DNA of 62,522 nucleotides, filler included, from an uncultured archaeon (lineage in GTDB: Archaea > Iainarchaeota > Iainarchaeia > Iainarchaeales > 1-14-0-10-31-34): assembly GCA_964442255.1 (NCBI GenBank). It is 3 parts of 3 records of this genome, joined end to end, with 100 filler letters (N's around TTAATTAATTAA, not from the genome) between each part and the next. Parts side by side here need not be neighbours in the genome. Positions count along the whole stretch, not along the records: positions 44,741 to 62,522 come from CAYTYC010000025.1; 2 more parts are not named here. One strand, given 5' to 3'. Under the pieces are notes generated by a model. The model worked only from the letters and a program-made list of their open reading frames with translations, was not told the origin of the DNA and searched no databases. Both the position numbers and the translations under genes were made by a program. Below are positions 1-62,522 of this stretch, in pieces. How positions within the stretch are numbered: position 1 is the stretch's first letter; every line of letters starts with the position of its first letter.

Positions 1-186
1 TTCAAAAAAGTTTCATCAAAACAAACTTTTTTCCAAAAAGTTTGATCAAAAAGGGTCGCCTTCGGCGGAGAACCTTTTAAAAAAAGGTTCACCAAAATTC
101 GCCTCCGGCGGAGAAACTTTTCAAAAAAGTTTCATCAAAACAAACTTTTTTCCAAAAAGTTTGATCAAAAAGGGCCGCCTTCGGCA
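1..186. repeat. Intergenic palindromic repeat cluster (two ~119-bp-spaced copies of TTCAAAAAAGTTTCATCAAAACAAACTTTTTTCCAAAAAGTTTGATCAAAAAGGG.CGCCTTCGGC)
   Basis: Near-identical copies at 1-66 and 120-185; AAACTTTTT..AAAAAGTTT palindromes and GCCTTCGGC hairpins recur elsewhere in the window. Confidence 0.85.
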
Positions 187-225
187 AGTGGCTTACGCCA
201 TGCGGCTTCGCCTTTAACTGAAAAA

Positions 226-278
226 GACATCCTCAACGAATTCAGGGAAACCCACGGCTTTAGCCGCGGGAGGATGTC
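226..278 (+). mobile_element. IS200/IS605-end-like or REP-like palindromic element, non-autonomous
   Basis: GACATCCTC...CCCACGGCTTTAGCCGCGGG-AGGATGTC: terminal inverted repeat plus internal hairpin; near-identical inverted copy at 44588-44640; no transposase in window. Confidence 0.55.
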
Positions 279-280
279 AT

Positions 281-384
281 AAACCCCTTCCGGGAACCCC
301 GCCTGTTTCAATGGGCGGAAGAGGGTTTTTGCAGGCCGTTTACGGGAAAAAAAATTTGGGGGGCTTTAACCCGCCGTAGTTTAG
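281..384 (-). repeat. ~105-bp dispersed structured element, copy A
   Basis: Reverse complement matches 46966-47073 closely and 27013-27118 more loosely; its first bases supply the archease TAA stop. Confidence 0.8.
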
Positions 385-806
385 ACGTCCACCACGCACT
401 GCGCAACGAATTTTCCGTTTTCTTCCCCGACTTTCAGCCCGGAATAGGAGGCCGCCTTTACCTCTGTTTTAACCCTGTGCCTGCTTAAGTCAATTTTTTC
501 CCCGAATGCAGCCCCAATTAATTCCCATTTTTCGCCCTTTTGCCTGATTTCTTTCACTTTAAACTGCGAGAAAAGCATTTCCCTGACATCCTTCAAGTAC
601 AGGAGTTCATTCAGCCATTCCACAAGCAAATTTTCCCTGCTGTCCCCGTGCACCACAACCTTGACTTCCTCACGAGTGCGCACTTCTCCCAATTCAGCCA
701 TCACAAAAAACAATGCCTTGCCGGCCTCCTCAAAAGCCTTGGAAAGGCTGTCACCGATTCCGCGAATCCCGACATCAGCCTTGTGCTCAATCAGTTCAAA
801 CGGCAT
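381..806 (-). CDS. Archease (RtcB tRNA-ligase activator)
   Basis: MPFELIEHKADVGIRGIG...LLVEWLNELLYL...EVKAASYSGLKV...VVDV family motifs; start at ATG 806 gives a typical 141 aa. Confidence 0.92.
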   Translation of the reverse strand: MPFELIEHKADVGIRGIGDSLSKAFEEAGKALFFVMAELGEVRTREEVKVVVHGDSRENLLVEWLNELLYLKDVREMLFSQFKVKEIRQKGEKWELIGAAFGEKIDLSRHRVKTEVKAASYSGLKVGEENGKFVAQCVVDV

Positions 807-968
807 GAAAAAAAGGAAGGGCGAAGTTTTTTTAATGCGTAAGTGCCTGTCTTTATTGAGGGAGAAATGCCGAAAAGACAGCTTACTGGATTGGGCCTTG
901 AGAAGATTTAACGGCGTGCGAGAACAGGCAAAATCAATACAGGGGAGCAGGCCAGACAGGCAGTAAAA

Positions 969-1823
969 ATGGTTGCGGGCTTTTATGACCTTAAACCCGG
1001 GGGAAAGAGAACTGATTTGGGCCCTTTTTATGAAAGCCTGAAATCCCTGCGGGAAAAAAGTTTCGGCGAGGGAAGAAAAGTTATTGACAGGATTCTTCAC
1101 CGCTACAGGCGGGTTCCTTTGCCTTCACTCCCCCCAAAACCCTATTTGGATGAGGACGCAAGGCTTTTGGATACGCAGAAGGAAATCCGGAAACTGCTGG
1201 AAAACCCTTCAAAAGTGATTTCGCGAAGGGAACTGGACAGGCTTCAAAAAAAGCTTATGGAAGCAAAGCTTATGGAAGCCGAAGCCCAGCTGCATGAACT
1301 GAACCGCGAGCACCTTCTTGCCGCCAGCACTTGGGCTAAAGCCGGCGACTACAAAAAAGCGCTTGAAAATTTCAGGCAATCAAAGGCTTTCCCTGAATTG
1401 AATGAAGGCAAGTTGCCTAAAACTGCAAATAAAGATGTTAGGCGAATGTATTCAAATATGCGCGTCCAGCTCCGCCGAACCTATTATATGCTTAGCTTTG
1501 AAGCCGACAGGCGCAGGAAATTCCTTGATGCCCTTGATTTTGGTTTAAGTCACCTTAAAATTGCCGTAAATGCAGGGGATGTGATATCTTATAAAAACAA
1601 TTTTAATCGTCTGGCGTTAACTGCTTATGTTGGTAACCTGGTGTCTTTTGCTGAAAAAACCGTGAGTCCCCAATTGATTGAGCACGTTAGTGAAATTTAT
1701 CGTCTTGTGAACCACAGAAAACATGCGGAGCATACGGAGGCGAACCGTAAAGGCGTTTTGTCCGCCATAGGCAAAGCCCAAAGCGAACTGGAGCAAATAA
1801 GCAGAAAAGGAAAACGGAAGTAA
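969..1823 (+). CDS. Hypothetical basic alpha-helical protein (orphan)
   Basis: 284-aa ORF filling the archease-rpsJ gap; no recognisable family; 15-bp duplication (KLMEA x2) at 1251-1280. Confidence 0.7.
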   Translation: MVAGFYDLKPGGKRTDLGPFYESLKSLREKSFGEGRKVIDRILHRYRRVPLPSLPPKPYLDEDARLLDTQKEIRKLLENPSKVISRRELDRLQKKLMEAKLMEAEAQLHELNREHLLAASTWAKAGDYKKALENFRQSKAFPELNEGKLPKTANKDVRRMYSNMRVQLRRTYYMLSFEADRRRKFLDALDFGLSHLKIAVNAGDVISYKNNFNRLALTAYVGNLVSFAEKTVSPQLIEHVSEIYRLVNHRKHAEHTEANRKGVLSAIGKAQSELEQISRKGKRK

Positions 1824-1825
1824 TT

Positions 1826-2140
1826 TCATTCCTTTAACTCGATTTCCACGTGAACTTCTTCCGGAATTTCCACGCGCATTACCCTTCTCAAAGTCCTTTC
1901 ATCCGCTTCAATGTCAATCAGCCTTTTGTGGATGCGCATCTGCCATTTCTCGTAGCTTTCCGTGCCCCCCCCGCAGGGGCCTTTCCTTGTTGGCACAACC
2001 AGTTTTCTTGTGGGCAGGGGAATTTTTCCGGAATGCTTTACTCCTGTCCTGCCCGCCACCTGTAAAATTCTGTCGCCTATTTCATCCAGCAACTTGTTGT
2101 CGGAACTGCTTAACTTTATTCGCGCCTTCTGCATACTCAT
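1826..2140 (-). CDS. rpsJ: 30S ribosomal protein S10 (uS10)
   Basis: KARIKLSS...IPLPTRKLVVPTRKGPCGGG...WQMRIHKRLIDI; follows EF-1alpha. Confidence 0.97.
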   Translation of the reverse strand: MSMQKARIKLSSSDNKLLDEIGDRILQVAGRTGVKHSGKIPLPTRKLVVPTRKGPCGGGTESYEKWQMRIHKRLIDIEADERTLRRVMRVEIPEEVHVEIELKE

Positions 2141-2186
2141 TCACTTTGAAAAAAAAAACAAAAATAAGCGTTAAAAAGGAAGAAAA

Positions 2187-3455
2187 TTACTTCCTTGGGG
2201 TAACGCTTATAATCATTCCCGCCGCAACGGTTTGCCCCATGTCCCTGATTGCAAACCTTCCCAGCTGCGGAATTTTTTTGAATTCCTCCACAACCACTGG
2301 TTTTGTGGGGACAACCTTTACGATTGCCGCGTCCCCTGTTTTCAGGAATTTCGGGTTTTCCTCCTTTACTGCGCCTGTTTTCGGGTCCAGTTTTTTCTGG
2401 ATTTCCGTTATCACGCAGCTCAGTTGTGCGGTGTGCATGTGGAAAACAGGGGTGTAATTCACTGGTATTGCGGTTGGGTGGCTTAGCACAACGATTTGTG
2501 CCATGAATTCTTTTGCCACAGTCGGGGGGTCTTTCGGGTGCCCGATGACGTCTCCCCTTGCAATGTCCCCTTTTCCGAGGCCCCTGATATTGAAGCCCAC
2601 ATTGTCCCCGGGAATTGCCTGCGGCAATTGTTCGTGGTGCATTTCAATTGTTTTCACTTCACCGCTTTTTCCCGCAGGCTCTATTACAATCTTGTCCCCG
2701 GGCTTCAGAATCCCGGTTTCAACCCTTCCGACCGGAACCGTGCCCACGCCTTTAATGGTGTAAACGTCCTGAACCGGAAGCCTTAACGGCTTGTCAATTG
2801 GAGGCTTGGATGCGACAATTTCGTCCAGCTGGTCAACCAGGGTTTTTCCCCTGAACCAGCCCATGTTTTCGCTTCCTTTTGCAACATTGTCCCCCATCCA
2901 GGCGCTGACTGGGATGAATGTTGTCTGCTCTGTTTTATACCCTATTCCTGTAAGCAGTTTTTCCAGCTCTTTTTTCAGGTCATTGAATTTTCCTTCCTCG
3001 TATTTCACTTCATCCATTTTGTTGATTGCAATAAGCATGTTCTTCAATCCCATGACCTGTGCAAGGAACGCGTGTTCCTTTGTTTGCGGCTGGATTCCGT
3101 CTTTTGCGGACACCACCAAAACAGCTGCATCCGCCTGGGATGTTCCGGTAATCATGTTTTTAACGAAGTCCTTGTGTCCTGGGGCGTCAATTATGGTGTA
3201 ATTGTTTTTCTTGCCCGAGAACTTTTTGTAGGCAACGTCAATCGTTACTCCCCTTTCCCTTTCTTCTTTAAGGTTGTCCATTACGTAGGCAAAAGCGAAT
3301 GTGCCTTTTCCCTTGGCGTCAGCTTCAGCCTTGAGTTTCCTGTAATCCTGTTCGCTTAAAGCGCCTGTATCATAGAGCAGTCTTCCGACTAAAGTGGACT
3401 TTCCGTGGTCCACGTGCCCAATGAATACCAAATTAATGTGTGGCTTTTCTGCCAT
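2187..3455 (-). CDS. tuf: Elongation factor 1-alpha (aEF1A)
   Basis: [47 protein letters not shown] upstream. Confidence 0.99.
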
Positions 3456-3631
3456 TGTCGAAACACCTCCAAATTAACATAATATTCCTTGAACAAAAGG
3501 ATTAAAAATGCTTTTTTAAAGGCGTTTTTGGGCAAGCGTTGGAATGCAGCTTGCTTTGTTTGAATCCGTTTGTTTTAATTGGTTTTTGGTGTTTTAGTTT
3601 TTCATTGAATGTTTTTTTTGGGGCGTGTTTT

Positions 3632-4471
3632 ATGGCGCGGCTGCAGAGAAGGGCTGGAAGGGGAAAGCAGGGAAAACCGGGTTCGGCGGGAAGACAAATA
3701 AATGTTAAAACTCCGGAAGCGCGGCGGCTTTATGCGGCAGCCAAGAAGGGGAGCGGGGTTCCGCCCAGTGTTGTGCGAGAGGATTTAAGGCTTTTTCGTG
3801 GCGGGGCTGGTTTCTTGGCGGATGGCAGGGTTGAGCCAACTAAAGCGCAGAAAGCCGGAATCCGTAGAGTGGGGGAGAGAGAGTCTGAAGCATTGAGGTT
3901 GGCGAAGAAGTCTGGGAATGTGTGGCTTCAGGCAAGGGTTAATGCGTTGGTTGGCAATAAGAAAGTGGCTCTTGGTTTGGCGGAGAAGTCTGGGAGTGTG
4001 GGGCTTCAGGCATGGGTTAATGCGTTGGTTGGCAATAAGAAAGTGGTTCTTGAGTTTGCGGAGAGGTCTGGGAATGTGGGGTTTCAGGCAGGGGTTAATG
4101 CGTTGGTTGGCAATAAGAAAGTGGCTCTTGGTTTGGCGGAGAAGTCTGGGAGTGTGGGGCTTCAGGCATGGGTTAATGCGTTGGTTGGCAATAAGAAAGT
4201 GGTTCTTGAGTTTGCGGAGAGGTCTGGGAATGTGGGGTTTCAGGCAGGGGTTAATGCGTTGGTTGGCAATAAGAAAGTGGCTCTTGGTTTGGCGGAGAAG
4301 TCTGGGAGTGTGGGGCTTCAGGCATGGGTTAATGCGTTGCTTGGCAATAAGAAAGTGGCTCTTGGTTTGGCGGAGAGGTCTGAGAATGTGGGGTTTCAGG
4401 CAAGGGTTAATGCGTTGTTGAATCTTCCCCCTGCAAAAAGGAAGCACCTTTTCTTCACCCTTTACTTTTAA
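3632..4471 (+). CDS. Hypothetical protein: Arg/Lys-rich N-terminus plus 26-aa amphipathic tandem repeats
   Basis: ATG 3632 MARLQRRAGRGKQGKPG; about 6.7 copies of KKVALGLAEKSGSVGLQAWVNALVGN. Confidence 0.7.
   Translation: MARLQRRAGRGKQGKPGSAGRQINVKTPEARRLYAAAKKGSGVPPSVVREDLRLFRGGAGFLADGRVEPTKAQKAGIRRVGERESEALRLAKKSGNVWLQARVNALVGNKKVALGLAEKSGSVGLQAWVNALVGNKKVVLEFAERSGNVGFQAGVNALVGNKKVALGLAEKSGSVGLQAWVNALVGNKKVVLEFAERSGNVGFQAGVNALVGNKKVALGLAEKSGSVGLQAWVNALLGNKKVALGLAERSENVGFQARVNALLNLPPAKRKHLFFTLYF
3899..4417 (+). repeat. 78-bp coding tandem repeat with alternating A/B units (156-bp higher order)
   Basis: GTTAATGCGTTG recurs every 78 bp; units alternate ALGLAEKSGSVGLQAW and VLEFAERSGNVGFQAG. 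Confidence 0.95.
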
Positions 4472-4666
4472 ACTGTTTTTCTAAACTGCTTGATTCATTG
4501 AAAGCTAAAAATGCGCTTTTTAAAAGGCGTTTTTTTTGTGCGCCTGTTTCCGCCGTCCAAACCTCCTGCCGCAGCCCTTGCGGGGCTCAATAACCGGGAT
4601 GAATCAGAAGACATCTATTAAAAGAAGAAAGTCAAGCTGTTTTGCACGTTATTCGCCGAAATTGCC

Positions 4667-5032
4667 TTACACAGGGATTGCTATTTTCAGCCCGGAATAC
4701 TTTGCAATAGGCTCAATTCCGCGGCTTTCTTTCCCTAATTCGATAAGCCCAAGCCCTTTCAGGGTTTTCACGTCGCTGAAAACATTTGCGTAAGGCCTTT
4801 TCGCGAGCCTGCTCAAGGCGTAAATCGTTTTAGGTTTTTCCGCCCTGATGAGCTTCAAAAGCCTTATTCTTTCTGTAGTAAGCACTTTCCGCAGGGTTTC
4901 CAGGTTTTCAAAGGAAATGAATTCCTGTTTTTCCCTGGCTTTCCCTGCCTTAACCTCGTTATAAGCCTCGGTAAACCGTTTTCCCGTTTCCTCAAGACTT
5001 TCAACTTTAATCGTAATCTCCTTTGCTTTCAT
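4667..5032 (-). CDS. HVO_A0114-like HTH protein, putative antitoxin (TumA-like)
   Basis: ISFENLETLRKVLTTERIRLLKLI...TIYALSRLAKRPYANVFSDVKTLKGLGLI wHTH pattern; ATGA overlap with the upstream DUF6516-like gene. Confidence 0.75.
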   Translation of the reverse strand: MKAKEITIKVESLEETGKRFTEAYNEVKAGKAREKQEFISFENLETLRKVLTTERIRLLKLIRAEKPKTIYALSRLAKRPYANVFSDVKTLKGLGLIELGKESRGIEPIAKYSGLKIAIPV

Positions 5033-5364
5033 TTCAGTTCCCCTTTTCTTATTTTTTCAAACTTAAGGGAAGTATCGGAACCGTGGGTTCTGATTTTTTC
5101 AGTTTCCCCCAAAAACCTTTCCACAAGCCTTTCAATTGATTCAAATTTAACTTTTCCCTCTTTTTTTCCAAAGTGCCGGTGATGCCTTTTTCCCAGTTCA
5201 TTATCGTAGCGGAGAACGCATTTGCCTTCCTGCACAAAACTCATTGAATATTTCACTCCATCCGGAAACGCTTCACTTTTTGGAACCCTGTGAATCTTGA
5301 ATTCTGCAAAGCTTTTCCTGTCCGCACTTAAGTAAACCCTGTCCTTAAGCAGCGGTTCAGCCAC
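5029..5364 (-). CDS. DUF6516 family protein, putative toxin (TumE-like)
   Basis: KIHRVPKSEAFPDGVKYS...VLRYDNELGKRHHRH family signature; GTG start. Confidence 0.75.
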   Translation of the reverse strand: MAEPLLKDRVYLSADRKSFAEFKIHRVPKSEAFPDGVKYSMSFVQEGKCVLRYDNELGKRHHRHFGKKEGKVKFESIERLVERFLGETEKIRTHGSDTSLKFEKIRKGELK

Positions 5365-5524
5365 AAAACCACCCGCGCAGTTCTATAGCCTCCAACAATA
5401 CATGTTGTCCAAAGCAATATATAAGCTTTTCCATTCAAGCCTTCCAAGCAAGGCAAGCAATTTAAATTCTTTCCAACGTCAGAAAACGAAACCTTAAATT
5501 ACTCAAAGTGCAAGTATTCTTTTG

Positions 5525-6502
5525 ATGGCTGCAAGAAAGGTTTCTGAGCCCAAAAGAGGGCGATATGCAGGGAGACGCATTAACCCCGAAGAGCAAAAGA
5601 AATTGACCCGGTTCAGGCTAAGATTATTATTGCCTGATTACATTAGGCAATCCATGGATAAAGTAAATAGCAGGGACCCGGAACAAAGATACCGGGCAGT
5701 TGACCATATTTTGCAGTATCTTAGGATCTGTTGGAGTGGCGTGGCGAAAACTAAAAACCCGGTGGCCATGGGAAGACGGAAGGCAATAGAAAGGGAAGCG
5801 GTTCCGCTTTTGAAGAATGCTTTGGTTGACCGGATGGAAGAAACGCGGAAAAAAGCCTCAGATGCGATGCTTATAATGGGAAAATTGAAGGAAGCCGCGG
5901 AATCTGTTTCTTCCATGAATTTTGGAAGACTTTCTCGTTCCCTTTCTTGGACCCAGCAGCCCATGGAGTCTGTGGCAGAAAATAAAATAAATGCCCAAAT
6001 CGCAAGAATTAGGCAGGGGCAAAAAGCGGGAAAACAAAAACCGGCGTTTCACAAGGGAGTTGAAGTGCTCTTTGTGAATATCAAAGATCAGGGGATACTT
6101 GGGTGCAACCATAATGGCTTGATTCTAATAAACAGGGATTCTATTTTCCGGCTCGAGGAACATTTTGTGAAAGTTGAAAAAATGTCCCCACAGGCCGCCA
6201 AAGTACAAGTTAACAAAATTGTCGGTGCAGTCAAAGAGCATGAATTGGGTGAATTTGTGTCCCATGAATTGGGTGAATTTGTGTCCCATGAATTGGGGAT
6301 TGTGATGGAGCTTTTGCATGCAGAAAAAAAAGGTTTCATAAAAGAGCACTTGAAAATGTTTCATGATTCCAAGCATGCAAAAAAAAGCGGCTTAAGATGG
6401 AAAGTGTCTTTTAAAGAGGAAACCCCCTATGAAACCCGAAAAAAAATTATACTGACTCAGCTTCCAGAACTTAAAAAACATTTGCCTGAAAATCAGCCTT
6501 AA
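5525..6502 (+). CDS. Hypothetical protein: basic N-terminus, HEAT-like helices, repeated HELGE motif
   Basis: AVPLLKNALVDRMEETRKKASDAM resembles a HEAT/PBS-lyase repeat; 24-bp duplication HELGEFVS at 6239-6297. Confidence 0.7.
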   Translation: MAARKVSEPKRGRYAGRRINPEEQKKLTRFRLRLLLPDYIRQSMDKVNSRDPEQRYRAVDHILQYLRICWSGVAKTKNPVAMGRRKAIEREAVPLLKNALVDRMEETRKKASDAMLIMGKLKEAAESVSSMNFGRLSRSLSWTQQPMESVAENKINAQIARIRQGQKAGKQKPAFHKGVEVLFVNIKDQGILGCNHNGLILINRDSIFRLEEHFVKVEKMSPQAAKVQVNKIVGAVKEHELGEFVSHELGEFVSHELGIVMELLHAEKKGFIKEHLKMFHDSKHAKKSGLRWKVSFKEETPYETRKKIILTQLPELKKHLPENQP

Positions 6503-9500
6503 TCCAAAAAGTATTCGCCTTTCTTTGGCGCCGGGTCCATTCCCTTGCGTGTGCGGACTTCCCTAACCACTTTATCCTGCAGTTCTCTCGGCAAAGGTTC
6601 ATAGCCTGAATACTCAGCTGTCCAGATTGCCCTTCCCTGCGTTGCCCCTCTAATAGCGGAGCTGAAGCCAATTAACTCTTTCACTGGCGCCTTTGAAATA
6701 ATAATTGTGAGTTCCCCTTCCTGCCTCATTTCATTTATTTGTGTCCTGCGGGAGCCCAGCTCCTTGCTTACCCCGCCCATGTAATCCTGCGGAACATTGA
6801 TTGTGAGAATCTGTTTTGGCTCCAGAATAATCGGGTTTCCAAACAACACGCAGGCATAAATTCCTCTTGTAATGGCGGGCAGCACCTGCGCGGGACCGCG
6901 GTGAATTGCGTCCTCGTGCAGTGTTGCGTCCTCCAGCACAACCTTCACTCCCGTAACCCTTTCCTTTGCAAGCGGCCCTTCATTGGTTGCGTCCATGAAA
7001 GCCTGAATAATGAGTTCCCTGATTTCAAACAATGCCTCAATTCCGCGTGTGGCGTTAACCAGTGTGCAGGTGTTGTTCACGGCCCAGGTTTTCTTCGCCT
7101 CATCGTTGTCTATTCCGCAGTCCACAAGCTTTGCGATTGTTTCCTTGTTTTTCAGCTTTAATTTGCCCTGAAGCTTTGATTCCTTCAGTTTCTCCAGAAT
7201 TTCCGGTTCAATCGGCTCAATGCGCATCTTGAATTTGTTGTGCTTGTTCGGGGTTTTCGCTTCAATGGTTTGCGAAGGCTTTGTGGCTGTTTCATGGTAC
7301 ACGACAATAGGAGGGCTGACTGTTACCGGGATTTTGTGGTCGTGCTCTATTCTGTGCTGTGTTACCTCCAAATGCAGTTCCCCCATCCCTGAAAGAAGGT
7401 GTTCCCCGGTTTCCTGGTTTATTTCAGCCCTGATGTTCGGGTCCTCTTTTGTTATCTGCCTTATCACTTCAATAAGCTTTGGAAGGTCTTTTGTCTGCCT
7501 GGCTTCCACGGAAACAGTCATCACCGGCTCCGCACTGCTCATAAATGTTTCAAATTCATGGAGTTCCTGCCTTGTGCCGATTGTTTCGCCTGCCCAGACT
7601 TCCTTCAATCCGACCAATGCCGCAATATTCCCTGCCGGAATTTCTTCCACAGGAACCCTGTCCGGGCCCATGTACACTCCCACCTGTGAAATGTTGATTT
7701 CCTTTTGCCCGCCTATGAGCTTTACGTTAACCCCTCTTTTAACGGTTCCCGAGTAAATCCTTCCTGTTGCAATGTCCCCTGCGTGCGGGTCAACCGAAAC
7801 ATCTATAACCATCATTGCCAGTTCTCCTTTCGGATCGCATGAAAGCATTCCTTTTCCTTCCGCGCTTTCCGGCTCCCCTTTCCATATAACAGGGGTCCGG
7901 TATTTTTGCGCTTCAATCGGGTTCGGCAGATGGTTTACAACCATCTCCAAAAGCGCCTCATGCAGCGGGCTTTTCTGCGCCAAAGTTTTCTGGTCTTCTT
8001 TCTGGCAGTAATCGTACACGTCCTTGAAGGAAATCCCGGTTTCCTTCATGTGCGGGGCGGAAATAGCCCAGTTGTGGTACGCCGAGCCAAAAACAACCGA
8101 ACCATCATCAACCTTTACGCCCCATTTTCCCTTGAACTGTTCCGGGGAATTGGCTTTAATCAGCGTATTGACTGCCGCAATCACTTTCACAAACCTTTCC
8201 TGCATTTTTTCCGGCGAAACCTTTAACTCGTTCACAAGCCTGTCCACCTTGTTTATGAACAGGGTTGGCTTAACGTTTTCCTTAAGCGCCTGCCTTATCA
8301 CTGTTTCAGTTTGCGGCATCACTCCCTCCACGGCGTCCACAACAATCACGACCCCGTCCACGGCGCGCATTGCCCTTATGACTTCCCCTCCAAAGTCAAT
8401 GTGCCCGGGAGTGTCAATCACGTTAATCAGGTGCTCTTTTCCCTTGTATTCGTGCACCAACGAAACGTTTGCGGAATTTATTGTGATTCCGCGCTGCTGC
8501 TCCAGTTCATAGAAGTCCATGAACAGCTGCTTGCCGGCCAAATCCTTTGAAATCATTCCCGCGGCCGCAATCAAATTATCCGTAAGGGTGGTGTTGTGGA
8601 TGATTATTCCGTTTCCTATGAAGTTGTGTGTGCCTTCAACACTGAAATCGTAGACGAATTCCTCTTTTTCAGACTCTTTTTTTACGACAAAAACAGTGGA
8701 GCAGTCAAACAGCGTTTTCTCTATTTCCTGTATTTTTTCCCACGTTTCCCTGTTTTTGATTTCCGGGTTGCCGATGGAAGAATAGACAGTGGAAATGAAT
8801 TCCTTAAAATTCAGGCAATAAACCGTTTGTTTTCCAAGTTCAATTATTTCCTGGGTTTTTTTAAATGCTTTTAGCGGGATGCCGAGCTCTTTTCTGACGG
8901 TTTTCAACAACGTGCCTGAAAGGGGCAGCGCATCAGTGTTCCTGTTGGTTTGCGAAACGCCCGCAAAATTTAATGCCTTTGCCTGTTTTCTGTCCAGCCG
9001 GAATCCAACTTCTTCTGCAAATGTTTTCAGGTTTTGCCCGGAGATGTACAAAGTGTTTTTCTTTTCGTTGAAGGTTGCGCTGCAGCCAAACCTTAAAAGG
9101 CATAAATAGAGCTGGCTCAATATTTTTTTGGACCTGGAATTCAGGCTGATGGCCCTTCTTGAACTTTCCACTGTTCCGTCAGCATCAAAATACCCCTGGA
9201 TAAAAGCTTTGAGCAGCTGGTTGGGTGCCTTCTGCACCAGTGCCGGGACAGTGATGTTTGCAGATTTTTTCTGCATGGGAAACTCAAAACCGTGCTCTAA
9301 AATTTTCAGCAAGGTTAGGCCTGCTTTCAGGTCAACCCGTGTCGCTTTTGAGCCATACTTCCTTTCAACGGCGGTAACCCCAAAGGAACCCTTTGTTATT
9401 TTTTTAATCCCGTTGATTATCTGCCTGTCTTCGTTTGTTATTCTTATGTCTTTTCCGCATTTTCCTCCGTCCCCCCAGATTAAGCCAAGCAGGTACATAA

Positions 9501-10344
9501 ACTCCGTGAATTCGTATTCGGTTTGGGGAATCCTTAAGTCCACGGATGAGTGCCCTGTTTTTTGCAGGCTTTGCCGGTAATTTAATGCCCTGACAAGCTT
9601 GTAAGGGCTGTAGCCAAGCTTTTTGCTGACTTGCATGAAATCATTCAGCCTGTACCGCCCCCTGTAAACTCCGTGGTAAAATGACTTGTTTTTAAGTTGG
9701 GAGTTTATTTCTTTCCTGATTTTTTCCAGCCCGTAGGCAAGTATTCGCCTCTTGATTTCCAATGAATCCCTTTCATTCAACCTGAGAAAAAAACCGGGGT
9801 CTTTTGCAAGGCTTTCCAGCAAACATGTCTGCAGCCCAGCCAGCGTTAGGGAGTCGGTTTTAACAAATTTTGGGGCCAGGACAAAGTCGTTTAATTCGAT
9901 TTCTTTTGCCTGTTTTTCAAAAACTTTTCCATTTTCATCCAGGCACAGGAATTTGTGTTCCGGGGTTGTTTTTATTTTAAAGCCGTTTGAAAAAGTGAGT
10001 TTAACGAGTTTTTTGTTTGCTTTAAGTTTCCATACATGCGTGATTTTTTTCGAAACAAGCTCTTTTTTTTCTTTGTCAAAACTTACGGCCATTTCGCCCA
10101 GCCCTGACACATCAAACACTTCTTCCCATTTGTTTTCCCGCACCTTTTTTCCTTTTCCCGGCAGCTTGAACAGGCTCCCGGCGGTTTTAATCCTTCCATC
10201 CGAAAGCAGGATGTTTGTATTTCCGCTGACGCATTTTCCGTGGTCTATGTGCGCGACTATTCCGATGTTTCTGATGGTTTCCCTTCTGTTCATCAATTTT
10301 TCCGCTTTCTTGACAACGTCTTCTTTTTTCGCCAAAGCCATCAC
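6499..10344 (-). CDS. fusA: Elongation factor 2 (aEF2), intein-containing precursor
   Basis: IRNIGIVAHIDHGK|...|TTLTDNL, RGITI, DTPGH, NKVD, GMGELHL, diphthamide loop LHEDAIHRGPAQ; spliced length about 734 aa; start GTG 10344 or ATG 10341. Confidence 0.97.
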   Translation of the reverse strand: MMALAKKEDVVKKAEKLMNRRETIRNIGIVAHIDHGKCVSGNTNILLSDGRIKTAGSLFKLPGKGKKVRENKWEEVFDVSGLGEMAVSFDKEKKELVSKKITHVWKLKANKKLVKLTFSNGFKIKTTPEHKFLCLDENGKVFEKQAKEIELNDFVLAPKFVKTDSLTLAGLQTCLLESLAKDPGFFLRLNERDSLEIKRRILAYGLEKIRKEINSQLKNKSFYHGVYRGRYRLNDFMQVSKKLGYSPYKLVRALNYRQSLQKTGHSSVDLRIPQTEYEFTEFMYLLGLIWGDGGKCGKDIRITNEDRQIINGIKKITKGSFGVTAVERKYGSKATRVDLKAGLTLLKILEHGFEFPMQKKSANITVPALVQKAPNQLLKAFIQGYFDADGTVESSRRAISLNSRSKKILSQLYLCLLRFGCSATFNEKKNTLYISGQNLKTFAEEVGFRLDRKQAKALNFAGVSQTNRNTDALPLSGTLLKTVRKELGIPLKAFKKTQEIIELGKQTVYCLNFKEFISTVYSSIGNPEIKNRETWEKIQEIEKTLFDCSTVFVVKKESEKEEFVYDFSVEGTHNFIGNGIIIHNTTLTDNLIAAAGMISKDLAGKQLFMDFYELEQQRGITINSANVSLVHEYKGKEHLINVIDTPGHIDFGGEVIRAMRAVDGVVIVVDAVEGVMPQTETVIRQALKENVKPTLFINKVDRLVNELKVSPEKMQERFVKVIAAVNTLIKANSPEQFKGKWGVKVDDGSVVFGSAYHNWAISAPHMKETGISFKDVYDYCQKEDQKTLAQKSPLHEALLEMVVNHLPNPIEAQKYRTPVIWKGEPESAEGKGMLSCDPKGELAMMVIDVSVDPHAGDIATGRIYSGTVKRGVNVKLIGGQKEINISQVGVYMGPDRVPVEEIPAGNIAALVGLKEVWAGETIGTRQELHEFETFMSSAEPVMTVSVEARQTKDLPKLIEVIRQITKEDPNIRAEINQETGEHLLSGMGELHLEVTQHRIEHDHKIPVTVSPPIVVYHETATKPSQTIEAKTPNKHNKFKMRIEPIEPEILEKLKESKLQGKLKLKNKETIAKLVDCGIDNDEAKKTWAVNNTCTLVNATRGIEALFEIRELIIQAFMDATNEGPLAKERVTGVKVVLEDATLHEDAIHRGPAQVLPAITRGIYACVLFGNPIILEPKQILTINVPQDYMGGVSKELGSRRTQINEMRQEGELTIIISKAPVKELIGFSSAIRGATQGRAIWTAEYSGYEPLPRELQDKVVREVRTRKGMDPAPKKGEYFLD
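8593..10233 (-). mobile_element. Intein (547 aa) with LAGLIDADG homing endonuclease in the EF-2 P-loop
   Basis: Starts Cys (CVSGNTNILLSDG), block B TTPEHKF, LLGLIWGDG and FIQGYFDADG, block F/G VYDFSVEGTHNFIGNGIIIHN, followed by Thr +1. Confidence 0.96.
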
Positions 10345-10952
10345 CTTGAGCTCATCGCAATCCTTTCAACTTCGTCCCTTCTTTTAACCGAAAACGAGCT
10401 GTTGTCCCCTTTCGCCGCCAACACCAGCTCTTTTGCCAGCGCCTCCGCGGCAGGGGTTTTTTTCCTGTACGACCCTGCAAAGCCCGCGAGCGCAATGTTT
10501 TTGAGCGCTTCGTCCATTCTCCTCATCGGCGCGACATCCACCGCCTGCGTGTAGGATATTCCGCCCCTTTTAATGCGTGTTGTGTCCTCCCTTGGGGCGG
10601 CGTTTGAAATCGCGTCCGCCAAAACCTGCAAAGGGTTCTGTTTTGTTTCCTTTTCCACCCAGTCAAACGCCTCTTCAATGATTTTCATTGCCTGCAATTT
10701 TTTTCCGCAGCTTCCCCTTCCGCGCATGTATTTTCCGCTCATTTTCCTTTTTCCCTGCCCCGAGCGCATCACCTTGTTGACAAGCCTTTCAACCGCATTC
10801 ATTGAGCCCTTGTCAAACCGTTTCCTGGTTTTTTTTCCGAATGAGTGCGGGATTTTTTTGTCCTCAAAGTTCATGTAATTCGCCAAACCCGGGTCCTTTA
10901 CCTGAACCTCTTCCGAACTCCATTTCCCGAACACCCGGGTTTTTTTCTCCAC
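10341..10952 (-). CDS. rpsG: 30S ribosomal protein S7 (uS7)
   Basis: VERLVNKVM...NPLQVLADAISNAAPRED...QAVDVAPMRR; str operon position. Confidence 0.97.
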   Translation of the reverse strand: MEKKTRVFGKWSSEEVQVKDPGLANYMNFEDKKIPHSFGKKTRKRFDKGSMNAVERLVNKVMRSGQGKRKMSGKYMRGRGSCGKKLQAMKIIEEAFDWVEKETKQNPLQVLADAISNAAPREDTTRIKRGGISYTQAVDVAPMRRMDEALKNIALAGFAGSYRKKTPAAEALAKELVLAAKGDNSSFSVKRRDEVERIAMSSR

Positions 10953-10956
10953 TTGA

Positions 10957-11382
10957 TTACCTCTTCATTTTCTCCTTTTTGCCTGTCCTAAGCATTTCCA
11001 GCGACTGGTTGTTCACTTTAACGACTTTGTATTTCACTCCCCACAAATCCCCTTTCGCTCCGTGCTTCCTTCCCCCCAGCCCTTCAACCAAAACTTCATC
11101 GTGCTCGTCAATGTGCTTTATTGCCCCGTCGTATGGCGCAAGCGCGGTGAGCTGTTTTCCGTTTTTAATGAGCTGAACCCTGACGCATTTCCTTATCCCG
11201 GAATTCGGCTGTCGTGCTGTCACGCCGCGCTTTTCAATCACTATTCCGCGGGCTTGCGGGCTTCCTTCCAGAAGGTCTTTTTTTTTCTTTTCTTTTTTGG
11301 TTTTCCTGTGCTTGGGCTTCTTTTTTTTCCATTTTTTCCGGCTTTTTTCAAGCCCCTGCGCTGCAAACTCCCCTTTCGCCAT
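10957..11382 (-). CDS. rpsL: 30S ribosomal protein S12 (uS12)
   Basis: [10 protein letters not shown]...[19 protein letters not shown]. Confidence 0.97.
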
Positions 11383-11403
11383 ATTTTTACCCCGTAAAAT
11401 TCC

Positions 11404-11805
11404 TTACCTCATCCTTACCTCTTTTATTCCGTAATCCCGTTCCAGGAATTCTTTCGCCCTTTTGAATGAGGCGTTGTGCTCCAATAATTTTCTTCTGTTC
11501 ATTGAATCGCATTTAATCGTCATTTTTTTGTCTTCCTTTTTAATTTCTTCGAATGAGACATCCTTTAAACTTTTTCTGATAAAGCCCTCCGGCTTTTCGC
11601 TGTAAGGCAGTATTTCCACCCTTTTTTTCATTCTTTTTCCCAAATGCTTTATGTGTTTCCCGTTTTTTCCTATTGCGGCGCCCATTTTGCTTTCCTTTAC
11701 GAGAAAGGAAACCACGTCTTCTTTAACCAGGCAGTCCCTTGCGGTAACGCCTGAAACGGTTTCCAGTGCGCTGATTAGCAGAAGTTCTTCTTTTGCCAGC
11801 TTCAT
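11404..11805 (-). CDS. nusA: Archaeal NusA (KH-domain transcription factor)
   Basis: KH motif MGAAIGKNGKHIK; conserved position between L30e and S12. Confidence 0.92.
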   Translation of the reverse strand: MKLAKEELLLISALETVSGVTARDCLVKEDVVSFLVKESKMGAAIGKNGKHIKHLGKRMKKRVEILPYSEKPEGFIRKSLKDVSFEEIKKEDKKMTIKCDSMNRRKLLEHNASFKRAKEFLERDYGIKEVRMR

Positions 11806-12116
11806 TTCTTTCCCTGTTTTGCCCCTGTTCCGAGAATCTTTGACTTTCCTTCATTCAAAACCAGCATCACGGAAACAGGAAAAGGCTTTCCGCAAACCGA
11901 ACCAAGTTCCAAAGAAGTGCCCCCAAATTTTTTCAGGGGAATTCCAATCGCGTTTGCGGTGTGCGAGATTCTTTCCTGAACCGCTTTCTGCGTGTTTTCG
12001 CTTAAAATTATTAGCTTCCCGTTTCCTTTTAAAATATTGTTTTCGCTTTTTTTGGTTCCGAAAACCACTTTCCCCGTGTCAACCGCCCTGCGGATTTCTT
12101 TTCTTTCGTCAGCCAT
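11802..12116 (-). CDS. rpl30e: 50S ribosomal protein L30e (eL30)
   Basis: AVDTGKVVFG...GTSLELGSVCGKPFPVS. Confidence 0.96.
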   Translation of the reverse strand: MADERKEIRRAVDTGKVVFGTKKSENNILKGNGKLIILSENTQKAVQERISHTANAIGIPLKKFGGTSLELGSVCGKPFPVSVMLVLNEGKSKILGTGAKQGKK

Positions 12117-12140
12117 CTTTTTTTTTCACCGTTTTTTTTT

Positions 12141-13397
12141 TTACTTTGACCTCACCACCAAATTCACGGTCCCTGTGCCCACCTTGACGGGCTGCCCGAC
12201 AATAATGTTTTCCACAACCCCCTCCAATTCTTCCTTTTCGCCTTTGAAGGAGGCGTCAAGCAAATGCTTCACCGTTTCCTCGAATGCCGCCCTGGCAAGC
12301 GGGGAGGTTTTCTGTCTTGTGATTCCTGTTCTCACAATTCCGCGCACGTCTCCCTCAAAGCACATTAAGTCAGCCAAAAGCATGATGTGCCTTAAGTCCA
12401 CGCGAATTCCGTTGTCCACCAAAACCTGGTTTAACTCGCGCACTATCGCGTTCCTCCCTGCCTCAATCCCCAAAACCTTTGAAATCTCTTTTATGTCGTT
12501 TGTGGTTGTCCGGTCGGCGTCCGCTTCCTTCATTTTAAGGATGCTTTTGAGGTTCGTGCCCCTTGTTTTTATGTAAAATTCGCCGTTTTCTTCGAACACA
12601 ATTGTTTTCTCTATTCCCCTCACTCCCTGAATCCTTGTGGTGTTCAGCTTGTTCAAATTTTTCCTGATTTTCAGGAGCTGTTCCCTTGGAAAGCGGAAGT
12701 AAACGCTTTTCGTCCTCACCTTTCCTTTTGTTTTAAGGTGCCTGTTTATTTTGAGTATGAGCTCTTTCCTGTCAATGTTTCTTTCTTCTATTGCGTCCTG
12801 GTTTAAATGGATTATTGCCTCTTTTTTTGGGAGGTTTTCTTCCACTCTTATCACGTCCCCTATTCTCACGTCAATAAGGCTTTTCGCGAATTTTTCTGCC
12901 TTATCCCTTTTTGACCCCATTTCTTTGTCCAGGTAAATAGTCATAATCGGGTATTTTGCCTTGCTTCTTCCGTCCACTATTTCTTCAACCCTTTGGATTC
13001 CCGAACCCACTGAAACTTCCGCTGCCCCTGCATAGTGCTTTGTCCTGAGCGTGAGCTGTGTTCCCGGCTCGCCCAGACTCTGTGCCGCAACGATTCCCAC
13101 AGCCTCCCCTGACTCAACTTTTCCCGCAAGGTAAACCTTTTCAACCGCCTCCACAAGGCTTTTTTTCTGCGCGTCCGAAAACTTTTTTTCCGCACAGGTT
13201 TTCTCAATTTTTTTCATCACATAATGTGAAAGGAATTCGTGCAGCGGCTTTTCTTCCGAAAGCCTTGCCGGTGCCCCGGCTTCAGGCTTTTTTTCCGTTG
13301 TCTCCGTTTTTCTTGTGGAGCCCTTTTTTTCCTTTGACTTTCCTTTTGCCCCCGGGTTTCCGGTTTTTTTTTCTTTCCCTGCTTTTTTTGCGGTCAT
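12141..13397 (-). CDS. rpoA2: RNA polymerase subunit A'' (Rpo1C) with Lys-rich N-terminal extension
   Basis: [51 protein letters not shown]. Confidence 0.96.
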
Positions 13398-16003
13398 TTT
13401 TTCACCAGCTTTTCCGCTTCCCTTTCAACATTAACGCTTTTTCCTTTTGAAGTGTACATCGGGAATACGCCGTCCTCGCCGTAAAGGTATTGGATTATGT
13501 TTTTGTTTGCGGTCCTCGCGGTTCCGTCGTTTTGCACAGTCAGGTCTTTGAGTGAATTTGCCAGCCTCCTGTACAGGTATCCGCTGACCTTTGTGGCGAC
13601 GCTTGTGTCAACTTCCCCCTGCCTTCCGCCCATCGCGTGGTAAAAGTATTCTTTTGCGCCCATTCCGGTTGTGAAGTTTTCCTGGATGAACCCGCCTGCA
13701 ACCGCCCCCACATCGTCTTTTTTGTTTAATGTGATAAGCCTGTCGTCAAATCCCCTTTTCGGCCGTCCTTCCCTTACTGAAGCCTGTCCCCAGAACCCCT
13801 GTATGTTCGTTAAATTGACCGCAGAACCGCGTGAACCAGAGGCAATCATCACCGTTGAATTGTATTGCGGGCTTTCCCCGAGGAGGGCCTCCAGTTTTTC
13901 CTTGAGTATCTGGTTTTCCAGTTCCTGTTTTGTTTCCGCGCCCAGCATCATCATCTTAACCTCGAATGATTCCTCCAGCGTTCTTCCCGGAATGTGCTCC
14001 AAAGTTCCGCGCCTGTACTTTGCCACAAGTTTTTCCCCTTCGCTGAGCTCTTTTTCAATTGCCTTTGTTTTCACCCTTTCAATGCTGTCGGTTGTCTCAA
14101 ATTCATCCAATCCAACAGTCATGCCTTTTTTTGTCACCAAGTCCTCCACTATCCTGTTGATGTAATGGTAGAACCTTTCCACTGTTTTTGGGCCGTAGTC
14201 CTTTGCAAGCGCTTCAATAAGCTTTCCTTTCCCTTCCCCCAGCGCTTCCTCGTCGATTATCCCTGAAACCAGTTTCCCTTTTTCAATCTTCAAATAAGCG
14301 TCTTGGTCGCATTTTTCTTTTTTGCAGTCCCTGCATTTCTTTATTTTGTTCAGTAGCCTGCAGGTGTTGGTTTTGAATTCCATGTTCAAGTCCCTGGGAA
14401 GCAGTGCGGAAAAGATTTGTTTGCCTGAATGCCTTTTTCCTTGATCCGGTTTCGGCAGCCCGGTTTTTCCCATTTCATAGAAGTATTTCATTGCCTCTTC
14501 TTTGCTGAAGGAAGTGCTTTTCATTGAAAGAATGTATGCCCCGCTTACCCCGTCTTCGTCCAGTATGATTACCGGAGCGCCGTACCTCGGGGAAATTATC
14601 TGATTTTCCACAAGCATCAGTTCCCGTGCTTCTGCCTTTCCTTCCTCTGTCTGCGGCACATGAATGTTCATTTCGTCCCCGTCAAAATCTGCATTGTAGG
14701 GCCTGCACACAATTGGGTTAATCCTTAGGGCGCGGTCAGGCATTATTCTTGCGGTGTGCGCCATCATGCTTAGCCTGTGCAAAGAGGGCTGGCGGTTAAA
14801 CAATACTATGTCCCCGTCCTGCAGTTTCCTTTCAATCTTAAACCCGACATCCAGCTCTTCCAGGATTTCTTTTTTGTTGTCTTCGGTTATTTTTTTCCTC
14901 ATTCCGTTTGGCCTTACGATGTAGCCTATTTTTCCGCCGTCCTTAATCAGTTTTTCAACGTCTTTCTTGTTCCAGTCCATCACAACCTCCGGCAAAGTGA
15001 GGTTATCCGCGATTTCCTTTGGAATTCCGACTTCGTTTATTGAAAGGTAGGGGTCTGGAACAACAGTTGACCGCGCCGCAAAATTAACCCTTTTTCCGGT
15101 TAAATTGTACCTGAACCTTCCCTTTTTTCCTTTCAGCCTTTGGACAAGCGTTCTCAATGCTCTTCCGCTCCTGTGCTTTGCCGGCGGCACTCCCGCGGTG
15201 TTATTGTCATAGAATGTTGTCACATGGTACTGCAGCAAGTCCCACAAATCCTCCACAATCAGCTGCGGTGCGCCTGCCTCAATGTTGTCCTTCAGCCTCG
15301 CGTTAATTCTGATGATGTCCACAAGCTTGTGCGTCAGGTCGTCCTCCGACTTTATTCCGGTGTCCAGGGTAATGGAGGGCCTGATTGTTACAGGCGGAAC
15401 AAGAAGCACGGTGAGCACAAACCATTCTGGCTTTATTCTTTCCGGGTCGTAGCCGAACAACACCAGGTCCTGGTCAGGGATTTTTTCCAGCCATTCCCTT
15501 ACCTGCGTGGGGTAGAGCCTTTCTTTTCCGTAGAAAAAGTTTGTGGGCTTGTCAAGCAGCACTTCTTTTCTTTCCTCGCTGCAGTGCGGGCATTTCTTGG
15601 TTTTCTTTGTTTTGAGAAGGATTCTTTTCACTATCGCGTCAGGCTTTCCAAGCAATGCATTAAATGGCTTCAGCTTTTCGTCCGGCAGCGCGATTCTTCC
15701 GCATTTTTGGCAGGTTGCATGCAGTAATTCTTCAATTTTTCTGCCGAATTCCGAGTGAATCACAGGTCTTACCAATTCAATGCTTCCGAAGTGCCCGGGG
15801 CAGTACTTCATTTTTTGCCCGCATGTTTTGCACCTCAGCCCCGGGTTTATTACGCCCAGATGCGGGTCCATGAGGCTTCCTTCCATGGGATAGCCGTCTT
15901 TGTCATAGGTGTCCGAGGTTTTAACCTCCATTGCGCTGAGTTTCCTGACCTGCTCCGGGCTGAAAACCCCGAACTCAATTGCCTTGATTTTCTTCAACAG
16001 CAT
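13394..16003 (-). CDS. rpoA1: RNA polymerase subunit A' (Rpo1N)
   Basis: Catalytic [32 protein letters not shown]. Confidence 0.99.
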
Positions 16004-16060
16004 TTGATTACCTTTTGCTCCTTTCCTGTTTTTTGCCCTTTTTTTTATTCCTTCCAGCCA

Positions 16061-17905
16061 TTATTCCACCTTGTCCCCAAGCATTACTTTCGGGTAGATT
16101 CCAAGCGACTTCATTTCCTCCAGCAGCAGCTTGAACCCGTAGCTCATTTCCACGGGGTAAACGTTTGAGCCGCTGCACAAAGGGCAAAACTTTTTGTTCC
16201 TGATTTGGTCGTTTACCGCAATCAACCCGCATTTTTCGCACACAAGCTCTATTACCTTGTCCGAGTCTTCAATGAATTTTTCCTGCAAAAGCATTGCAGC
16301 GCCGTGTCCCACCAGGGTTTCCCCTTCCATTTCCCCAAACCTTAAACCGCCTTCCTTTTCTTTTCCTTCGGTTGGCTGTCTGGTGAGGATTTGCACCGGC
16401 CCCCTGCTTCTTGCCTGCATTTTGTGGGCAACCATGTGGAACAGTCTCCTGTATGAAACAACTCCCGTAAAAATTTCTCCCTCAATTTTTTTTCCGGTCG
16501 TGCCGTCGTAAAAAATTTCTTTTCCGTCCCCCCTGAATCCGCGTTCCTTCAAAATTTTTCTTAACTCTTTTTGGCTCACGGAATTAAACGGCGTTCCGTC
16601 TATTTCCCCGCATTTTTCGCTTGACGCCTTTCCCGCAAGCATTTCAATGAGGTGGCCGATTGTCATTCTTGAAGGAATTGAATGCGGATTTAATATGAGG
16701 TCTGGCTTCATTCCGTTTGCCGTAAAAGGCAGGTCTTCCTCCGCAACAATCGCCCCCACAACCCCTTTCTGCCCGTGCCTTGAGCTGAACTTGTCCCCTA
16801 TTTCGGGAATCATTTCGCTCCTTATTTTGATTTTGCTTAAAATGTTTCCTTCCCCGTCCTCGGTTAAAATCACCCTGTCCACGAAACCTGGCTTGCCTTT
16901 TCTTGCGGTTGTGCTGCTTTCACGCCTTTTTTCCTGAACTATGCCGAATTCGCTTACTTCCTCCAAAAACCTTGGGGGCGAGGTTTTCCCCATGATTACG
17001 TCTTTTTCTGTCGCAAATTGTTCCACTTCAGCCAACCCGTCTGCCCCGAGCTTTTTGTATGCTTCTTCCCCCAGATATCCCACTGTTTCCTCGTCCGGGA
17101 CCTCAAACTTGTCGGCCTGTCCCCCCGGGTAGCGGTTTTCCGCTGACTCATAGCTGCGGAAATAAGATGTCCTGCTTAATCCCCTGTCAACCGCGCCCTT
17201 GTTCAATACAACCGCGTCCAAAATGTTGAATCCGTAGTATGGAAGAATCGCGACCACAAAGTTTTGGGACTGCGGCCGTTTATCCAAGTCAATGATGTCC
17301 ATTGTCTTTGTTTTCACAATTGATTTTTGGGGGTAGTATAAGAGATAGCTTTCCGTGTCGGTGCGCAAATTCAGGTTGATTCCGCTTATTCCAAGCGCCT
17401 GCTTGAACATTTTTGCCCCATGCAAAACCTTTCCCGCCATGTTGTGTTCAAGGTAGGGCACCATTGAAGTCACAACGCTTAACGTTCCAACCGAGTCAAT
17501 TTCAAGGTGCGAGTGCTCTTTTGTGAGCTCGCTTTCCTTGAGCGCAATGAACGCGTTTTCTTCTTCTTCCGCGTCCAGGTATTCTATGATTCCTTCCTTA
17601 ACCAAGTCGTTCCATGAAAGCTTTCCGCCTGAAAGCTGCTTCAAATGCTCGTCCTTGAGCCTTGGCTTTCCGTCTTCCACAACAATCAGCGGCCTCTGCA
17701 CCCTTCCTGCATCTGTATTAATGTACACTTCGTTTGTGTCCTCATGCAATGCGATGTTAACCTGTGGCTCAAGCTTTCCTTTTCTTCTCAGCTGAATGAG
17801 CTCTTTAATCAGTTTTTCCGAGTTTTCGTGGAAACCAATAAGCCTTCCATTGATGTAAACCTTCGCCATTTTTGCTATCCTGGATTTTATTTTTGTTTCC
17901 ACCAT
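16061..17905 (-). CDS. rpoB1: RNA polymerase subunit B' (Rpo2C)
   Basis: GDKFSSRHGQKG, NPHSIPSRMT, GGLRFGEME, C-terminal Zn ribbon. Confidence 0.98.
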   Translation of the reverse strand: MVETKIKSRIAKMAKVYINGRLIGFHENSEKLIKELIQLRRKGKLEPQVNIALHEDTNEVYINTDAGRVQRPLIVVEDGKPRLKDEHLKQLSGGKLSWNDLVKEGIIEYLDAEEEENAFIALKESELTKEHSHLEIDSVGTLSVVTSMVPYLEHNMAGKVLHGAKMFKQALGISGINLNLRTDTESYLLYYPQKSIVKTKTMDIIDLDKRPQSQNFVVAILPYYGFNILDAVVLNKGAVDRGLSRTSYFRSYESAENRYPGGQADKFEVPDEETVGYLGEEAYKKLGADGLAEVEQFATEKDVIMGKTSPPRFLEEVSEFGIVQEKRRESSTTARKGKPGFVDRVILTEDGEGNILSKIKIRSEMIPEIGDKFSSRHGQKGVVGAIVAEEDLPFTANGMKPDLILNPHSIPSRMTIGHLIEMLAGKASSEKCGEIDGTPFNSVSQKELRKILKERGFRGDGKEIFYDGTTGKKIEGEIFTGVVSYRRLFHMVAHKMQARSRGPVQILTRQPTEGKEKEGGLRFGEMEGETLVGHGAAMLLQEKFIEDSDKVIELVCEKCGLIAVNDQIRNKKFCPLCSGSNVYPVEMSYGFKLLLEEMKSLGIYPKVMLGDKVE

Positions 17906-17914
17906 TTTTTTCCC

Positions 17915-19387
17915 CTAAAGTTTTTTCAGTTTCACGCCCATCTTGTTCAGATAGCTTTCCACAGGCCTTTCCCCTGCTTCTGTTGTCACTTCAGCCAAAA
18001 TGGAAAGGTTTTTTACTAACCCGCATTGCGGGCCGTCCGGGGTTTCAATCGGGCCAAGCCTTCCCCAGTGTGTTCCGTGCACGTCCCTTGCCTCGTACAG
18101 TTCGCGGTTTTTGTCCAGCGGGCTTTTCACTTTCCTTAAATCGGTTAACGGGCTCAAGTAGTTGACGCGGTCCATGAATTTGCTTACGCCTGTTGCGCGG
18201 CCAATCCAGTTTCCTGTGCTCATCGCAAACCGTATCCTTTCGCTTACCGCCCCCGGCCTCACAACCGTTGAAATGTTGAGCTTTCTTCTTCGGGTGATAG
18301 TGCGGTCAATCTGGAACTTCAGGTCCTTTATGAAGTATTTGAAGGAGTAACGGAACAAATGCTCCATCAACTTTCCGCTTAACTCAAGCCTCTTGTTTTT
18401 GTAGTGGTCTTTGTCGTCTTCTTCCCTTAACCCGTATGCCAGCTCCATCGCCTTTGTTGCCATCATTGTGAGATAGTAGGCTTTCGCGAGCCTGTCTTTT
18501 TCAGTTTGCCCGATATGCGGCAAAAGGAATGCGTCAATCACTTCCCTTGCCCGCCTTAGCCTGTAGTCTATCACTTGCCCGGGCGCGACAAACTTTCCTA
18601 TCCTGTCCAGCGCTTCTTTTTGGTCCTTTATTTCCGTCTGCTCCAAATTAAGCAAAATGTCGTTCACTATTTCCGGTTCCTCCGGAAACGCGCCCATTAT
18701 TTCCTTGTCTGTTATCAGCCCCAATGCCCTAAGCAACACAGTGAGCTTAAGCCTTCTTGGAGAGGAAGGAAACGTGACATTAAGTATTCCGTCCGGTCCT
18801 CTTGAAATCCTTACCCTTCCCTTGAATGCCCCGCGGGTTGAAATAACTTCAGCTATCGCCTTGTCCTGGGGCTGGTGGCTTACCAATACGCGGTCGGATG
18901 CAAGCACTTCCTGTGTCATCAGCGCCTTTTCGGAGCCGTTTATGATGAAGTATCCCCCGAAATCTTTGGGGTCTTCGCCCATTTCAATCAGTTCTTCTTC
19001 GTTTTTTCCTTCCAGCCAGCACCTGTTTGATTTAAGCATTATCGGCATTTCCCCGATGTAGGCCCTTCTTGCGTCTTGTTCAACTTCCCTTCTCAGCAGT
19101 TTCATGGAAAGGAATATTGGCGCGCTGTATGTCCGGTTTCTCAGCCTTGCTTCCATGGGATGGAATTCCGTGCGCGGGCTTCCGTCGGCTTCAATGATTT
19201 GCGGCCTCTGCACCTCTATTTTGTCTAATTCTATCCGGACTTCCTCTATTTTCGGGCTGATGACCTTGTTTTCATCAATTATTTCCTCAAGCTTTTGGTC
19301 AATGAACTGGTTGAATGAGTCTATTTCCTGTTGGGCAATGTTTTTGTTCCTGAAATACGAGTTAATAAGCCCCCAGCCGTAGTCCAT
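17915..19387 (-). CDS. rpoB2: RNA polymerase subunit B'' (Rpo2N)
   Basis: EARLRNRTYSAP, GGYFIINGSEK, ETPDGPQCGLVKNL. Confidence 0.98.
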   Translation of the reverse strand: MDYGWGLINSYFRNKNIAQQEIDSFNQFIDQKLEEIIDENKVISPKIEEVRIELDKIEVQRPQIIEADGSPRTEFHPMEARLRNRTYSAPIFLSMKLLRREVEQDARRAYIGEMPIMLKSNRCWLEGKNEEELIEMGEDPKDFGGYFIINGSEKALMTQEVLASDRVLVSHQPQDKAIAEVISTRGAFKGRVRISRGPDGILNVTFPSSPRRLKLTVLLRALGLITDKEIMGAFPEEPEIVNDILLNLEQTEIKDQKEALDRIGKFVAPGQVIDYRLRRAREVIDAFLLPHIGQTEKDRLAKAYYLTMMATKAMELAYGLREEDDKDHYKNKRLELSGKLMEHLFRYSFKYFIKDLKFQIDRTITRRRKLNISTVVRPGAVSERIRFAMSTGNWIGRATGVSKFMDRVNYLSPLTDLRKVKSPLDKNRELYEARDVHGTHWGRLGPIETPDGPQCGLVKNLSILAEVTTEAGERPVESYLNKMGVKLKKL

Positions 19388-19624
19388 TCAGTCCACCATC
19401 CTGTAATAAAAAGTTTTTCCCGCGGTCTTGCTTTTCCGGGTTATCCTTATCAGGTCGCCTTTTTTTGCCTCCAGCTCCTGCACGGCTGGGTCGGCTTTTG
19501 AAATCAGCGGAATTTTTTCCGTGCTGGCCCCATATTTGGCGAGAATTTTTTCCGCGTTCTCTTTTGGGACTATTTCATGCAATGGAACCAGAAAATGGCT
19601 GAACAGGTTGCCGGCTTTAGCCAA
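19388..19624 (-). CDS. rpoH: RNA polymerase subunit H (Rpo5)
   Basis: HFLVPLHEI...DPAV...GDLIRITRKSKTAG..YYRMV; TTG start after GGAG. Confidence 0.95.
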   Translation of the reverse strand: MAKAGNLFSHFLVPLHEIVPKENAEKILAKYGASTEKIPLISKADPAVQELEAKKGDLIRITRKSKTAGKTFYYRMVD

Positions 19625-19955
19625 TCAATTTCTCCTCCGGGGAACACATTTTTTTTCCAGGGCACGCGCATTGTTACTCCAAAATTAACGGGAGGCGGCT
19701 GATTTCATTCGTTCCTTGGAAAAAATCGCATACAAGCATCTAAACACACTTGTACATTTAATTATTCTTTAATAGAAAATAATATAAATCTTCTGCAATC
19801 GCCGTTTTTTTTTCCGGAATTTTCCGGAAAAAAGCTGGTTTTTCTTTGTTTCTTCCTTTCCAGCGACAAATTTTGCCTTTTTTTTCTTTTCCAGGGCTTT
19901 ACGCTTTTCCGTTAAGCTAAACGCTTTTAAGTAGTTTCCTTCAACTTTTTTGTGC

Positions 19956-20609
19956 ATGGCTGCGGAGAAAGATTTTCAGCTTTTAATGCTTATTGCAAAG
20001 AATTCTGAAAGAGGCTCCTTTACTTCGTCCACCCAAAAAATTTCGTTTTCCCTTGGCTATTCCCAGCAAACAGCCTCCAGAAAGCTCCGTGAACTCGAAA
20101 AAAAAGGATTAATTTCCCGGGAAGCCTCGCCAAAGGGAATGGTTTTGTCCCTCACCCCAAAAGGACGCGAATTACTGGAGTATGTTCACCTCCAGCTTTC
20201 TTCCTTGTTTGAAAAAAGCCCTGCACTGAAAAAACTCTCCGGCACAGTTGAATCTGGTTCGGGTGAAGGCGCTTACTACACTTCCCTTCCCCGGTACTCC
20301 AAGGCATTTAAGGGGCTGCTTGGAGAAGAGGTTTTTCCGGGAACCCTCAACATGCGGGTGAAACTTCCGGAGCTTAACGCTTTTTTGAACAGCCTGAAGC
20401 CGAAAAAAATTCATGCATTCAAAACAAAAACACGTGGCTTTGGCTCAACCGACTGCTTTCAAGTTAAAGTGAATTCACGCATTCCGGGGCTCATGGTTTT
20501 CCCCGAGCGCTCCCACCATCCCCGGGGCGTGGTGGAAATTGTTTCCCCTGTTTTTTTGAGAAAACGGCTTAAGCTTAGGGACGGAAGCAGGGTTTCCTTA
20601 AATTTTTGA
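19956..20609 (+). CDS. ribK: CTP-dependent riboflavin kinase with N-terminal wHTH (RbkR-type)
   Basis: SQQTASRKLRELEKKGLI HTH; GTVESGSGEGAYY, FPGTLN, PERSHH, LRKRLKLRDG. Confidence 0.92.
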   Translation: MAAEKDFQLLMLIAKNSERGSFTSSTQKISFSLGYSQQTASRKLRELEKKGLISREASPKGMVLSLTPKGRELLEYVHLQLSSLFEKSPALKKLSGTVESGSGEGAYYTSLPRYSKAFKGLLGEEVFPGTLNMRVKLPELNAFLNSLKPKKIHAFKTKTRGFGSTDCFQVKVNSRIPGLMVFPERSHHPRGVVEIVSPVFLRKRLKLRDGSRVSLNF

Positions 20610-22118
20610 GCCCGGCTTTTTTGGTTTCCCCAAAAACTTTAACCCGAAAAACAGCACAATTATTATCACAACCAACCCAAACAACAAAGCCATTAGCCCG
20701 CCCCTCACTCCGCTTGCCGTTTCCTCTCCTCCGGCTGTTCCCGGGCGGAAGACACCGCAGCTAAGCCATTTCGCGTTTTCACCGCATGTCCGGTCGCCTT
20801 CTTCTCCGCCCATGAAGCATGCTTCTTTTTCGCCCGGGCAACACTCCGGTTCACCGATTGTTTCGCATTTTCCGTAGGAAGTTCCGCAGGCATTGCATTC
20901 CTGTTCCGCTTCAACCGCAGGGCAGGGTTTTCCGTTGACTGTTGGAGTGCATTTCACTTTTGTTCCCGGGCTGCAAAGCTGCCCTGCTTCAGGGTCTTTT
21001 CTGCAGGCAGTGAAGCTTCCGTTTTCGCACACTTTTATTCCCCTGCATCCTTCCAGGGTAGTGCATTCCTGCTCTTCGCCTTCCTCGCACACAGCCTTCC
21101 TGTCAAAGCACACCGTGCGGTAGATTTCTCCCTCCGGGCCTGTTCCCGCGTAAACCGTTCCATCTTCCGCCCTGAACAAAAAATTCACTTTCAGCCCTTC
21201 CGGAAATCCGTCCATTTTGCTCCAGGTTGTCCCGTAATTTTTTGACCTGTAAATGCCCGCTCCTTTAACGCCTTGAACTGCCGCATACATTACCTCGTCT
21301 TCCCCTGCTGTAAGGGCCGTAACCTCTTTTTCCTCAAACAGGTAAACGGTTTCCCAGTTTTCAGCCTTGTTTTCCGTTTTGTACACCGCTCCCTTCCCTG
21401 AAATCGTGTCCCCCGCCACATAAACCGCGCCGTTCAGGTCCAGCAAGGCGTTTGCGTTTGCAAACCTTGAAATAATGCTTTTCTTTTTCCAGTTTATTGC
21501 GTCCGAAGAGGTGACAACCGCCCCGTGCGGGCCTGTTGCCGCGTAAACAAATCCGTCAACAGAAAGAAGGTCGTTCACCCTGTTTTGCGACTGGAAAGGG
21601 CTTATCCTCAGCCACGAGTGCCCGCTGTTTTCAGACCTGTAAACCTTGTTTTCCACTGCAACAAGGAAAACGTCGCTGTTTTTTTCCTCAAAATCGTTTA
21701 TTGTGTCAACCCCTCCGTCAAAAAGCGTGTAGGATTCAGTCCATTCCCCGCCCTCGTATTCAAAGATTTCCGCCGCGGGCTTTGTTCCTGCCATTAAAAC
21801 CCGTGAATTGTCCCTGGTGAATTCTTTGAGCGCGTAAACCCCTGAAGCGCTTTCAAATGCCCCTGAAAGGCTCCAGTCTTCTCCGTTTTCGGAGAAAAAA
21901 ACTTCCCCGTGCAGTGTGCCTGCCCCGGCATAAAATCCTTCAGCCGTTTCCTCCATGCTTAATGCGGACCCGTGCCCCGGAATTTTCCCTGCCTTTTCCC
22001 ATCTTTCGTCCGCGCACCCGGCTTCCACCAAATCAATTCTCAGCAAATCCATGTGGATTGAATTTGCGCCGCCCAAAAGCGCAATAAAGAAAACCGAAAA
22101 AGCCAGCCAGTTTTTCAT
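20598..22118 (-). CDS. Secreted beta-propeller (Asp-box/BNR-like) protein with Cys-rich stalk and C-terminal membrane anchor
   Basis: Signal peptide; repeats FSENGEDW, RSENSGHSW, SSDAINW, RSKNYGTTW; Cys-rich segment; C-terminal TM plus basic tail. Confidence 0.8.
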   Translation of the reverse strand: MKNWLAFSVFFIALLGGANSIHMDLLRIDLVEAGCADERWEKAGKIPGHGSALSMEETAEGFYAGAGTLHGEVFFSENGEDWSLSGAFESASGVYALKEFTRDNSRVLMAGTKPAAEIFEYEGGEWTESYTLFDGGVDTINDFEEKNSDVFLVAVENKVYRSENSGHSWLRISPFQSQNRVNDLLSVDGFVYAATGPHGAVVTSSDAINWKKKSIISRFANANALLDLNGAVYVAGDTISGKGAVYKTENKAENWETVYLFEEKEVTALTAGEDEVMYAAVQGVKGAGIYRSKNYGTTWSKMDGFPEGLKVNFLFRAEDGTVYAGTGPEGEIYRTVCFDRKAVCEEGEEQECTTLEGCRGIKVCENGSFTACRKDPEAGQLCSPGTKVKCTPTVNGKPCPAVEAEQECNACGTSYGKCETIGEPECCPGEKEACFMGGEEGDRTCGENAKWLSCGVFRPGTAGGEETASGVRGGLMALLFGLVVIIIVLFFGLKFLGKPKKPGSKI

Positions 22119-22280
22119 GGGATTCCTTTATCATTAGGTTTCCTGTATTTAAATAGTTTTCTGGGCCTCCTGCCCCGGGGTTCCTTAAAAAAAAGTGTGC
22201 CATGAAAAGCCGGAGTAATTATTTAAATTGTTTTATCTTCTGTTTTACCGGTTCATTCTGCCTGTGCGGGGTTTTCTTTA

Positions 22281-22838
22281 ATGTGGAAAAAGGCTGCGTT
22301 TTTTTTTCTGTTCATCGCGTTTCTTGGGCTTTCTTCCGCGCAGACGAACTTCGCCTATGTCGGGGCTGAAGGTTTTGCTGGTTCTTCCCCATCGCCTTAC
22401 CTTTCCCTTAAAAACCTGGTTGTCCCGATGCTTGCCGCGCCCATGGCGCTTGCGGTTGTGCTGGTTTTCTTTTATTTCAGGGGAAACTTTTCAGGTTTTT
22501 TTTCTTCCCCGAAAAAGCCTTTTTCCCCGCCGCCAGCATCAGGGAACGGGTTTTTTTCCAGAACCCGGCCGGAAATTAAACCTGAATCCGGCCCAAAACC
22601 TGAATCCGGCCCAAAACCTGAATCCGGCCCAAAACCCGAATCCGGTCCAAAACCCGAATCCGGTCCAAAACCCGAATCCGGCCCAAAACCTGAATCCGGC
22701 CCAAAACCTGAATCCGGTCCAAAACCCGAATCCGGTCCAAAACCCGAACCAAAACAATTTAAAGAAGTTAAACCCAAAGAAATTGGGTTCATTAAAAAAA
22801 AGCGGGGCCTCTGGGACAGGCTGCTGGGAATAAAGTGA
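22281..22838 (+). CDS. Hypothetical membrane protein with (PESGPK)9 repeat
   Basis: Signal peptide, one TM helix, 9 hexapeptide repeats; TTTAAA TATA-like box upstream. Confidence 0.7.
   Translation: MWKKAAFFFLFIAFLGLSSAQTNFAYVGAEGFAGSSPSPYLSLKNLVVPMLAAPMALAVVLVFFYFRGNFSGFFSSPKKPFSPPPASGNGFFSRTRPEIKPESGPKPESGPKPESGPKPESGPKPESGPKPESGPKPESGPKPESGPKPESGPKPEPKQFKEVKPKEIGFIKKKRGLWDRLLGIK
22581..22742 (+). repeat. 18-bp tandem repeat x9
   Basis: CCYGAATCCGGYCCAAAA; variation only at synonymous positions in the PESGPK frame. Confidence 0.97.
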
Positions 22839-22939
22839 AAAACTTTTAGGAAAAGTTTTATCAAAAAATGTTTCGCATAAAAATTTTTAGGAAAAGTTTT
22901 ATCAAAAAATGTTTCGCATAAAAATTTTTAGGAAAAGTT
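22839..22939. repeat. ~40-bp AT-rich tandem repeat running into an assembly gap
   Basis: TTTTAGGAAAAGTTTTATCAAAAAATGTTTCGCATAAAA, 2 copies plus the start of a third. Confidence 0.85.
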
Positions 22940-23039
22940 NNNNNNNNNNNNNNNNNNNNNNNNNNNNNNNNNNNNNNNNNNNNTTAATTAATTAANNNNN
23001 NNNNNNNNNNNNNNNNNNNNNNNNNNNNNNNNNNNNNNN
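22940..23039. other. Assembly gap with artificial TTAATTAATTAA linker
   Basis: N run with a stop-in-all-frames linker at 22984-22995. Confidence 0.97.
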
Positions 23040-23173
23040 GCGGCCCTTTTTAATCAAACTTTTTGGAAAAAAGTTTTTTGGCGAAGCAATCCGCAAACCG
23101 CTGCCTAAAGGCAGCGGATTTCTTTGGGTTGTTAATGACCGGAAAACCTATTTAAACCCTAAAAGCCTACTTA

Positions 23174-24127
23174 ATGGGTATGGCAATGGAATTGTGGTTT
23201 AACGGGCTGGTTTTGCTGGTTTCACTCGCTTTGCTGGCAAAGTCAAGCCACATTGTATTGAAGTCAAGCATTAAGCTGGCAAAATACTTTCACATAGGGG
23301 AGTTTGCGGCGGGATTTATTTTGATTGCGGTCGCGACCTCTTTGCCTGAACTGGCCGTAACGGTTATGGCGGGGGCAAAGGGGACCGGCGACATTATTGT
23401 GGGAAACGTTTTCGGCTCAAACATCATAAACATTTTATTGGTTCTTGGGCTTGGGGCAGTTCTGGGGACAATCAGGGTAAGGCAGAAAACATTGGTGGAC
23501 AACGCGGAAATACTTTTGTTCATTACCCTGATTCCGGTCATTCTTTTGTGGAAGGAAAGCATTGCGTTCACCGGCGGAATGGTTCTTGTTTTAATGTTCG
23601 GGCTTTACGCTTTTTTTGTGGTCAAACAGGAAACATCGCTGAAAATAGTGGAGCACATAAGGGCCTACAACAAGTTAAAAGAGCTCATAATTTTTGGGCT
23701 TGCGATGAGCCTGCTTTTGCTTAGCGCAAGGTTTTTGGTGGAGTCAGCGGTGGAAATCGCTTCGGGATTGAATGTGCCTAACGCGATAATCGGGCTTACA
23801 GTCGTTGCGTTCGGAACCTCAATGCCTGAGCTGGCGATTGAAATAAACGCGGTAATGAAACGGAAGGCGGCACTTGCGTTGGGGGAAATTCTGGGAAGCT
23901 GTGTTGTGAACCTTTCACTGATTCTCGGGGTTGGGGCAATGCTCACTGAACTTACAATTGACACTGTTGTGTTCCAGACTTCAACCTTTTTCCTGATTCT
24001 TTCAACAGTCCTGCTCACATACGTTTTGTTCAAATTTAAAAGCATTCCAAAGCTTTACGGTTTGGGTTTTATTTTGGTTTACGTTGTTTTCTTGTTTGCA
24101 GAAATAGGCGTGATTTCGCTTTTCTGA
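23174..24127 (+). CDS. Ca2+/Na+ antiporter (CaCA, YrbG-like)
   Basis: Two alpha repeats ATSLPEL...GNVFGSNIIN and GTSMPEL...GEILGSCVVN; about 10 TM helices. Confidence 0.92.
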   Translation: MGMAMELWFNGLVLLVSLALLAKSSHIVLKSSIKLAKYFHIGEFAAGFILIAVATSLPELAVTVMAGAKGTGDIIVGNVFGSNIINILLVLGLGAVLGTIRVRQKTLVDNAEILLFITLIPVILLWKESIAFTGGMVLVLMFGLYAFFVVKQETSLKIVEHIRAYNKLKELIIFGLAMSLLLLSARFLVESAVEIASGLNVPNAIIGLTVVAFGTSMPELAIEINAVMKRKAALALGEILGSCVVNLSLILGVGAMLTELTIDTVVFQTSTFFLILSTVLLTYVLFKFKSIPKLYGLGFILVYVVFLFAEIGVISLF

Positions 24128-24531
24128 CAGCCAATCACGGACTGGACTCCGCTCACCACATTCAGGTTCCTGGCTTTCTTGAAAGCGGTTTTCCGGGAAA
24201 CAATGTAGTTTTTGCCTGTTTTGTTGAATTGGTCAGGAGTCAAAAAAAACCAGCCCTTCAAGGGAATCTTCCATGCAATGAACACGTCAATTCCCGCCCT
24301 TTTTCCCCACGCGGAAAGCTCTTCAACCTGTTCAATCGGAATGGCTAAATGAGAGGCCTTCCATGCCTTGCATTCAATTGCCAAAGTTTTTCCTTCCTTC
24401 AAGGCAAGGATGTCCGGGGCAGGCAAGGCGGTTTTTCCGCTGCCCGCAACCCTTACAACCGAGAAACCCAAATCAAAGAACAGCCTGATTAATTCCCTTT
24501 CCGCGTTTGCCCCTTTCCTGTAGCGCGCCAT
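24079..24531 (-). CDS. hjc: Holliday junction resolvase Hjc
   Basis: YRKGANAERELI...VRVAGSG...PDILA...IECK (PD-(D/E)xK). Confidence 0.95.
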   Translation of the reverse strand: MARYRKGANAERELIRLFFDLGFSVVRVAGSGKTALPAPDILALKEGKTLAIECKAWKASHLAIPIEQVEELSAWGKRAGIDVFIAWKIPLKGWFFLTPDQFNKTGKNYIVSRKTAFKKARNLNVVSGVQSVIGCQKSEITPISANKKTT

Positions 24532-24660
24532 CCAAATCCAAAAAAAATTGTGGGAGGAAATTGATTTAAACGAAGGTTAAATGAAGTCAACGCGAAGCTT
24601 TTTTCTGATGGCTTCAACCGACTTTACCCTGTCCAGGGGAAGGCCACTCAAGTTCTTGGA

Positions 24661-25032
24661 CTAATTTTCCCTCAGCCTGGGCTCAATCCGCGCCAAAACT
24701 GTTTCCTGTTCGGTTTCCGGAAACCCTTTTTTGCTTTCCCTGACCTCATAAAAGTAAAGGAGAGCGCGCCTGGCGCGCAGCTCGTACAAAACCCGGGGAT
24801 AGGCTGCGTGGGTAATGGCCTTTGAATCGTAAAGCCCGGCTTCAATCAGCTTCAAAAAATAGGGTTTATCGCATTTTTGGAGGGAATCCTGCAGGAACCG
24901 CAGTTCTTTTATCAACCATGTTTTGGGCGAAATTTTTTTAGCCTCAGGCCAGTCTAAGGCGGTTTTCGTAATTTTTGGCTTTTCCCCCGGAAGCCTCTTT
25001 CTTCTTGGCCGGGTTCCCCTTTTTGCGGGCAT
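24661..25032 (-). CDS. Hypothetical protein with Arg/Lys/Pro-rich N-terminus (orphan)
   Basis: ATG 25032 MPAKRGTRPRRKRLPGEKPK; AAAGTATATTA BRE/TATA-like box upstream on the minus strand. Confidence 0.6.
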   Translation of the reverse strand: MPAKRGTRPRRKRLPGEKPKITKTALDWPEAKKISPKTWLIKELRFLQDSLQKCDKPYFLKLIEAGLYDSKAITHAAYPRVLYELRARRALLYFYEVRESKKGFPETEQETVLARIEPRLREN

Positions 25033-25162
25033 TACTTTCACGTTCTTAAACCAACAGTAACCTTAATATACTTTTGTCCTTTAAAATCTTTTAATTGGGG
25101 CAAATTGAATTTGCTTGCAAAAAATTGGTTTTAAAAAAAAATTGAGTTTTTTTTTAGTTTTG

Positions 25163-25444
25163 ATGGACTCGAAAGGAGTTGTTTTAAGCATTCAGGTTGT
25201 GCCTCACTCCGGAAAATTCGGGGTTGCGGGCTGGGATGAATGGAAAAAATCCCTGAAAATACGGGTCAAGGCAAAGGCTCAAAAAAACTTGGCCAACAGG
25301 GAAGTTGAAGAAAAATTAGGCGGAATGCTTGCAACGGAAGTAAAGGTTTTAAAGGGACTGAAGTCAGGGAAAAAAGAAATCCTGGTGAAGGGTTTTACTT
25401 TGGCTGAATTAAAGGAAAAAATCCAATTTAATGCCGCAAAATAA
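25163..25444 (+). CDS. DUF167 (YggU/UPF0235) family protein
   Basis: LSIQVVPHS...LKIRVKAKAQKNLANREV...VLKGLKSGKK. Confidence 0.85.
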   Translation: MDSKGVVLSIQVVPHSGKFGVAGWDEWKKSLKIRVKAKAQKNLANREVEEKLGGMLATEVKVLKGLKSGKKEILVKGFTLAELKEKIQFNAAK

Positions 25445-25500
25445 TTTTGCCCTGATTTTTTGCCTGAAAAAAAAGGCATAAAAAAAGAAGGTGATTTAAT

Positions 25501-27000
25501 TTGGCTAAAACATACGTTAACGCCGTGAAATACAACATCAGGCAGCACTTTAAAATCAAGGGAATAGTGGACAAGCCCGACATAGTCGGCGCTGTGTTCG
25601 GGCAAAGCGAAGGATTGGTTGGAGAGGACCTGGACTTAAGGGAACTCCAAAAAAACGGAAAAATCGGGAGAATTGAAATAGACTACAAGTCCTCCATGGG
25701 GCAAACCCGCGGAACCCTTGTTATCCCGAGTTCCCTGGACATGGTTCAGACTTCCTTGCTTGCGGCCGCAATTGAGTCAATTGACAAGGTCGGACCGTGC
25801 GAAGCAAAGTTTGAGACCACGCAAATAGAGGACAACCGAACGCAAAAAAGGCAGGTCATAACCGAAAGGGCAAAAGAACTGCTGAAAAAATTTCAGGCAG
25901 AGGAAATCCCCGAGTCAAGCGCCCTCGCGGAACAAATCCGCGGAATCACAAGGAAAGCGGAAATAATTGAGTTCGGCAGGGAAAAGCTGCCAGCCGGCCC
26001 TGACGTGGAAAAAGAGGACAAAATAATTTTGGTTGAAGGAAGGGCGGATGTGTTAAACCTTTTAAAGCACGGAATAGGCAACGCAATAGGTTTCGGCGGA
26101 ACAAACGTCGCGCAAACAGCTGTTGACTTGTGCAAGAAAAAAAAATGCGTTGTGTTCGTGGACGGCGACAGGGGCGGAGACCTGAACGCAAGAAAGCTCC
26201 AGCAAATAACCAAAATTGAAGGCGTTGTGAAGGCGCCGGACGGAAAAGAAGTTGAAGACCTTGAAGGAAAAGAAATTTTTTCCGCTTTAAGGAAAGAAAG
26301 GGAATTCATTCCCTTTGCGCGGGAAACAAAGGAATTTGAAAAACCTTTCCAAAGGGGCTCGCGTTATTCCGGTTCAAGGGAATATTCTTCAGGAAGGGAT
26401 TCCGGGAGAAGCTATTCTTCCGGAAACCAGGGAAGAGGATATTCCTCCGGCAGGGAAAGAAGCTATTCCGGTTCCGGAAGGGGGTCTTACGGTGATTCTG
26501 GAAGAAGCCCTTACAGCGGTTCAGGGCGAAGCACAAGCTCGCGTTCCTTCAGCGGAAGAAGCGGTTACCCCCAAAGAAGGGATTCACGGGGCTCAAGGGA
26601 CTCTTACAGGGGAAACGGAAGGGGCTACCCTTCACGCGGAGCCTATCCTGGAAGGGAAGGCTTTTCCCAAAGGGAAACAACTTCTTCCCCGCCCAAAACC
26701 ATTCAGGTGAGCGCGGAAGACAAGGCACAGTTTGAGCCAATCATAAAGGAATTAAAGGGCTCGCTGGAGGCAATTCTGTTTGATGGTTCCGGAAAAGAAA
26801 TTAAAAGAGTCAAGGTGAGAAACCTTTTGAAGGATTTGGAGGGAATAAAGGGAGTGCATTCCATAGTGTTTGACGGAATCATAACCAAACGCCTTTTGGA
26901 GGAAGCAAAAAAGCACGGAGTAAAGGCTTTGGTTGGAGTGAAAATAGGCAGAATAAGCGAAGACGAAAAAGACGTCAAACTCATTGAAATAAGGGCGTAA
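25501..27000 (+). CDS. dnaG: Archaeal DnaG (TOPRIM, exosome-associated) with an R/S/G/Y-rich insertion
   Basis: DIVGAVFGQSEGL..DLRELQKNGKIGRI, LVEGRADV, DGDRGG, FDGIITKRL; TTG start after GAAGGTGA. Confidence 0.96.
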   Translation: MAKTYVNAVKYNIRQHFKIKGIVDKPDIVGAVFGQSEGLVGEDLDLRELQKNGKIGRIEIDYKSSMGQTRGTLVIPSSLDMVQTSLLAAAIESIDKVGPCEAKFETTQIEDNRTQKRQVITERAKELLKKFQAEEIPESSALAEQIRGITRKAEIIEFGREKLPAGPDVEKEDKIILVEGRADVLNLLKHGIGNAIGFGGTNVAQTAVDLCKKKKCVVFVDGDRGGDLNARKLQQITKIEGVVKAPDGKEVEDLEGKEIFSALRKEREFIPFARETKEFEKPFQRGSRYSGSREYSSGRDSGRSYSSGNQGRGYSSGRERSYSGSGRGSYGDSGRSPYSGSGRSTSSRSFSGRSGYPQRRDSRGSRDSYRGNGRGYPSRGAYPGREGFSQRETTSSPPKTIQVSAEDKAQFEPIIKELKGSLEAILFDGSGKEIKRVKVRNLLKDLEGIKGVHSIVFDGIITKRLLEEAKKHGVKALVGVKIGRISEDEKDVKLIEIRA

Positions 27001-27012
27001 AAAAAACGCCTT

Positions 27013-27118
27013 TAAATTGCGGCGGGTTAAAAGCCCGCCGGGTTTTTTTTCCCGTAAACGGCCTGACGGAAACAATTCATTCGCCCGGTAAAATGGATGG
27101 GTTTCCCTGAAGGGGTTT
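27013..27118 (+). repeat. ~105-bp dispersed structured element, copy B (likely bidirectional terminator)
   Basis: CGGCGGGTTAAAAGCCCGCCG hairpin plus T-run, TTCCCGTAAACGGCCTG core; fills the gap between convergent genes. Confidence 0.7.
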
Positions 27119-27120
27119 TT

Positions 27121-27585
27121 TTACTTTTTCTTTTTTCGGGGCTTTGCAGTGGTTTGCTCAATTGGCACCATTAAATTGCCTGTGCTGTAAGCCACCAGTC
27201 CCACCAAAAAAATCATTGCCCAGAAGAAGACTCCGGCTATCGGCCCAAGCAAGGCGTTCCAGGTCTGGCGCGTGGAAATCTCCCCCTGGTTGCCGTGCAA
27301 CATTACGCCCGTGACCTCGTAAAACGAGTTTCTGCACTGGTTGAACTTCATTTGCGCGAGCTGTTTTTGCTCCAGCAAAAGGCTTGGAAGGGTTTGGTCT
27401 TCAATTAAAGAGTTTGCTTCAGCAACGCATTCAGGGTACTCCTTTATTGCGTCCCAGGAATCAAACATTCCTGCTCCGGCCTTCATAAACATAAGCAAAG
27501 AAAAAATTAAGAGGAATGCACCAATCATTTTCGGCAGGTGCACGTCCTTTGAGCCAAAACGATAGTAAATGATTCTTTTAACCAT
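27121..27585 (-). CDS. Hypothetical membrane protein (2 TM)
   Basis: 154-aa ORF with two hydrophobic segments, a loop with a Cys pair and a basic tail. Confidence 0.75.
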   Translation of the reverse strand: MVKRIIYYRFGSKDVHLPKMIGAFLLIFSLLMFMKAGAGMFDSWDAIKEYPECVAEANSLIEDQTLPSLLLEQKQLAQMKFNQCRNSFYEVTGVMLHGNQGEISTRQTWNALLGPIAGVFFWAMIFLVGLVAYSTGNLMVPIEQTTAKPRKKKK

Positions 27586-27739
27586 TCAAACGCCCATTCA
27601 ATTACGCTTAAAGAATATTTAAAGGTTGCGATTGAAAGTTTTTTAGGCAAAGCCTTCGGCGAAGCCAAGATTTTGATGAAACTTTTTTGAAAAGTTTCCG
27701 GCAAAGCCGCTGGCGAAGCCATTCAAGCAAGTGAGTAGT

Positions 27740-27885
27740 GTGCTCCGGAAGGGAGGCATCATAATCCGAAAGGGAGGTATCGGAACCAGATGTTCTGATT
27801 TCCCGGAGGGCAATGGAGGTATCGTGCTCCGGAAGGGAGGCATCATAATCCGAAAGGGAGGTATCGGAACCGCAGGTTCTGATTT
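27740..27885. repeat. 84-bp direct repeat built from 21-bp GGAGG-containing subunits
   Basis: GTGCTCCGGAAGGGAGGCATCATAATCCGAAAGGGAGGTATCGGAACC at 27740 and 27824. Confidence 0.85.
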
Positions 27886-27971
27886 TTGATCAAACTTTTT
27901 GGAAAAAAGTTTTTTGGCGAAGCAATCCGCCGAAGGCGGAGTTTTTGATCAAACTTTTTGGAAAAAAGTTT

Positions 27972-28044
27972 GGGCCCGTGGTCTAGTGGTTAGGACGACA
28001 CCCTTACACGGTGTAGGCCGCCGGTTCGATCCCGGCCGGGCCCA
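27972..28044 (+). tRNA. tRNA-Val(TAC)
   Basis: GGGCCCG/CGGGCCC acceptor stem, ACACC-CTTACAC-GGTGT anticodon arm, GGTTCGATCCC T-arm; no encoded CCA. Confidence 0.97.
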
Positions 28045-28045
28045 C

Positions 28046-28151
28046 TTGCCGGCTGTTCCCGGCAGTGGAATCCCGCCTGCTCGCGGGAATGGAACGTGCC
28101 ATACTTTGTATGGCACTTTCTCCGCATGGAACTTGCTCGCTGCGCTCGCAT
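28046..28151 (+). repeat. tRNA-trailer hairpin unit
   Basis: First 72 nt align ungapped to 31100-31171 with 11 mismatches; three hairpins. Confidence 0.8.
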
Positions 28152-28196
28152 AGTGTTTTTACCAAAAAAAAAAGTTGCCAGAAAAGATTAGCTTGA

Positions 28197-28625
28197 TTAG
28201 TTTTGTCGGGCATACCAGAGCCAGCACTCAGTGCAGTCCATTTTGCAGTCATAAGTGCAAGCTATTTCTTTTACGCCAATAAAGTCATCCAATTCAGGAT
28301 CACATGGCTGGCAGTCCTTTGAGCCATCAGGAAAGGGGCTGTAAAATGGGTCTTCAATTGTGCTGTAAGTGCACCCCCCGTCCTGCCATTTCCAGCAGTC
28401 GCAGAACTCGCCTTCATCTATTGCCCCGTCCCCGCACGCGGGAAAGCCCAGGCCTTTTTTCAGGGTTTGAAGTGAGCCGAAGTTTTTTTCTTCGGCTGCT
28501 TCGGCAGCAAGCCCTGCAGGGGACGCAGTTCCTCCGAGGAAAACAAGGGCAACGGCGGAAAGCATTGTGACCCCGCCTATAAGGAGAAGGAGCTCGATTA
28601 CGCCCTGTGCTTTTTCGGAGTGCAT
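28197..28625 (-). CDS. Class III signal peptide (pilin-like) protein with Cys-rich C-terminus
   Basis: MHSEKAQGVIELLLLIGG prepilin-type N-terminus; CGDGAIDEGEFCD resembles the DUF4215/myxobacterial Cys-rich repeat. Confidence 0.75.
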   Translation of the reverse strand: MHSEKAQGVIELLLLIGGVTMLSAVALVFLGGTASPAGLAAEAAEEKNFGSLQTLKKGLGFPACGDGAIDEGEFCDCWKWQDGGCTYSTIEDPFYSPFPDGSKDCQPCDPELDDFIGVKEIACTYDCKMDCTECWLWYARQN

Positions 28626-28681
28626 GCAATAGATATATGCGGCGGAATATTTAAATAGTTCAATTCCCTATTTTCCGGGAA

Positions 28682-28825
28682 ATGCGGTGCATTAAGTGCG
28701 GGGCTGAAATGCTTCACCAGGGAACAGAGGAAAAAGAAGGAAAACTGGTTATAGAGGTTTTCAGGTGCCCGAAATGCGGGGACACAATCAGGGAAAACAC
28801 GGAAAACAAGTGGGTGAAATGGTAG
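28682..28825 (+). CDS. Small CPxCG-type zinc-ribbon protein (47 aa; not in the ORF track)
   Basis: MRCIKCGAEM...EVFRCPKCGDTIRE; TTTAAATA box about 30 nt upstream; overlaps the start of the next gene. Confidence 0.75.
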   Translation: MRCIKCGAEMLHQGTEEKEGKLVIEVFRCPKCGDTIRENTENKWVKW

Positions 28826-30231
28826 TGCGAAAAATTTTTTTGGCGCTGCTTTTTGGGCTGCTGTTTCACGGGGCTTCAGCCGAATTCAGCCAGGACCCGT
28901 TAAGCGTTTCATCCGTGACGACGGACGTGGAAATAACCGGAAACGTTAAGCTGTACGGTGGCCTGAAGCCGGGGGATTACGCAGAGGTGAAGGTTTTCAC
29001 TTTCCGGGAAAGGGAGGACTTAAGGGTTTACGAATTGGAGGAAAAATTGTTCATCGGTGACAGGGAAATAGAGGCCGAACACAAGACAGATGAATTGGGA
29101 AACCTTTACGCTTTTTTTGAGGTTCCCGGGCTGAATGAAAAAGAATTCAGTTACAGCATCAAGGCAAAAGTGAAAACAAACGCAAGGAAAGGTTTAAGCG
29201 ACTTCGTGCTGGAAAAAGGAATCACGGGAAAAAATGCGTGGCTGCAGGAAACAGAATTAATCCAGTCCAACAGCAAGGAAATAAAGGAAATTGCGGAACA
29301 GTTTTCCGGGAAAACGTTTCTGGAAACATTGGCCGGAGTGAGCCAATGGACATACGAAAACATGACTTATGACGAGGAATTCGGTGCACGGGTTGAATCC
29401 GCGGTTGCGTCTTTTGAGGTTAAAAGGGGGGTGTGCGACGAGTACTCCAATTTAAGCGCAGCAATTTTAAGGAGCAAAGGCATTCCCACAAAATTTGTTG
29501 TGGGAATCGCGTTTGACGGGAAAGAGTTCAGCAATCACGCGTGGTTAAAGGTTTTTTCCCCGGAAGACGGGTGGATTCCGTTTGACTCCACTTTCAATGA
29601 AGCGGGAATAGTTGACGGCACGCACATTCCGTTCGGGGAATTAACGGATGTTTCAGCGGCAGTGGACGAGTTTCTGGTTCCCCAAGGAATTGAATTAGAG
29701 CTGGAAAAAAGGCTTTCCGTTAAGGTTTTGAACCATGAAAAGTTTTCAGGAATGATTGCGTTTGAGCATTCCTCCCCTGAAGTCGCGGGGGGAAGCAAAG
29801 GAAAACTGGATTTAAAGTTAAGGAACCTCAAGCACAAGCACTTAATTGTCCCGGTGAAGGTTTCCTTCCACGAAAAATTTGAAAAAAAATCCAAGGACAA
29901 GCTTTTGGTTTTAGAGCCAAGAAAATTTGGGACAGCTTCCTTTGAATTTGTTGCGCCGGAAAACGGGGAAAAAAAAATTTTTTACGGTTTCCTTGCGAAA
30001 AGCCTGAATGAAGAATTAAACGGAAGAATTTTGGTGGACGGGACAATTGAAAAGCCGGAGCCCGGAAACGGGGAGAAACAAAACACGGAAAACGGTTCAG
30101 CCGAATCAGGGGAAAACGGGACAGGGCTGCAGGAATTCGGGCTCACGGAAGAAGAGGGAACAGTTTACGTTTTAGCTTCAATTGCTGGCGCGGTGCTGCT
30201 GGTTTTAATTGCCTGGAAACTCAAAGGATAA
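28819..30231 (+). CDS. Secreted, membrane-anchored transglutaminase-like protein
   Basis: Signal peptide after a GGTGA SD; triad GVCDEYS...NHAWL...WIPFDST; C-terminal TM. Confidence 0.9.
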   Translation: MVVRKIFLALLFGLLFHGASAEFSQDPLSVSSVTTDVEITGNVKLYGGLKPGDYAEVKVFTFREREDLRVYELEEKLFIGDREIEAEHKTDELGNLYAFFEVPGLNEKEFSYSIKAKVKTNARKGLSDFVLEKGITGKNAWLQETELIQSNSKEIKEIAEQFSGKTFLETLAGVSQWTYENMTYDEEFGARVESAVASFEVKRGVCDEYSNLSAAILRSKGIPTKFVVGIAFDGKEFSNHAWLKVFSPEDGWIPFDSTFNEAGIVDGTHIPFGELTDVSAAVDEFLVPQGIELELEKRLSVKVLNHEKFSGMIAFEHSSPEVAGGSKGKLDLKLRNLKHKHLIVPVKVSFHEKFEKKSKDKLLVLEPRKFGTASFEFVAPENGEKKIFYGFLAKSLNEELNGRILVDGTIEKPEPGNGEKQNTENGSAESGENGTGLQEFGLTEEEGTVYVLASIAGAVLLVLIAWKLKG

Positions 30232-30266
30232 GGTAATAAAGGTTATTTTGGGGAATTTCTTTTTAA

Positions 30267-30340
30267 GCGGTTGTAGTCTAGCCTGGTTAGGACACAAGCT
30301 TGCCAAGCTTGAAACCCGGGTTCAAATCCCGGCGACCGCA
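30267..30340 (+). tRNA. tRNA-Gly(GCC)
   Basis: GCGGTTG/CGACCGC acceptor stem, CAAGC-TTGCCAA-GCTTG anticodon arm, GGTTCAAATCC T-arm. Confidence 0.97.
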
Positions 30341-30431
30341 CTTGCCGGTTTCGCCCGACAGAGACGAGATACGTCAACCCGTCCCTCACTCTGTTCGGTA
30401 TGGGTTATAAATATTGTTAATTACTCGCAGG

Positions 30432-30668
30432 CTATTTGTTGTCTTCCATTGGGCCGAACAATTTGGTTAAAACCAGTGTGAAAACAACCGCAATCAATGT
30501 TACAGCAATTGCGACAACTGTGAGCGTCATTGCCCCTTCACCCGATTCAATTATGGGCTTCAGCCATTCGGTAATCGCGTCCCTCCACATCAGTCCCGCC
30601 ACAAAAGCCATTGCGCCGGTTGTCAAAACAAGGGACTGTTTTTTGATGTCTTTAATTATGCTCTTCAT
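30432..30668 (-). CDS. DUF5654-like small membrane protein
   Basis: GAMAFVAGLMWRDAI motif, two TM helices. Confidence 0.75.
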   Translation of the reverse strand: MKSIIKDIKKQSLVLTTGAMAFVAGLMWRDAITEWLKPIIESGEGAMTLTVVAIAVTLIAVVFTLVLTKLFGPMEDNK

Positions 30669-30743
30669 TTTTGACCCCCTTTAAAAGTACTGTTTAAAGA
30701 AAGAAAAAGTATTTAAAAAAAGCCTGCCCCCAAGTCTTACTGC

Positions 30744-30868
30744 GCATCCGTGGTCTAGTGGTTAGGATCGAAGCCTTCCATTAACGAAAGTTTAAGTGAA
30801 CAGAAAGTGTTCAAACGGGCTTTCCCGGAGGACAGCTTCTGACCCGGGTTCGAATCCCGGCGGATGCA
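30744..30868 (+). tRNA. tRNA-Gly(TCC) with a 53-nt intron at position 37/38 (30781-30833)
   Basis: GCATCCG/CGGATGC acceptor stem; GAAGC-CTTCCA[intron]A-GCTTC; CTTC:GAGG central helix with 3-nt ACA bulge. Confidence 0.93.
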
Positions 30869-31255
30869 TTTGCCGGCTTTTCCCGGCAGTGGAACCTCCC
30901 ATGCTAACGCATGGAACTGGCTCGGCTTCGCCTCGCATTTGCCAAGTCCGCAGGGCAGGTCCGGTGTCCTACTGCCTCACTAGGTTCGGCAGTAGATATG
31001 CTCGCTAACGCTCGCATTTTACCATTTTCGCGGCAGGGGAGAAATACGTCAGCCCATCGCACAGCGAGGGGTTATAAATAGGGCTTATTTTAACCGCATT
31101 TGCCGGCTTTCCCCGGCAGCGGAATCCCGCCTGCTTGCGGGAGTGGAGTGTGCCCTACTCCATATGGCACTGGCTTGCTGACGCTTGCATTTAAGGGTTT
31201 GACAGCAGAATCTGGATACGTCAATCCATCCCTAAAAGAATAGGCCATAAACATT
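30869..31255 (+). repeat. Array of five ~65-90-bp hairpin-rich units delimited by GCATTT
   Basis: GCAT at 30866, 30935, 31014, 31096 and 31187, each followed by TT; units share motifs with the trailers of the other two tRNAs. Confidence 0.7.
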
Positions 31256-31271
31256 ACTTAAAATGCCAAAA

Positions 31272-31799
31272 CTATTTTGAGTGAATTGAACGGTAAAGTT
31301 GTTCAGCGGTCAGCCTGTTTTTTCCATCAAACCAGTCTAAAACCAAGGAATATGCGCCCTTTTTCATCCTTCTGTCATTTGACCCATCCAAAATCGCTGA
31401 ATAGGCCAAATTCGCACCTGGGTCTTTCTTCCTTCTATTTTTTACTAACCTAAAGTGTGCAGCGGTTAAGCCCATTATTCCTTTTGTTTTCATTATATCC
31501 TCAACTGAAGCGTAACTTCCTTTTCTCAACCCTTTCGCTAGTTTCCGTTGAGCGTCAAAAACATCATGGCTTAATTGTAATCCCGTAACCTTAGTCAAAC
31601 GGGCCATTTCTTTGCGGAGCCTAGCATATTCATTCACATCAGCAAGGGCCGGGTTCCTTCTTTCAAGCTTTACGGAAAGAATATGAAACTTTTTCTTAAG
31701 TTCCTGTATGCGAGCAACATTTCCAGTTACCATTCTTGTCTGACGCTCATAAGCCGCAGATCTTTGTGGGAGTTGCTTGGGTTTTCTGAGCACAATCAA
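31272..31799 (-). CDS. Hypothetical basic protein (orphan)
   Basis: TTG start after GAGAGGGA, own TTTATA box; MIVLRKPKQLPQR N-terminus. Confidence 0.65.
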   Translation of the reverse strand: MIVLRKPKQLPQRSAAYERQTRMVTGNVARIQELKKKFHILSVKLERRNPALADVNEYARLRKEMARLTKVTGLQLSHDVFDAQRKLAKGLRKGSYASVEDIMKTKGIMGLTAAHFRLVKNRRKKDPGANLAYSAILDGSNDRRMKKGAYSLVLDWFDGKNRLTAEQLYRSIHSK

Positions 31800-31880
31800 T
31801 CCCTCTCAAAAAAATAATGGCTGTTGTATATAAAAGTTTTTTGGGTTTTTTCTTATTTTTTAAGCTTTTTCACGAGTTCT

Positions 31881-32239
31881 TCAGCATTCCGCCCCTTGTG
31901 GGGCCCTTTTCCGCGGATCCATTTCAGACACCAATCCAACTAGTTTCTCCTCACGCGCAAGTCTAACTGCTTCCCTTATTCCTGCCTGAAGGACCCGTAT
32001 CTGTGTCTCTCTGCCTTTATCGGCTTGTTCCCTTTGGTTCCTCGCGTGAATTTGGGCTCTTTCAGCAGCTGAAATTCTTTTCGCCAAAACCAATCGGAAT
32101 TAGGGGCTGTTTCAGCTGCTTCTGTTGAAGACTTTCAGCAGCTGAAATTCTTTTCGCCAAAACCAATCGGAATTAGGGGCTGTTTCAGCTGCTTCTGTTG
32201 AAGACTTTCAGCAGCTGAAATTCTTTTCGCCAAAACCAA
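31881..32239 (-). pseudogene. Short orphan ORF whose 5' end is triplicated by a 73-bp tandem duplication
   Basis: The SD-bearing TTG at 32239 hits a stop within the repeat; the intact 70-aa frame starts at TTG 32093 without an SD. Confidence 0.45.
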
Positions 32240-32241
32240 TC
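32059..32241. repeat. 73-bp-period tandem repeat (37 bp x3 separated by two identical 36-bp segments)
   Basis: CTTTCAGCAGCTGAAATTCTTTTCGCCAAAACCAATC at 32059, 32132 and 32205. Confidence 0.95.
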
Positions 32242-32311
32242 CCTCCTGAAAAGGTATTAGGGCAAGGCAGTATATAAAGCTTTTTTCTTTCATATTTTTT
32301 GGGTGATTTTA

Positions 32312-32839
32312 ATGGATTTTTTTGAGGCCGTGGAAAAGCGGAGGTCTGTGCGGGAGTTTAAGGAAAAAGAGGTGGAAGAGGAGAAGCTGCAGAAGATTCT
32401 GGAAACAGTGAACCTTGCGCCGAGCGCAGGGGATTTGCAGGCTTACGAAGTTGTTGTGATTAAAAGCGCGGAAAAAAGGAAGGAGCTGGCTGAAGCGGCT
32501 TTTAACCAGCTGAAGAACTCCAAAACAGAGCCAATTTCCTTGGTGTTTTTTGCAAACCCTGAAAGAAGCGCGCAAAGGTACGGGGAAAGGGGGGAAAAAC
32601 TTTATGCGGTGCAGGACGCGACAATCGCAGCAGCTTACGCGCAGCTGGCTGCAACGGCGCTTGGTTTGGGAAGCGTGTGGATCGGCGCATTTGACCCGGA
32701 GGCAGTGAAAAAAGTCTGCAAGGCTTCGGAAGGGTTAGAGCCTGTGGCGATTATTCAAATCGGTTACCCCGCTGAAAAGCCGGAGAGGGCTCCGCGGAGA
32801 GAGTTAAAGGATTTGGTGAAACGGAAAGAATTCAAATGA
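32312..32839 (+). CDS. Nitroreductase family protein
   Basis: KRRSVREF, LAPSAGDLQ, LAATALGLGSVWIG, IGYP. Confidence 0.93.
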   Translation: MDFFEAVEKRRSVREFKEKEVEEEKLQKILETVNLAPSAGDLQAYEVVVIKSAEKRKELAEAAFNQLKNSKTEPISLVFFANPERSAQRYGERGEKLYAVQDATIAAAYAQLAATALGLGSVWIGAFDPEAVKKVCKASEGLEPVAIIQIGYPAEKPERAPRRELKDLVKRKEFK

Positions 32840-33735
32840 AGCCAAAAGAAAAAAGTGCTGTGCAGGGAATTGCGCTGGAAAGAATTTACAGGCTGGCGGA
32901 GTTGGCTGGGCAGGAGTTCAGCGAGCACCCTGAACGGAGCAAAGATTACGCGCAGCTCATTAAAAGGATTGGAATGAGGTGCAACGTGAAAATTCCTTCC
33001 GAAGTGAGGGAAAAGTTCTGCAAGAAATGCTTTGCTTTTTTGAAGCCGGGGGTGAATGCGGAAGTGAGAGTGAAAGAAAAGGGGTTGGTGGTGAAATGCA
33101 GGGAATGCGGGGCATTCAAGAAAATTAAATTAGAGAAGCCGGAAAAAAAGCTGGTTATAGGGATTACCGGCAGTTTGGGGACAGGAAAAACCGCGGTTCT
33201 CAAGGAATTCGGGGAACTGGGCGCGGAAACAATTCAGGCTGATGAAGTTGCAAAAGAGCTACTGGAAAAAAAGCCAAAGTTAAGGGACAGGATTAAAAGG
33301 CTTTTTGGGGAGAAGGTGTTTAAAGGGCCTGTACTTCAATCCAAAAAATTGGGGGAAATTGTCTTCACGGATTACGGAAAGCTAAGGAAACTGAATGCAT
33401 TGGTTCACCCTGAAGTGAAAAAAGAATTAAGGAGAAGGATTAAGGCAGGCAAAAAAAAGGTGGTGGCGGTTGAAGTGCCATTGCTTTTTGAATCCCGGAT
33501 GAAAGGGTTCTTTGATTTGGTGGTAGTGGTGTGGAGCGAAAAAGAAAAACAGCTTCAGAGAATGAAGAAAAAAGGGCTAAGCGAAAAAGAGGCGCTTAAA
33601 CGGATTAACGCGCAGATGAGGCAAGCGGAAAAGAAAAGGCGCGGAAACATTATAATAGAAAATAATAAGGGCGTGAAGGAACTCAAAAAAAAGGCCTTTG
33701 TTGTCTGGAACGAGGTAGTGGAGGAATTCAATTGA
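32836..33735 (+). CDS. coaE: Fusion: RNase P protein Rpp21 (aa ~1-99) plus bacterial-type dephospho-CoA kinase CoaE
   Basis: ERIYRL...FCKKC..LKPG...VKCRECG (Rpp21 Zn ribbon), then VIGITGSLGTGKT, ADEVA, LNALVHP, VEVPLLFE, RINAQM (CoaE) in one frame. Confidence 0.88.
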   Translation: MKPKEKSAVQGIALERIYRLAELAGQEFSEHPERSKDYAQLIKRIGMRCNVKIPSEVREKFCKKCFAFLKPGVNAEVRVKEKGLVVKCRECGAFKKIKLEKPEKKLVIGITGSLGTGKTAVLKEFGELGAETIQADEVAKELLEKKPKLRDRIKRLFGEKVFKGPVLQSKKLGEIVFTDYGKLRKLNALVHPEVKKELRRRIKAGKKKVVAVEVPLLFESRMKGFFDLVVVVWSEKEKQLQRMKKKGLSEKEALKRINAQMRQAEKKRRGNIIIENNKGVKELKKKAFVVWNEVVEEFN

Positions 33736-34205
33736 AGGCCGTTTACGCCGGCACGTTTGATCCCGTAACCTTCGGGCACCTGGATGTCGTGGGCCGCGCG
33801 CTTGGGTTGTTTGAAGAACTGATTGTGTTGGTTGCAAAAAACCCGCGGAAAGAGCCCCTTTTCAGTGCGGAGGAAAGGGTGGAATTGCTGGAAAAGGCTT
33901 TGGCAGGAAAAAAGAATGTTAAGGTTGAGGCATTTGACGGTTTGCTGGTGGATTATTTAAAGGAAAAAGGGCTGAAGTTTGTTGTCCGCGGGCTAAGGGA
34001 AATGATTGACTTTGGAAACGAATTCCAGCAGGCAATAACCAACAAAAAACTGAATCCGGAGATTGAAACAATTTTTTTGATGACTTCCCCAAAGTATTTC
34101 TATTTGAACTCTACGCTTGTGAAGGAAGTCGTGAAGTTTGGCGGCCCTGCGGGAGAGTTTGTGCCAAAAGAAGTTGAGGAAGCGCTGAAAAATAAAATGA
34201 AGTGA
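33732..34205 (+). CDS. coaD: Phosphopantetheine adenylyltransferase, bacterial type
   Basis: AVYAGTFDPVTFGHLD, VRGLR..DF..E, NSTLVKE; TTG start overlapping the coaE stop. Confidence 0.95.
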   Translation: MKAVYAGTFDPVTFGHLDVVGRALGLFEELIVLVAKNPRKEPLFSAEERVELLEKALAGKKNVKVEAFDGLLVDYLKEKGLKFVVRGLREMIDFGNEFQQAITNKKLNPEIETIFLMTSPKYFYLNSTLVKEVVKFGGPAGEFVPKEVEEALKNKMK

Positions 34206-34206
34206 G

Positions 34207-34678
34207 TTATTCTTCCCTTGTGTCTTTCCTTATTTGAAACCGCCTTAAATGCTTTTCCACGGTGTTTTTCAGGGCACGCCAGTTTTCCTCTGCAAATGCT
34301 TCCGGGATAAAAAAAGCCCTTAACTGGTGCGCGAATATCCCGCTAAAGCGGGGTTTGCCGTCTGGCTTTCGTTTTGCCTCTTTTTCAGCCCTTTTTTCAA
34401 AAATTTCAAGAAGGTCCAACGCTTTCCGCATAGTTGAAACGCGTTCCTTGCCGGGAAGCTGTTTCAGGGAAAACCTTTGGTGAAAGCCAGCCATTTCAAG
34501 GCCGCGGTTGGCTCTTTCAGCCTCGTCCCTTGAGGCGAGTTTGGGGGGGGTGCTTTCTTTTCGTTGACTCAATTAATTTTCTTCCCTTTGAGCCCGGCTT
34601 TTTAAGTTTCCCGGAAAAGAAATCAAACAGCCTTCTTAAAGGGCCTGGTTTCCTTGTTTTTCTTCTTCCGCGGGGCAT
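34207..34678 (-). pseudogene. Orphan basic-leader protein frameshifted at a C8 tract (34543-34550)
   Basis: ATG 34678 MPRGRRKTRKPG frame stops at 34517; removing one C joins it to the 34207 frame, giving 156 aa. Confidence 0.55.
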
Positions 34679-34777
34679 AAGCAAACCTATAAAAACCTTA
34701 TTTGGGGGATTTAATATAATATATAAGGGTTTGAAGCTGCTTATATAGGTTGAATTTTTGGTTTTAAAGTGGTTTTT

Positions 34778-35485
34778 ATGGTTAGAGCATATGATGTGCA
34801 CGGAACGGATTTGGTGAAAGGGCTGGCTGAAGAGCTGAAAAAAAATCCCGCCCTAAAGCAGCCTGAATGGGTTGAATGGGTGAAAACCGGCAGGCACAGG
34901 GAAAGGGCGCCCACAGACAGGGAATGGTATTACACGAGAATGGCGTCAATTCTGAGAAGGGTTTACGTTGACGGGCCGGTGGGAACGGAAAGTTTGAGAA
35001 GCTATTACGGGGGAAGAAAGGCAAGGGGAGTCAGAAAGCACAAGGTGTTCAAGGCATCAGGAAAGGTTGTGAGAAACTGTTTGCAGGCGCTGGAAAAAGA
35101 GGGGTTCATCAAAAAAGAAAAAACAGGCAGGGCGATTACAGCAAAAGGAGCAAGCCTTTTAAGCAAAAAATCAAAGGAATTGTTTGAAAAAATGAAGGCG
35201 GAAAAGTCAAAAAAAGCTGAAAGAAAGGCTGTTCCGCAAAAGCCGGTGCCTGAGAAAAAATTTGAGGAAGCTAAAAAGAAAAGCGAAGCGAAAGCAGAGC
35301 CAGTGCCATCAAAGATCCGGCACACAGAAACCGCGGGAAGGCGGGGCTTACCGCCGGATGAAACCGGCAAAAAAGAAAAGGTTGAAGGGCATGGAAGAGG
35401 AGGAATTAAGGAAGAAAAAACTGGAAGAGCTGAAGCAAAAGATGCAGGAAAACCAGCAGCAGCAAAACCAGCAGCTTCAGGCTGA
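34778..35485 (+). CDS. rps19e: 30S ribosomal protein S19e (eS19) with long charged C-terminal extension
   Basis: PEWVEWVKTG..RERAP...WYYTRMASILRRVY..GPVG...YGG. Confidence 0.95.
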   Translation: MVRAYDVHGTDLVKGLAEELKKNPALKQPEWVEWVKTGRHRERAPTDREWYYTRMASILRRVYVDGPVGTESLRSYYGGRKARGVRKHKVFKASGKVVRNCLQALEKEGFIKKEKTGRAITAKGASLLSKKSKELFEKMKAEKSKKAERKAVPQKPVPEKKFEEAKKKSEAKAEPVPSKIRHTETAGRRGLPPDETGKKEKVEGHGRGGIKEEKTGRAEAKDAGKPAAAKPAASG

Positions 35486-35714
35486 AATGAGGCTTGACGC
35501 GGCAATGAAGCAAATGCTTGAACCGGAAGCCAGGGAAAGGCTTAACCGGGTGAAGCTCGTGAACCGGGAATTGTATGGGGCAGCTGCACAGAATTTGCTT
35601 TACCTTTCCCGTGCCGGGCAAATTGAAGGAAAGCTCTCGGATTCAGGGTTAAAGGAATTGCTGGAAAAAATTTCGGGCTCCACTAAAAAGGATTTCACGA
35701 TAAAAAGGAAATGA
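35391..35714 (+). CDS. PDCD5-like DNA-binding protein (MTH1615 family)
   Basis: MEEEELRKKKLEEL...LEPEARERLNRVKLV...LKELLEKI...FTIKRK; conserved position after S19e. Confidence 0.9.
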   Translation: MEEEELRKKKLEELKQKMQENQQQQNQQLQAEMRLDAAMKQMLEPEARERLNRVKLVNRELYGAAAQNLLYLSRAGQIEGKLSDSGLKELLEKISGSTKKDFTIKRK

Positions 35715-35974
35715 AAATGGCAAAAAACAAGGAAGAAGAAAAAAAAGATTTCATGATTTCTGTGCGGGAAAAAATCGGCCCAAGCATCAGCACCGCCCCG
35801 GTTTGGCTTTACCAAAAGGCAAACGAAAGGCTGTGGAACAAGAGGCAAAAAAGGCATTGGAGGGACACGGATTTGGGCGGGCTGTACAGGAAGCACAGGA
35901 AAAAACAGAAAACAGGGGAAAAAAAGAAAATTAAAAGCGGAAAGCACAAAAAGAAAAAAAGGGGCAGGAAATGA
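35711..35974 (+). CDS. rpl39e: Divergent 50S ribosomal protein L39e (eL39)
   Basis: PVWLYQKANERL...KRHWRDTDL matches the L39e core; canonical position before L31e. Confidence 0.75.
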   Translation: MKMAKNKEEEKKDFMISVREKIGPSISTAPVWLYQKANERLWNKRQKRHWRDTDLGGLYRKHRKKQKTGEKKKIKSGKHKKKKRGRK

Positions 35975-36420
35975 AGGCATTCACTGTTTCGTTTCAGGGG
36001 CTGAAGAAAAAGCCCAGGACAAAGCGGGCTCCCGCCGCGATCAGAACGGTTAAAGGGGCAATGAAAAAAAATTTGCGTGCATCGGAACAGCAAATTGTTT
36101 TGGACCCCGAAGTGAACGAACTTTTATGGGAAAAAGGAATAAAAAAAATCCCGAAAAAAATGCGGGTGGAAGTGTTTGAAAAAGAAGGGCTGTTCACTGT
36201 TTACCTGAAAGGCAGCGAAAAGCTCAAGGAAAGGTTAAAAGAAGAGGAAAAAAGGAAAAAAAAGAAAGAAGAAAAAGAGAAAGCCAAAAAAGAAGGCAAA
36301 GAAAAAAAGGAAAACGAGAAAGAAGAAGCAGACAAAGAAATTGAAAAAAAGAAGAAAGAAAAGAAAGTAAAGGAAAAAATGGCTGAAGCGGCTGCAATAA
36401 AAAGAAAGACAGCGAAGTGA
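35971..36420 (+). CDS. rpl31e: 50S ribosomal protein L31e (eL31) with K/E-rich tail
   Basis: PRTKRAPAAIR...LDPEVNELLWEKGIKKIPKKMRV. Confidence 0.93.
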   Translation: MKAFTVSFQGLKKKPRTKRAPAAIRTVKGAMKKNLRASEQQIVLDPEVNELLWEKGIKKIPKKMRVEVFEKEGLFTVYLKGSEKLKERLKEEEKRKKKKEEKEKAKKEGKEKKENEKEEADKEIEKKKKEKKVKEKMAEAAAIKRKTAK

Positions 36421-36424
36421 GCCG

Positions 36425-37087
36425 ATGAGAATTGAAAAACTCTCCCTGAACGGCTCCGCCTTTATCGGCGTTTTCGGGGCTGTAACCGAAAAAATCGGGT
36501 TGTTTCCCCACAACCTGAGCCCAAAAGAGGAAAAAAAAATCCGGGACGTTCTGGAGCTGGAGGTAGTGAAGTGCTCTGTGGCCGGAACAAGGCTGATTGG
36601 GGCGATGGTTAAGGGAAACTCCCGGGGATTTATTGTGCCGGAATCGGCGGAAAAAACTGAAATCAGGGCATTGGAGGAAAAAGGGCTGAAAGTCAAGGCA
36701 GTGGAAGGACTGAACGCGTTGGGAAACCTGGTTGCATTGAATGACTTTGGCTGCATTGTAAGCCCCCTGCTTCCGGGAAAGAAAAAAAAGGAAATAGAGT
36801 CATTCTTCAGGCTGACAGCGGCACAGGAAAGCGTCGCAAAAAACGAGGTGGCCGGAGCAAGCGTGGTGGCAACAAACCGCGGCTTTCTCGTGAACCCGAA
36901 CGCGGACAGAGAAGAATTTAAATTGATTGAACAAACCTTTAAAGTGCCGGGGGCGGCGGCAACCGCAAACTACGGGGACGTGTTTGTGGCAAACGACGTG
37001 CTTGCAAACAGCAAGGGCGTGCTGATCGGCAGCCAGACTTCCGGGCACGAAATCATAAGGATTGATGAAGGGTTGAGGGGGGAATAA
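36425..37087 (+). CDS. eif6: Translation initiation factor 6 (aIF6)
   Basis: FIGVF, GNSRG, ALGNLVALNDFG, ATNRG, ANSKGVLIG..TSGHEI.RI. Confidence 0.95.
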   Translation: MRIEKLSLNGSAFIGVFGAVTEKIGLFPHNLSPKEEKKIRDVLELEVVKCSVAGTRLIGAMVKGNSRGFIVPESAEKTEIRALEEKGLKVKAVEGLNALGNLVALNDFGCIVSPLLPGKKKKEIESFFRLTAAQESVAKNEVAGASVVATNRGFLVNPNADREEFKLIEQTFKVPGAAATANYGDVFVANDVLANSKGVLIGSQTSGHEIIRIDEGLRGE

Positions 37088-37089
37088 AA

Positions 37090-37353
37090 ATGGATGAAAA
37101 AAAGAAAAATGGCGGAAAAAAGGCGGGCAAGGCAGGCCGGGAAAAGGAAATGAAAACATTTGAAGTTAAGGGAAAGTTTTTGGAAAAAGGTAAAGAAAAA
37201 AAGTTTTCAAAAACGGTTTCCGCCTTGAGCCACGGGCTGGCGGCGGAAAAAACGATGGCATTAATTGGTTCAACCAACAGGATAAAGAGGAGAAACATTT
37301 TCATTGAAGAAGCAAGGGAGGGGGAAAAAGAAAATGACGGAAAAAAAGAGTGA
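37090..37353 (+). CDS. rpl18a: 50S ribosomal protein LX / L18Ae (eL20)
   Basis: MKTFEVKGKF...KFSKTV.A.....AAEK....IGS..RIKRRNI.I; alternative start at 37150. Confidence 0.85.
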   Translation: MDEKKKNGGKKAGKAGREKEMKTFEVKGKFLEKGKEKKFSKTVSALSHGLAAEKTMALIGSTNRIKRRNIFIEEAREGEKENDGKKE

Positions 37354-37795
37354 CGCAAAGGCAGGGCAAAAAGAGATTAAATTGAGCGCACAACAGCTTT
37401 TGAACCTTTTCCAGAGGGAAAAGGCAAAAATCCGGGAAATAGAGAGGCAAATGAATTCACTGCAAAACATTTTGACGGAAATCCTTGCCGCAAGGGACGC
37501 GGTAAAGGAAATAAAGGGCGCTGAAAAAGGGCATCCGATTCTTTTGAGGCTTGGCGCGGGGATTCTTGCGGAAGCCACGGTTACGCAGAACAAGACAGTG
37601 AAAAAGTCTTTGGGCGGAAGCGTGGTGGTTGACTCGCCGGTTGAAAGCGTTCTCTCCGGTTTGGAGGAAGAGCACAAAAAAACACTGGAAAACGTTGAAA
37701 CACTGGGGGCGGAGCACAGGAAAGCGGCGGCAAACGCCAACAGCTTTGGGCAGATGCTGGACGCAATCGAAAAGGCAGGGCAGCAGAAAAAGTGA
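37334..37795 (+). CDS. pfdA: Prefoldin alpha subunit
   Basis: Coiled coil, ILLRLGAG...SLGGSVVV hairpins, coiled coil; conserved synteny. Confidence 0.88.
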   Translation: MTEKKSDAKAGQKEIKLSAQQLLNLFQREKAKIREIERQMNSLQNILTEILAARDAVKEIKGAEKGHPILLRLGAGILAEATVTQNKTVKKSLGGSVVVDSPVESVLSGLEEEHKKTLENVETLGAEHRKAAANANSFGQMLDAIEKAGQQKK

Positions 37796-37801
37796 AAGCA
37801 A

Positions 37802-39145
37802 ATGTTTGATTTGCTTAAAAAAAGGCTTTCCAGTTTTTCCGGCAAATTAGGCGGAAGGCTCGAGAAAAAGGCGGAAGAAAAATCCCCGCCAGAATGCCCT
37901 GAAAAAGAGGAAGGATTACCGGAAAAAGAGCGGCGCGCGGCAGAGGAAGCGCAAAAGGAAATAAAGGAAGAACTTAAAGCGGAAGGAAAAGGCGGAGAAA
38001 TCAGGGAAAAATTAAGAAAGGAAGCGGAAAAAGGCTTAAGCGAAGAGGCAAAGGCTGTTGAGGCGGTAAGGAAAGAGGTTGAAGAAGAGTTAAGGAAAGA
38101 AAAGGAAAAAGAAAAACGGGTTGCACAGGAAAAGGAAAGAAAAGAGCGGGAAAAAAAAGAAAAACATGAATTTGGGGAGCCGGAAAAAGCAGAAGAACCG
38201 GAAGAAATTGAAGGAAAAAAAGAGGCCGGAAAAGAACCGGAAAAAGAAAGAAAAGCAGAGGTAAGGCTTACCGCGAAATCCCGGCTCAAAAGGCTTGTTT
38301 CAGGTAAAGTGAAAATAGAGGAAAAAGACTTAACCGAATTCTTGGATGAAATGGGGCTGGCGCTGCTTGAAAGCGACGTGGAACAGGAAACCGCGCAGGA
38401 AATAATTTCAGGGATGCGGAAAGAGCTTGTGGGAAAAGAGTTTTCCCGGAGGGAAGACATTTCAGAGTCCCTGAAAAAGGACATACGGGAAGCGCTGGGA
38501 AAAGTGATGCAAACCCATTCCCTGAAACTATTGGAAGAAGTGAAGAAAAAAAAGCCGTTCATAATATTGTTTTTGGGCCCAAATGGGGCGGGAAAAACCA
38601 CTTCCATAGCAAAAATCGCTTTTCTTTTGCAGGAACACGGAAAAAAATGCATTATGGCTGCGGCTGACACTTTCAGGGCGGCAAGCATTGAACAGCTTGA
38701 AAAGCACGCGCAAAAACTGGGGGTAAGGCTTGTGAAGCACTCCTACGGGGCAGACCCTGCCGCGGTGGCGTTTGACGCGGTGAAGGCAGCGGAAGCAAAG
38801 GGACTGGATGTGGTGCTGATTGATTCCGCGGGAAGGCAGGAAACAAACAAGAATTTAATGAACGAACTGAAAAAGATTAACCGGGTTGTTAAGCCGGACT
38901 TAAAGGTTTTCGTGGGCGAGGCGATGGCGGGCAACACCCTGCTTGAGCAGGCAAAACAGTTTAATGAATGGGTCGGAGTTGACGGGTTTGTGTTGACAAA
39001 AATTGACACCGACGCGAAGGGCGGAACAAGCATTTCGCTATTGCATAATTTGAAGAAGCCGATTCTGTTTGTGGGAACCGGGCAAAAGTACGCTGACTTA
39101 CTGGAATTCAGGCCGGAATTCATACTCAACAGGGTTGTTGCGTAG
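37802..39145 (+). CDS. ftsY: SRP receptor FtsY
   Basis: Charged N-domain; GPNGAGKTT, DTFRAAS, DSAGR, TKID..KGG. Confidence 0.97.
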   Translation: MFDLLKKRLSSFSGKLGGRLEKKAEEKSPPECPEKEEGLPEKERRAAEEAQKEIKEELKAEGKGGEIREKLRKEAEKGLSEEAKAVEAVRKEVEEELRKEKEKEKRVAQEKERKEREKKEKHEFGEPEKAEEPEEIEGKKEAGKEPEKERKAEVRLTAKSRLKRLVSGKVKIEEKDLTEFLDEMGLALLESDVEQETAQEIISGMRKELVGKEFSRREDISESLKKDIREALGKVMQTHSLKLLEEVKKKKPFIILFLGPNGAGKTTSIAKIAFLLQEHGKKCIMAAADTFRAASIEQLEKHAQKLGVRLVKHSYGADPAAVAFDAVKAAEAKGLDVVLIDSAGRQETNKNLMNELKKINRVVKPDLKVFVGEAMAGNTLLEQAKQFNEWVGVDGFVLTKIDTDAKGGTSISLLHNLKKPILFVGTGQKYADLLEFRPEFILNRVVA

Positions 39146-39218
39146 TTTGTCCGGAAAACAGCCTCTCCGTGCCTTCGCCTGCAGCAACATTTAAATTAAT
39201 TGAACCCCTTTTTTCCTT

Positions 39219-39929
39219 ATGCCAAAACTGAGAAGCAGGGAACAGGAAATAGAGGACTTTGTGAGGATTTACCTGCGCGGAGGGCTAAGCAGGGAAAGGG
39301 TGAAAAAAAGGCTTCAAGGAGTCTATGAAAGGAAGGAAGACGCGGAACTCGGGCTGAAAATTTTTGACAGGATTGAAAAGGAAAAAAAAACTGAAACCGT
39401 TTCCAGGCGAAAGTCAAAGGGGTTTAATGTGCTGAAGGTTTTGGTTGCGGCCGCATTGATTGCGTCCTCGGCATACCTTTTCTATGAATACTTTCAGGCA
39501 ACCTCTTACTCCCTGAACACCTGCAGCAGCGAAAGGCTGAACTTGTGGATTTCCGGGCCAAGCGCTTTCAGGTCACAGATAATTGAAAACCTGGATTTAA
39601 TGGGGGCAAACGACTGCACAAGGTTTTTGATTGTGATGCGCGGGGCAAACCGGCTTGAGTTTTCGCAGGGGAAAACGGCAAAATTTGAGGAAGACTCAAA
39701 CACCCTTTTCATGGGCTCCGCGGAAAAAGAGGGCTGGTATTACGCGGCATTCATGGTGAGGGGAAGCTGCATGATGAAAGGCTTCCATAAACACGGCTAC
39801 AGCGAATCCCTGGACAAATTCTGCTGGGAGCAGGCAGCGGCGGCGGTTGAAGGGTTGTACGGAAAGGCGGAAGCGGCGCGGGCTTTAAGGAACAAAACTC
39901 TTTCCAGCGAATGGCGGGAATTCGGGTAA
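39219..39929 (+). CDS. Hypothetical protein with one TM helix
   Basis: 236-aa ORF: charged N-part, TM helix, Cys-containing C-domain. Confidence 0.7.
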   Translation: MPKLRSREQEIEDFVRIYLRGGLSRERVKKRLQGVYERKEDAELGLKIFDRIEKEKKTETVSRRKSKGFNVLKVLVAAALIASSAYLFYEYFQATSYSLNTCSSERLNLWISGPSAFRSQIIENLDLMGANDCTRFLIVMRGANRLEFSQGKTAKFEEDSNTLFMGSAEKEGWYYAAFMVRGSCMMKGFHKHGYSESLDKFCWEQAAAAVEGLYGKAEAARALRNKTLSSEWREFG

Positions 39930-39986
39930 AGGCCGCTCTTTGCTTTATTTAATTCTTTTGCTTTCAATTTATTTAAAGTGGCGTGA

Positions 39987-41339
39987 ATGGCGTTAGGGGA
40001 AAAATTAAGGGCTGCAATGGAAAAGCTGAAGGCAAGCGCTGTGCTCGATAAGGCGGCGCTGAAAGAGGTTGTTAAGGAAATTCAGCGCGCTTTGATAGGC
40101 TCCGATGTGGAGGTAAGCATGGTATTGGAGTTAAGCAAAAGAATAGAGGAAGAGGCATTGAAAGACCCCCCCAAAGGAATGACAAGAAAAGAGCACGCGA
40201 TAAAAAAAACCTATGATTTGTTAGTGGAAACGTTGGGCGGGGAAAAGCCGGGACTGGAAAAAGACCCGGAAAAAATTCTTTTGGTTGGAACCTTCGGGCA
40301 CGGAAAAACCACTACAGCCAACAAGCTGGCAAGGCATTACTCTAAAAGGGGAAAAAAGGTTGGATTGCTGTGCGCAGACACTTACAGGCCGGCAGCGTTT
40401 GAGCAGTTGAAGCAGCTGGCTGAAAAAAGCGGGGCAGAATTTTACGGGGACCAAAAAGAAAAAAAGGCCGCAAAAGTTGTGGAAAAAGGGCTTAAAGAAC
40501 TTAAAGACTGCAGTTTGGTGATCGTGGACAGCGCGGGAAGAAGCGCTTTGGACAGGGAATTGGTGGAAGAAATAAAGGAAGTGCATTCCGCATTAAAGCC
40601 TGACTTGAATTTCCTGGTTTTGGGCGCAGACATAGGGCAGATAGCAAAAAAGCAGGCAAAAGCATTTCATGAGGCGGCGGGGGTTAATGGGGTGATTTTA
40701 ACGAAAATGGACGGATCGGCGAAAGGGGGAGGCGCATTGGCTGCATGCGCCGCAACCAAGAGCCCTGTTTATTTCCTGGGCACCGGTGAAAAGCCCGAAG
40801 ACCTGGAGGAATTTGAGGCACAAAGGTTTTTGGGCAGGATACTGGGCTACGGCGATTTAAAGGGATTGCTGGAAAAGGCGAAAGAAATTGAATTGGAGGA
40901 AGAATTAAGCCCTGAACAGCTCTTTAAAGGGAAATTCAACCTTAAAACATTTTACGCGCAGCTCAAGGCCGCAAGGAAGCTTGGACCGCTGCACAAAGTT
41001 GCGGAAATGATGGGCTTAAGCATGCAGATTCCCAAGGACCAGTTGGAGGTGGGAGAAGAAAAACTGGACTCATTTAAAGTCATAATTGATTCAATGACTG
41101 AAGAAGAAAGAATTAATCCGGAAATAATGAACCGCTCTCGGATCCAACGGGCAAGCAGGGGAAGCGGAAAAAAGGAGGCTGACGTAAGGGAATTGCTGAA
41201 AAGATTCAAGCAAATGAAGGCAATGTTCAAGAAATTCAAGAAAATAGGGGACATGGAAAACATGGACCAAAAAAAGATTGCAAAGCTGATGAAAGGAATG
41301 AAGGGATTCGGGAAACAAAAAAAGCTGAAAATACGGTGA
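39987..41339 (+). CDS. srp54: Signal recognition particle protein SRP54
   Basis: GKTTT, DTYRPAA, DSAGR, TKMDG.AKGG, M-domain IIDSMT.EER..P. Confidence 0.97.
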   Translation: MALGEKLRAAMEKLKASAVLDKAALKEVVKEIQRALIGSDVEVSMVLELSKRIEEEALKDPPKGMTRKEHAIKKTYDLLVETLGGEKPGLEKDPEKILLVGTFGHGKTTTANKLARHYSKRGKKVGLLCADTYRPAAFEQLKQLAEKSGAEFYGDQKEKKAAKVVEKGLKELKDCSLVIVDSAGRSALDRELVEEIKEVHSALKPDLNFLVLGADIGQIAKKQAKAFHEAAGVNGVILTKMDGSAKGGGALAACAATKSPVYFLGTGEKPEDLEEFEAQRFLGRILGYGDLKGLLEKAKEIELEEELSPEQLFKGKFNLKTFYAQLKAARKLGPLHKVAEMMGLSMQIPKDQLEVGEEKLDSFKVIIDSMTEEERINPEIMNRSRIQRASRGSGKKEADVRELLKRFKQMKAMFKKFKKIGDMENMDQKKIAKLMKGMKGFGKQKKLKIR

Positions 41340-42184
41340 AACAATTGGAGCTTCTTTTTCTGAGATACGGAATTGTGCTGGCGGGAAGTTTGGCGGGAGC
41401 AGTGAGCGACTGGAAAACAGGGCTGATTTTTGACAAAATAACCTGTCCGATGATTGCTTTGGGTTTGGCTTTGAATGCGTGGGACTGGTTTCTTGGGGGA
41501 TTTGAATTAATGCTGGGCGCAAGGCTCTTTGGAATAGGCACGGTTTTGTTTTCGCTGGGCTACGTGTTCTATATTACCGGAAAGGTCGGGGGAGGAGACG
41601 TGAAAATGCTTTCAGGAATTGCCTTTCTTGTGCCTTTCGCTGGGGAAAGCGTTTTTGTTTTGAATGCCTTGTTTTTGGCCGCGGTCACTGCCACGGTTTT
41701 CTTTGGGGCGTTTTATTCGGTTAAGTACGCGAAAAAAGGAATTAAAGCGGCGGAAAACAGGGAAGGAATAAAAAAGGCGGGATTGTTTGCTTTGGTGTTC
41801 GCGGTTTACTTTTACGTTCTTTACTCAATCGGCTATCCTTCCCTTGAAAGCTTTTTGGTGCTTGCGGTTCCGGTTTGCTTTGCGCTGGTTTTTCTTGCGC
41901 TGGAAAAGGGGATCAGGAAAAACTTTTTCCTGAAATGGGTTTCCGCCGGCGAGTTGGAGGAAGACGAAATTGTTGCAATGGAGTTTGCGGATAAGCGGCT
42001 GAAGAAAGAATTGAGGCTTGGGTTTAAGGGCGTGATAGGGGAAAAAGAAAAAGAAAAATTGGGGAAGGCGGGGTTCAGGAAAATTCCGGTTTACAGGGAT
42101 TTGCCGAGGTTCGGGCCGTTCATTTTTCTGGGGGTACTGCTTGCGATTGCTTTCCCTGATTTTTTAGGCCTTCTGTTCCTCTAG
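41336..42184 (+). CDS. Prepilin/prearchaellin peptidase (A24)
   Basis: SDWKTGLI and VGGGDVK aspartates, multiple TMs, C-terminal PRFGPFI. Confidence 0.88.
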   Translation: MKQLELLFLRYGIVLAGSLAGAVSDWKTGLIFDKITCPMIALGLALNAWDWFLGGFELMLGARLFGIGTVLFSLGYVFYITGKVGGGDVKMLSGIAFLVPFAGESVFVLNALFLAAVTATVFFGAFYSVKYAKKGIKAAENREGIKKAGLFALVFAVYFYVLYSIGYPSLESFLVLAVPVCFALVFLALEKGIRKNFFLKWVSAGELEEDEIVAMEFADKRLKKELRLGFKGVIGEKEKEKLGKAGFRKIPVYRDLPRFGPFIFLGVLLAIAFPDFLGLLFL

Positions 42185-42496
42185 CTCAATGCTTATCCCG
42201 CCGACATGGCCTGCAATGACGTTGTAGAGCCATGCGGTGATTGCCCCGCCAATGAATCCCATTATTGCGTAGCCAACAGGAAACAATATTATGGCAAGAA
42301 CACCCAATCCGGCAAAGGCTCCAGGCATCAATGCGTTTCCCCCGGCAGCGCTTCCGCCCACAGGCATCACCGATAATGCCATAAACAGGCTTGCAAATAA
42401 CGCGAAAAATATTCCTACAATGAACCCAATGGCCGCGTAAAGGACTGCCATCATTTTTGCCAGGGACATTACGCCGATTTTTTTCAGCACAAACAT
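42164..42496 (-). CDS. DUF3566-like membrane protein
   Basis: LKKIGVMSLAK...AWLYNVIAGHVGGISIEL; GGAGGTGA SD before ATG 42496. Confidence 0.8.
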   Translation of the reverse strand: MFVLKKIGVMSLAKMMAVLYAAIGFIVGIFFALFASLFMALSVMPVGGSAAGGNALMPGAFAGLGVLAIILFPVGYAIMGFIGGAITAWLYNVIAGHVGGISIELEEQKA

Positions 42497-42557
42497 TTTT
42501 TTCACCTCCCAAAGGTTTTGAGAAAAAGTAGTGCAAGGCGAAATAAAAGGGTTTCCT

Positions 42558-43601
42558 TCACTTTTTCAGCGCAATTCCCTGCACGGTTATTTCCGCGGGA
42601 GAGTTTTTCTTTCCCAGTGCGACTATTTTTGCTTTCAGGAATTTTTCCGTTACCGCAATATTGTTTTGGGTGTGCTCCGAAAGGGAAGTCACTGAAATTG
42701 TTGAGGCGCCGTTCGCGGCCGCAAGAAAGGGGATTAACTGGTCTGCGAGAAAAGATTCCACCGGCTTTCCGGAATTGAATTCATTCAGGAAAATGTTTGC
42801 CGCTGTTCTTCCCGCCTTCAGCGGGTCAACACCTTTCCCCCCCAAAGCGCTTCCCGTAACCGGGGGCGAAGAATGGAAACGCGCCAAAACAAGGATTCCG
42901 CTTCCTTCTCCTTCACCGGAGGAAGAATGCTCAATCTTTTCGCGGATTTCACAGGAAAAATGCTTGGAAAGGATTTGCCTTGCGCTTGTTGCCTGGTTCA
43001 ATGCAACCTCTTTTGGAAGGTTTTTGCAGTGCGAAATTAATTCAATGACCCAGGGGGAACCGCGTTTTTTAAATTCAACAGGCCTTAAAGGAAGGCGGGG
43101 TTTCCTTGATTTGAATAATGCTGTGCCGCCTCCTTTCGGATAATGCCCCCGGTTCACCAAATCCAGTTCAAACCTGCAGCCCATTTTTTTGAGAACAGGA
43201 AACAAAACTTCTTTCACGTAATCAATTGGCGGGGACCATTTGACGTCAGTGCCCCCCTTAATGCGGAGGGAAACAGGGTTTTCCGCCAGGATGGAGGGAA
43301 GCATTATTGATTGGAGGAGGAGAGAAACTGAGCCCGCGGTGCCGATGTTCACTGAAAAGCTTGCCGGAGAAAATTTTTTGGGGCGAAAAACAATTTTCTT
43401 TGAGCCCTTAAAGTTTCCGTTCACTTCCGCGTTTGAAAGTTTTGCGGCGGTGTTCACCGCGGCCAGGTGCTGCGCTTGCAGCCCCGGGTTGGGGCGGTTT
43501 GCGCGGATATTGAAGATTGTGGCGGGCTGGGAAACAACCGCGCTTAATGCAAGGGAAGTGCGCAAAACCTGCCCCCCCGCGCGCCCGTCGATTTGAATCA
43601 T
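42558..43601 (-). CDS. rtcA: RNA 3'-terminal phosphate cyclase
   Basis: GGQVLRTSLALS, IRANRPNPGL..QH, GGTDV.WSP, RG.YP.GGG, LADQL, SEHTQNN. Confidence 0.95.
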   Translation of the reverse strand: MIQIDGRAGGQVLRTSLALSAVVSQPATIFNIRANRPNPGLQAQHLAAVNTAAKLSNAEVNGNFKGSKKIVFRPKKFSPASFSVNIGTAGSVSLLLQSIMLPSILAENPVSLRIKGGTDVKWSPPIDYVKEVLFPVLKKMGCRFELDLVNRGHYPKGGGTALFKSRKPRLPLRPVEFKKRGSPWVIELISHCKNLPKEVALNQATSARQILSKHFSCEIREKIEHSSSGEGEGSGILVLARFHSSPPVTGSALGGKGVDPLKAGRTAANIFLNEFNSGKPVESFLADQLIPFLAAANGASTISVTSLSEHTQNNIAVTEKFLKAKIVALGKKNSPAEITVQGIALKK

Positions 43602-43618
43602 ATATAAATTTTTTTGGG

Positions 43619-43640
43619 CAAAGCTTAATATTAAGCTTTG
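43619..43640. promoter_or_regulatory. Perfect 22-bp palindrome, probable bidirectional BRE/TATA promoter
   Basis: CAAAGCTTAATATTAAGCTTTG, centred about 30 nt from both divergent starts (43601 and 43664). Confidence 0.6.
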
Positions 43641-43663
43641 TTGAATTTTTATGTGGTAAAAAA

Positions 43664-44569
43664 ATGCAGGTATTGGTGACCGGTTCAAGCGGTTTTGTTG
43701 GGAAAGAGGTGTGCAGGGAACTTAAAAGGAAAGGCCACCTTGTAAAGGAATTTGACTTGGTTAAGGGAAACAATCTCCTGAGCTTAGAGGAATGCAAGGA
43801 GGTGATGAGGGGAACGGACTGGGTTGTGCACCTTGCTGCCCTGCTGGATGAAAGCGCGGGAAAGGAGAAGCTGAGGGAAGTGAACGTGAAGGGCACGGAA
43901 AATTTGCTGGAGGCCGCATCCAAGGAAAAAGTTAAAAAATTCGTTTTCTTGAGTTCCACTGGGGTAATGGGAAACATCAGGGGAAAAGCGAATGAAACCA
44001 CTCCAATAAGGCCTTCAACCGCTTACGAGAAAAGCAAGGCGGAGGCGGAAAAAATTGTTTTGGGCTTTCAGGAGCTTGTGCCCGTGGTTGTTTTGAGGGC
44101 AGCGCTTGTTTTGGGGGCAAACGAGTACTGGAGGGAAATAGTTTCATTCGTGAAAAAAGGGTTTCCTTTGATTGGAAACGGGGACAACCGGTTCCAGCTC
44201 TTGTACTGGAAGGATTTGGTGTCGGCAATCGTTTTTGTTTTGGGCAGAGAGGAAACGGAAAACGAGGTTTTCATTGTCGCGGAAGAGAAAGGAAAAAAAT
44301 TAAGGGACGTGTATAAGCTGATTCAGAAGGCACTGGGAATTGAAAAGGAAATAAAAAAGGTTCCTGTTTGGTTTGCAAAGTTGATGGCATGTTATTATCT
44401 TTTGAGGTTCAAATTGTTCAAAAGGAAAAGCATTCTTTTGCCCGCGCACGTGGACAGGCTGGTGAGGGAAAGAAACTATTCAATTGAAAAAATAAAAATG
44501 CTGGGATGGAGGCCTTTTTACAGCGCAAAAGAAGAAATTGACGGGGTAGTGAAGTCACTCGGGGCCTGA
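43664..44569 (+). CDS. NAD-dependent epimerase/dehydratase (extended SDR)
   Basis: VTGSSGFVG, HLAA, YEKSK. Confidence 0.92.
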   Translation: MQVLVTGSSGFVGKEVCRELKRKGHLVKEFDLVKGNNLLSLEECKEVMRGTDWVVHLAALLDESAGKEKLREVNVKGTENLLEAASKEKVKKFVFLSSTGVMGNIRGKANETTPIRPSTAYEKSKAEAEKIVLGFQELVPVVVLRAALVLGANEYWREIVSFVKKGFPLIGNGDNRFQLLYWKDLVSAIVFVLGREETENEVFIVAEEKGKKLRDVYKLIQKALGIEKEIKKVPVWFAKLMACYYLLRFKLFKRKSILLPAHVDRLVRERNYSIEKIKMLGWRPFYSAKEEIDGVVKSLGA

Positions 44570-44587
44570 TTTTCTTTTTCGGGTGAT

Positions 44588-44640
44588 ATGACATCCTTCC
44601 ACGGCTAAAGCCGTGGGTTTCCCTGAATTCGTTGAGGATG
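44588..44640 (-). mobile_element. Second copy of the IS200/IS605-end-like palindromic element, cut by a gap
   Basis: ATGACATCCTTCCACGGCTAAAGCCGTGGGTTTCCCTGAATTCGTTGAGGATG is the reverse complement of 228-280 with 2 differences. Confidence 0.55.
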
Positions 44641-44740
44641 NNNNNNNNNNNNNNNNNNNNNNNNNNNNNNNNNNNNNNNNNNNNTTAATTAATTAANNNN
44701 NNNNNNNNNNNNNNNNNNNNNNNNNNNNNNNNNNNNNNNN
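44641..44740. other. Assembly gap with artificial linker
   Basis: N run with TTAATTAATTAA at 44685-44696. Confidence 0.97.
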
Positions 44741-44852
44741 AGCAGTGAAGTGTTTTTCGCGATTCTCCGGGAAGTGCTCATTACAGCTATTGAATGGTGT
44801 TTTAAGTATTTAAAGAAAAGCCATTCTTCCGGTTTTGAACCAAAAACGTTTT

Positions 44853-45782
44853 TTAAGCCTTAAAGAATTCGGCGGTTTCCCTTAAGCCTTCCTTCAGCCC
44901 GACCCCGGATTTAAAGCCAAGCTCCTGCCCCGCATTGGTTGAATCACCCAAAGTGTCGCGGGGTTCCCCTTTCCGGGCTTCAAGGAATTCCGGGGAAACG
45001 CTTGTTCCAAGGACTGCCTGGATTTCCCCCAGCAGTTCAAGGAGGGAAACGTTTTTTCCGGCGGAAACATTGAAAACATGCGCCCCCCTTTTTTTGTAGG
45101 CCATTGAAAGCAGGTTTGCGTTCACCACGTTTTTAATGTAGGTGAAGTCCCTGGTCTGTTTTCCGTCGCCATAGATTTGCGGTTTTTGATTTCGGAGAAT
45201 TCTGCAAATGAACCTTGGGATTACGGTGGAATACTCTGACTCCGGGTCCTGGCGGGGGCCGAAAACATTGAAGTAACGGAGGCTGACGCTGCCGATTCCA
45301 TACAATTCGTCGTACATTTTAAAGTACTGTTCCCCGACAAGCTTGGTTAAGCCGTAAGGGGAAAGCGGGTGAAGGGAAGAGGATTCCTTTAACGGAAGCT
45401 CTTTTGACAGGCCGTAAACAGAGCTTGAGGAAGCGGAAACAATTTTTTTCACGTCATTTTTTCTTGCGGCCTCCAAAACATTCAGGGTTCCGAGAATGTT
45501 TACTTCATTGTATTCCTTGGGTTTTTCCAGAGACATCTGCACGCTTCGCAGGGCGGCGAGGTGAATAATGCTTTCCGCGCCCTTGCATTCCTTTTCCATC
45601 AGCGCGGAGTCACAAATGTCGCCTTCCACGAACCTGATTTTTTCCTTGCATTGCGAGAGGTGAGCTTTTTTTCCGAAGGAAAGGTCGTCCACCACGGTTA
45701 CTTGAAGCCCTTTTTCAACGAGCGCGTCAACCGTGTGCGAACCAATAAAGCCCGCCCCGCCTGTAACAACAACCCTGGCCAT
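44853..45782 (-). CDS. UDP-hexose 4-epimerase-like SDR (GalE/WbpP family)
   Basis: TGGAGFIGSH, SSSSVYG, YGLTK, LRYFNVFGPRQ, GDGKQTRDF. Confidence 0.92.
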   Translation of the reverse strand: MARVVVTGGAGFIGSHTVDALVEKGLQVTVVDDLSFGKKAHLSQCKEKIRFVEGDICDSALMEKECKGAESIIHLAALRSVQMSLEKPKEYNEVNILGTLNVLEAARKNDVKKIVSASSSSVYGLSKELPLKESSSLHPLSPYGLTKLVGEQYFKMYDELYGIGSVSLRYFNVFGPRQDPESEYSTVIPRFICRILRNQKPQIYGDGKQTRDFTYIKNVVNANLLSMAYKKRGAHVFNVSAGKNVSLLELLGEIQAVLGTSVSPEFLEARKGEPRDTLGDSTNAGQELGFKSGVGLKEGLRETAEFFKA

Positions 45783-45804
45783 AGGTAAAAATAGAAAGCA
45801 AAAA

Positions 45805-46671
45805 CTATTTAACCCTTGATTTGAGGTAAGAGAGGAATTGTTCGCGGGTGTCGGGGCGGTGCAACGCGAATTCGGTTATTGCCTTAAGGTAATTCATTTT
45901 GTCGCCGATTGTCAGCCACTGCCCGGGAACCTCGTAAGCAAGAATCCGGTCTCTTTTGTTTAAAGTTCGCAAAGCTTCAGTCAGCTGGATTTCCCTGTCA
46001 GGGGTTTTAGGGGTGCACTCAAGTATTCCAAAAATTTCGGGCTTCAAAATATAGCGGCCCAAAACAGCGAATTCGGAGGGCGCGTCCTCAATCGCCGGCT
46101 TTTCCACGAAATCCAGAATCTCCATTTCATCGCCGTTCCTTTCAAAATCAATTATTCCAAAACCCGGAATCTCTGCCTCCGAAACCTTTTTCACCCCAAC
46201 CACGCTGCGGCCGGTTTTTTCATGCAGGGAAACCATTTCCTTAAGGCAGGGGGTTTCCCCCAACACCAAATCGTCGCCCAACAGGACAGCAAAAGGCTCG
46301 TTCCCTACGTGTTTTTTTGCGCACAAAACCGCGTGCCCGAGGCCGAGCGCCTCCTTTTGCCGGACGTAATGGATGTCCGCAAGGCTTTCAATTTCCTCAA
46401 GGGTTTTAAGTTCAGCGGACTTGTTTTTTTCCCTTAATGCCTTTTCCAGTTCCGGCACCTTGTCAAAGTGGTCTTCAATCGCCCTCTTTCCCCTCCCCGT
46501 TATTATGAGGATGTCCTCAATTCCCGATTCAACGGCTTCCTCCACAATGTACTGGATTGCGGGCCTGTCAACAATGGGAAGCATTTCCTTTGGCATGGCC
46601 TTGGTTGCAGGCAAAAACCTTGTGCCAAGCCCGGCTGCGGGAATAACCGCCCTGGAAATTTTTTTCGCCAT
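45805..46671 (-). CDS. galU: UTP--glucose-1-phosphate uridylyltransferase
   Basis: AVIPAAGLGTRFLPATKAMPKEML, RQKEALGLGHA, FVEKP. Confidence 0.96.
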   Translation of the reverse strand: MAKKISRAVIPAAGLGTRFLPATKAMPKEMLPIVDRPAIQYIVEEAVESGIEDILIITGRGKRAIEDHFDKVPELEKALREKNKSAELKTLEEIESLADIHYVRQKEALGLGHAVLCAKKHVGNEPFAVLLGDDLVLGETPCLKEMVSLHEKTGRSVVGVKKVSEAEIPGFGIIDFERNGDEMEILDFVEKPAIEDAPSEFAVLGRYILKPEIFGILECTPKTPDREIQLTEALRTLNKRDRILAYEVPGQWLTIGDKMNYLKAITEFALHRPDTREQFLSYLKSRVK

Positions 46672-46694
46672 TTTTTAACCGTTTTCTTTTTTCC

Positions 46695-46794
46695 NNNNNN
46701 NNNNNNNNNNNNNNNNNNNNNNNNNNNNNNNNNNNNNNNNNNNNNNNNNNNNNNNNNNNNNNNNNNNNNNNNNNNNNNNNNNNNNNNNNNNNNN
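46695..46794. other. Assembly gap
   Basis: 100 N. Confidence 0.98.
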
Positions 46795-46882
46795 TTTTGA
46801 TTAAACTTTTCCCAAATTCTTTTTTCCTTTTGATTAAACTTTTCCCAAATTCTTTTTTCCTTTTGATTAAACTTTTCCCAAA
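46795..46882. repeat. 33-bp tandem repeat emerging from the gap
   Basis: TTTTGATTAAACTTTTCCCAAATTCTTTTTTCC, about 2.7 copies visible. Confidence 0.88.
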
Positions 46883-46965
46883 AGTTTATTTTGCTCAAGC
46901 CTTTTTTCTAAAAAAGCCTGTTGGCGTACGCCGCCTTTTCCCTTCCTTTTTGATGAAACTTTTTT

Positions 46966-47073
46966 CTAAACTACGGCGGGTTAAAGCCCCCTGAATTTTT
47001 TTTTCCCGCAAACGGCCTGCAAAAACCCTGATTAATCCGCCCATTGAAAAAGGCGGGTTCCCGGAAGGGGTTT
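46966..47073 (+). repeat. ~105-bp dispersed structured element, copy C
   Basis: CTAAACTACGGCGGGTTAAAGCCCCC...CCCGCAAACGGCCTGCAAAAACCCT...CCGCCCATTGAAAAAGGCGGGTTCCCGGAAGGGGTTT. Confidence 0.8.
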
Positions 47074-47113
47074 CTAAAAAGTTTCTTTTGTCCAAACTTT
47101 TTTTAAAAGTTTG

Positions 47114-48382
47114 TTACCAGCAGATTGCGTCATAGTTTTCCGGGCGCCTTTCCCTGGGAACGCCCCTTCCGTCAATCACTATGCGGTTTTTGAAGTCAAT
47201 TTTGCTGAAATGGGGCCAGGCGGTCACAAAGAAAACAATTTCGGATTCATCCACCGCCTTTTGTGCGGAGTCCCTGTAGGAAATTCCGGGGAAAACCTTT
47301 TTCATGTTTTCCTCTGCCTGCGGGTCGGCCGCGACAACCTCCGCGCCCTCCCTTAATAATTCTTTTATTAGGGGGATTGCAGGGCTTTCCCTCACGTCGT
47401 CAGTCCCGGGCTTGAATGCAAGCCCCAAAACCGCGGCCTTTTTTCCCTTCAAAGGGGTTTTCTTTTTTGCAAGCTCAACCAGTTTAAGGGGCTGAAGGGA
47501 ATTCACTTTCAGGGCTGAATCAAGGATTCTGGGCCTGACTCCCAGGGATTCGGCCAAATGCCTTAAGGCCCGAACGTCCTTGGGAAAACAGCTTCCGCCG
47601 AATCCCGCACCGCACTCCAAAAAATGCGGGGAAATCCTGTGGTCAAGGCCCATTCCCTTTCCCACCTCATTTGCGTCAATTCCAAGCTGTTTGCAGATGT
47701 TTCCGATTTCGTTGATGAAAGAAATTTTTGCCGCAAGAAAAGAGTTTGAGGCATACTTAACCATTTCCGCAGTGCCCGGGGAAGTGAAAAGCTTTTCGCA
47801 TTCAAATCCCCGGTAAAGGTCGCGCATTATTTCCCCGGTTTTTTCCTCCAGGGCGCCGATTACAATCCTGTCCGGATTCATGAAATCCCTTAACGCGATT
47901 CCCTCGCGCAAAAACTCAGGGTTCATCGCAACACCGAAATCCTTTCCCGCGATTTTCCCGGATTCTTTTTCCAGCGCGGGCAGCACCTCATTCAGGGTGG
48001 TTCCGGGAACAACCGTGCTTTTCACCACAACAACATGGAAAGGGCTTTTTTCCTTCAGGGCTGAGCCGATTTGGCGGGCAGAGGAAACAACCATTGAGGT
48101 GTCGCACTTTCCTTCCCCGTCGCAGGGCGTTCCCACGCAAATGAACGTAACCCCGGAATTCAGGACCGCGTTCCTTAAATCGGCGGAGGCCTTCAGCTTT
48201 TTTCCGGCAAGTTCCCTGAGTTTTTCCTCCAGGCCTTCCTCAAAAATGGGCGGCCTTTTGGAGTTAATCAGTTCGACTTTTTTTTCATCTATGTCCACGC
48301 ATTCAACGCAATGGCCTTTCGAGGCAAGGCCGACGGCTGTTATCAGCCCCACATAGCCCGCTCCGACAACCGAAACATTCAT
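47114..48382 (-). CDS. ugd: UDP-glucose 6-dehydrogenase
   Basis: GAGYVG, KSTVVPG, NPEFLREG, GFGGSCFPKD, GLAFKPGTDDVRESP. Confidence 0.96.
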   Translation of the reverse strand: MNVSVVGAGYVGLITAVGLASKGHCVECVDIDEKKVELINSKRPPIFEEGLEEKLRELAGKKLKASADLRNAVLNSGVTFICVGTPCDGEGKCDTSMVVSSARQIGSALKEKSPFHVVVVKSTVVPGTTLNEVLPALEKESGKIAGKDFGVAMNPEFLREGIALRDFMNPDRIVIGALEEKTGEIMRDLYRGFECEKLFTSPGTAEMVKYASNSFLAAKISFINEIGNICKQLGIDANEVGKGMGLDHRISPHFLECGAGFGGSCFPKDVRALRHLAESLGVRPRILDSALKVNSLQPLKLVELAKKKTPLKGKKAAVLGLAFKPGTDDVRESPAIPLIKELLREGAEVVAADPQAEENMKKVFPGISYRDSAQKAVDESEIVFFVTAWPHFSKIDFKNRIVIDGRGVPRERRPENYDAICW

Positions 48383-48423
48383 TTAAATACGGAAAACGGG
48401 AAAATGCTTAAATATGTTAACTA

Positions 48424-48440
48424 ATCATATAATGTATGAT
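48424..48440. promoter_or_regulatory. Candidate operator ATCATA-N5-TATGAT
   Basis: 6-bp inverted repeat 5 nt upstream of the RHH fusion gene, within the divergent promoter region. Confidence 0.45.
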
Positions 48441-48445
48441 AAAGT

Positions 48446-49246
48446 ATGCGGGAAAGAGTCACTGTAACGCTTAAAGGCGAACTCCTTGAGCAGGTAGACA
48501 GGCTGGTGGACGGCCTCACGATAAGGAGCAGGAGCCAGGCAATGGAGTACCTGCTTTCAAAGGTTTTGTCTGACTACCGGCTTTCCCGCGCGCTGGTTTT
48601 GGCGGGAGGGCAGAGCAGGGAGTTAAGCAACAAGTTTTTGCGGGAAATAAAGGGAAAGCCCCTTCTCTTCCACACACTGGATTACCTGCACGAATTCAAC
48701 ATATCAAATTTCACCGTTTACCTGGACTTTGGGCACAAAAAAATCAGGAAAGCCTTAAGGGAAAAGGACCTTTCCTACGGAATTTCCTTCCTTGAACACC
48801 CGAAACCCGCGGGAACGGTTGAGCCTCTCCTGAAAATAAGGGGGGAAGTGAAGAACACAATTCTTGTGGCTTACGGGGACACAATCTGCAACCTGGATTT
48901 GAACGGAATGCTTGCGTTCCACAAAAAAAACAAGTTCCCCGCGACAATCGCCCTTACTACCGTAAGCAACCCCAAACAATACGGGGTTGTGATGCTGGAG
49001 GGAAACAAGGTAAAGGAATTTTTGCAGAAGCCCAGAAAAGACACGGGAAGCTTTCTGGTTAACGCGGGCTATTACCTCCTTGAGCCGGAGGCGTTCAGGC
49101 TTATTTCAGGGAAAATGCGGAGCCTGGAAGGGGACTTTTTTCCCAGGCTCGCGGAAAAAGGCCTTCTCGCGGGATACCCTTTCCAGGGGCTTTACATAAA
49201 CGTGAACACGCAGGAAGACCTGGAGAAGGCAAGAAAGCTGTTATAA
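48446..49246 (+). CDS. Ribbon-helix-helix domain fused to a degenerate sugar-phosphate nucleotidyltransferase domain
   Basis: MRERVTVTLKGELLEQVDRLV....RSRSQAMEYLL (CopG/NikR-type RHH); ALVLAGG, GKPLL, YGD, YGVV, VNAGYY; lacks the G.G.RL.P.T...PK motif. Confidence 0.85.
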   Translation: MRERVTVTLKGELLEQVDRLVDGLTIRSRSQAMEYLLSKVLSDYRLSRALVLAGGQSRELSNKFLREIKGKPLLFHTLDYLHEFNISNFTVYLDFGHKKIRKALREKDLSYGISFLEHPKPAGTVEPLLKIRGEVKNTILVAYGDTICNLDLNGMLAFHKKNKFPATIALTTVSNPKQYGVVMLEGNKVKEFLQKPRKDTGSFLVNAGYYLLEPEAFRLISGKMRSLEGDFFPRLAEKGLLAGYPFQGLYINVNTQEDLEKARKLL

Positions 49247-49281
49247 GGCTTTTATTGGAAAAAAATGGTTAGGCGACAAAA

Positions 49282-49983
49282 ATGGCGGAATTGAAGCAGG
49301 CGGTGATTCTGGCTGGCGGAAAAGGCTCAAGGCTTAGGCCGATGACTTTGGAGACGCCGAAGCCTTTGCTTAAAGTGAAGGGAAAAACTTTGCTGGAATA
49401 CAACATTGAATTGGCGAAAAAAAACGGGCTGACTGAAGTGATTCTTGCCGTGGGGTATCTCGGGGAAAAAATAAGGGAATTCTTCGGGAACGGAAAAAAG
49501 TTCGGCGTAAGCATCACTTACACGCGGGAAGAAAAGCCTTTGGGGACGGGAGGGGCATTACGGCTTTCCTCAGGGCTGCTGGATGAAAGGTTTGCGATGA
49601 TGAACGGCGACGAATTAAAGGAAGTGGATTTCAGGAAAATGCTGGAAGTGCACGAAAAAAACAAGGCAATTGCGACGCTGGCGTTAACGGAAGCGGAAAA
49701 CGCAAAGGATTTGGGGACAGTGGAAATGGAGGGGGAAAAAATAACGGAATTCAGGGAAAAGGAAAGCGAGGGGCCCGCACTGATTAACGCGGGGGCATAC
49801 ATTCTGGAAAAAAAAATCCTTGAGCTGATCCCGGACGGGTTCTGCAGCATTGAAAAAGAAATTTTCCCGAAACTCGCGGAACAAGGAAGGCTTTTTGGCT
49901 GGATTGAAGAAGGGCAGTGGTTTCCCACGGACACGGTTGAAAAAATGGGGAAAGCGGAAAAAGGCTGGAAGGAAAGCGGGTGA
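49282..49983 (+). CDS. Sugar-1-phosphate nucleotidyltransferase (mannose-1-P guanylyltransferase-like)
   Basis: ILAGGKGSRLRPMTLETPKPLL, EEKPLGTGGAL, NGD, INAGAY. Confidence 0.92.
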   Translation: MAELKQAVILAGGKGSRLRPMTLETPKPLLKVKGKTLLEYNIELAKKNGLTEVILAVGYLGEKIREFFGNGKKFGVSITYTREEKPLGTGGALRLSSGLLDERFAMMNGDELKEVDFRKMLEVHEKNKAIATLALTEAENAKDLGTVEMEGEKITEFREKESEGPALINAGAYILEKKILELIPDGFCSIEKEIFPKLAEQGRLFGWIEEGQWFPTDTVEKMGKAEKGWKESG

Positions 49984-50115
49984 AAAAGCGGAAAAGAAGC
50001 CCGCAACGGAAAAAAAAGGAAAACGAAAAAACCTGGGCTGGAAAAAAGAAAAAAAAACCGGAAAAAAGGAAATGCATTAAAAAGGTATTGAACCTGTTTT
50101 TTTGGGTGAAAAAAG

Positions 50116-51075
50116 ATGGTTAGGGCGCTTATCACGGGAGTGAACGGCTTTGTGGGAAGCCATTTAAGCGAATTTTTGCTGGAAAACAGTCTGGCTGAAG
50201 TTTACGGCACTTTCCGCACAAAAAACGAGAACATGGAAAACATAAGGGGAATTGTGAACAAAATAAACCCCATTGAATGCGACATTACAGACTATCACGC
50301 GGTAAGCCAGGCAATTGAAGAGGTTGAGCCGGATTACGTGTTTCATCTGGCCGCGCAGGCGTTTGTGCCCAGCTCATGGTCCGCGCCGGTTGAAACCATG
50401 AACACAAACGTCATGGGCTCACTGAATTTGTTTGAGGCAATCAGGAGAAGCAAATCCGACCCGGTTGTGCAGATTGCGGGAAGCAGTGAAGAGTACGGTT
50501 TGGTTAAGGAAGACGAGGTGCCCATAAAGGAAACAAACCCTTTAAGGCCCTTAAGCCCTTACGGGGTAAGCAAGGTTTCAATGGATTTGCTTGGATTCCA
50601 GTACCACCAAAGCTACGGGGTGAAGATTGTCAGGACGCGGGGATTCAACCACACGGGGCCCAGAAGGGGGGAATCATATGTCACAAGCAACTGGTCAAAG
50701 CAGATAGCGGAAATGGAGAAAGGCGTGAAAGAAAAATCGCTTTTGGTGGGAAACCTGGATTCAGTCCGCGACTTCACGGATGTAAGGGACATGGTCAGGG
50801 GATACTGGCTTGCGGTAAAAAAAGCGGAGCCCGGGGACGTGTACAACATTGCGGCAGGAAAAGGCGTTAAAATGTCCGGGCTGTTGGAAATGCTGAAAGG
50901 GCTTTCAAAAACCGAATTTGCGGTAAAGCCTGACCCAAAAAGAATGAGGCCAAGCGACGTCATGGTCTTGATTGGGGACAGCTCAAAGTTCAGGGAAAAA
51001 ACCGGCTGGAAACCGGAAATAGAATTCAGGAAAACTTTGGAAGACCTGCTGGATTACTGGCGCGAAAGGGTTTAA
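50116..51075 (+). CDS. GDP-mannose 4,6-dehydratase/Rmd-like SDR
   Basis: LITGVNGFVGSHL, HLAAQ, GSSEEYG, PLSPYGVSK, FNHTGPRR, GNLDSVRDF. Confidence 0.9.
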   Translation: MVRALITGVNGFVGSHLSEFLLENSLAEVYGTFRTKNENMENIRGIVNKINPIECDITDYHAVSQAIEEVEPDYVFHLAAQAFVPSSWSAPVETMNTNVMGSLNLFEAIRRSKSDPVVQIAGSSEEYGLVKEDEVPIKETNPLRPLSPYGVSKVSMDLLGFQYHQSYGVKIVRTRGFNHTGPRRGESYVTSNWSKQIAEMEKGVKEKSLLVGNLDSVRDFTDVRDMVRGYWLAVKKAEPGDVYNIAAGKGVKMSGLLEMLKGLSKTEFAVKPDPKRMRPSDVMVLIGDSSKFREKTGWKPEIEFRKTLEDLLDYWRERV

Positions 51076-51078
51076 TCC

Positions 51079-51600
51079 ATGGATTTAAAATCCAAGATAA
51101 GGACTGTTCCTGATTTTCCGAAGAAAGGGATAATGTTCCGCGACATTACAACACTGCTTCAGGACAGCTCGGCACTCAGGGAAAGCGTGAAGCAGCTGGT
51201 GGAAAAAGTTAAGGGAAAAGAATTTGACCTGGTTGTCGCGGTTGAAAGCAGGGGATTTATTTTCGGTTCATTGGTCGCGTACGAGTTGGGCGCGGGATTT
51301 GTTCCCGTGAGAAAGCCGGGAAAGCTTCCCTTTGAAACAGTGAAGCAGTCCTATGAACTGGAGTACGGGGTTGATGCACTGGAAATGCACCTTGACGCGG
51401 TTAAGGAAGGGCAAAAGGTTCTGGTTGTGGATGACCTGCTTGCAACAGGCGGAACCGCGAAGGCAACCGCGGAACTGGTGGAGCAAAGCGGAGGCAAAAT
51501 AAAGGGATTCCTTTTTTTGATTGAACTGGATTTTTTGAATGGCCGGGAAAAACTGAAGGAATACGAAGTGCAAAGCATAATTCGGTACGACAGCGAATAG
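51079..51600 (+). CDS. apt: Adenine phosphoribosyltransferase (bacterial type)
   Basis: PDFPKKGIMFRDIT, ESRGF, RKPGKLP, YELEYG, VDDLLATGGT. Confidence 0.96.
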   Translation: MDLKSKIRTVPDFPKKGIMFRDITTLLQDSSALRESVKQLVEKVKGKEFDLVVAVESRGFIFGSLVAYELGAGFVPVRKPGKLPFETVKQSYELEYGVDALEMHLDAVKEGQKVLVVDDLLATGGTAKATAELVEQSGGKIKGFLFLIELDFLNGREKLKEYEVQSIIRYDSE

Positions 51601-51657
51601 ACTTTTTTTTCCGGAAGCAAAAAATTTAATTAAAGGTTTCAGGCTGGTTTTAATTGC

Positions 51658-52728
51658 ATGGAAATAACAGTTAACGGGAAAAAAAGGCATTACCGCACAA
51701 TCTGGATGGAAAACGGAATTGTCAAGGCAATTAACCAGCCGCTGCTTCCCCACAAATTTGAAATCTCGGAGCTACAGAATTACAGGGAAACCGCCTCCGG
51801 AATAAAAAATATGCTGATGCGGGGCGCGGGGGCAATCGGCGCAGCGGCGGGATACGCTTACGCTCAGGCTGTGTTGGGGGCTCCGGAGCAGGGATTTCAG
51901 GAATTCATGGAAAAGGCCGAAAAAGAAATTAAAGCCACGAGGCCGACCGCAATAGATTTGGTTCATGCGGTTGACAGGGTTAAAACCGGCATCCGGGGAA
52001 TGGGAAAAACGGAAGCTGAGCAGAAGGCGGCGGAGATAGCGCAGGCAATTGCGGATGAAGACGTGAAAGCAGGGGAAAAAATCGGCGAAAACGGCGCAGA
52101 GTTATTGAAAGACGGCTCAAGGGTAATGACTCACTGCAATGCGGGCTGGCTGGCTTTCGTGGACTGGGGCACTGCATTAAGCCCCGTGTACAAGGCAAAA
52201 AGGCAGGGAAAAAAGGTTTTCGTTTACGCCTCGGAAACAAGGCCGAGAATGCAGGGCTCAAGGCTTACCGCATGGGAGCTTCAGCAGGAAGGCATTGATT
52301 ACAGGATAATTGCGGACAACGCAGGCGGATACTATTTGAAGAAAGGGGAAGTTGACATTGTTTTCGTGGGCGCGGACAGGATCGCATCAAACGGAGATGT
52401 TGCAAACAAAATCGGGACTTACATGAAGGCGGTGGCTGCAAAAGAAAACGGGATTCCGTTTTACGTGTGCGCACCGCTTTCAACAATCGACACGAGCATT
52501 GATTCGGGAAAAGAGATTCCGATAGAGGAAAGGGACGAAAAGGAAGTGCTGGAAATGTGGGGCAAAGGTTCAGGAGGAGGAATTGAAACAATAAGGGTTT
52601 CCCCTGAAGGGGGAAAAGCGTTTAACCCCGCGTTCGACGTTACCCCTGCAAAGTATGTTACGGGAATTGTGACGGAAAAAGGGATTGTGAAAGCCAATAA
52701 TAAGGGAATTGCAAAGCTGTTTGGATAG
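51658..52728 (+). CDS. mtnA: Methylthioribose-1-phosphate isomerase
   Basis: MRGAGAIG, TRPTA, THCNAGWLA, ETRP..QG.RLT.WEL, GADRI, NKIGT, NPAFDVTP. Confidence 0.94.
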   Translation: MEITVNGKKRHYRTIWMENGIVKAINQPLLPHKFEISELQNYRETASGIKNMLMRGAGAIGAAAGYAYAQAVLGAPEQGFQEFMEKAEKEIKATRPTAIDLVHAVDRVKTGIRGMGKTEAEQKAAEIAQAIADEDVKAGEKIGENGAELLKDGSRVMTHCNAGWLAFVDWGTALSPVYKAKRQGKKVFVYASETRPRMQGSRLTAWELQQEGIDYRIIADNAGGYYLKKGEVDIVFVGADRIASNGDVANKIGTYMKAVAAKENGIPFYVCAPLSTIDTSIDSGKEIPIEERDEKEVLEMWGKGSGGGIETIRVSPEGGKAFNPAFDVTPAKYVTGIVTEKGIVKANNKGIAKLFG

Positions 52729-52755
52729 AAATAAAAGAGCAATATACTCAATAGT

Positions 52756-53550
52756 TTGGGCGAAAAAAAAATGATCGGAATAATCGGCGGCTCGGGATTT
52801 TATTCGGCTGAAATGCTTAAAGGCGCAAAAAAAGTGAAGGTTAAAACCCCCTACGGGGAAACATCCTCGAAAGTTGCGGTCGGGGAGTTCAGGGGAAAAA
52901 AGGTGTGCTTCATCCCAAGGCACGGAAAAACCCACTCCATAAACCCGACGAACGTGAATTACAGGGCAAACATCCACGCAATGAAAGAACTGGGGGTAAC
53001 TCACATCCTTGCGCCAACCGCAGTGGGCTCCCTCAATGAAGGGATTAAACCCGGGGATTTGGTGTTCACTGACCAGTTCATTGACCGCACAACAAAAAGG
53101 AAAAGCACTTTCTATGAAGGAAAAAAGGTGTGCCACATAGGAATGGCGGAACCCTTCTGCCCCTCCCTGAAAAAGCTTTTGGCGCAGGAAGCGAAAAAAC
53201 TCGGCTACAGGTTCCATTCAAAAGGCACCGCGGTTGTGGTGGAGGGCCCGAGGTTCAGCACCAAAGCTGAAAGCAATTTGTACCGGGACTGGAAGGCTGA
53301 TTTAATCAACATGACAATGGTTCCGGAATGCGTTTTGGCAAGGGAAAAGGAAATCTGCTACGCAAACATTGCCACAATCACGGACTACGACTGCTGGAAA
53401 GAGTACAGCGTAACGGTGGAAGAAATAATCGGAGTCACAAAAAAGACAACCCGCAGGGTGGAAAAACTGATTGAAGCGGTTATCCCCCGCATAAATGAAA
53501 AGGAAAGGGAATGCGGCTGCGGAAACGCGCTGGAAGGCGCGCTGATTTAA
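52756..53550 (+). CDS. mtnP: 5'-methylthioadenosine phosphorylase
   Basis: GIIGGSG, TPYG, RHG..H, NYRANI, EGPRFSTKAES, MT..PE..LARE, TDYDCW; TTG 52756 or ATG 52771 start. Confidence 0.94.
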   Translation: MGEKKMIGIIGGSGFYSAEMLKGAKKVKVKTPYGETSSKVAVGEFRGKKVCFIPRHGKTHSINPTNVNYRANIHAMKELGVTHILAPTAVGSLNEGIKPGDLVFTDQFIDRTTKRKSTFYEGKKVCHIGMAEPFCPSLKKLLAQEAKKLGYRFHSKGTAVVVEGPRFSTKAESNLYRDWKADLINMTMVPECVLAREKEICYANIATITDYDCWKEYSVTVEEIIGVTKKTTRRVEKLIEAVIPRINEKERECGCGNALEGALI

Positions 53551-53595
53551 AACACAGGCATATGTTTAAATACACGTACATACACACAATTGACC

Positions 53596-53829
53596 ATGGC
53601 TACAAAAACGCTTTCCATCACTGAAGAGGCATACAATAGGCTCAATTCCAGAAAGAAAGAGGGGGAAAGCTTTACTGATGTGATAAAAAGGCTGACCAAA
53701 AGGGAGAGCCTGACAAAGTTTGCCGGAATATTGCCGGAAAGGGAAGCGAACGAACTGGAGAAAAACATTAGAAAAAGCAGGACTGATTCAAGGAAGAGGA
53801 CACAAAAAATAAAGGGAATGCTTTCATGA
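53596..53829 (+). CDS. vapB: VapB-type antitoxin (DUF217-like)
   Basis: MATKTLSITEEAYNRL...KKEGESFTDVIKRL; ATGA coupling to a PIN-domain gene. Confidence 0.88.
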   Translation: MATKTLSITEEAYNRLNSRKKEGESFTDVIKRLTKRESLTKFAGILPEREANELEKNIRKSRTDSRKRTQKIKGMLS

Positions 53830-54215
53830 TTTTAGACACCGTCTTTTTAATTGACCTGTTAAAGGGCAACAAAGATGCGGTTGCCAAAGCCAAGGAACTG
53901 GAAAAAAACAATGAACCGCTTTCAACAACCTCTGTTTCAGTGTTTGAAATCTGGCAGGGGCTTCCGGCAAAGCCCATGGTAACGCAAATGGAAAACGTGC
54001 TTGAATTGTTTAAATCCCTTAACGTATTTGAACTTGACTTTGATGCGGCACTTGAGGGGGGAGAAATTCAGCGAACCCTGAAAATAAAAGGGGAAATTAT
54101 TGATGCAGAGGATGCAATGATTGCCGGAATCGCCAGAAGCCAAGGAGAGAAAGTTTTGACGAGAAATCTAAAGCATTTTAAGAGAATAAACAACATAGAA
54201 GTTGAAAGCTACTGA
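53826..54215 (+). CDS. vapC: VapC PIN-domain toxin
   Basis: ILDTVFLIDL, SVFEI, DAMIAGIA, LTRNLKHF. Confidence 0.93.
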   Translation: MILDTVFLIDLLKGNKDAVAKAKELEKNNEPLSTTSVSVFEIWQGLPAKPMVTQMENVLELFKSLNVFELDFDAALEGGEIQRTLKIKGEIIDAEDAMIAGIARSQGEKVLTRNLKHFKRINNIEVESY

Positions 54216-54228
54216 ATTCCGGCATTAA

Positions 54229-54735
54229 TTACAATAAATTGAATGCCCCAAGAGAAACTGCTGTCACTACTGCGGCCGCAATTGTTACGCCGGCAATGTC
54301 GGCCAAGACAAATTTCTTGAAATCCAATCCAAAGAGATAGGCTGCTAATGCGCCTGTCCACACCCCGCTCCCGGGAAGGGGGATACCGATGAAAAGCGCC
54401 AATCCAATCGCACCGAATTTCTCCACATATTTTTTCACTCTCCGCTGGGTTCTTTCCACTATTTTAGAGTAAATCCTTTCAATAAAGCTAATTCGTGTGA
54501 AAAACTTCACCAGCCTGTCAAGGAAAACGTAGAGGATTACCCCAAGGAAAATGTTTGTGGCGACAACCAAAGGCACAACCTCCCAAAAGGAGAGGCCAAA
54601 ACCGTTCACTGTGCCAAGGAAAGGCAGTTGAATCGGTTTATTCCACAGCCCCACAGGAATGCTGAGCCTTAATTCAAGCGCCGGCATCAGCGTCAGGAGA
54701 ACCAGGTAAAGGAATTTGTCAAGCAATTCATTCAC
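54229..54735 (-). CDS. Putative small multidrug export protein (COG2426-like)
   Basis: PALELRLSIP, GLALFIGIPLPGSGVWTG. Confidence 0.88.
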   Translation of the reverse strand: MNELLDKFLYLVLLTLMPALELRLSIPVGLWNKPIQLPFLGTVNGFGLSFWEVVPLVVATNIFLGVILYVFLDRLVKFFTRISFIERIYSKIVERTQRRVKKYVEKFGAIGLALFIGIPLPGSGVWTGALAAYLFGLDFKKFVLADIAGVTIAAAVVTAVSLGAFNLL

Positions 54736-54878
54736 TTCCCTTTATTCAAGTCAAAGAAAAGTGGCTAAAACCCTTAAAAACATTTTCCATAGGAAAATAG
54801 TCTGATATATTGTAATTATTCACATTAAAGGGGGGCAAAAAGGCTCTTATACATAACACGGAATTGGGGGTGTAACCG

Positions 54879-57800
54879 TTGAATAAGACTAGCGTTTCAG
54901 GCATTTTAGTGGTTTTTGGTTTACTGGTTTCGGGTTTAAGTGTTTCTGCGGCGCATACTGCAACTGTTTCTGTTTCACCTGGTTTAGTTGCAGGCGGGGC
55001 AACGGAAACACTTGAATTCACTGTGACGAATGATGCAGGTTCAACAGACAGCATCGTGGATATTTATGCAACAGTTTCAGGCGAATTCACTGGAGTTGGC
55101 TCGGTTTCCTGCCCAACGGACTGGACAGGGAGTTTTGATTCAGGGGTGGTAAACTGTGAGCTTGGAGCCGGGGCACCAATTGGCCCCTCAGCAAGCGGAG
55201 CTGTTTCCTTTTCCATTACAGCCCCCTCAACAGACACAAGCTATGATTTCAACGTAACCACAACAGACAATGTTGCTGGAACTGACACTAAAACGGCTTC
55301 AGTAACCGTTGATTCAACCCCCCCAACAGGCGCGTCAATTGAAATAACCGGAACAGACATCGGCGGGACTCTTTACACCTCAGACCCTGCCCCAACATTA
55401 ACTCTTTCAGCAACAGACGCAACAAAGATGGCTTTCAGCTGCGACGGAAGCACTTATTCAAAGGCAGTGGCTTACGCGACAAGCTACAGCGACTTTGACA
55501 TCAGCACAAGCGACGGCTGTGAAAACACGGAAAGCCTGCACACTGTTCACGCAAAATTTTTGGATGATGCAGGAAATTCCATAACCGCAAGCAATGAAAT
55601 CTTTTACGACGCTTTTGCCCCAAGCTTCGGTTCATTTAACCCGGAAAACGGTATTGGCTGGGCTAAATACACTATTGAAACAATTTCAGCAGTAATCGCA
55701 GAAAACGGTTCAGGGGTTAACGAAAGCACCATACGCTTAGTGTTTGGGGAAACTTACGACACCACAACCGACGATTTGAACTACGATTCAGGGACAAAAA
55801 CCTTGACTTTCAATGCCGCCAGCCTGGGCTTAACGGAAGACCATGGGATAGTGGAAATAACATTAAACGCTTCAGACAATTTAACCAACGCTTCAGGCGA
55901 TGTTGACTGGAGCTTCAAAATAGACGATACTGAACTGCCGGCAATAAGTGATTTGACTGCAACGCCTGTTTCAGGAAGCGCAAACATTAATTTGAGCTGG
56001 CTCATTCCAGATGACGGAAGCGCACCGGTTGACTATTACAATGTTTACAGAAGCGCTGCGGAGATAACCGAAAAACCTGCAACCCCTTTGGAGTCAAATG
56101 TTTCAACAAACTCCTACACAGACACCAGTTCGGCTGCGGGAACAATTTACCATTATGTTGTGACTTCCGTGGACAAGGCTGGAAACGAATCCGCAATCTC
56201 AAATGACGCGGAGGTTAATGTGCCCGGCGCAACAATTTCCATAAACGGCGGCGATGTTTACACAAACAATCAAAATGGCACTGTCACACTTTCTTTGGGA
56301 AAAAGCAATGAGGAATTCACCGAATGTACTTACAGCAATGACAACGAAACATCATGGGTTGAATGGGAAGCATTTTCCTCAAGCAAAACCTGGACTTTGA
56401 CTCCAACAGACGGGCAAAGGTTTGTTTACTTTAAGTGCAGAAACGGCAGCATTGAAAGCGTCAGCGCGGTTGACAGCATCATCCTGGACAGGAACGTGAG
56501 CAGGCCCTCAACACCGGGTGCTTCGGTGAGCAGCTCAATAGTAAGCCTTGACTGGAGCGACGTAAGCGACAGCTCTGGAATAGACTATTACATGGTTTAC
56601 GTGAACTCAACCTCCGGCTTCACGGCGACAGGGGAAGGAACAAAAGTGCAGGAAAGCAGCTATTCGCATGAAAGGGGAAACGGCGACTACTATTACAGGG
56701 TAAAGGCGGTTGACAATGCCGGAAACACAAGCGAACAGTCGGACCAGGTGCACGTGAACGTTGACACAAGCGGCGGAAGCAATCCCCCCAGTGGCAGCGG
56801 CGGAGGCTGCAGCGTTTCAGGGATTGTTGTGAGCGCGCCCCTTTACGCGGGAACAAACCCTGTCACAATCAGCTTCAGGGCGGACTCAAAACTTTATGAC
56901 GTGGAATTTGAAGTGAAGGTTCCCTCAGGGGACAGGCAAGGATACCAAGACCTGTGGACAGGGGAATCCGCGGCGCAGTCCGTTAGCTGGACTTTCAGGG
57001 AAAACGAGGAAGGAGAAGCAGGGGTTTACCTCTGGGCAAGGGACGCGCAGGGAGACAACTGCAACAAGGCTCCGGCAAAATACATTACAGTGGACGTAAC
57101 CGGACCGGAAATAAGCTGGGTTAACCCGGCAAGCGGGACAACCCTGAGGAGTGAAGTGGAACTGCAGGCGGAAGCCGAAGACGAAACCGCGGGAATAAAG
57201 AATGTAGAGTTTTCTTACAGGCGAAAAGGCGCAGAGGAATGGAATTCGGCTGCAGTGAAAACACTGCCATCCAGCGGAAAACAGTACACCCACGAATGGG
57301 ACATTTCAGGGCTTACAACAGGAACATACGAATTCAGGGCAACAGCGGAAGACAAGGCAGGAAACAATGCTGAAGAAACAATTGAAGTAAGGGTTGAAGG
57401 CGTTGCGCCGGGAGAAGAACTGAAAGGAACAGGGGAAAGGGTAATGGAAGCCGAAAAAGAACAGAAAGAAGCAAAAAAAACAGCGGATTACCTTGAATCA
57501 ATGCAGGTTTCATTGAGTGAAGGAATGCGGGGAATATACAATGAAGCGAAAAGCAAGCTCACAAAGGCATTGGAGCTGGAATTAGAGGAAAAATGGGATG
57601 AAGCCAAAACAGAGGCGGAGGACGCGCTTGCATTGTTCAGGAAATTCAACGGAACAACAATAACGTTCTATGAAACCAAGGACTACACTTACAGCGAAGA
57701 CTCCGCCCCGACAATGTTCGCTGCACTCGGATTAAGCCAGGCTCAGTCAAATGAGGCGGCTGAAAAGCTTGGAGCAACGGAAACCCACCGGAGAATGCGG

Positions 57801-58421
57801 GTATTAAAGGTTTCAATGGGCGAGGAAACCTTTTACCAGGTGAACTTTGTGGTTGAAGTGGCAAACAATTCAGGGGAACCGCAAACCATTAAAGTGGTTG
57901 AAGTAATCCCCAAAGAGGCAATCGCTTCAGCAGACGAAATTGAATGCTCGCATGCGGTGGAAGTATTGGTGGAAGACCCTGTAATACAAATCGTATTGGA
58001 GCTTGCCGCCGGGGAAAAGGAAACCATTATTTACTCAAACGGAAGGCATTTAAGCAAGGAAGAGGCAGACAACGCGATTGCAGGCGACCTGATACAAAAA
58101 TACAGCGCCCCGCCGGCAATGTTTTCATCCGGCACCGTAATTGAGCCGTCAACGCTTGCCGCCGGCGGAACAACAGGGCTTTTGTCCGGGGCGGCTGCAG
58201 TGGCTTTGCCTATCGCAATGGTAATCGTTGTAATAGTGATTGTGGTGCTTTTCGTGAACTTCAGGAGCCAGGCAACCGAAAAAGGTTTTGAAAAAGAATT
58301 CAGTTCCCAGCTTCAGAGCCCGAAGGAAGGCTTTCTCTCCAAGGTTTCAGGGAAAGTCAAGGAAATAGGAAAAGAAAAACAGGAAGAGCATAAACCAAGA
58401 TGGAAATGGGAAGGCGGCTGA
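54879..58421 (+). CDS. Large cell-surface protein with Ig-like/FN3 domains, helical stalk and C-terminal TM
   Basis: Signal peptide; S/T-rich beta domains; FN3 motifs LSW...YNVYRS...Y.Y.V..VDKAGNES; many NxS/T sequons; C-terminal TM. Confidence 0.88.
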   Translation: MNKTSVSGILVVFGLLVSGLSVSAAHTATVSVSPGLVAGGATETLEFTVTNDAGSTDSIVDIYATVSGEFTGVGSVSCPTDWTGSFDSGVVNCELGAGAPIGPSASGAVSFSITAPSTDTSYDFNVTTTDNVAGTDTKTASVTVDSTPPTGASIEITGTDIGGTLYTSDPAPTLTLSATDATKMAFSCDGSTYSKAVAYATSYSDFDISTSDGCENTESLHTVHAKFLDDAGNSITASNEIFYDAFAPSFGSFNPENGIGWAKYTIETISAVIAENGSGVNESTIRLVFGETYDTTTDDLNYDSGTKTLTFNAASLGLTEDHGIVEITLNASDNLTNASGDVDWSFKIDDTELPAISDLTATPVSGSANINLSWLIPDDGSAPVDYYNVYRSAAEITEKPATPLESNVSTNSYTDTSSAAGTIYHYVVTSVDKAGNESAISNDAEVNVPGATISINGGDVYTNNQNGTVTLSLGKSNEEFTECTYSNDNETSWVEWEAFSSSKTWTLTPTDGQRFVYFKCRNGSIESVSAVDSIILDRNVSRPSTPGASVSSSIVSLDWSDVSDSSGIDYYMVYVNSTSGFTATGEGTKVQESSYSHERGNGDYYYRVKAVDNAGNTSEQSDQVHVNVDTSGGSNPPSGSGGGCSVSGIVVSAPLYAGTNPVTISFRADSKLYDVEFEVKVPSGDRQGYQDLWTGESAAQSVSWTFRENEEGEAGVYLWARDAQGDNCNKAPAKYITVDVTGPEISWVNPASGTTLRSEVELQAEAEDETAGIKNVEFSYRRKGAEEWNSAAVKTLPSSGKQYTHEWDISGLTTGTYEFRATAEDKAGNNAEETIEVRVEGVAPGEELKGTGERVMEAEKEQKEAKKTADYLESMQVSLSEGMRGIYNEAKSKLTKALELELEEKWDEAKTEAEDALALFRKFNGTTITFYETKDYTYSEDSAPTMFAALGLSQAQSNEAAEKLGATETHRRMRVLKVSMGEETFYQVNFVVEVANNSGEPQTIKVVEVIPKEAIASADEIECSHAVEVLVEDPVIQIVLELAAGEKETIIYSNGRHLSKEEADNAIAGDLIQKYSAPPAMFSSGTVIEPSTLAAGGTTGLLSGAAAVALPIAMVIVVIVIVVLFVNFRSQATEKGFEKEFSSQLQSPKEGFLSKVSGKVKEIGKEKQEEHKPRWKWEGG

Positions 58422-58522
58422 AACCCCAAAAGACGGTGAACAGGGAAGCCCATTAAAGGAAAAAAAACCTGAAGATTCCTTAGGGTTGCCGAAGGCGACC
58501 CAAAAAAAGAAAGAAAAATTTT

Positions 58523-58882
58523 TTAACGGAACGGAAGCAGGGAAACGGCTTCCTCTTTTTTTATTTTCGGGCAAAGCCTGTAAAACGCTTTTGGAAGGGG
58601 AATTTTTCCAACTCTCACGGCCCACAAAACAACCCCGATTAAAACAAGAAAAAGGAATGTCGCGACCGCGGTCTGCTGGTTTATCGGAACAGAGAAAAGC
58701 TGGTTTTCAATCAAAACCGCAAGCGGCATGAATGCAATGCTGAACACAAAAGAAAACGTCAGTCTTTCGATTCCGTCAATTTCCTTTTTCCGGGGAAAAA
58801 AGCCCAAAGTGATGAAATACCCTGGGACAACCAGCATTATCGCCAAAGCGATTAAGCCGAAGGCAGTTTCCAGTGCAGCCAT
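58523..58882 (-). CDS. DUF1616-like membrane protein
   Basis: VPGYFITLGFFPRKKEIDGIERLTFSFVFSIA. Confidence 0.8.
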   Translation of the reverse strand: MAALETAFGLIALAIMLVVPGYFITLGFFPRKKEIDGIERLTFSFVFSIAFMPLAVLIENQLFSVPINQQTAVATFLFLVLIGVVLWAVRVGKIPLPKAFYRLCPKIKKEEAVSLLPFR

Positions 58883-59083
58883 GTAAAGAGAATTGCGCAG
58901 AGTTATTTAAAATGGTTTCGGAGTTTCACCCCGAAGAAACAGGTTTTACTTCCGTGCTTTTTTTACGTCAGGGGGCTGATGCTCCTGCAAGTATTAAACA
59001 TATATTCCGGAAAGTATGTCCATACATTTTAGTCTTATAGCCATGGACATAAATAATTGAACTTTTGTACATTAGGAAATGCT

Positions 59084-59566
59084 TTAGTTTGCCAAAATGC
59101 AGGCAAAAAACAAGGTTCCAAAAACCAAAAAGTTTCCAAAACTTATGTCCGATACTATTAGTCTGCCAAGTCCAAATACCGCCTTTTTATTTGTCCCAAC
59201 TAATCGCCCTTTACGGTCAATTAAAACATATTTATGACTGGTTAGGAAGTCGAATAATGCCTTGTTTTTTTTGGCTTCCTTGCACAACTCTGCCCCGACA
59301 CGGTAAGTCGCTTTTTTAACATTCCTTGATGCATCAGCATGAATAGCAACACCCGCAGAAGCGAAAATCCCTGTAACAACCGCAATACTTTCCCGCAAGG
59401 GCCTGCCAGCTGCCTGGTGGAAGGCATGAACCAGTTCCGGACCCGTAACCACCGCTGCAAGAGGAACAGTAGCCACAGCTTTAGTCCTAATCTTTCGACT
59501 TTTTCTCAACTTACCAACGGCTTCCCCAGATGCCGCCAAACCTTCTTTTCTTGACTCCGCCAACAA
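59084..59566 (-). CDS. Hypothetical basic protein (start uncertain, possibly frameshifted)
   Basis: 160-aa open frame from TTG; an ATG at 59576 in another frame gives MAKVVGGVKKRRF...stop. Confidence 0.5.
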   Translation of the reverse strand: MLAESRKEGLAASGEAVGKLRKSRKIRTKAVATVPLAAVVTGPELVHAFHQAAGRPLRESIAVVTGIFASAGVAIHADASRNVKKATYRVGAELCKEAKKNKALFDFLTSHKYVLIDRKGRLVGTNKKAVFGLGRLIVSDISFGNFLVFGTLFFACILAN

Positions 59567-59663
59567 CTTTAGCCATAAGTATATTTGTTATTTGGTTATT
59601 TATTAACCTTTGCAGTGAAAAAAAGCCAAGCTTAAATAGTTTCGTGCATTAAAATATTTCCGA

Positions 59664-60809
59664 ATGGCAGGCACAAAAATGGTTCTGGTTGTGGGCGGCG
59701 GAGCCGTGGGATTAAGGACCGCATCCGGGCTTGCGGAAGAGGGATGGGAGACAACTGTAATAGAGGAGCATCCTGAGATAGGGGTGCCTGTCCAATGCGG
59801 CGGCTTAATCAGCAAAAGCGGGGTGAACGAACACAATTTGAATGTTTTGGGGACTGTTTTGAATGAAGTGCGCGGCGCAAAAATTTTTTCCCCGTACGGA
59901 AACGAGTTGGTGGTGAAAAGGGATTGCCCTGTCGCGTACGTGATTGACCGCGCAAAATTCGACCAAAAGCTTGCACTGGAAGCCAAAAGAAAAGGAGTGG
60001 AAATCCGCACTGACACAAAGCTCATTGACTTGCGGAAGGAAACCGCGTTCATTAAATCCGGGGAAAGGGGGGAAATGATTAAGGCAAAGGTTTTTGTGGG
60101 GGCAGACGGGGTGAACAGTTCAGTGAGAAAAATTTTGGGGCAGGAAATTGGGCGCGAAAATTTTGTGCACGCGGTTCAGGTGAAGGCAAGGGGAAGGTTC
60201 GATAAAGATTTTGTGGAACTGCATTTTGGAAAAGAATTTGAGGGTTTTTTTGCGTGGGTTATTCCCGAGTCAGGCAGCACCGCAAGAATTGGTTGGGGGG
60301 TAAGGGCGGGGCTGAATGCAATGCAGGCAATGAATTCTTTTCTGGAAAAAAGGAATATTGAAGTTTTGGAGAAAAGCAGCGCGCTTATCCCTGTCGGAAA
60401 GCCTTTGGACAATGTTGTGCAGGGAAATGTTTTGTTGGTTGGGGACGCGGCCTTCCAGACAAAGGCGACAACAGGCGGGGGAATAATCACTGGTTCAATT
60501 GCGGCGGTTGAGGCCGCGAAAACGCTTTCCAACCACTTCAAGAACAAGGCTTCCTTGAATGATTACAGGAAAAACCTTGCACCTTTGTACAAGGAACTGG
60601 AAATGCACTTCAAGTTAAGGAAGTTTTTGAATGACCTGAATGAAAAGCAGTTGGATGACCTGTTCATTAAGCTGAAGAACGCGGGGGTCGAGGAGTATTT
60701 GAGCAGGTACGGGGACATGGACAAGCCCTCAAGGTTTATGTCAAAAATTTTGTGGAACCCAAAAAACTGGTCTTTGCTTCCAACCGGGTTAAGGATGCTG
60801 GCAAAGTGA
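59664..60809 (+). CDS. Geranylgeranyl reductase family (DGGGPL reductase-like)
   Basis: VGGGAVG, IGVPVQCGG, DRAKFDQ, GADG, WVIP, LVGDAA...TGGGI. Confidence 0.92.
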   Translation: MAGTKMVLVVGGGAVGLRTASGLAEEGWETTVIEEHPEIGVPVQCGGLISKSGVNEHNLNVLGTVLNEVRGAKIFSPYGNELVVKRDCPVAYVIDRAKFDQKLALEAKRKGVEIRTDTKLIDLRKETAFIKSGERGEMIKAKVFVGADGVNSSVRKILGQEIGRENFVHAVQVKARGRFDKDFVELHFGKEFEGFFAWVIPESGSTARIGWGVRAGLNAMQAMNSFLEKRNIEVLEKSSALIPVGKPLDNVVQGNVLLVGDAAFQTKATTGGGIITGSIAAVEAAKTLSNHFKNKASLNDYRKNLAPLYKELEMHFKLRKFLNDLNEKQLDDLFIKLKNAGVEEYLSRYGDMDKPSRFMSKILWNPKNWSLLPTGLRMLAK

Positions 60810-60813
60810 TTTA

Positions 60814-61347
60814 ATGGCAAAGAATCCCAAAAAAAGAAAAACCAAAAACAAACGCTTGCCTGGAAAAATCCCTGCAAAGAATATTTCAAAAATGGAAACC
60901 ACCTGGTCAGATTTTGCGGAACGCATCAACAAAAAATACCCACATTCCATAGGCTCAGGTCACTCACGACCTGAAAAAGCGCAACACAATTTTCTCATGG
61001 CCCGACATCATACGGCAAAATTTTTTGTTGCCAGAGGGGTTGAGAAGGCGTTTGAAGAATCTGCTTTAAGGCAAAAGGTGCGCAAAGCATTATTTTGCCT
61101 TTTGTTGGATGACATAAAAGAACTGAAAGGAAAAAGAGACAAAAAAAGAGACTATGATGCAGGAATAACGTTATCCAAAAAAATAGGAAAAGCTGAGTTT
61201 ACGGTTCTTGAAAAAGTTTTAAATGAGTTCTACGCGGCTATTTTGATTAAAAGAGACTATAAAAAAAACGAAACAGACCACACCCTTTTATGGGGGGCCC
61301 AAAAGGCTATAATAACAACAAAAAAGATCGTGAACGTTTTGCCCTGA
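60814..61347 (+). CDS. Hypothetical protein with Lys/Arg/Pro-rich N-terminus (orphan)
   Basis: MAKNPKKRKTKNKRLPGKIP; 177 aa; no recognisable family. Confidence 0.65.
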   Translation: MAKNPKKRKTKNKRLPGKIPAKNISKMETTWSDFAERINKKYPHSIGSGHSRPEKAQHNFLMARHHTAKFFVARGVEKAFEESALRQKVRKALFCLLLDDIKELKGKRDKKRDYDAGITLSKKIGKAEFTVLEKVLNEFYAAILIKRDYKKNETDHTLLWGAQKAIITTKKIVNVLP

Positions 61348-61436
61348 AGCTTTTGGCGAAGTGAGTTTTATGGCAATAAGCGAAGCAAAACCCATAAATA
61401 CTGATTTGAGCCATGTTTAGTGTGCCGGGGATTTAA

Positions 61437-61643
61437 ATGAATACTGCCGTAGAACAGAATTTCAGGTATTTTCTGGGCCACGAATTTGAAAAGTACAAGG
61501 AAGGGGAATGGGTTGCTATTTTTGGTGACAAGGTCATATCGCACGGGGAAAGCCTGAAAACGGTAATCAGTGAAGCAAAAAAAACCGCGCCCATGTCAAG
61601 GGTGCTGCTTTCAAAGATAAAAAAAACCGCAAGTTACCTTTAA
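61437..61643 (+). CDS. DUF5678-like small protein
   Basis: EKYKEGEWVAIFGDKVISHGESLKTVISEA. Confidence 0.8.
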   Translation: MNTAVEQNFRYFLGHEFEKYKEGEWVAIFGDKVISHGESLKTVISEAKKTAPMSRVLLSKIKKTASYL

Positions 61644-61647
61644 GCTT

Positions 61648-62067
61648 ATGAACCTCACTTACCGGTGCAGGCATTTGAGAATCGGGGAGCTTACCGTAAA
61701 GGAGCCGATAATACCGGTAACCTTAATTGGTTCCAATGGCGTAAAGCTGAATTTTACTGCAATCTTGGACAGCGGCTCTGACTTTGTTTTGCTGCCTTTG
61801 GAGGTTGCGGAGGCGCTGAAACTGAAGTACAATAAGAGAAAAAGGGATTCCGCAAAAACATATGCAGGGGATTCAATTACAACCACCCAGTCAAGGGTGA
61901 GGATAAAAATAGAAAAAGACAGGGAGAAAACGGTTGTCGAATGCAAGTGCGCCATCCTCTTGAACGAAAAAAAGCAGCATGAACACATTATTTTCGGCTC
62001 AGGCTTTTTTGAGCACTTCAAGATAATATTTGATTACCCGAACAACAGGTTCCAAATTAAACGATAA
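61648..62067 (+). CDS. Retropepsin-like (clan AA) aspartic protease
   Basis: PIIPVTL...AILDSGSD...LP.EVAEAL...IIFGSGFF..FKIIFDY. Confidence 0.85.
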   Translation: MNLTYRCRHLRIGELTVKEPIIPVTLIGSNGVKLNFTAILDSGSDFVLLPLEVAEALKLKYNKRKRDSAKTYAGDSITTTQSRVRIKIEKDREKTVVECKCAILLNEKKQHEHIIFGSGFFEHFKIIFDYPNNRFQIKR

Positions 62068-62088
62068 TCTGCAACAATTCCACAAAAG

Positions 62089-62522
62089 TCATTTTGAAAC
62101 AACAACCATTCTTGCAATTTTTTGGCTGTCCAATGCGACAAACTTTGTTTTTTCTTTTTCAAGCCAGTAAAAATAATCGTACAGCCTTTTGTCAGTGAAC
62201 CTCTGGCTCCAGAAGCCCTCTGCCGTAGCCGTAAAAGAATCCTTTTTTGAGGAGATTACAGTCATCCCAAAATCTTTGTAGGCTTTTTCCTGCGCTGTTC
62301 TGGCCGAATCAGAGTCAATGTACGTTGTTCCAAGAATTATTTTTCCGTTTTCTTTCAGGAGGCTGCGTGCGGCCAGGAAGATTTTAACGAATTTCTTGTT
62401 TGGTGAAAGGCAGCTTTTGGGGTAAGGCAGTATTAGTCCGTTTTTTGCCTTTTCAAGCTTGATTTCGTCTGGCTTGAAGTTTCCTGCCGTAAAGTAAGTG
62501 CAGAGGACGAAGTCATAGCTGT
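62089..62522 (-). CDS. Class I SAM-dependent methyltransferase, C-terminal part (5' end outside window)
   Basis: Manual translation SYDFVLCTYFTAGNF...FLAARSLLKENGKIILG...; TGA stop at 62089-62091. Confidence 0.65.
   Translation of the reverse strand, partial: SYDFVLCTYFTAGNFKPDEIKLEKAKNGLILPYPKSCLSPNKKFVKIFLAARSLLKENGKIILGTTYIDSDSARTAQEKAYKDFGMTVISSKKDSFTATAEGFWSQRFTDKRLYDYFYWLEKEKTKFVALDSQKIARMVVVSK

Follow-up and report, generated by a model that had tools for sequence, protein, structure and literature searches.

A single open reading frame joins RNase P subunit Rpp21 to a bacterial-type dephospho-CoA kinase in a small clade of Iainarchaeota

Organization of the locus

The window, that is the whole stretch of 62,522 nucleotides that was analysed, belongs to an uncultured archaeon of the Iainarchaeota (assembly GCA_964442255.1). 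The genes considered here lie in its part from CAYTYC010000024.1 (positions 23,040 to 44,640) and comprise the following features.

32303..32839, + strand: nitroreductase-family gene (ORF; PF00881, 105.1 bits)
32836..33735, + strand: rpp21::coaE fusion gene (single ORF; Pfam and NCBIfam domains; orthologues known)
32836..33126, + strand: Rpp21/Rpr2 domain, residues 1-97, with a pair of long helices ahead of a zinc ribbon (PF04032, model and fold match)
33019..33108, + strand: zinc ribbon, from C62-K-K-C65 to C88-R-E-C91 (four conserved Cys)
33127..33150, + strand: short Lys-rich linker, residues 98-105, free of stops and of in-frame start codons (translation and codon scan)
33151..33732, + strand: bacterial-type dephospho-CoA kinase (CoaE) domain, residues 106-299 (PF01121, TIGR00152 and fold)
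33169..33192, + strand: kinase P-loop, G112-S-L-G-T-G-K118-T (invariant residues)
33732..34205, + strand: coaD, bacterial-type phosphopantetheine adenylyltransferase (PPAT), TTG start (TIGR01510; same position in the related loci L001-L006)
34769..35485, + strand: rps19e, the ancestral downstream neighbour of rpp21, on the far side of the coaE-coaD insertion (PF01090, 165.5 bits)

The ORF listing of the window gives 32836..33735 (+) as a single ORF of 299 amino acids plus stop that starts with ATG. The uninterrupted Rpp21 and CoaE frame reported in an earlier note on this DNA is borne out by this ORF and by its Pfam domains, and the motifs named there are all present in the translation (CKKC at 62-65, CREC at 88-91 and the linker KKIKLEKPEKK). 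The overlaps of 4 nucleotides with both neighbours agree as well with the ORF ends: the nitroreductase ORF ends at 32839, past the fusion start at 32836 (ATGA), and the fusion ends at 33735, past the TTG of coaD at 33732 (TTGA). The absence of an internal ATG at the junction, also noted before, extends to other start codons, as the stretch from the second CxxC to the first kinase strand is free of in-frame ATG, GTG and TTG codons. The nitroreductase neighbour is peculiar to the window, with no match in the 7 other fused loci searched (L001-L007). A tRNA upstream is the sole structured RNA seen at the locus.

The two halves of the encoded protein

The AlphaFold model of the fusion protein has a mean pLDDT of 86.7 and displays two folded domains. 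In its Rpp21 half, helices span residues 3-28 and 32-48 and strands occupy residues 75-97. PF04032 (Rpr2) matches residues 17-92 with 53.9 bits (cut-off 29.3) over profile positions 2-90 of 90. Against PRK03954, the NCBIfam equivalog of RNase P component 4, the protein reaches 70.3 bits, below the cut-off of 162. The closest folds are 1x0t (TM to target 0.85, rmsd 1.4 A), 2zae_D (0.83) and 6k0a_G (0.71), the last of which is also matched by the profile of the fusion at E 9.6e-20. The two N-terminal helices and the four-Cys zinc ribbon are thus common to the fusion and to archaeal Rpp21/Rnp4 (Pyrococcus horikoshii Ph1601p, 1X0T and 2ZAE; Methanocaldococcus jannaschii 6K0A chain G). The ribbon residues C62, C65, C88 and C91 are invariant in 11/11 fused proteins and found in 32/32 standalone Rpp21 of the phylum, and 23 of the 31 Rpp21-conserved positions, the four Cys included, are retained in 7 or more of 8 fused proteins. 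The fusion differs from archaeal Rpp21 in size, ~300 residues against ~100-130, with a 200-residue enzyme on the C-terminus, and in three clade-specific replacements at near-invariant helix positions: F21, R37 and A42, near-invariant in the 32 standalone Rpp21, are replaced in 8/8 fused proteins.

The kinase half is of the bacterial type, as the earlier note had proposed. PF01121 (CoaE) covers residues 106-281 with 148.5 bits (cut-off 27; profile positions 1-179 of 180) and the dephospho-CoA kinase equivalog TIGR00152 reaches 136.8 bits (cut-off 65.55). Foldseek retrieves CoaE folds (4ttp, E 3.9e-14, TM to target 0.83; 2grj, 0.85; 8dv0, 0.85) and the profile of the fusion matches 2if2 at E 9.2e-44. 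Such full-length PF01121 and TIGR00152 matches are shared with bacterial CoaE (Aquifex aeolicus 2IF2, Legionella pneumophila 4TTP, Escherichia coli 1VHL), together with the P-loop, Asp136, the His-Pro motif, LLxE and Arg242, and the pairing with coaD. T111, G112, G117 and K118 are invariant in 11/11 fused proteins and in 14/14 fused rows of the alignment. Of the 24 positions that 75% or more of 58 standalone CoaEs conserve, the window keeps 23, and 21 are retained in 13 or more of 14 fused rows. What distinguishes the fused kinase from bacterial CoaE is that it lacks a start codon of its own, being translated behind an RNase P subunit, and that it sits in an archaeon. Characterised archaea use an unrelated GTP-dependent kinase, arCOG04076, according to part of PMC6650551. 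The corresponding domain (DUF359, PF04019) is absent from the fusion protein; the kinase is detected in 0/5 fused-clade genomes and in only 1/214 genomes of the phylum.

The downstream coaD likewise codes for the bacterial type of enzyme anticipated for it, with 192.3 bits to the TIGR01510 equivalog (cut-off 103.3), and directly follows the fusion in 5/5 fused-clade genomes. Apart from CoaD, the nucleotidyltransferases of G002, one of the fused genomes, comprise NadD, RfaE-II and a RibL-like protein. CoaE or its analogue is also part of a longer chain in PPAT-dephospho-CoA kinase fusions, namely mouse CoA synthase (2F6R), prokaryotic CoaD-CoaE, of which a single ORF of 379 residues occurs in the same phylum (L098), and the archaeal PPAT-arCOG04076 fusions described in part of PMC6650551. 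These join consecutive enzymes of one pathway, whereas the partner found here is a subunit of an RNA-processing enzyme and has no known tie to metabolism. They also differ in that the CoA synthase type carries PPAT and kinase in one chain, while coaD is here a separate, overlapping ORF with its own TTG start.

Distribution and origin of the fusion

The fusion is not unique to this assembly. Ten further fused proteins of 290-301 residues and 43-51% identity were found in databases, and the 8 top genomic places, in 7/214 species genomes of the phylum (Iainarchaeota/Diapherotrites), have both halves in one open frame, which gives a set of nine fused loci with the window. The architecture is rare, since only 4 of 1.84 billion cluster representatives match at full length (407-446 bits), the next one (196 bits) matching CoaE alone. 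A search that is weak for long proteins yielded no family of Rpp21 fusions among longer proteins besides Rpp21-CoaE. The view that the fusion had gone undescribed also stands in the literature searched, which includes the supplementary table of PMC11237513 in part, and the NAR 2022 paper on RNase P (PMC9371926) makes no mention of the Rpp21 terminus. The source annotation of the fused proteins reads "dephospho-CoA kinase" only, so that surveys of RNase P in small archaea would score Rpp21 as missing.

Sole-copy status was followed in five fused-clade relatives, which are MAGs of unstated completeness: in 5/5 the fusion frame contains the only Rpr2 match and the sole match to CoaE, with no second rpp21. 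The other RNase P components, namely RNase P RNA, Rpp29, Rpp30 and Pop5, are present in 5/5 genomes, Rpp30 scoring over its cut-off in 4/5. Full-length RNase P RNA matches are 271-331 nt long in the fused genomes; two unfused genomes give 288 and 372 nt, and two other genomes no match; a changed RNase P RNA in the fused clade was dismissed, the molecule being full length and of ordinary size in fused and unfused genomes alike. DFP/CoaB (CoaBC) is found in 0/5 fused-clade genomes, and PanK-III and archaeal PPS each in 0/7 genomes.

The ancestral arrangement is visible in unfused relatives, whose rpp21 lies, like the fusion gene, upstream of rps19e: in 27/48 unfused loci the two genes follow each other on the same strand with no coaE or coaD between them, and neither coaE nor coaD occurs at any of the 48. 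In a tree of S19e only, 8/8 fused loci fall on one side of a branch (support 99/97), and a tree of Rpp21 and S19e recovers the fused group at 94/87 with its unfused sister at 96/95. These trees indicate that the fusion has one origin, in a small clade of Iainarchaeota; the join is real and inherited. Bacterial-type CoaE is detected in 95/214 genomes of the phylum, and coaE followed by coaD is adjacent in 17/19 standalone loci, located elsewhere than rpp21. The pair is old in the phylum, the clade-specific event being its move beside rpp21 and the in-frame join. Of the earlier proposal, a horizontally acquired coaE-coaD unit now tethered to the RNase P particle, the join to Rpp21 holds and a new acquisition at this place does not.

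The kinase half is less informative on descent. Both CoaE trees, a quick and a careful one, are polytomies, and their use as a guide to the donor was dropped; in the careful one the fused rows form three groups and two bacterial rows stand beside that of the window (99/83). AU tests do not reject one fused clade of CoaE rows (p 0.77 and 0.55), nor one clade of all CoaE rows of the phylum against 25 bacterial rows (p 0.76, with 14 database rows of unknown origin left out), and the constrained tree has the higher likelihood in each test. Common descent of the kinase half would draw on these AU tests, with which it is compatible.

Function of the fused protein and competing explanations

The gene probably specifies one bifunctional polypeptide, whose halves most likely work independently and whose single origin would lie in the move of a cassette and the loss of the rpp21 stop. 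Residues 1-97 would be the Rpp21 (Rnp4) of the organism, pairing with Rpp29 through the two helices and entering the RNase P ribonucleoprotein at the RNA specificity domain. A model of the full-length G002 fusion with its own Rpp29 is consistent with this pairing, as it scores 0.82 against 0.02 for the best of 3 controls; like complexes have been solved (2zae, 2ki7, 6k0a), so that the result shows likeness and may merely reproduce these known structures. The mark of 0.82 is reached by 58/80 solved complexes and 2/110 mismatched pairs (rough counts; custom alignments were used). Contact agreement across runs is at least 90%, partner pLDDT is at least 83, and all confident contacts fall within fusion residues 1-49, which predicts an Rpp29 interface on the helices as in archaeal Rpp21. 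The kinase would be carried on the exposed Rpp21 C-terminus at the distal end of RNase P. The Rpp21 of the M. jannaschii holoenzyme occupies the distal end, between Rpp29 and L7Ae, and has additional C-terminal residues that are packed against L7Ae and the P12 junction (part of PMC6565675).

Residues 106-299 would act as a bacterial-type P-loop dephospho-CoA kinase which, with the translationally coupled CoaD, could carry out the last two steps of CoA synthesis, from 4'-phosphopantetheine to dephospho-CoA and then to CoA. The fused-clade relatives, which seem to be devoid of the earlier CoA steps and of the archaeal kinase, may use this as a salvage route. Iainarchaeota are in this way documented with bacterial-type CoaD and CoaE, instead of the archaeal kinase, for finishing CoA. 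Note that a purely CoaD-coupled role leaves the fused genome G018 unexplained, since its kinase domain is intact (21/24 conserved positions) while no coaD is found at its fused locus and no PPAT-like gene in its 1.3 Mb of sequence.

An ancestor of the clade would have received the old coaE-coaD pair between rpp21 and rps19e and then lost the rpp21 stop. The proposed reason for its persistence is that the join does no harm and is not easily undone; rather than a new mechanism, it seems to be a gene-packing accident that has been tolerated. The sole-copy status in the relatives suggests that the Rpp21 C-terminus can carry a folded enzyme of 200 residues while serving as the only Rpp21 of the cell, a property of use when archaeal or eukaryotic RNase P is to be tagged or engineered. 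An unrelated fusion can become fixed simply by the arrival of a cassette in a dense gene cluster with constitutive expression, and the case calls for care in "Rosetta stone" reasoning, where function is deduced from gene fusions.

A functional tether would have the kinase link RNase P to CoA metabolism, either as a nucleotide/CoA sensor that adjusts tRNA 5' processing or by acting on dephospho-CoA that RNase P releases with very short CoA-capped leaders. We regard this as unlikely. The fusion was kept through divergence to 42-51% identity, but fusions are not easily reversed, so that its retention requires no benefit. The three fixed substitutions in the Rpp21 helices could also be read in favour of a functional tether; in the model, position 37 falls within the predicted Rpp29 interface, 21 and 42 adjoin interface residues, and none faces the kinase. 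Adaptation of the kinase to an RNA setting was rejected, since the fused domains show no excess of basic charge over the standalone ones in the phylum (median pI 9.8 versus 10.0, p = 0.2). The rarity of the architecture, the ordinary RNase P RNA and the absence of coaE and coaD from all 48 unfused rpp21 loci argue against a functional tether as well. The flanks of the 19 standalone pairs are varied, and the 39 flanking proteins scanned include no RNase P gene and no recurrent RNA-processing neighbour. PPAT can provide ATP-initiated RNA with a CoA-type cap in vitro (part of PMC10761072), and the earlier note had raised a link to CoA-capped RNA on such grounds; it finds no support here, there being no recurrent association of coaE or coaD with RNase P genes outside the clade. 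The chemistry of the substrate is also unfavourable. In dpCoA-RNA the 3'-OH of the cap adenosine is tied up in a phosphodiester bond, so that a dephospho-CoA kinase lacks an acceptor on it. The reaction scheme for CoA capping of RNA is given in part of PMC10761072. It is quite doubtful that the RNase P of this clade carries a working, nucleotide-binding CoA enzyme that affects tRNA 5' maturation through its activity or through the ligand it has bound (ATP, dephospho-CoA or CoA), or that receives dephospho-CoA from one-nucleotide CoA-capped leaders. The intact G018 kinase with no PPAT detected is the sole observation pointing to a tether that is not neutral. If true, this would be the first case of a metabolic enzyme as an integral part of an RNase P particle, and such coupling would be a new kind of link from cofactor metabolism to tRNA maturation.

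G018 bears equally on the identity of the enzyme, as a CoaE-like domain that is not the dephospho-CoA kinase of the cell, and is instead another small-molecule or nucleotide kinase, would do without a PPAT. Two Thermococcus kodakarensis homologues of bacterial dephospho-CoA kinase, TK1334 and TK2192, have no such activity (part of PMC6650551), so that homology alone is no proof of it. Yet the equivalog score, the conservation of 23/24 family positions, the overlapping gene pair formed with coaD in the window and in L001-L006, and the lack of another candidate kinase in the five genomes make a different substrate very unlikely.

The bifunctional chain favoured above could also be two proteins in the cell, with CoaE made by internal initiation or the chain cut in the linker. 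An in-frame GTG or TTG is present at or just before the first kinase strand in 5/9 fused loci, and the linker is Lys-rich and modelled with lower confidence (block means 78-80). However, the other four loci, the window included, have no in-frame ATG, GTG or TTG between ribbon and first kinase strand (the only TTG near the junction of the window lies inside the P-loop), a Met is found at that place in 0/11 fused proteins, and neither a conserved start nor the mark of a cleavage site was seen. The linker measures only ~8-10 residues and is of similar length in 9/9 loci. Two products therefore have little chance of being the rule. Frameshifting at the A-run of the linker, which would release free Rpp21, was set aside in view of A-runs of equal length elsewhere in the gene and of their absence from the L002 linker.

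An assembly or sequencing error joining two genes is a negligible prospect: the linker DNA has an error-prone A7 run and four short contigs from sequencing runs leave 33040-33238 uncovered, but 8 other loci, taken from independent assemblies, show this join in frame too, as do 10 database proteins drawn from several sources, and the frame is kept though the linker sequences have diverged.

The fused gene and its distribution

The rpp21::coaE gene is one ORF with an ATG start, coding a protein that joins the RNase P subunit Rpp21 (Rpr2 domain) to a bacterial-type dephospho-CoA kinase (CoaE). Its position in the window is the following:

Nitroreductase ORF, upstream, ending at 32839, 4-nt overlap with the fused gene
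32836-33735 (+), rpp21::coaE, 299 aa; Rpr2 domain at residues 17-92 (Pfam, 53.9 bits, cut-off 29.3), CoaE domain at residues 106-281 (Pfam, 148.5 bits, cut-off 27)
33732, TTG start of coaD, the PPAT gene (TIGR01510, 192.3 bits, cut-off 103.3), 4-nt overlap with the fused gene
34207-34572 (-), 121-aa ORF without Pfam match, on the opposite strand in the coaD-rps19e interval

Among NCBIfam equivalogs, the fusion scores 136.8 with TIGR00152, the dephospho-CoA kinase model (cut-off 65.55), and 70.3 with that of RNase P component 4, under its cut-off of 162. The ORF coordinates bear out the two 4-nt overlaps reported in the earlier note, and the translation agrees with its description of the cysteine motifs CKKC and CREC and of the KKIKLEKPEKK linker. 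The spacing between coaD and rps19e in other fused loci is just ~100-150 nt, but longer gaps are found in L005 and L006.

No aligned fused protein has a Met at the kinase start. In four of nine fused loci, including the window, the stretch between the zinc ribbon and the first kinase strand has no in-frame ATG, GTG or TTG, which extends to the two alternative codons the earlier observation that the junction lacks an internal ATG. The other five loci feature a GTG or TTG there, at positions that are not conserved. With no start codon available in that stretch, the kinase must be made as a continuation of the Rpp21 chain, at any rate in the window.

Among 5.8 billion proteins searched, 10 more carry both Pfam domains (290-301 aa, 43-51% identity to the fusion). 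They come from several sources whose names, where given, are solely "dephospho-CoA kinase". The four zinc ligands are invariant in the alignment of fused proteins, as are P-loop residues T111, G112, G117 and K118, D136, H191-P192, L216-L217-E219 and R242, and the linker is short throughout. When all 1.84 billion cluster representatives were read with a profile, 4 matched as fusions over the full length (407-446 bits), the next score, 196 bits, belonging to kinase-only proteins. In species genomes, a scan located seven such loci (L001-L007). The search for this architecture proposed in the earlier note found it in 7 of the phylum's 214 genomes, as full-length one-frame matches at 8 places; among the matches listed, the other places matched one half only. 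The uninterrupted frame is real and clade-wide, and the ten further proteins and additional loci dispose of the idea that it is unique to this assembly. Genome G003 has two diverged fused copies (L003, L007) and two RNase P RNA matches, more suggestive of a bin that combines two related strains than of paralogues.

The Rpp21-CoaE architecture was not found in print in the literature searched, in keeping with the earlier note, which knew of no description: no paper there mentions Rpp21 together with dephospho-CoA kinase, and the one that brings together RNase P, CoaE, fusion and archaea is unrelated. In the portions available, a genome-wide archaeal fusion screen is silent on RNase P in its main text and lists coaE with other partners only in its supplements, one of which was available in part.

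Origin of the fusion

Bacterial-type CoaE is present in 95 of the 214 phylum genomes and the archaeal DUF359 kinase in one. The available text of PMC6650551 agrees with the earlier statement that characterised archaea use a different, GTP-dependent kinase (arCOG04076); it reports that some DPANN do not have it and that two CoaE homologues of T. kodakarensis are inactive.

Standalone coaE was sampled at 19 loci picked from 88 unfused CoaE-bearing genomes. The gene is directly followed by coaD in 17 of them and one shows no coaD. Another (L098:4807-5946 (-), genome G036) has a single 379-aa CoaD-CoaE ORF, with a similar frame in genome G037, so that CoaE was fused at least twice in the phylum, to its pathway neighbour CoaD and to Rpp21. 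The flanks of standalone coaE-coaD pairs vary between genomes, and no RNase P gene occurs among the 39 flanking proteins scanned. At three of the 19 loci, an anecdotal number, the pair adjoins a gene for a HIT-family (two loci) or NUDIX (one locus) hydrolase (L088, L095, L103). Both families act on nucleotide-linked compounds.

Neither coaE nor coaD is found at any of 48 unfused rpp21 loci. There, rps19e is found downstream of rpp21 and in its orientation at 27 loci, no more than 400 nt away at 12 of these; it has the opposite orientation at 5 and falls beyond the flank covered at 16; the rpp21-rps19e gap measured at L038 is 1597 nt. The gene order in fused loci L001-L006 is rpp21::coaE, coaD, rps19e (L007 ends within the kinase). 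The coaE-coaD cassette therefore occupies precisely the spacer between rpp21 and rps19e.

S19e, encoded outside the fused gene, serves as an independent marker, and a tree of it alone sets the 8 fused loci apart from the rest at a branch with support 99/97. The combined Rpp21 and S19e tree recovers the fused group (94/87), whose sister (96/95) is an unfused locus with rpp21 directly followed by rps19e. Judging by these phylogenies, one fusion event suffices, and the fusion is of single origin. The CoaE kinase tree is largely a polytomy and leaves the origin unresolved; 32 of 33 phylum rows lie in one half with weak support, and the fused rows fall into three groups. Constraining the fused rows to one clade is not rejected by AU tests (p 0.77 and 0.55), nor is uniting every phylum row in one clade versus 25 bacterial rows (p 0.76), and in each comparison the constraint gave the higher likelihood. 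Two standalone CoaEs (L008:10001-10582, L009:291-848) group with the kinase of the window at 99/83 in this otherwise unresolved tree. Their context is genuinely bacterial (C25 peptidase, MscS and MCP beside L008), and either gene transfer between domains or a long-branch effect may account for the grouping.

Two probable activities on one chain

The fusion is the only copy of the Rpp21 and CoaE functions in five fused-clade relatives of the window (MAGs of 1.1-1.3 Mb): in all five, the sole Rpr2 match falls within the fused ORF and the sole CoaE match is the fusion. The earlier note had called for a check for a second rpp21 and the other RNase P components; there is no second Rpr2, and the five genomes code archaeal RNase P RNA (above the gathering score), Rpp29, Pop5 and Rpp30 (above cut-off in four). 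In fused genomes the RNase P RNA is full-length, with nothing unusual in its size. On the CoA route, the DUF359 kinase and the CoaB (DFP) domain were each found in none of the five, and type III pantothenate kinase and archaeal phosphopantothenate synthetase in none of seven genomes; controls for these profile families matched in the expected reference genomes. As the genomes are MAGs, these absences fall short of proof. The best cytidylyltransferase match is directly downstream of the fusion in all five; the other such genes of G002 code NadD, RfaE domain II and a RibL-like protein (34 bits with the archaeal PPAT model, cut-off 104).

Both halves look functional from their conserved residues and predicted fold. 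In Rpp21, 80% or more of 32 standalone proteins share the residue at 31 positions, and 23 of these positions are kept in at least 7/8 fused ones. In CoaE, 21 of the 24 positions that are the same in at least 75% of 58 standalone proteins are kept in at least 13/14 fused rows, the window keeping 23. The AlphaFold model (mean pLDDT 86.7, pTM 0.62) has two separate folded domains. The CoaE half matches the fold of solved CoaEs (TM to target 0.83-0.85) and the Rpp21 half that of solved Rpp21 (1x0t, rmsd 1.4 A; 2zae_D; 6k0a_G); sequence-profile matches fall on the same structure entries.

The complex modelled from the full-length fusion and Rpp29 of G002 scores 0.82 (best of 3 controls, 0.02), a mark reached by 58/80 solved complexes and 2/110 mismatched pairs, counts that apply roughly because custom alignments were used. 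At least 90% of contacts recur between runs, partner pLDDT is at least 83, and the confident contacts are all within fusion residues 1-49. Since Rpp21-Rpp29 complexes are already solved, this prediction shows a kept likeness to their pairing, short of binding, with the modelled kinase leaving the interface in place. F21, R37 and A42 (window 32896-32961), near-invariant in the 32 standalone Rpp21, are replaced in 8/8 fused proteins. The predicted Rpp29 interface includes position 37, and its listed residues adjoin positions 21 and 42, so the three changes more likely track Rpp29 than the kinase. The M. jannaschii holoenzyme, as described in PMC6565675, has an Rpp29-Rpp21-L7Ae trimer at its distal ends, and extra carboxyl terminus residues of its Rpp21 lie as a helix against L7Ae and the P12 junction. 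The Rpp21 carboxyl terminus thus faces the periphery, where an added domain may fit.

The fusion would probably be bifunctional, its Rpp21 and CoaE halves having independent predicted activities. Functional coupling of the kinase to RNase P is improbable. The long retention of the fusion speaks for coupling, as does G018 (1.3-Mb MAG; locus L096, contig C1), where the fusion is directly followed by rps19e and 21/24 conserved kinase positions are kept despite no coaD at the locus and no PPAT-like gene found. Against it, coaE and coaD are not associated with RNase P genes outside the clade, the architecture is rare (4 full-length fused of 1.84 billion representatives) and the kinase shows no charge adaptation. 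The link to CoA-capped RNA suggested in the earlier note is not supported: the adenosine 3'-OH of a CoA-type cap is engaged in the chain, and the kinase therefore has no acceptor on capped RNA. Capping of RNA by PPAT in vitro, mentioned in that note, is indeed reported in PMC10761072, which gives the reaction scheme, but it concerns CoaD and not the fused partner. Splitting the two halves needs a new stop, start and ribosome-binding signal, and retention is therefore expected even without benefit.

Other genes of the window

Core genes abound in the window, which is archaeal; they include a probably intron-bearing tRNA, rpoB/A, S12, S7, EF-2, EF-1alpha, S10, S19e, L31e, eIF6 and SRP54. Further features are:

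30744-30868 (+), 125-nt tRNA match (Rfam, 51.4 bits), absent from ARAGORN output; probably an intron-containing archaeal tRNA
6502-10344 (-), EF-2 gene, 1281 aa long because an intein with a LAGLIDADG homing-endonuclease domain sits within the GTPase domain
4670-5364 (-), pair of small neighbouring genes with the domains TumE (toxin) and HVO_A0114, resembling a toxin-antitoxin module
19950-20606 (+), 219-aa ORF with a MarR-type winged-helix domain and a CTP-dependent riboflavin kinase domain

Follow-up and report, generated by a model that had tools for sequence, protein, structure and literature searches.

A ribbon-helix-helix protein with a decayed nucleotidyltransferase body as a candidate autorepressor of sugar-precursor genes in an uncultured archaeon

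What might be the role of a protein that carries a DNA-binding type of head on the body of a sugar-activating enzyme? In the window, as we call the whole stretch of 62,522 nucleotides from an uncultured DPANN archaeon that was analysed here, an open reading frame of 266 codons plus stop (48446..49246, + strand) encodes, as judged by profile searches and AlphaFold2, a NikR-like ribbon-helix-helix (RHH) domain followed by a nucleotidyltransferase domain of the GDP-mannose-pyrophosphorylase type. The signature loop of this domain has decayed, and an inverted repeat of NikR-type half-sites, conserved in sequence and position among relatives, lies just ahead of the gene. Our preferred reading, which we hold with moderate confidence, is that the protein is an autorepressor with an enzyme-derived sensor, acting as a one-component regulator of its own sugar-precursor unit.

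The gene, its neighbours and its ribbon-helix-helix head

The initial annotation had set the start of the gene at 48383, which is the first base of a 63-nt intergenic region; the reading frame itself begins at 48446. Its description of the surroundings was accurate. On the other side of the intergenic region, the divergent neighbour is indeed ugd (UDP-glucose 6-dehydrogenase; 47114..48382, - strand), which occupies the same position in 24 loci. Downstream, across a spacer of 36 nt that contains a weak TATA-like run, begins the intact paralogue that had been noted there, a gene for a mannose-1-phosphate guanylyltransferase-like nucleotidyltransferase of 233 residues (49282..49983, + strand), which holds LAGGKGSRLRPMTLETPKPLL with an intact GGKGSRLRP loop and is devoid of an RHH. 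It is followed by the gene for an SDR resembling NDP-sugar 4,6-dehydratases (50116..51075, + strand), the best NCBIfam match of which is gmd, under the cut-off of that model. Behind ugd lie galU (45805..46671, - strand), which passes the TIGR01099 cut-off, and an SDR assigned at the family level to the NAD-dependent sugar epimerases/dehydratases (44853..45782, - strand). As had been pointed out, the linkage to these two genes crosses a gap, which consists of 100 N at 46695-46794. A bridge was sought with reads at 46300-47400, where a single contig spans 46683 to 46817; as its shorter side measures 30 letters and 31 are needed to count, the linkage of galU and ugd rests on the synteny in relatives.

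The NikR-like RHH domain comprises residues 1-46 (48446..48583, + strand), with a strand RERVTVTL and helices at residues 11-20 and 29-41. On the window protein alone, the Pfam model RHH_1 reaches an E-value of 0.0037 and 17.6 bits, under its cut-off of 20.5 bits, and 52 of 119 family members match this model at E ≤ 0.01. A profile derived from 16 N-termini, however, when run against the PDB, yielded E. coli NikR (E 8.5e-7) and P. horikoshii NikR (E 0.03) as its only two matches at E ≤ 10. Substantiating the NikR-like head that had been proposed for the N-terminus is also the AlphaFold2 model of the window protein (pLDDT 95.2), in which residues 1-10 are extended and followed by the two helices, an RHH-type arrangement. 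With the isolated RHH model, Foldseek found no match at E ≤ 0.001; the three best matches were E. coli NikR chains (E 0.26-0.32). Across the 119 family members, S30 never changes and R29 is retained by at least 90%, and little variation is seen at positions R4, T6 and T8 of the strand. With a top-residue frequency of 0.77 among 108 orthologues, the RHH is better conserved than any other part of the protein.

NikR (E. coli, 1q5v/2hzv; P. horikoshii, 2bj1) has in common with this head the strand RVTIT and an N-R-S-x-A helix cap, and it contacts bases through Arg3, Thr5 and Thr7. It is also alike in plan, in that an RHH head sits on a C-terminal ligand-binding body; passages of PMC7055735 describe a tetrameric metal-binding core that carries two RHH dimers. 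However, the C-terminal part of NikR is the nickel-binding, ACT-like NikR_C domain, in place of which the window protein has a nucleotidyltransferase fold. NikR_C is absent from the Pfam scan of the window protein, in which only NTP_transferase, NTP_transf_3 and RHH_1 are listed. Whereas the ligand of NikR is a metal, the ligand here is presumably a sugar derivative.

Half-sites and promoter

The intergenic region contains the inverted repeat ATCATA-TAATG-TATGAT (48424..48440), which has its halves ATCATA at 48424-48429 and TATGAT at 48435-48440 and ends 5 nt ahead of the ATG. Within it, the half-sites TCATA (48425-48429) and TATGA (48435-48439) are spaced 10 bp centre to centre. TCATA-N5-TATGA is matched once in the 62,522 bases, against 0.01 matches expected from shuffles, and allowing up to one mismatch returns the same single site within the window. 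For the comparison with relatives, 28 sources were used, namely the window and 27 loci, one locus without upstream sequence (L022) being left out. Of these 28, 26 show CATA-N5-TATG in the 100 nt ahead of the orthologue, 22 of them exactly and 4 with a single mismatch; in the remaining two, it is found at -636 in one and is absent from the other. Elsewhere in the approximately 376 kb scanned, the exact motif recurs 5 times, and second RHH paralogues account for another 5 matches. The anchored alignment reads TTTaAAtA, about 10 nt, then TCATA.AtaGTATGA.aaagTATGA in a fixed register; the spacing between TATA box and operator core is constant, and the core overlies the expected start of transcription. 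The palindrome that the initial annotation had noticed ahead of the gene, and had suggested looking for upstream of homologs, is therefore a conserved predicted operator over the promoter.

In the window, the TATA-like element is TTAAATAT (48408..48415), at the distance from the operator that is fixed in relatives. As about 30 nt separate it from the start codon of ugd on the other strand, it may serve both directions. A possible third half-site, TATGC (48445..48449, + strand), follows 10 bp further on. It contains the start codon (ATG, 48446-48448), which partly explains its conservation, so that it may in part be codon context; of the loci in which the gene starts at another place, 4 keep it and 5 have a degenerate version. 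A candidate fourth half-site abutting the TATA box was rejected as too degenerate, with TATGA in 3 of 27 sources, a match with up to one mismatch in 22 of 27, and TGTTA in the window. Also discarded as a promoter site was the hairpin GTGCCATAC-TTT-GTATGGCAC at about 28097-28117, which matches CATA-N5-TATG but lies behind a tRNA-like sequence and has G+C flanks.

The half-site GTATGA is identical to the published half-site of NikR, the site of which is given as GTATGA-N16-TCATAC in passages of PMC7055735 and as GTATGAT/ATCATAC in an excerpt of PMC545781. The arrangement is different, though: in comparison with the N16-spaced NikR operator, the half-sites here are everted and 10 bp apart (TCATA-N5-TATGA). 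In five relatives' genomes, a search for TCATA-N4-GTATGA-N5-TATG with up to one mismatch gave 7 matches, all of which abut RHH-coding sequence, against none for the backwards control. This three-half-site version occurs in these genomes only at RHH-nucleotidyltransferase genes, which are likewise the only genes there with this type of RHH, at one or two per genome. A family-wide survey of 80 metagenome loci, 6 of which were left out for short flanks, points in the same direction. Upstream of 58 RHH-bearing loci, TATGA/TCATA was found at least once in 43, at least twice in 26, and as a pair exactly 10 bp apart in 18; the corresponding numbers are 9, 0 and 0 for the in-gene control, and 3, 0 and 0 for 16 RHH-less relatives. 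As a side observation, the base before TATGA varies with strand residue 8 (T, S or N), being G in 19 of 20 and 6 of 6 cases, respectively, against A in 4 of 5; as this co-variation follows clades, it is only a lead.

Could the palindrome be no more than ordinary promoter and start-codon context, in front of a protein whose N-terminus is no working DNA-binding domain? The motif is A+T-rich and lies inside a promoter, and the Pfam RHH score of the window protein is sub-threshold. Arguing against ordinary context, however, are the uniqueness of the motif in the window, its conserved register in nearly all sources, the genome-wide specificity of the three-half-site version for RHH-nucleotidyltransferase genes in the five relatives, the identity of the half-site to that of NikR, whose strand sequence matches as well, and the conservation of the RHH, which exceeds that of the rest of the protein. 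This explanation was already disfavoured, and we consider it extremely unlikely.

The nucleotidyltransferase body and its duplication history

Residues 47-266 (48584..49243, + strand) form a GDP-mannose-pyrophosphorylase-like nucleotidyltransferase domain, onto which GMPPB (7d72_K) superimposes with a VIA Z-score of 28.7 and an rmsd of 1.7 over 219 residues. The same chain matches the window protein in phmmer (E 7e-21), the Foldseek matches have E-values of 1.1e-20 to 3.2e-22, and the Pfam model NTP_transferase (PF00483) covers residues 52-239 (E 6e-18). GMPPB, VTC1 and the small ManC/HddC-type nucleotidyltransferases share this fold, from which the window protein departs by its decayed GGxGTRLRP loop and the added RHH. 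GMPPB and VTC1 moreover have a C-terminal beta-helix domain, whereas the window protein ends at residue 266 with the nucleotidyltransferase fold, and the Pfam scan returned no hexapeptide-repeat match in it.

The window protein holds LAGGQSRELSNKFL at residues 52-65. Its pyrophosphate/signature loop, residues 54-65 (GGQSRELSNKFL; 48605..48640, + strand), is 6 residues shorter than that of GMPPB and represents the least conserved stretch among the 108 orthologues; it reads GGQSRELS and so departs from the signature G-G-x-G-T-R-L-x-P. The orthologues have loops of 4 to 16 residues without a conserved Arg, the top-residue frequency at positions 56-62 is 0.35 versus 0.63 for the rest of the protein outside the RHH, and the pyrophosphate contacts of VTC1, Thr12 and Arg13, have no conserved counterpart. 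A nucleotidyltransferase fold with an eroded loop, as proposed for the window protein in the initial annotation, is thus characteristic of the orthologues as well.

Of the pocket residues of GMPPB/VTC1, the counterparts of Lys23, Asp111, Tyr145/Gly146, Lys163, Asn173 and Glu195 are kept, and those of Asn109, Lys196, Trp217 and Asp219 are replaced. In particular, the sugar-phosphate side of the pocket (D145, G180, K195, E228, N252) is kept across the 108 orthologues, with D145 and K/R63 each found in 107 and K195, G123 and G180 each in all 108. All 108 orthologues carry Asn at the Asp219 position, which breaks the acidic pair Asp111/Asp219. As GlmU uses Asn at its second metal-binding Asp position, this exchange is by itself no proof of inactivity. 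Furthermore, the window loop GGQSR could be a G-x-G-S/T-R motif shortened by one residue, such that some phosphate contact may remain in the window protein. Taken together, the residue pattern suggests that catalysis has been lost. The guanine-reading position of VTC1 (position 80) is variable among the orthologues (G 47, S 23, L 12, others), which weakens the guess of GDP-mannose as the ligand.

In treating the protein as a lone oddity, the initial annotation was too narrow, as the alignment starts at query residue 1-7 for 127 of the 150 best-matching representatives of 50%-identity clusters; in the literature, we found no description of the pairing of RHH and nucleotidyltransferase domains. 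The family includes members with an intact catalytic loop: by strict pattern, 13 of the 119 family members are RHH-fused with an intact GGKGTRLRP loop, with about ten more being near-canonical, and second RHH-fused paralogues with an intact loop, each with its own operator, occur in five loci (L005, L007, L010, L012, L015). In a tree of 60 rows, for which only a midpoint root was used, the decayed clade has a stem of 0.6 and a support of 99/99. A separate clade unites the intact paralogues; in it, 15 forms without an RHH, among them that of the window, have 5 RHH-fused forms as their sister group, and the clade as a whole is embedded in intact RHH-fused forms from other DPANN. This shows an old duplication, after which the catalytic loop was preserved in one copy, from which the RHH mostly disappeared, and was lost from the other, which retained the RHH.

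Does the decayed copy nevertheless remain an enzyme, which goes on producing an NDP-sugar by means of a non-canonical loop and at the same time represses its own promoter, following the pattern of BirA, NadR or PutA? Such bifunctionality is probably what the loop-intact RHH-fused relatives exhibit, the second paralogues with their own operators among them, and it would agree with the retention of D145, K195 and K/R63 and with the S-R pair in the window loop. For the window protein, we judge it improbable. The variable length of the loop and its lack of a conserved Arg are hard to square with a conserved catalytic loop, and the equivalents of N109, K196 and D219 are replaced; in addition, the window and 20 of 28 loci retain an intact paralogue, which is what a transfer of the catalytic job to that copy would predict.

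The duplication also raises the possibility that the protein is a regulatory subunit in the first place, which binds and tunes its catalytic paralogue in the manner of GMPPA, with DNA binding reporting on free versus enzyme-bound regulator and no small ligand being involved. GMPPA/GMPPB and KJC/VTC1 are inactive/active paralogue pairs that form complexes (passages of PMC9168903), the matching topologies of the two clades fit a long co-inheritance, and the genes of the pair stand side by side in the window as well as in 8 loci. Yet they are 1-3.5 kb apart in several loci, and the contacts between GMPPA and GMPPB are described in the same passages as running mainly via the C-terminal beta-helix, a domain that is absent from the 266-residue protein, leaving this arrangement a rather slim prospect. 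A constitutive autorepressor, in which the nucleotidyltransferase fold serves as an oligomerisation scaffold only and no ligand is sensed, would account for the lack of conservation in the base-reading and pyrophosphate-binding residues. We consider it very unlikely, as a scaffold role would not require the sugar-phosphate side of the pocket to be kept in 108 orthologues.

Proposed mechanism and precedents

How, then, could an autorepressor with an enzyme-derived sensor operate? In the scheme that we favour, two N-terminal domains would pair into a NikR-type RHH dimer, the beta-ribbon of which (R4, T6, T8) would read the GTATGA half-site. Two, perhaps three, such dimers could occupy half-sites 10 bp apart and thereby one face of the DNA, held together also by the C-terminal domains. 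As the half-site array appears to start some 10 bp past the TATA box and to run across the expected transcription start, its occupancy should keep RNA polymerase from being recruited, so that the regulator's own unit is repressed. This unit probably includes the intact nucleotidyltransferase gene directly downstream, for which co-transcription is predicted, and the ugd-galU-SDR unit, which appears to share the TATA region, may be affected too. The C-terminal domain, a duplicated GDP-mannose-pyrophosphorylase-type enzyme that lost the pyrophosphate loop and kept the sugar-phosphate side of the pocket, would be the sensor. Its ligand would most likely be a product or substrate of the sister enzyme, possibly of the GDP-mannose type, acting as co-repressor.

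A precedent for such a sensor is GMPPA, a catalytically inactive paralogue of GMPPB (passages of PMC9168903) that binds GDP-mannose and regulates GMPPB (excerpt of PMC11228364). GMPPA and KONJAC resemble the window protein in that a duplicated GMPP-type fold stands beside an active paralogue and takes a regulatory role, with inactivity in our case being deduced from sequence. GMPPA, however, acts allosterically in an enzyme complex via its beta-helix domain, while the output here would presumably be transcription, via the DNA-binding domain. The overall design is that of enzyme-linked regulators such as PutA, which has an RHH head, BirA, NadR and the archaeal RbkR, in which an enzyme of the controlled pathway, or a domain derived from one, carries a DNA-binding domain. 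The loop-intact RHH-fused relatives fit this design closely, although the enzyme fold and the pathway are different; in the window's clade, moreover, the enzyme part looks non-catalytic.

To our knowledge, few recognisable regulators are present in DPANN archaea and CPR bacteria, and none has been studied at the bench. A more far-reaching extension of our reading, which we offer tentatively and regard as rather doubtful, is that RHH-nucleotidyltransferases are widespread, unrecognised one-component regulators in these genome-reduced organisms. The family would then keep every stage from enzyme to sensor, namely the bifunctional enzyme-repressor, the duplication, and the RHH-shedding catalyst beside a pseudoenzyme sensor. 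The decayed copy described here would sense a GDP-mannose-type co-repressor and, through the shared TATA element, steer between the GDP-sugar branch of its own unit and the UDP-sugar branch of ugd-galU-SDR, as the main control point of surface-glycan precursor supply. As the attachment of these episymbionts to their hosts centres on cell-surface glycans, the control of precursor supply is of biological interest.

In databases, members of the family are named NDP-sugar pyrophosphorylase or nucleotidyltransferase family protein. If our reading of an autorepressor holds, this common enzyme annotation is wrong in function, and the family would provide a regulator with a predictable operator that is usable in vitro for organisms that cannot be grown alone. 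It would also constitute a natural series for the path from enzyme to pseudoenzyme sensor, across which the DNA half-site of the NikR-type RHH stays the same despite changes in spacing, in ligand domain and in the host's domain of life.

A ribbon-helix-helix head on a nucleotidyltransferase fold with a decayed loop

What can be gathered about the protein encoded between ugd and the intact nucleotidyltransferase paralogue? The initial annotation set its start at 48383, where the 63-nt spacer to ugd (47114..48382, minus strand) begins; the reading frame itself begins at 48446 and ends at 49246 (plus strand, 266 aa). Its N-terminus is a NikR-type ribbon-helix-helix (RHH). The Pfam family RHH_1 matches residues 4-37 of this protein below threshold (E 0.0037, 17.6 bits against a cut-off of 20.5), and reaches E <= 0.01 in 52 of 119 family members scanned singly. 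When a profile of 16 N-termini, those of the window and of 15 relatives' loci, was run against all PDB sequences, only two matches were obtained at E <= 10, both to NikR: the E. coli protein (E 8.5e-7, positions 2-44) with an identical strand, RVTIT, and that of P. horikoshii (E 0.03). In NikR, the base contacts are made by Arg3, Thr5 and Thr7. In an AlphaFold2 model of the whole protein, built on the 119-row alignment (mean pLDDT 95.2, pTM 0.88), an extended segment (residues 1-10) leads into helices 11-20 and 29-41 and, from residue 47, into the nucleotidyltransferase fold, although a monomer cannot show the paired ribbon. With the isolated RHH model (pLDDT 86.3), Foldseek gave no match at E <= 0.001; its top three matches are E. 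coli NikR chains at E 0.26-0.32 (43 and 40 columns, rmsd 2.4-2.5). It is therefore mainly sequence, by the profile and by the Pfam matches across the family, that bears out the RHH proposed initially, with the model in agreement.

The remainder of the protein matches NTP_transferase in Pfam (residues 52-239, E 6e-18). The nearest solved relatives of this C-terminal domain are human GMPPB and Arabidopsis VTC1, by phmmer (E 7e-21 and 2.5e-18), by family profile (E 9.2e-51) and, for the model, by Foldseek (E 3.2e-22, TM 0.74) and VIA (Z 28.7, rmsd 1.7 over 219 residues, range 47-266). Among the residues reported for VTC1 are pyrophosphate contacts (Gly9, Thr12, Arg13, Lys23), catalytically critical positions (Asp111, Glu195-Lys196, Asp219), mannose contacts (Asn173, Gly146) and guanine contacts (residue 80, Gly85) (PMC9168903). 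VTC1 residues were transferred by pairwise alignments, and their states were counted in 108 orthologues of 43-100% identity, namely the homologous proteins P0001-P0109 limited to 255-290 aa, by which one was dropped. Thr12 and Arg13 have no conserved counterpart in the loop (window 56-62), which varies from 4 to 16 residues in length and has a top-residue frequency of 0.35, compared with 0.77 in the RHH and 0.63 in the rest of the nucleotidyltransferase domain; the erosion of the signature loop noted initially thus holds across the orthologues. Lys23 (window 63) is K or R in 107, residue 80 (window 118) is G in 47, S in 23, L in 12 and other residues elsewhere, Asn109 (window 143) is Tyr in 93, and Asp111 (window 145) is retained in 107. 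Tyr145 (window 179) is Y in 89 and F in 16, the adjoining Gly146 (window 180) and Lys163 (window 195) are invariant, Glu162 (window 194) is E in 66 and Q in 41, Asn173 (window 206) is N in 57 and S in 51, and Glu195 (window 228) is E in 107. Lys196 (window 229) is K in 55, R in 19 and another residue in 34, with Gly in the window, Trp217 (window 250) is Y in 86 and W in 22, and Asp219 (window 252) is Asn in all 108. Judged by these residue states, the NTP and base side has decayed, whereas the sugar-phosphate side has been kept. An Asn in place of the second acidic residue does not by itself prove inactivity; GlmU carries one there as well. Within the window loop LAGGQSRELSNKFL (residues 52-65), GGQSR could represent a shortened G-x-G-S/T-R. 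The protein thus belongs to the nucleotidyltransferase superfamily by fold, yet fails the signature loop of the family.

Family extent and duplication

The RHH-nucleotidyltransferase is a family and no singleton. A word-indexed search yielded 159 proteins at E <= 1e-3 among 1,952 candidates; among the matches listed, P0002-P0109 share 43-64% identity with the query over 93-100% of its length, their named sources being Diapherotrites/Iainarchaeota, Aenigmarchaeota and unclassified archaea, under database names such as 'NDP-sugar pyrophosphorylase family protein'. An exhaustive search of 1.84 billion cluster representatives returned 12,660 matches at E <= 1e-3, a set that corresponds to the nucleotidyltransferase superfamily, 87 of them at E <= 1e-30; in 127 of the best 150 of the 12,660, the alignment starts at query residue 1-7 and so includes the RHH region. 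In a family alignment of 119 RHH-bearing members, hand-chosen from 269 proteins, S30 is invariant, and conservation is 90% or higher at D18, D22, R29, A32 and E34. The strict loop G-x-G-[TSEKA]-[RK]-[LMFI] occurs in only 13 of these 119, and a near-canonical G-x-G-x-x-[LM]-R-P in about ten more; selection in the family thus acts more on the DNA-binding head than on the catalytic loop.

The intact paralogue (49282..49983, plus strand, 233 aa) shows the canonical LAGGKGSRLRPMTLETPKPLL and lacks any N-terminal extension; its top NCBIfam match is mannose-1-phosphate guanylyltransferase, under that family's cut-off. At five relatives' loci (L005, L007, L010, L012, L015) the paralogue downstream carries an RHH as well; these fusions of 281-283 aa retain the GGKGTRL[KR]P loop intact and have a TCATA-N5-TATGA-N5-TATGA site of their own, the ATG lying within the third repeat. 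A maximum-likelihood tree (IQ-TREE; rooted at the midpoint solely for display) was computed from 60 nucleotidyltransferase domains. In it, the decayed orthologues form a single clade of 23 Iainarchaeota rows (support 99/99, stem 0.6). The intact paralogues form a separate clade of 20 rows (98/86), which falls among intact RHH fusions from other DPANN lineages and in which the five RHH-fused forms are sister to 15 RHH-less ones including that of the window (100/98). The simplest reading is that an RHH-fused enzyme duplicated before the lineages split, although which event came first depends on where the root lies; one copy would then have kept the RHH and lost the loop, while the other kept the loop and lost the RHH in most lineages.

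A putative operator over the promoter

The palindrome consists of ATCATA (48424-48429), TAATG and TATGAT (48435-48440) and ends 5 nt before the ATG. Its core, TCATA-N5-TATGA, occurs once in the 62,522 bases, against 0.01 in shuffles, and allowing one mismatch adds no further site in the window. A search of relatives' contigs gave 43 loci, 26 of them with Iainarchaeota-type orthologues at 47-61% identity and one each under the labels Nanoarchaeota and Micrarchaeota; the window and 27 of these loci provide upstream sequence, L022, which starts inside the gene, being left out. Searching upstream of homologues, as the initial annotation had suggested, recovers an exact CATA-N5-TATG within 100 nt of the match in 22 of these 28 sources and one with a single mismatch in four (L003, L007, L015, L019). 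In L014 it lies at -636, with an apparent insertion between operator and gene (5365-6000), and in L026 it is missing, TCATAC direct repeats being found instead. Only five other exact occurrences, and five before the second RHH-fused paralogue, were found in the roughly 376 kb scanned.

Anchored on the motif, 27 upstream regions yield a consensus of an A-rich stretch, TTTaAAtA, about 10 nt, and TCATA.AtaGTATGA.aaagTATGA, with half-sites spaced by exactly 10 bp. In the window, the corresponding elements are the TATA-like TTAAATAT (48408-48415), TCATA (48425-48429), TATGA (48435-48439) and a possible third half-site containing the ATG, TATGC (48445-48449). Most loci have their start codon inside this third element; among those that start elsewhere, it is degenerate in five loci (L001, L002, L016, L018, L019) and kept in four (L004, L009, L014, L021). 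In L004 (5930-6010), a short duplicate of the first codons, out of frame (ATG AAT AGA GGC AGG GGC ... stop), lies between the operator and the real start. The archaeal TATA box is centered about 26-27 nt upstream of the transcription start; in the 27 regions, its center precedes the right half-site by this same distance, so that transcription is expected to start within the operator. Like known archaeal repressors, a protein on this site would then impede the recruitment of RNA polymerase. We thus regard the palindrome as a conserved putative operator over the promoter.

The half-site itself points to the RHH. E. coli NikR has been reported to bind GTATGA-N16-TCATAC (PMC7055735), and the enterobacterial consensus is given as GTATGAT-N13/14-ATCATAC (PMC545781). 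The RHH-nucleotidyltransferase shares both the strand sequence and the half-site with NikR, and this correspondence to a known protein-DNA pair is the strongest single argument for placing it on its operator. In whole-genome scans of five relatives, with genomes of 0.9-1.5 Mb and of unknown completeness, 21 sites show the two-half-site pattern, against one in a backwards control, and TCATA-N4-GTATGA-N5-TATG with at most one mismatch is found seven times against none, all seven adjoining sequence that encodes a NikR-like RHH. In these same genomes, as far as they are complete, the RHH profile matches only RHH-nucleotidyltransferase genes (2, 2, 2, 1 and 1) and finds no separate NikR-like protein to claim the site. 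With loop-intact RHH-fused members as seeds, a scan of metagenomes retained 80 loci, of which six with less than 120 nt upstream were dropped. Within 120 nt upstream of RHH-bearing genes (n = 58), 43 have at least one TATGA/TCATA, 26 at least two and 18 a pair at exactly 10 bp, as against 9, 0 and 0 in an equal-sized in-gene control from the same loci (n = 58) and 3, 0 and 0 upstream of RHH-less relatives (n = 16). Many metagenome loci have direct repeats (TCATAC-N4-TCATAC), either upstream of a TATA-like box or over a bacterial -10-like element; the half-site is thus shared as a trait across the family, and promoter geometry is variable. TCATAC/TATGA repeats are present at DPANN as well as CPR-type loci.

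Proposed regulation and gene neighborhood

Our characterization agrees with the initial observation of an RHH fused to an eroded nucleotidyltransferase, and its interpretation as an enzyme-derived sensor is supported in those parts that are open to computation. The RHH-nucleotidyltransferase thus appears to be an RHH one-component regulator with an enzyme-derived sensor. It would act as an autorepressor on an array of NikR-type half-sites spanning the transcription start, and its putative pseudoenzyme domain would respond to a sugar phosphate or NDP-sugar as ligand by setting DNA affinity or cooperativity. From ancestry and neighboring genes, our guess for this ligand is GDP-mannose, with the caution that the base-reading position is unconserved. 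The nearest functional precedent for the proposed sensor is GMPPA, which is described as lacking activity while binding GDP-mannose and regulating its paralogue, the enzyme GMPPB (PMC11228364, PMC9168903). However, the RHH-nucleotidyltransferase lacks the beta-helix domain and is no GMPPA family member. NikR is similar in its head, its half-site and, as proposed here, a ligand domain behind the head; yet spacing and orientation of its half-sites differ, and without NikR_C and with another operator layout the protein is no NikR family member either. A search of the open full-text literature found no description of this domain pair.

The divergence from ugd noted initially recurs in 24 relatives' loci (L001-L012, L014-L021, L023-L025, L042), while L013 and L022 fall short of the upstream length that the filter requires and ugd is missing upstream in L026 and L027. 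As the shared TATA region lies about 30 nt from the ugd start codon in the window (30-56 nt in most loci), one TATA element may serve both divergent units. Behind ugd, relatives carry galU-like and SDR epimerase/dehydratase genes, and downstream the intact paralogue, a 4,6-dehydratase-like SDR, apt and mtnP. In the window, ugd passes the NCBIfam cut-off of a nucleotide-sugar dehydrogenase subfamily, as galU passes its own, whereas the SDR at 44853..45782 and the 4,6-dehydratase-like SDR at 50116..51075 are under all equivalog cut-offs. Between galU and ugd lie 100 N (46695-46794); a public contig spanning them has only 30 letters on one side and does not count as a bridge, and the linkage is supported by ugd-galU adjacency in six loci (L005, L007, L008, L010, L012, L015).

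Directly after the gap, a 33-bp unit (TTGATTAAACTTTTCCCAAATTCTTTTTTCC-like) occurs three times; public-contig depth is 34-78 over 46795-46890 and 46966-47076, against 7.6-7.9 in the flanks, and this multicopy repeat probably broke the assembly between galU and ugd. At 28097-28117, a CATA-N5-TATG match is a chance product of the loop-proximal bases of a perfect 9-bp-stem hairpin, GTGCCATAC-TTT-GTATGGCAC, about 55 nt behind a tRNA-like sequence (~27980-28045). Downstream of mtnP (53590-54215), reading frames of 79 and 129 aa with a 4-nt overlap resemble, from the list of reading frames, a VapB-type antitoxin and PIN-domain VapC toxin; the former has no match to the NikR-like RHH profile. The RbkR-type frame of the initial annotation (19950-20609, plus strand, 219 aa) reads as an N-terminal winged-helix-like segment and a C-terminal part resembling CTP-dependent riboflavin kinase. 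Further TCATA-N5-TATGA sites in the relatives' genomes G001-G003 (L044, L050, L056, L058, L045, L053, L046, L054, L057), mostly A+T-rich TTCATAAAAATTATGAA, resemble the operator of the loop-intact RHH-fused paralogue, and number 2, 6 and 5 in the three genomes with that paralogue against 0 and 2 elsewhere. These intergenic sites, whose position relative to TATA-like boxes is not uniform, adjoin GAPDH, glutamate dehydrogenase and nadA (each in two genomes, the last as TCATACTTTGTATGA), as well as fructose-1,6-bisphosphatase, transketolase and pyruvate phosphate dikinase, and may mark a wider central-carbon regulon or the site of another factor.
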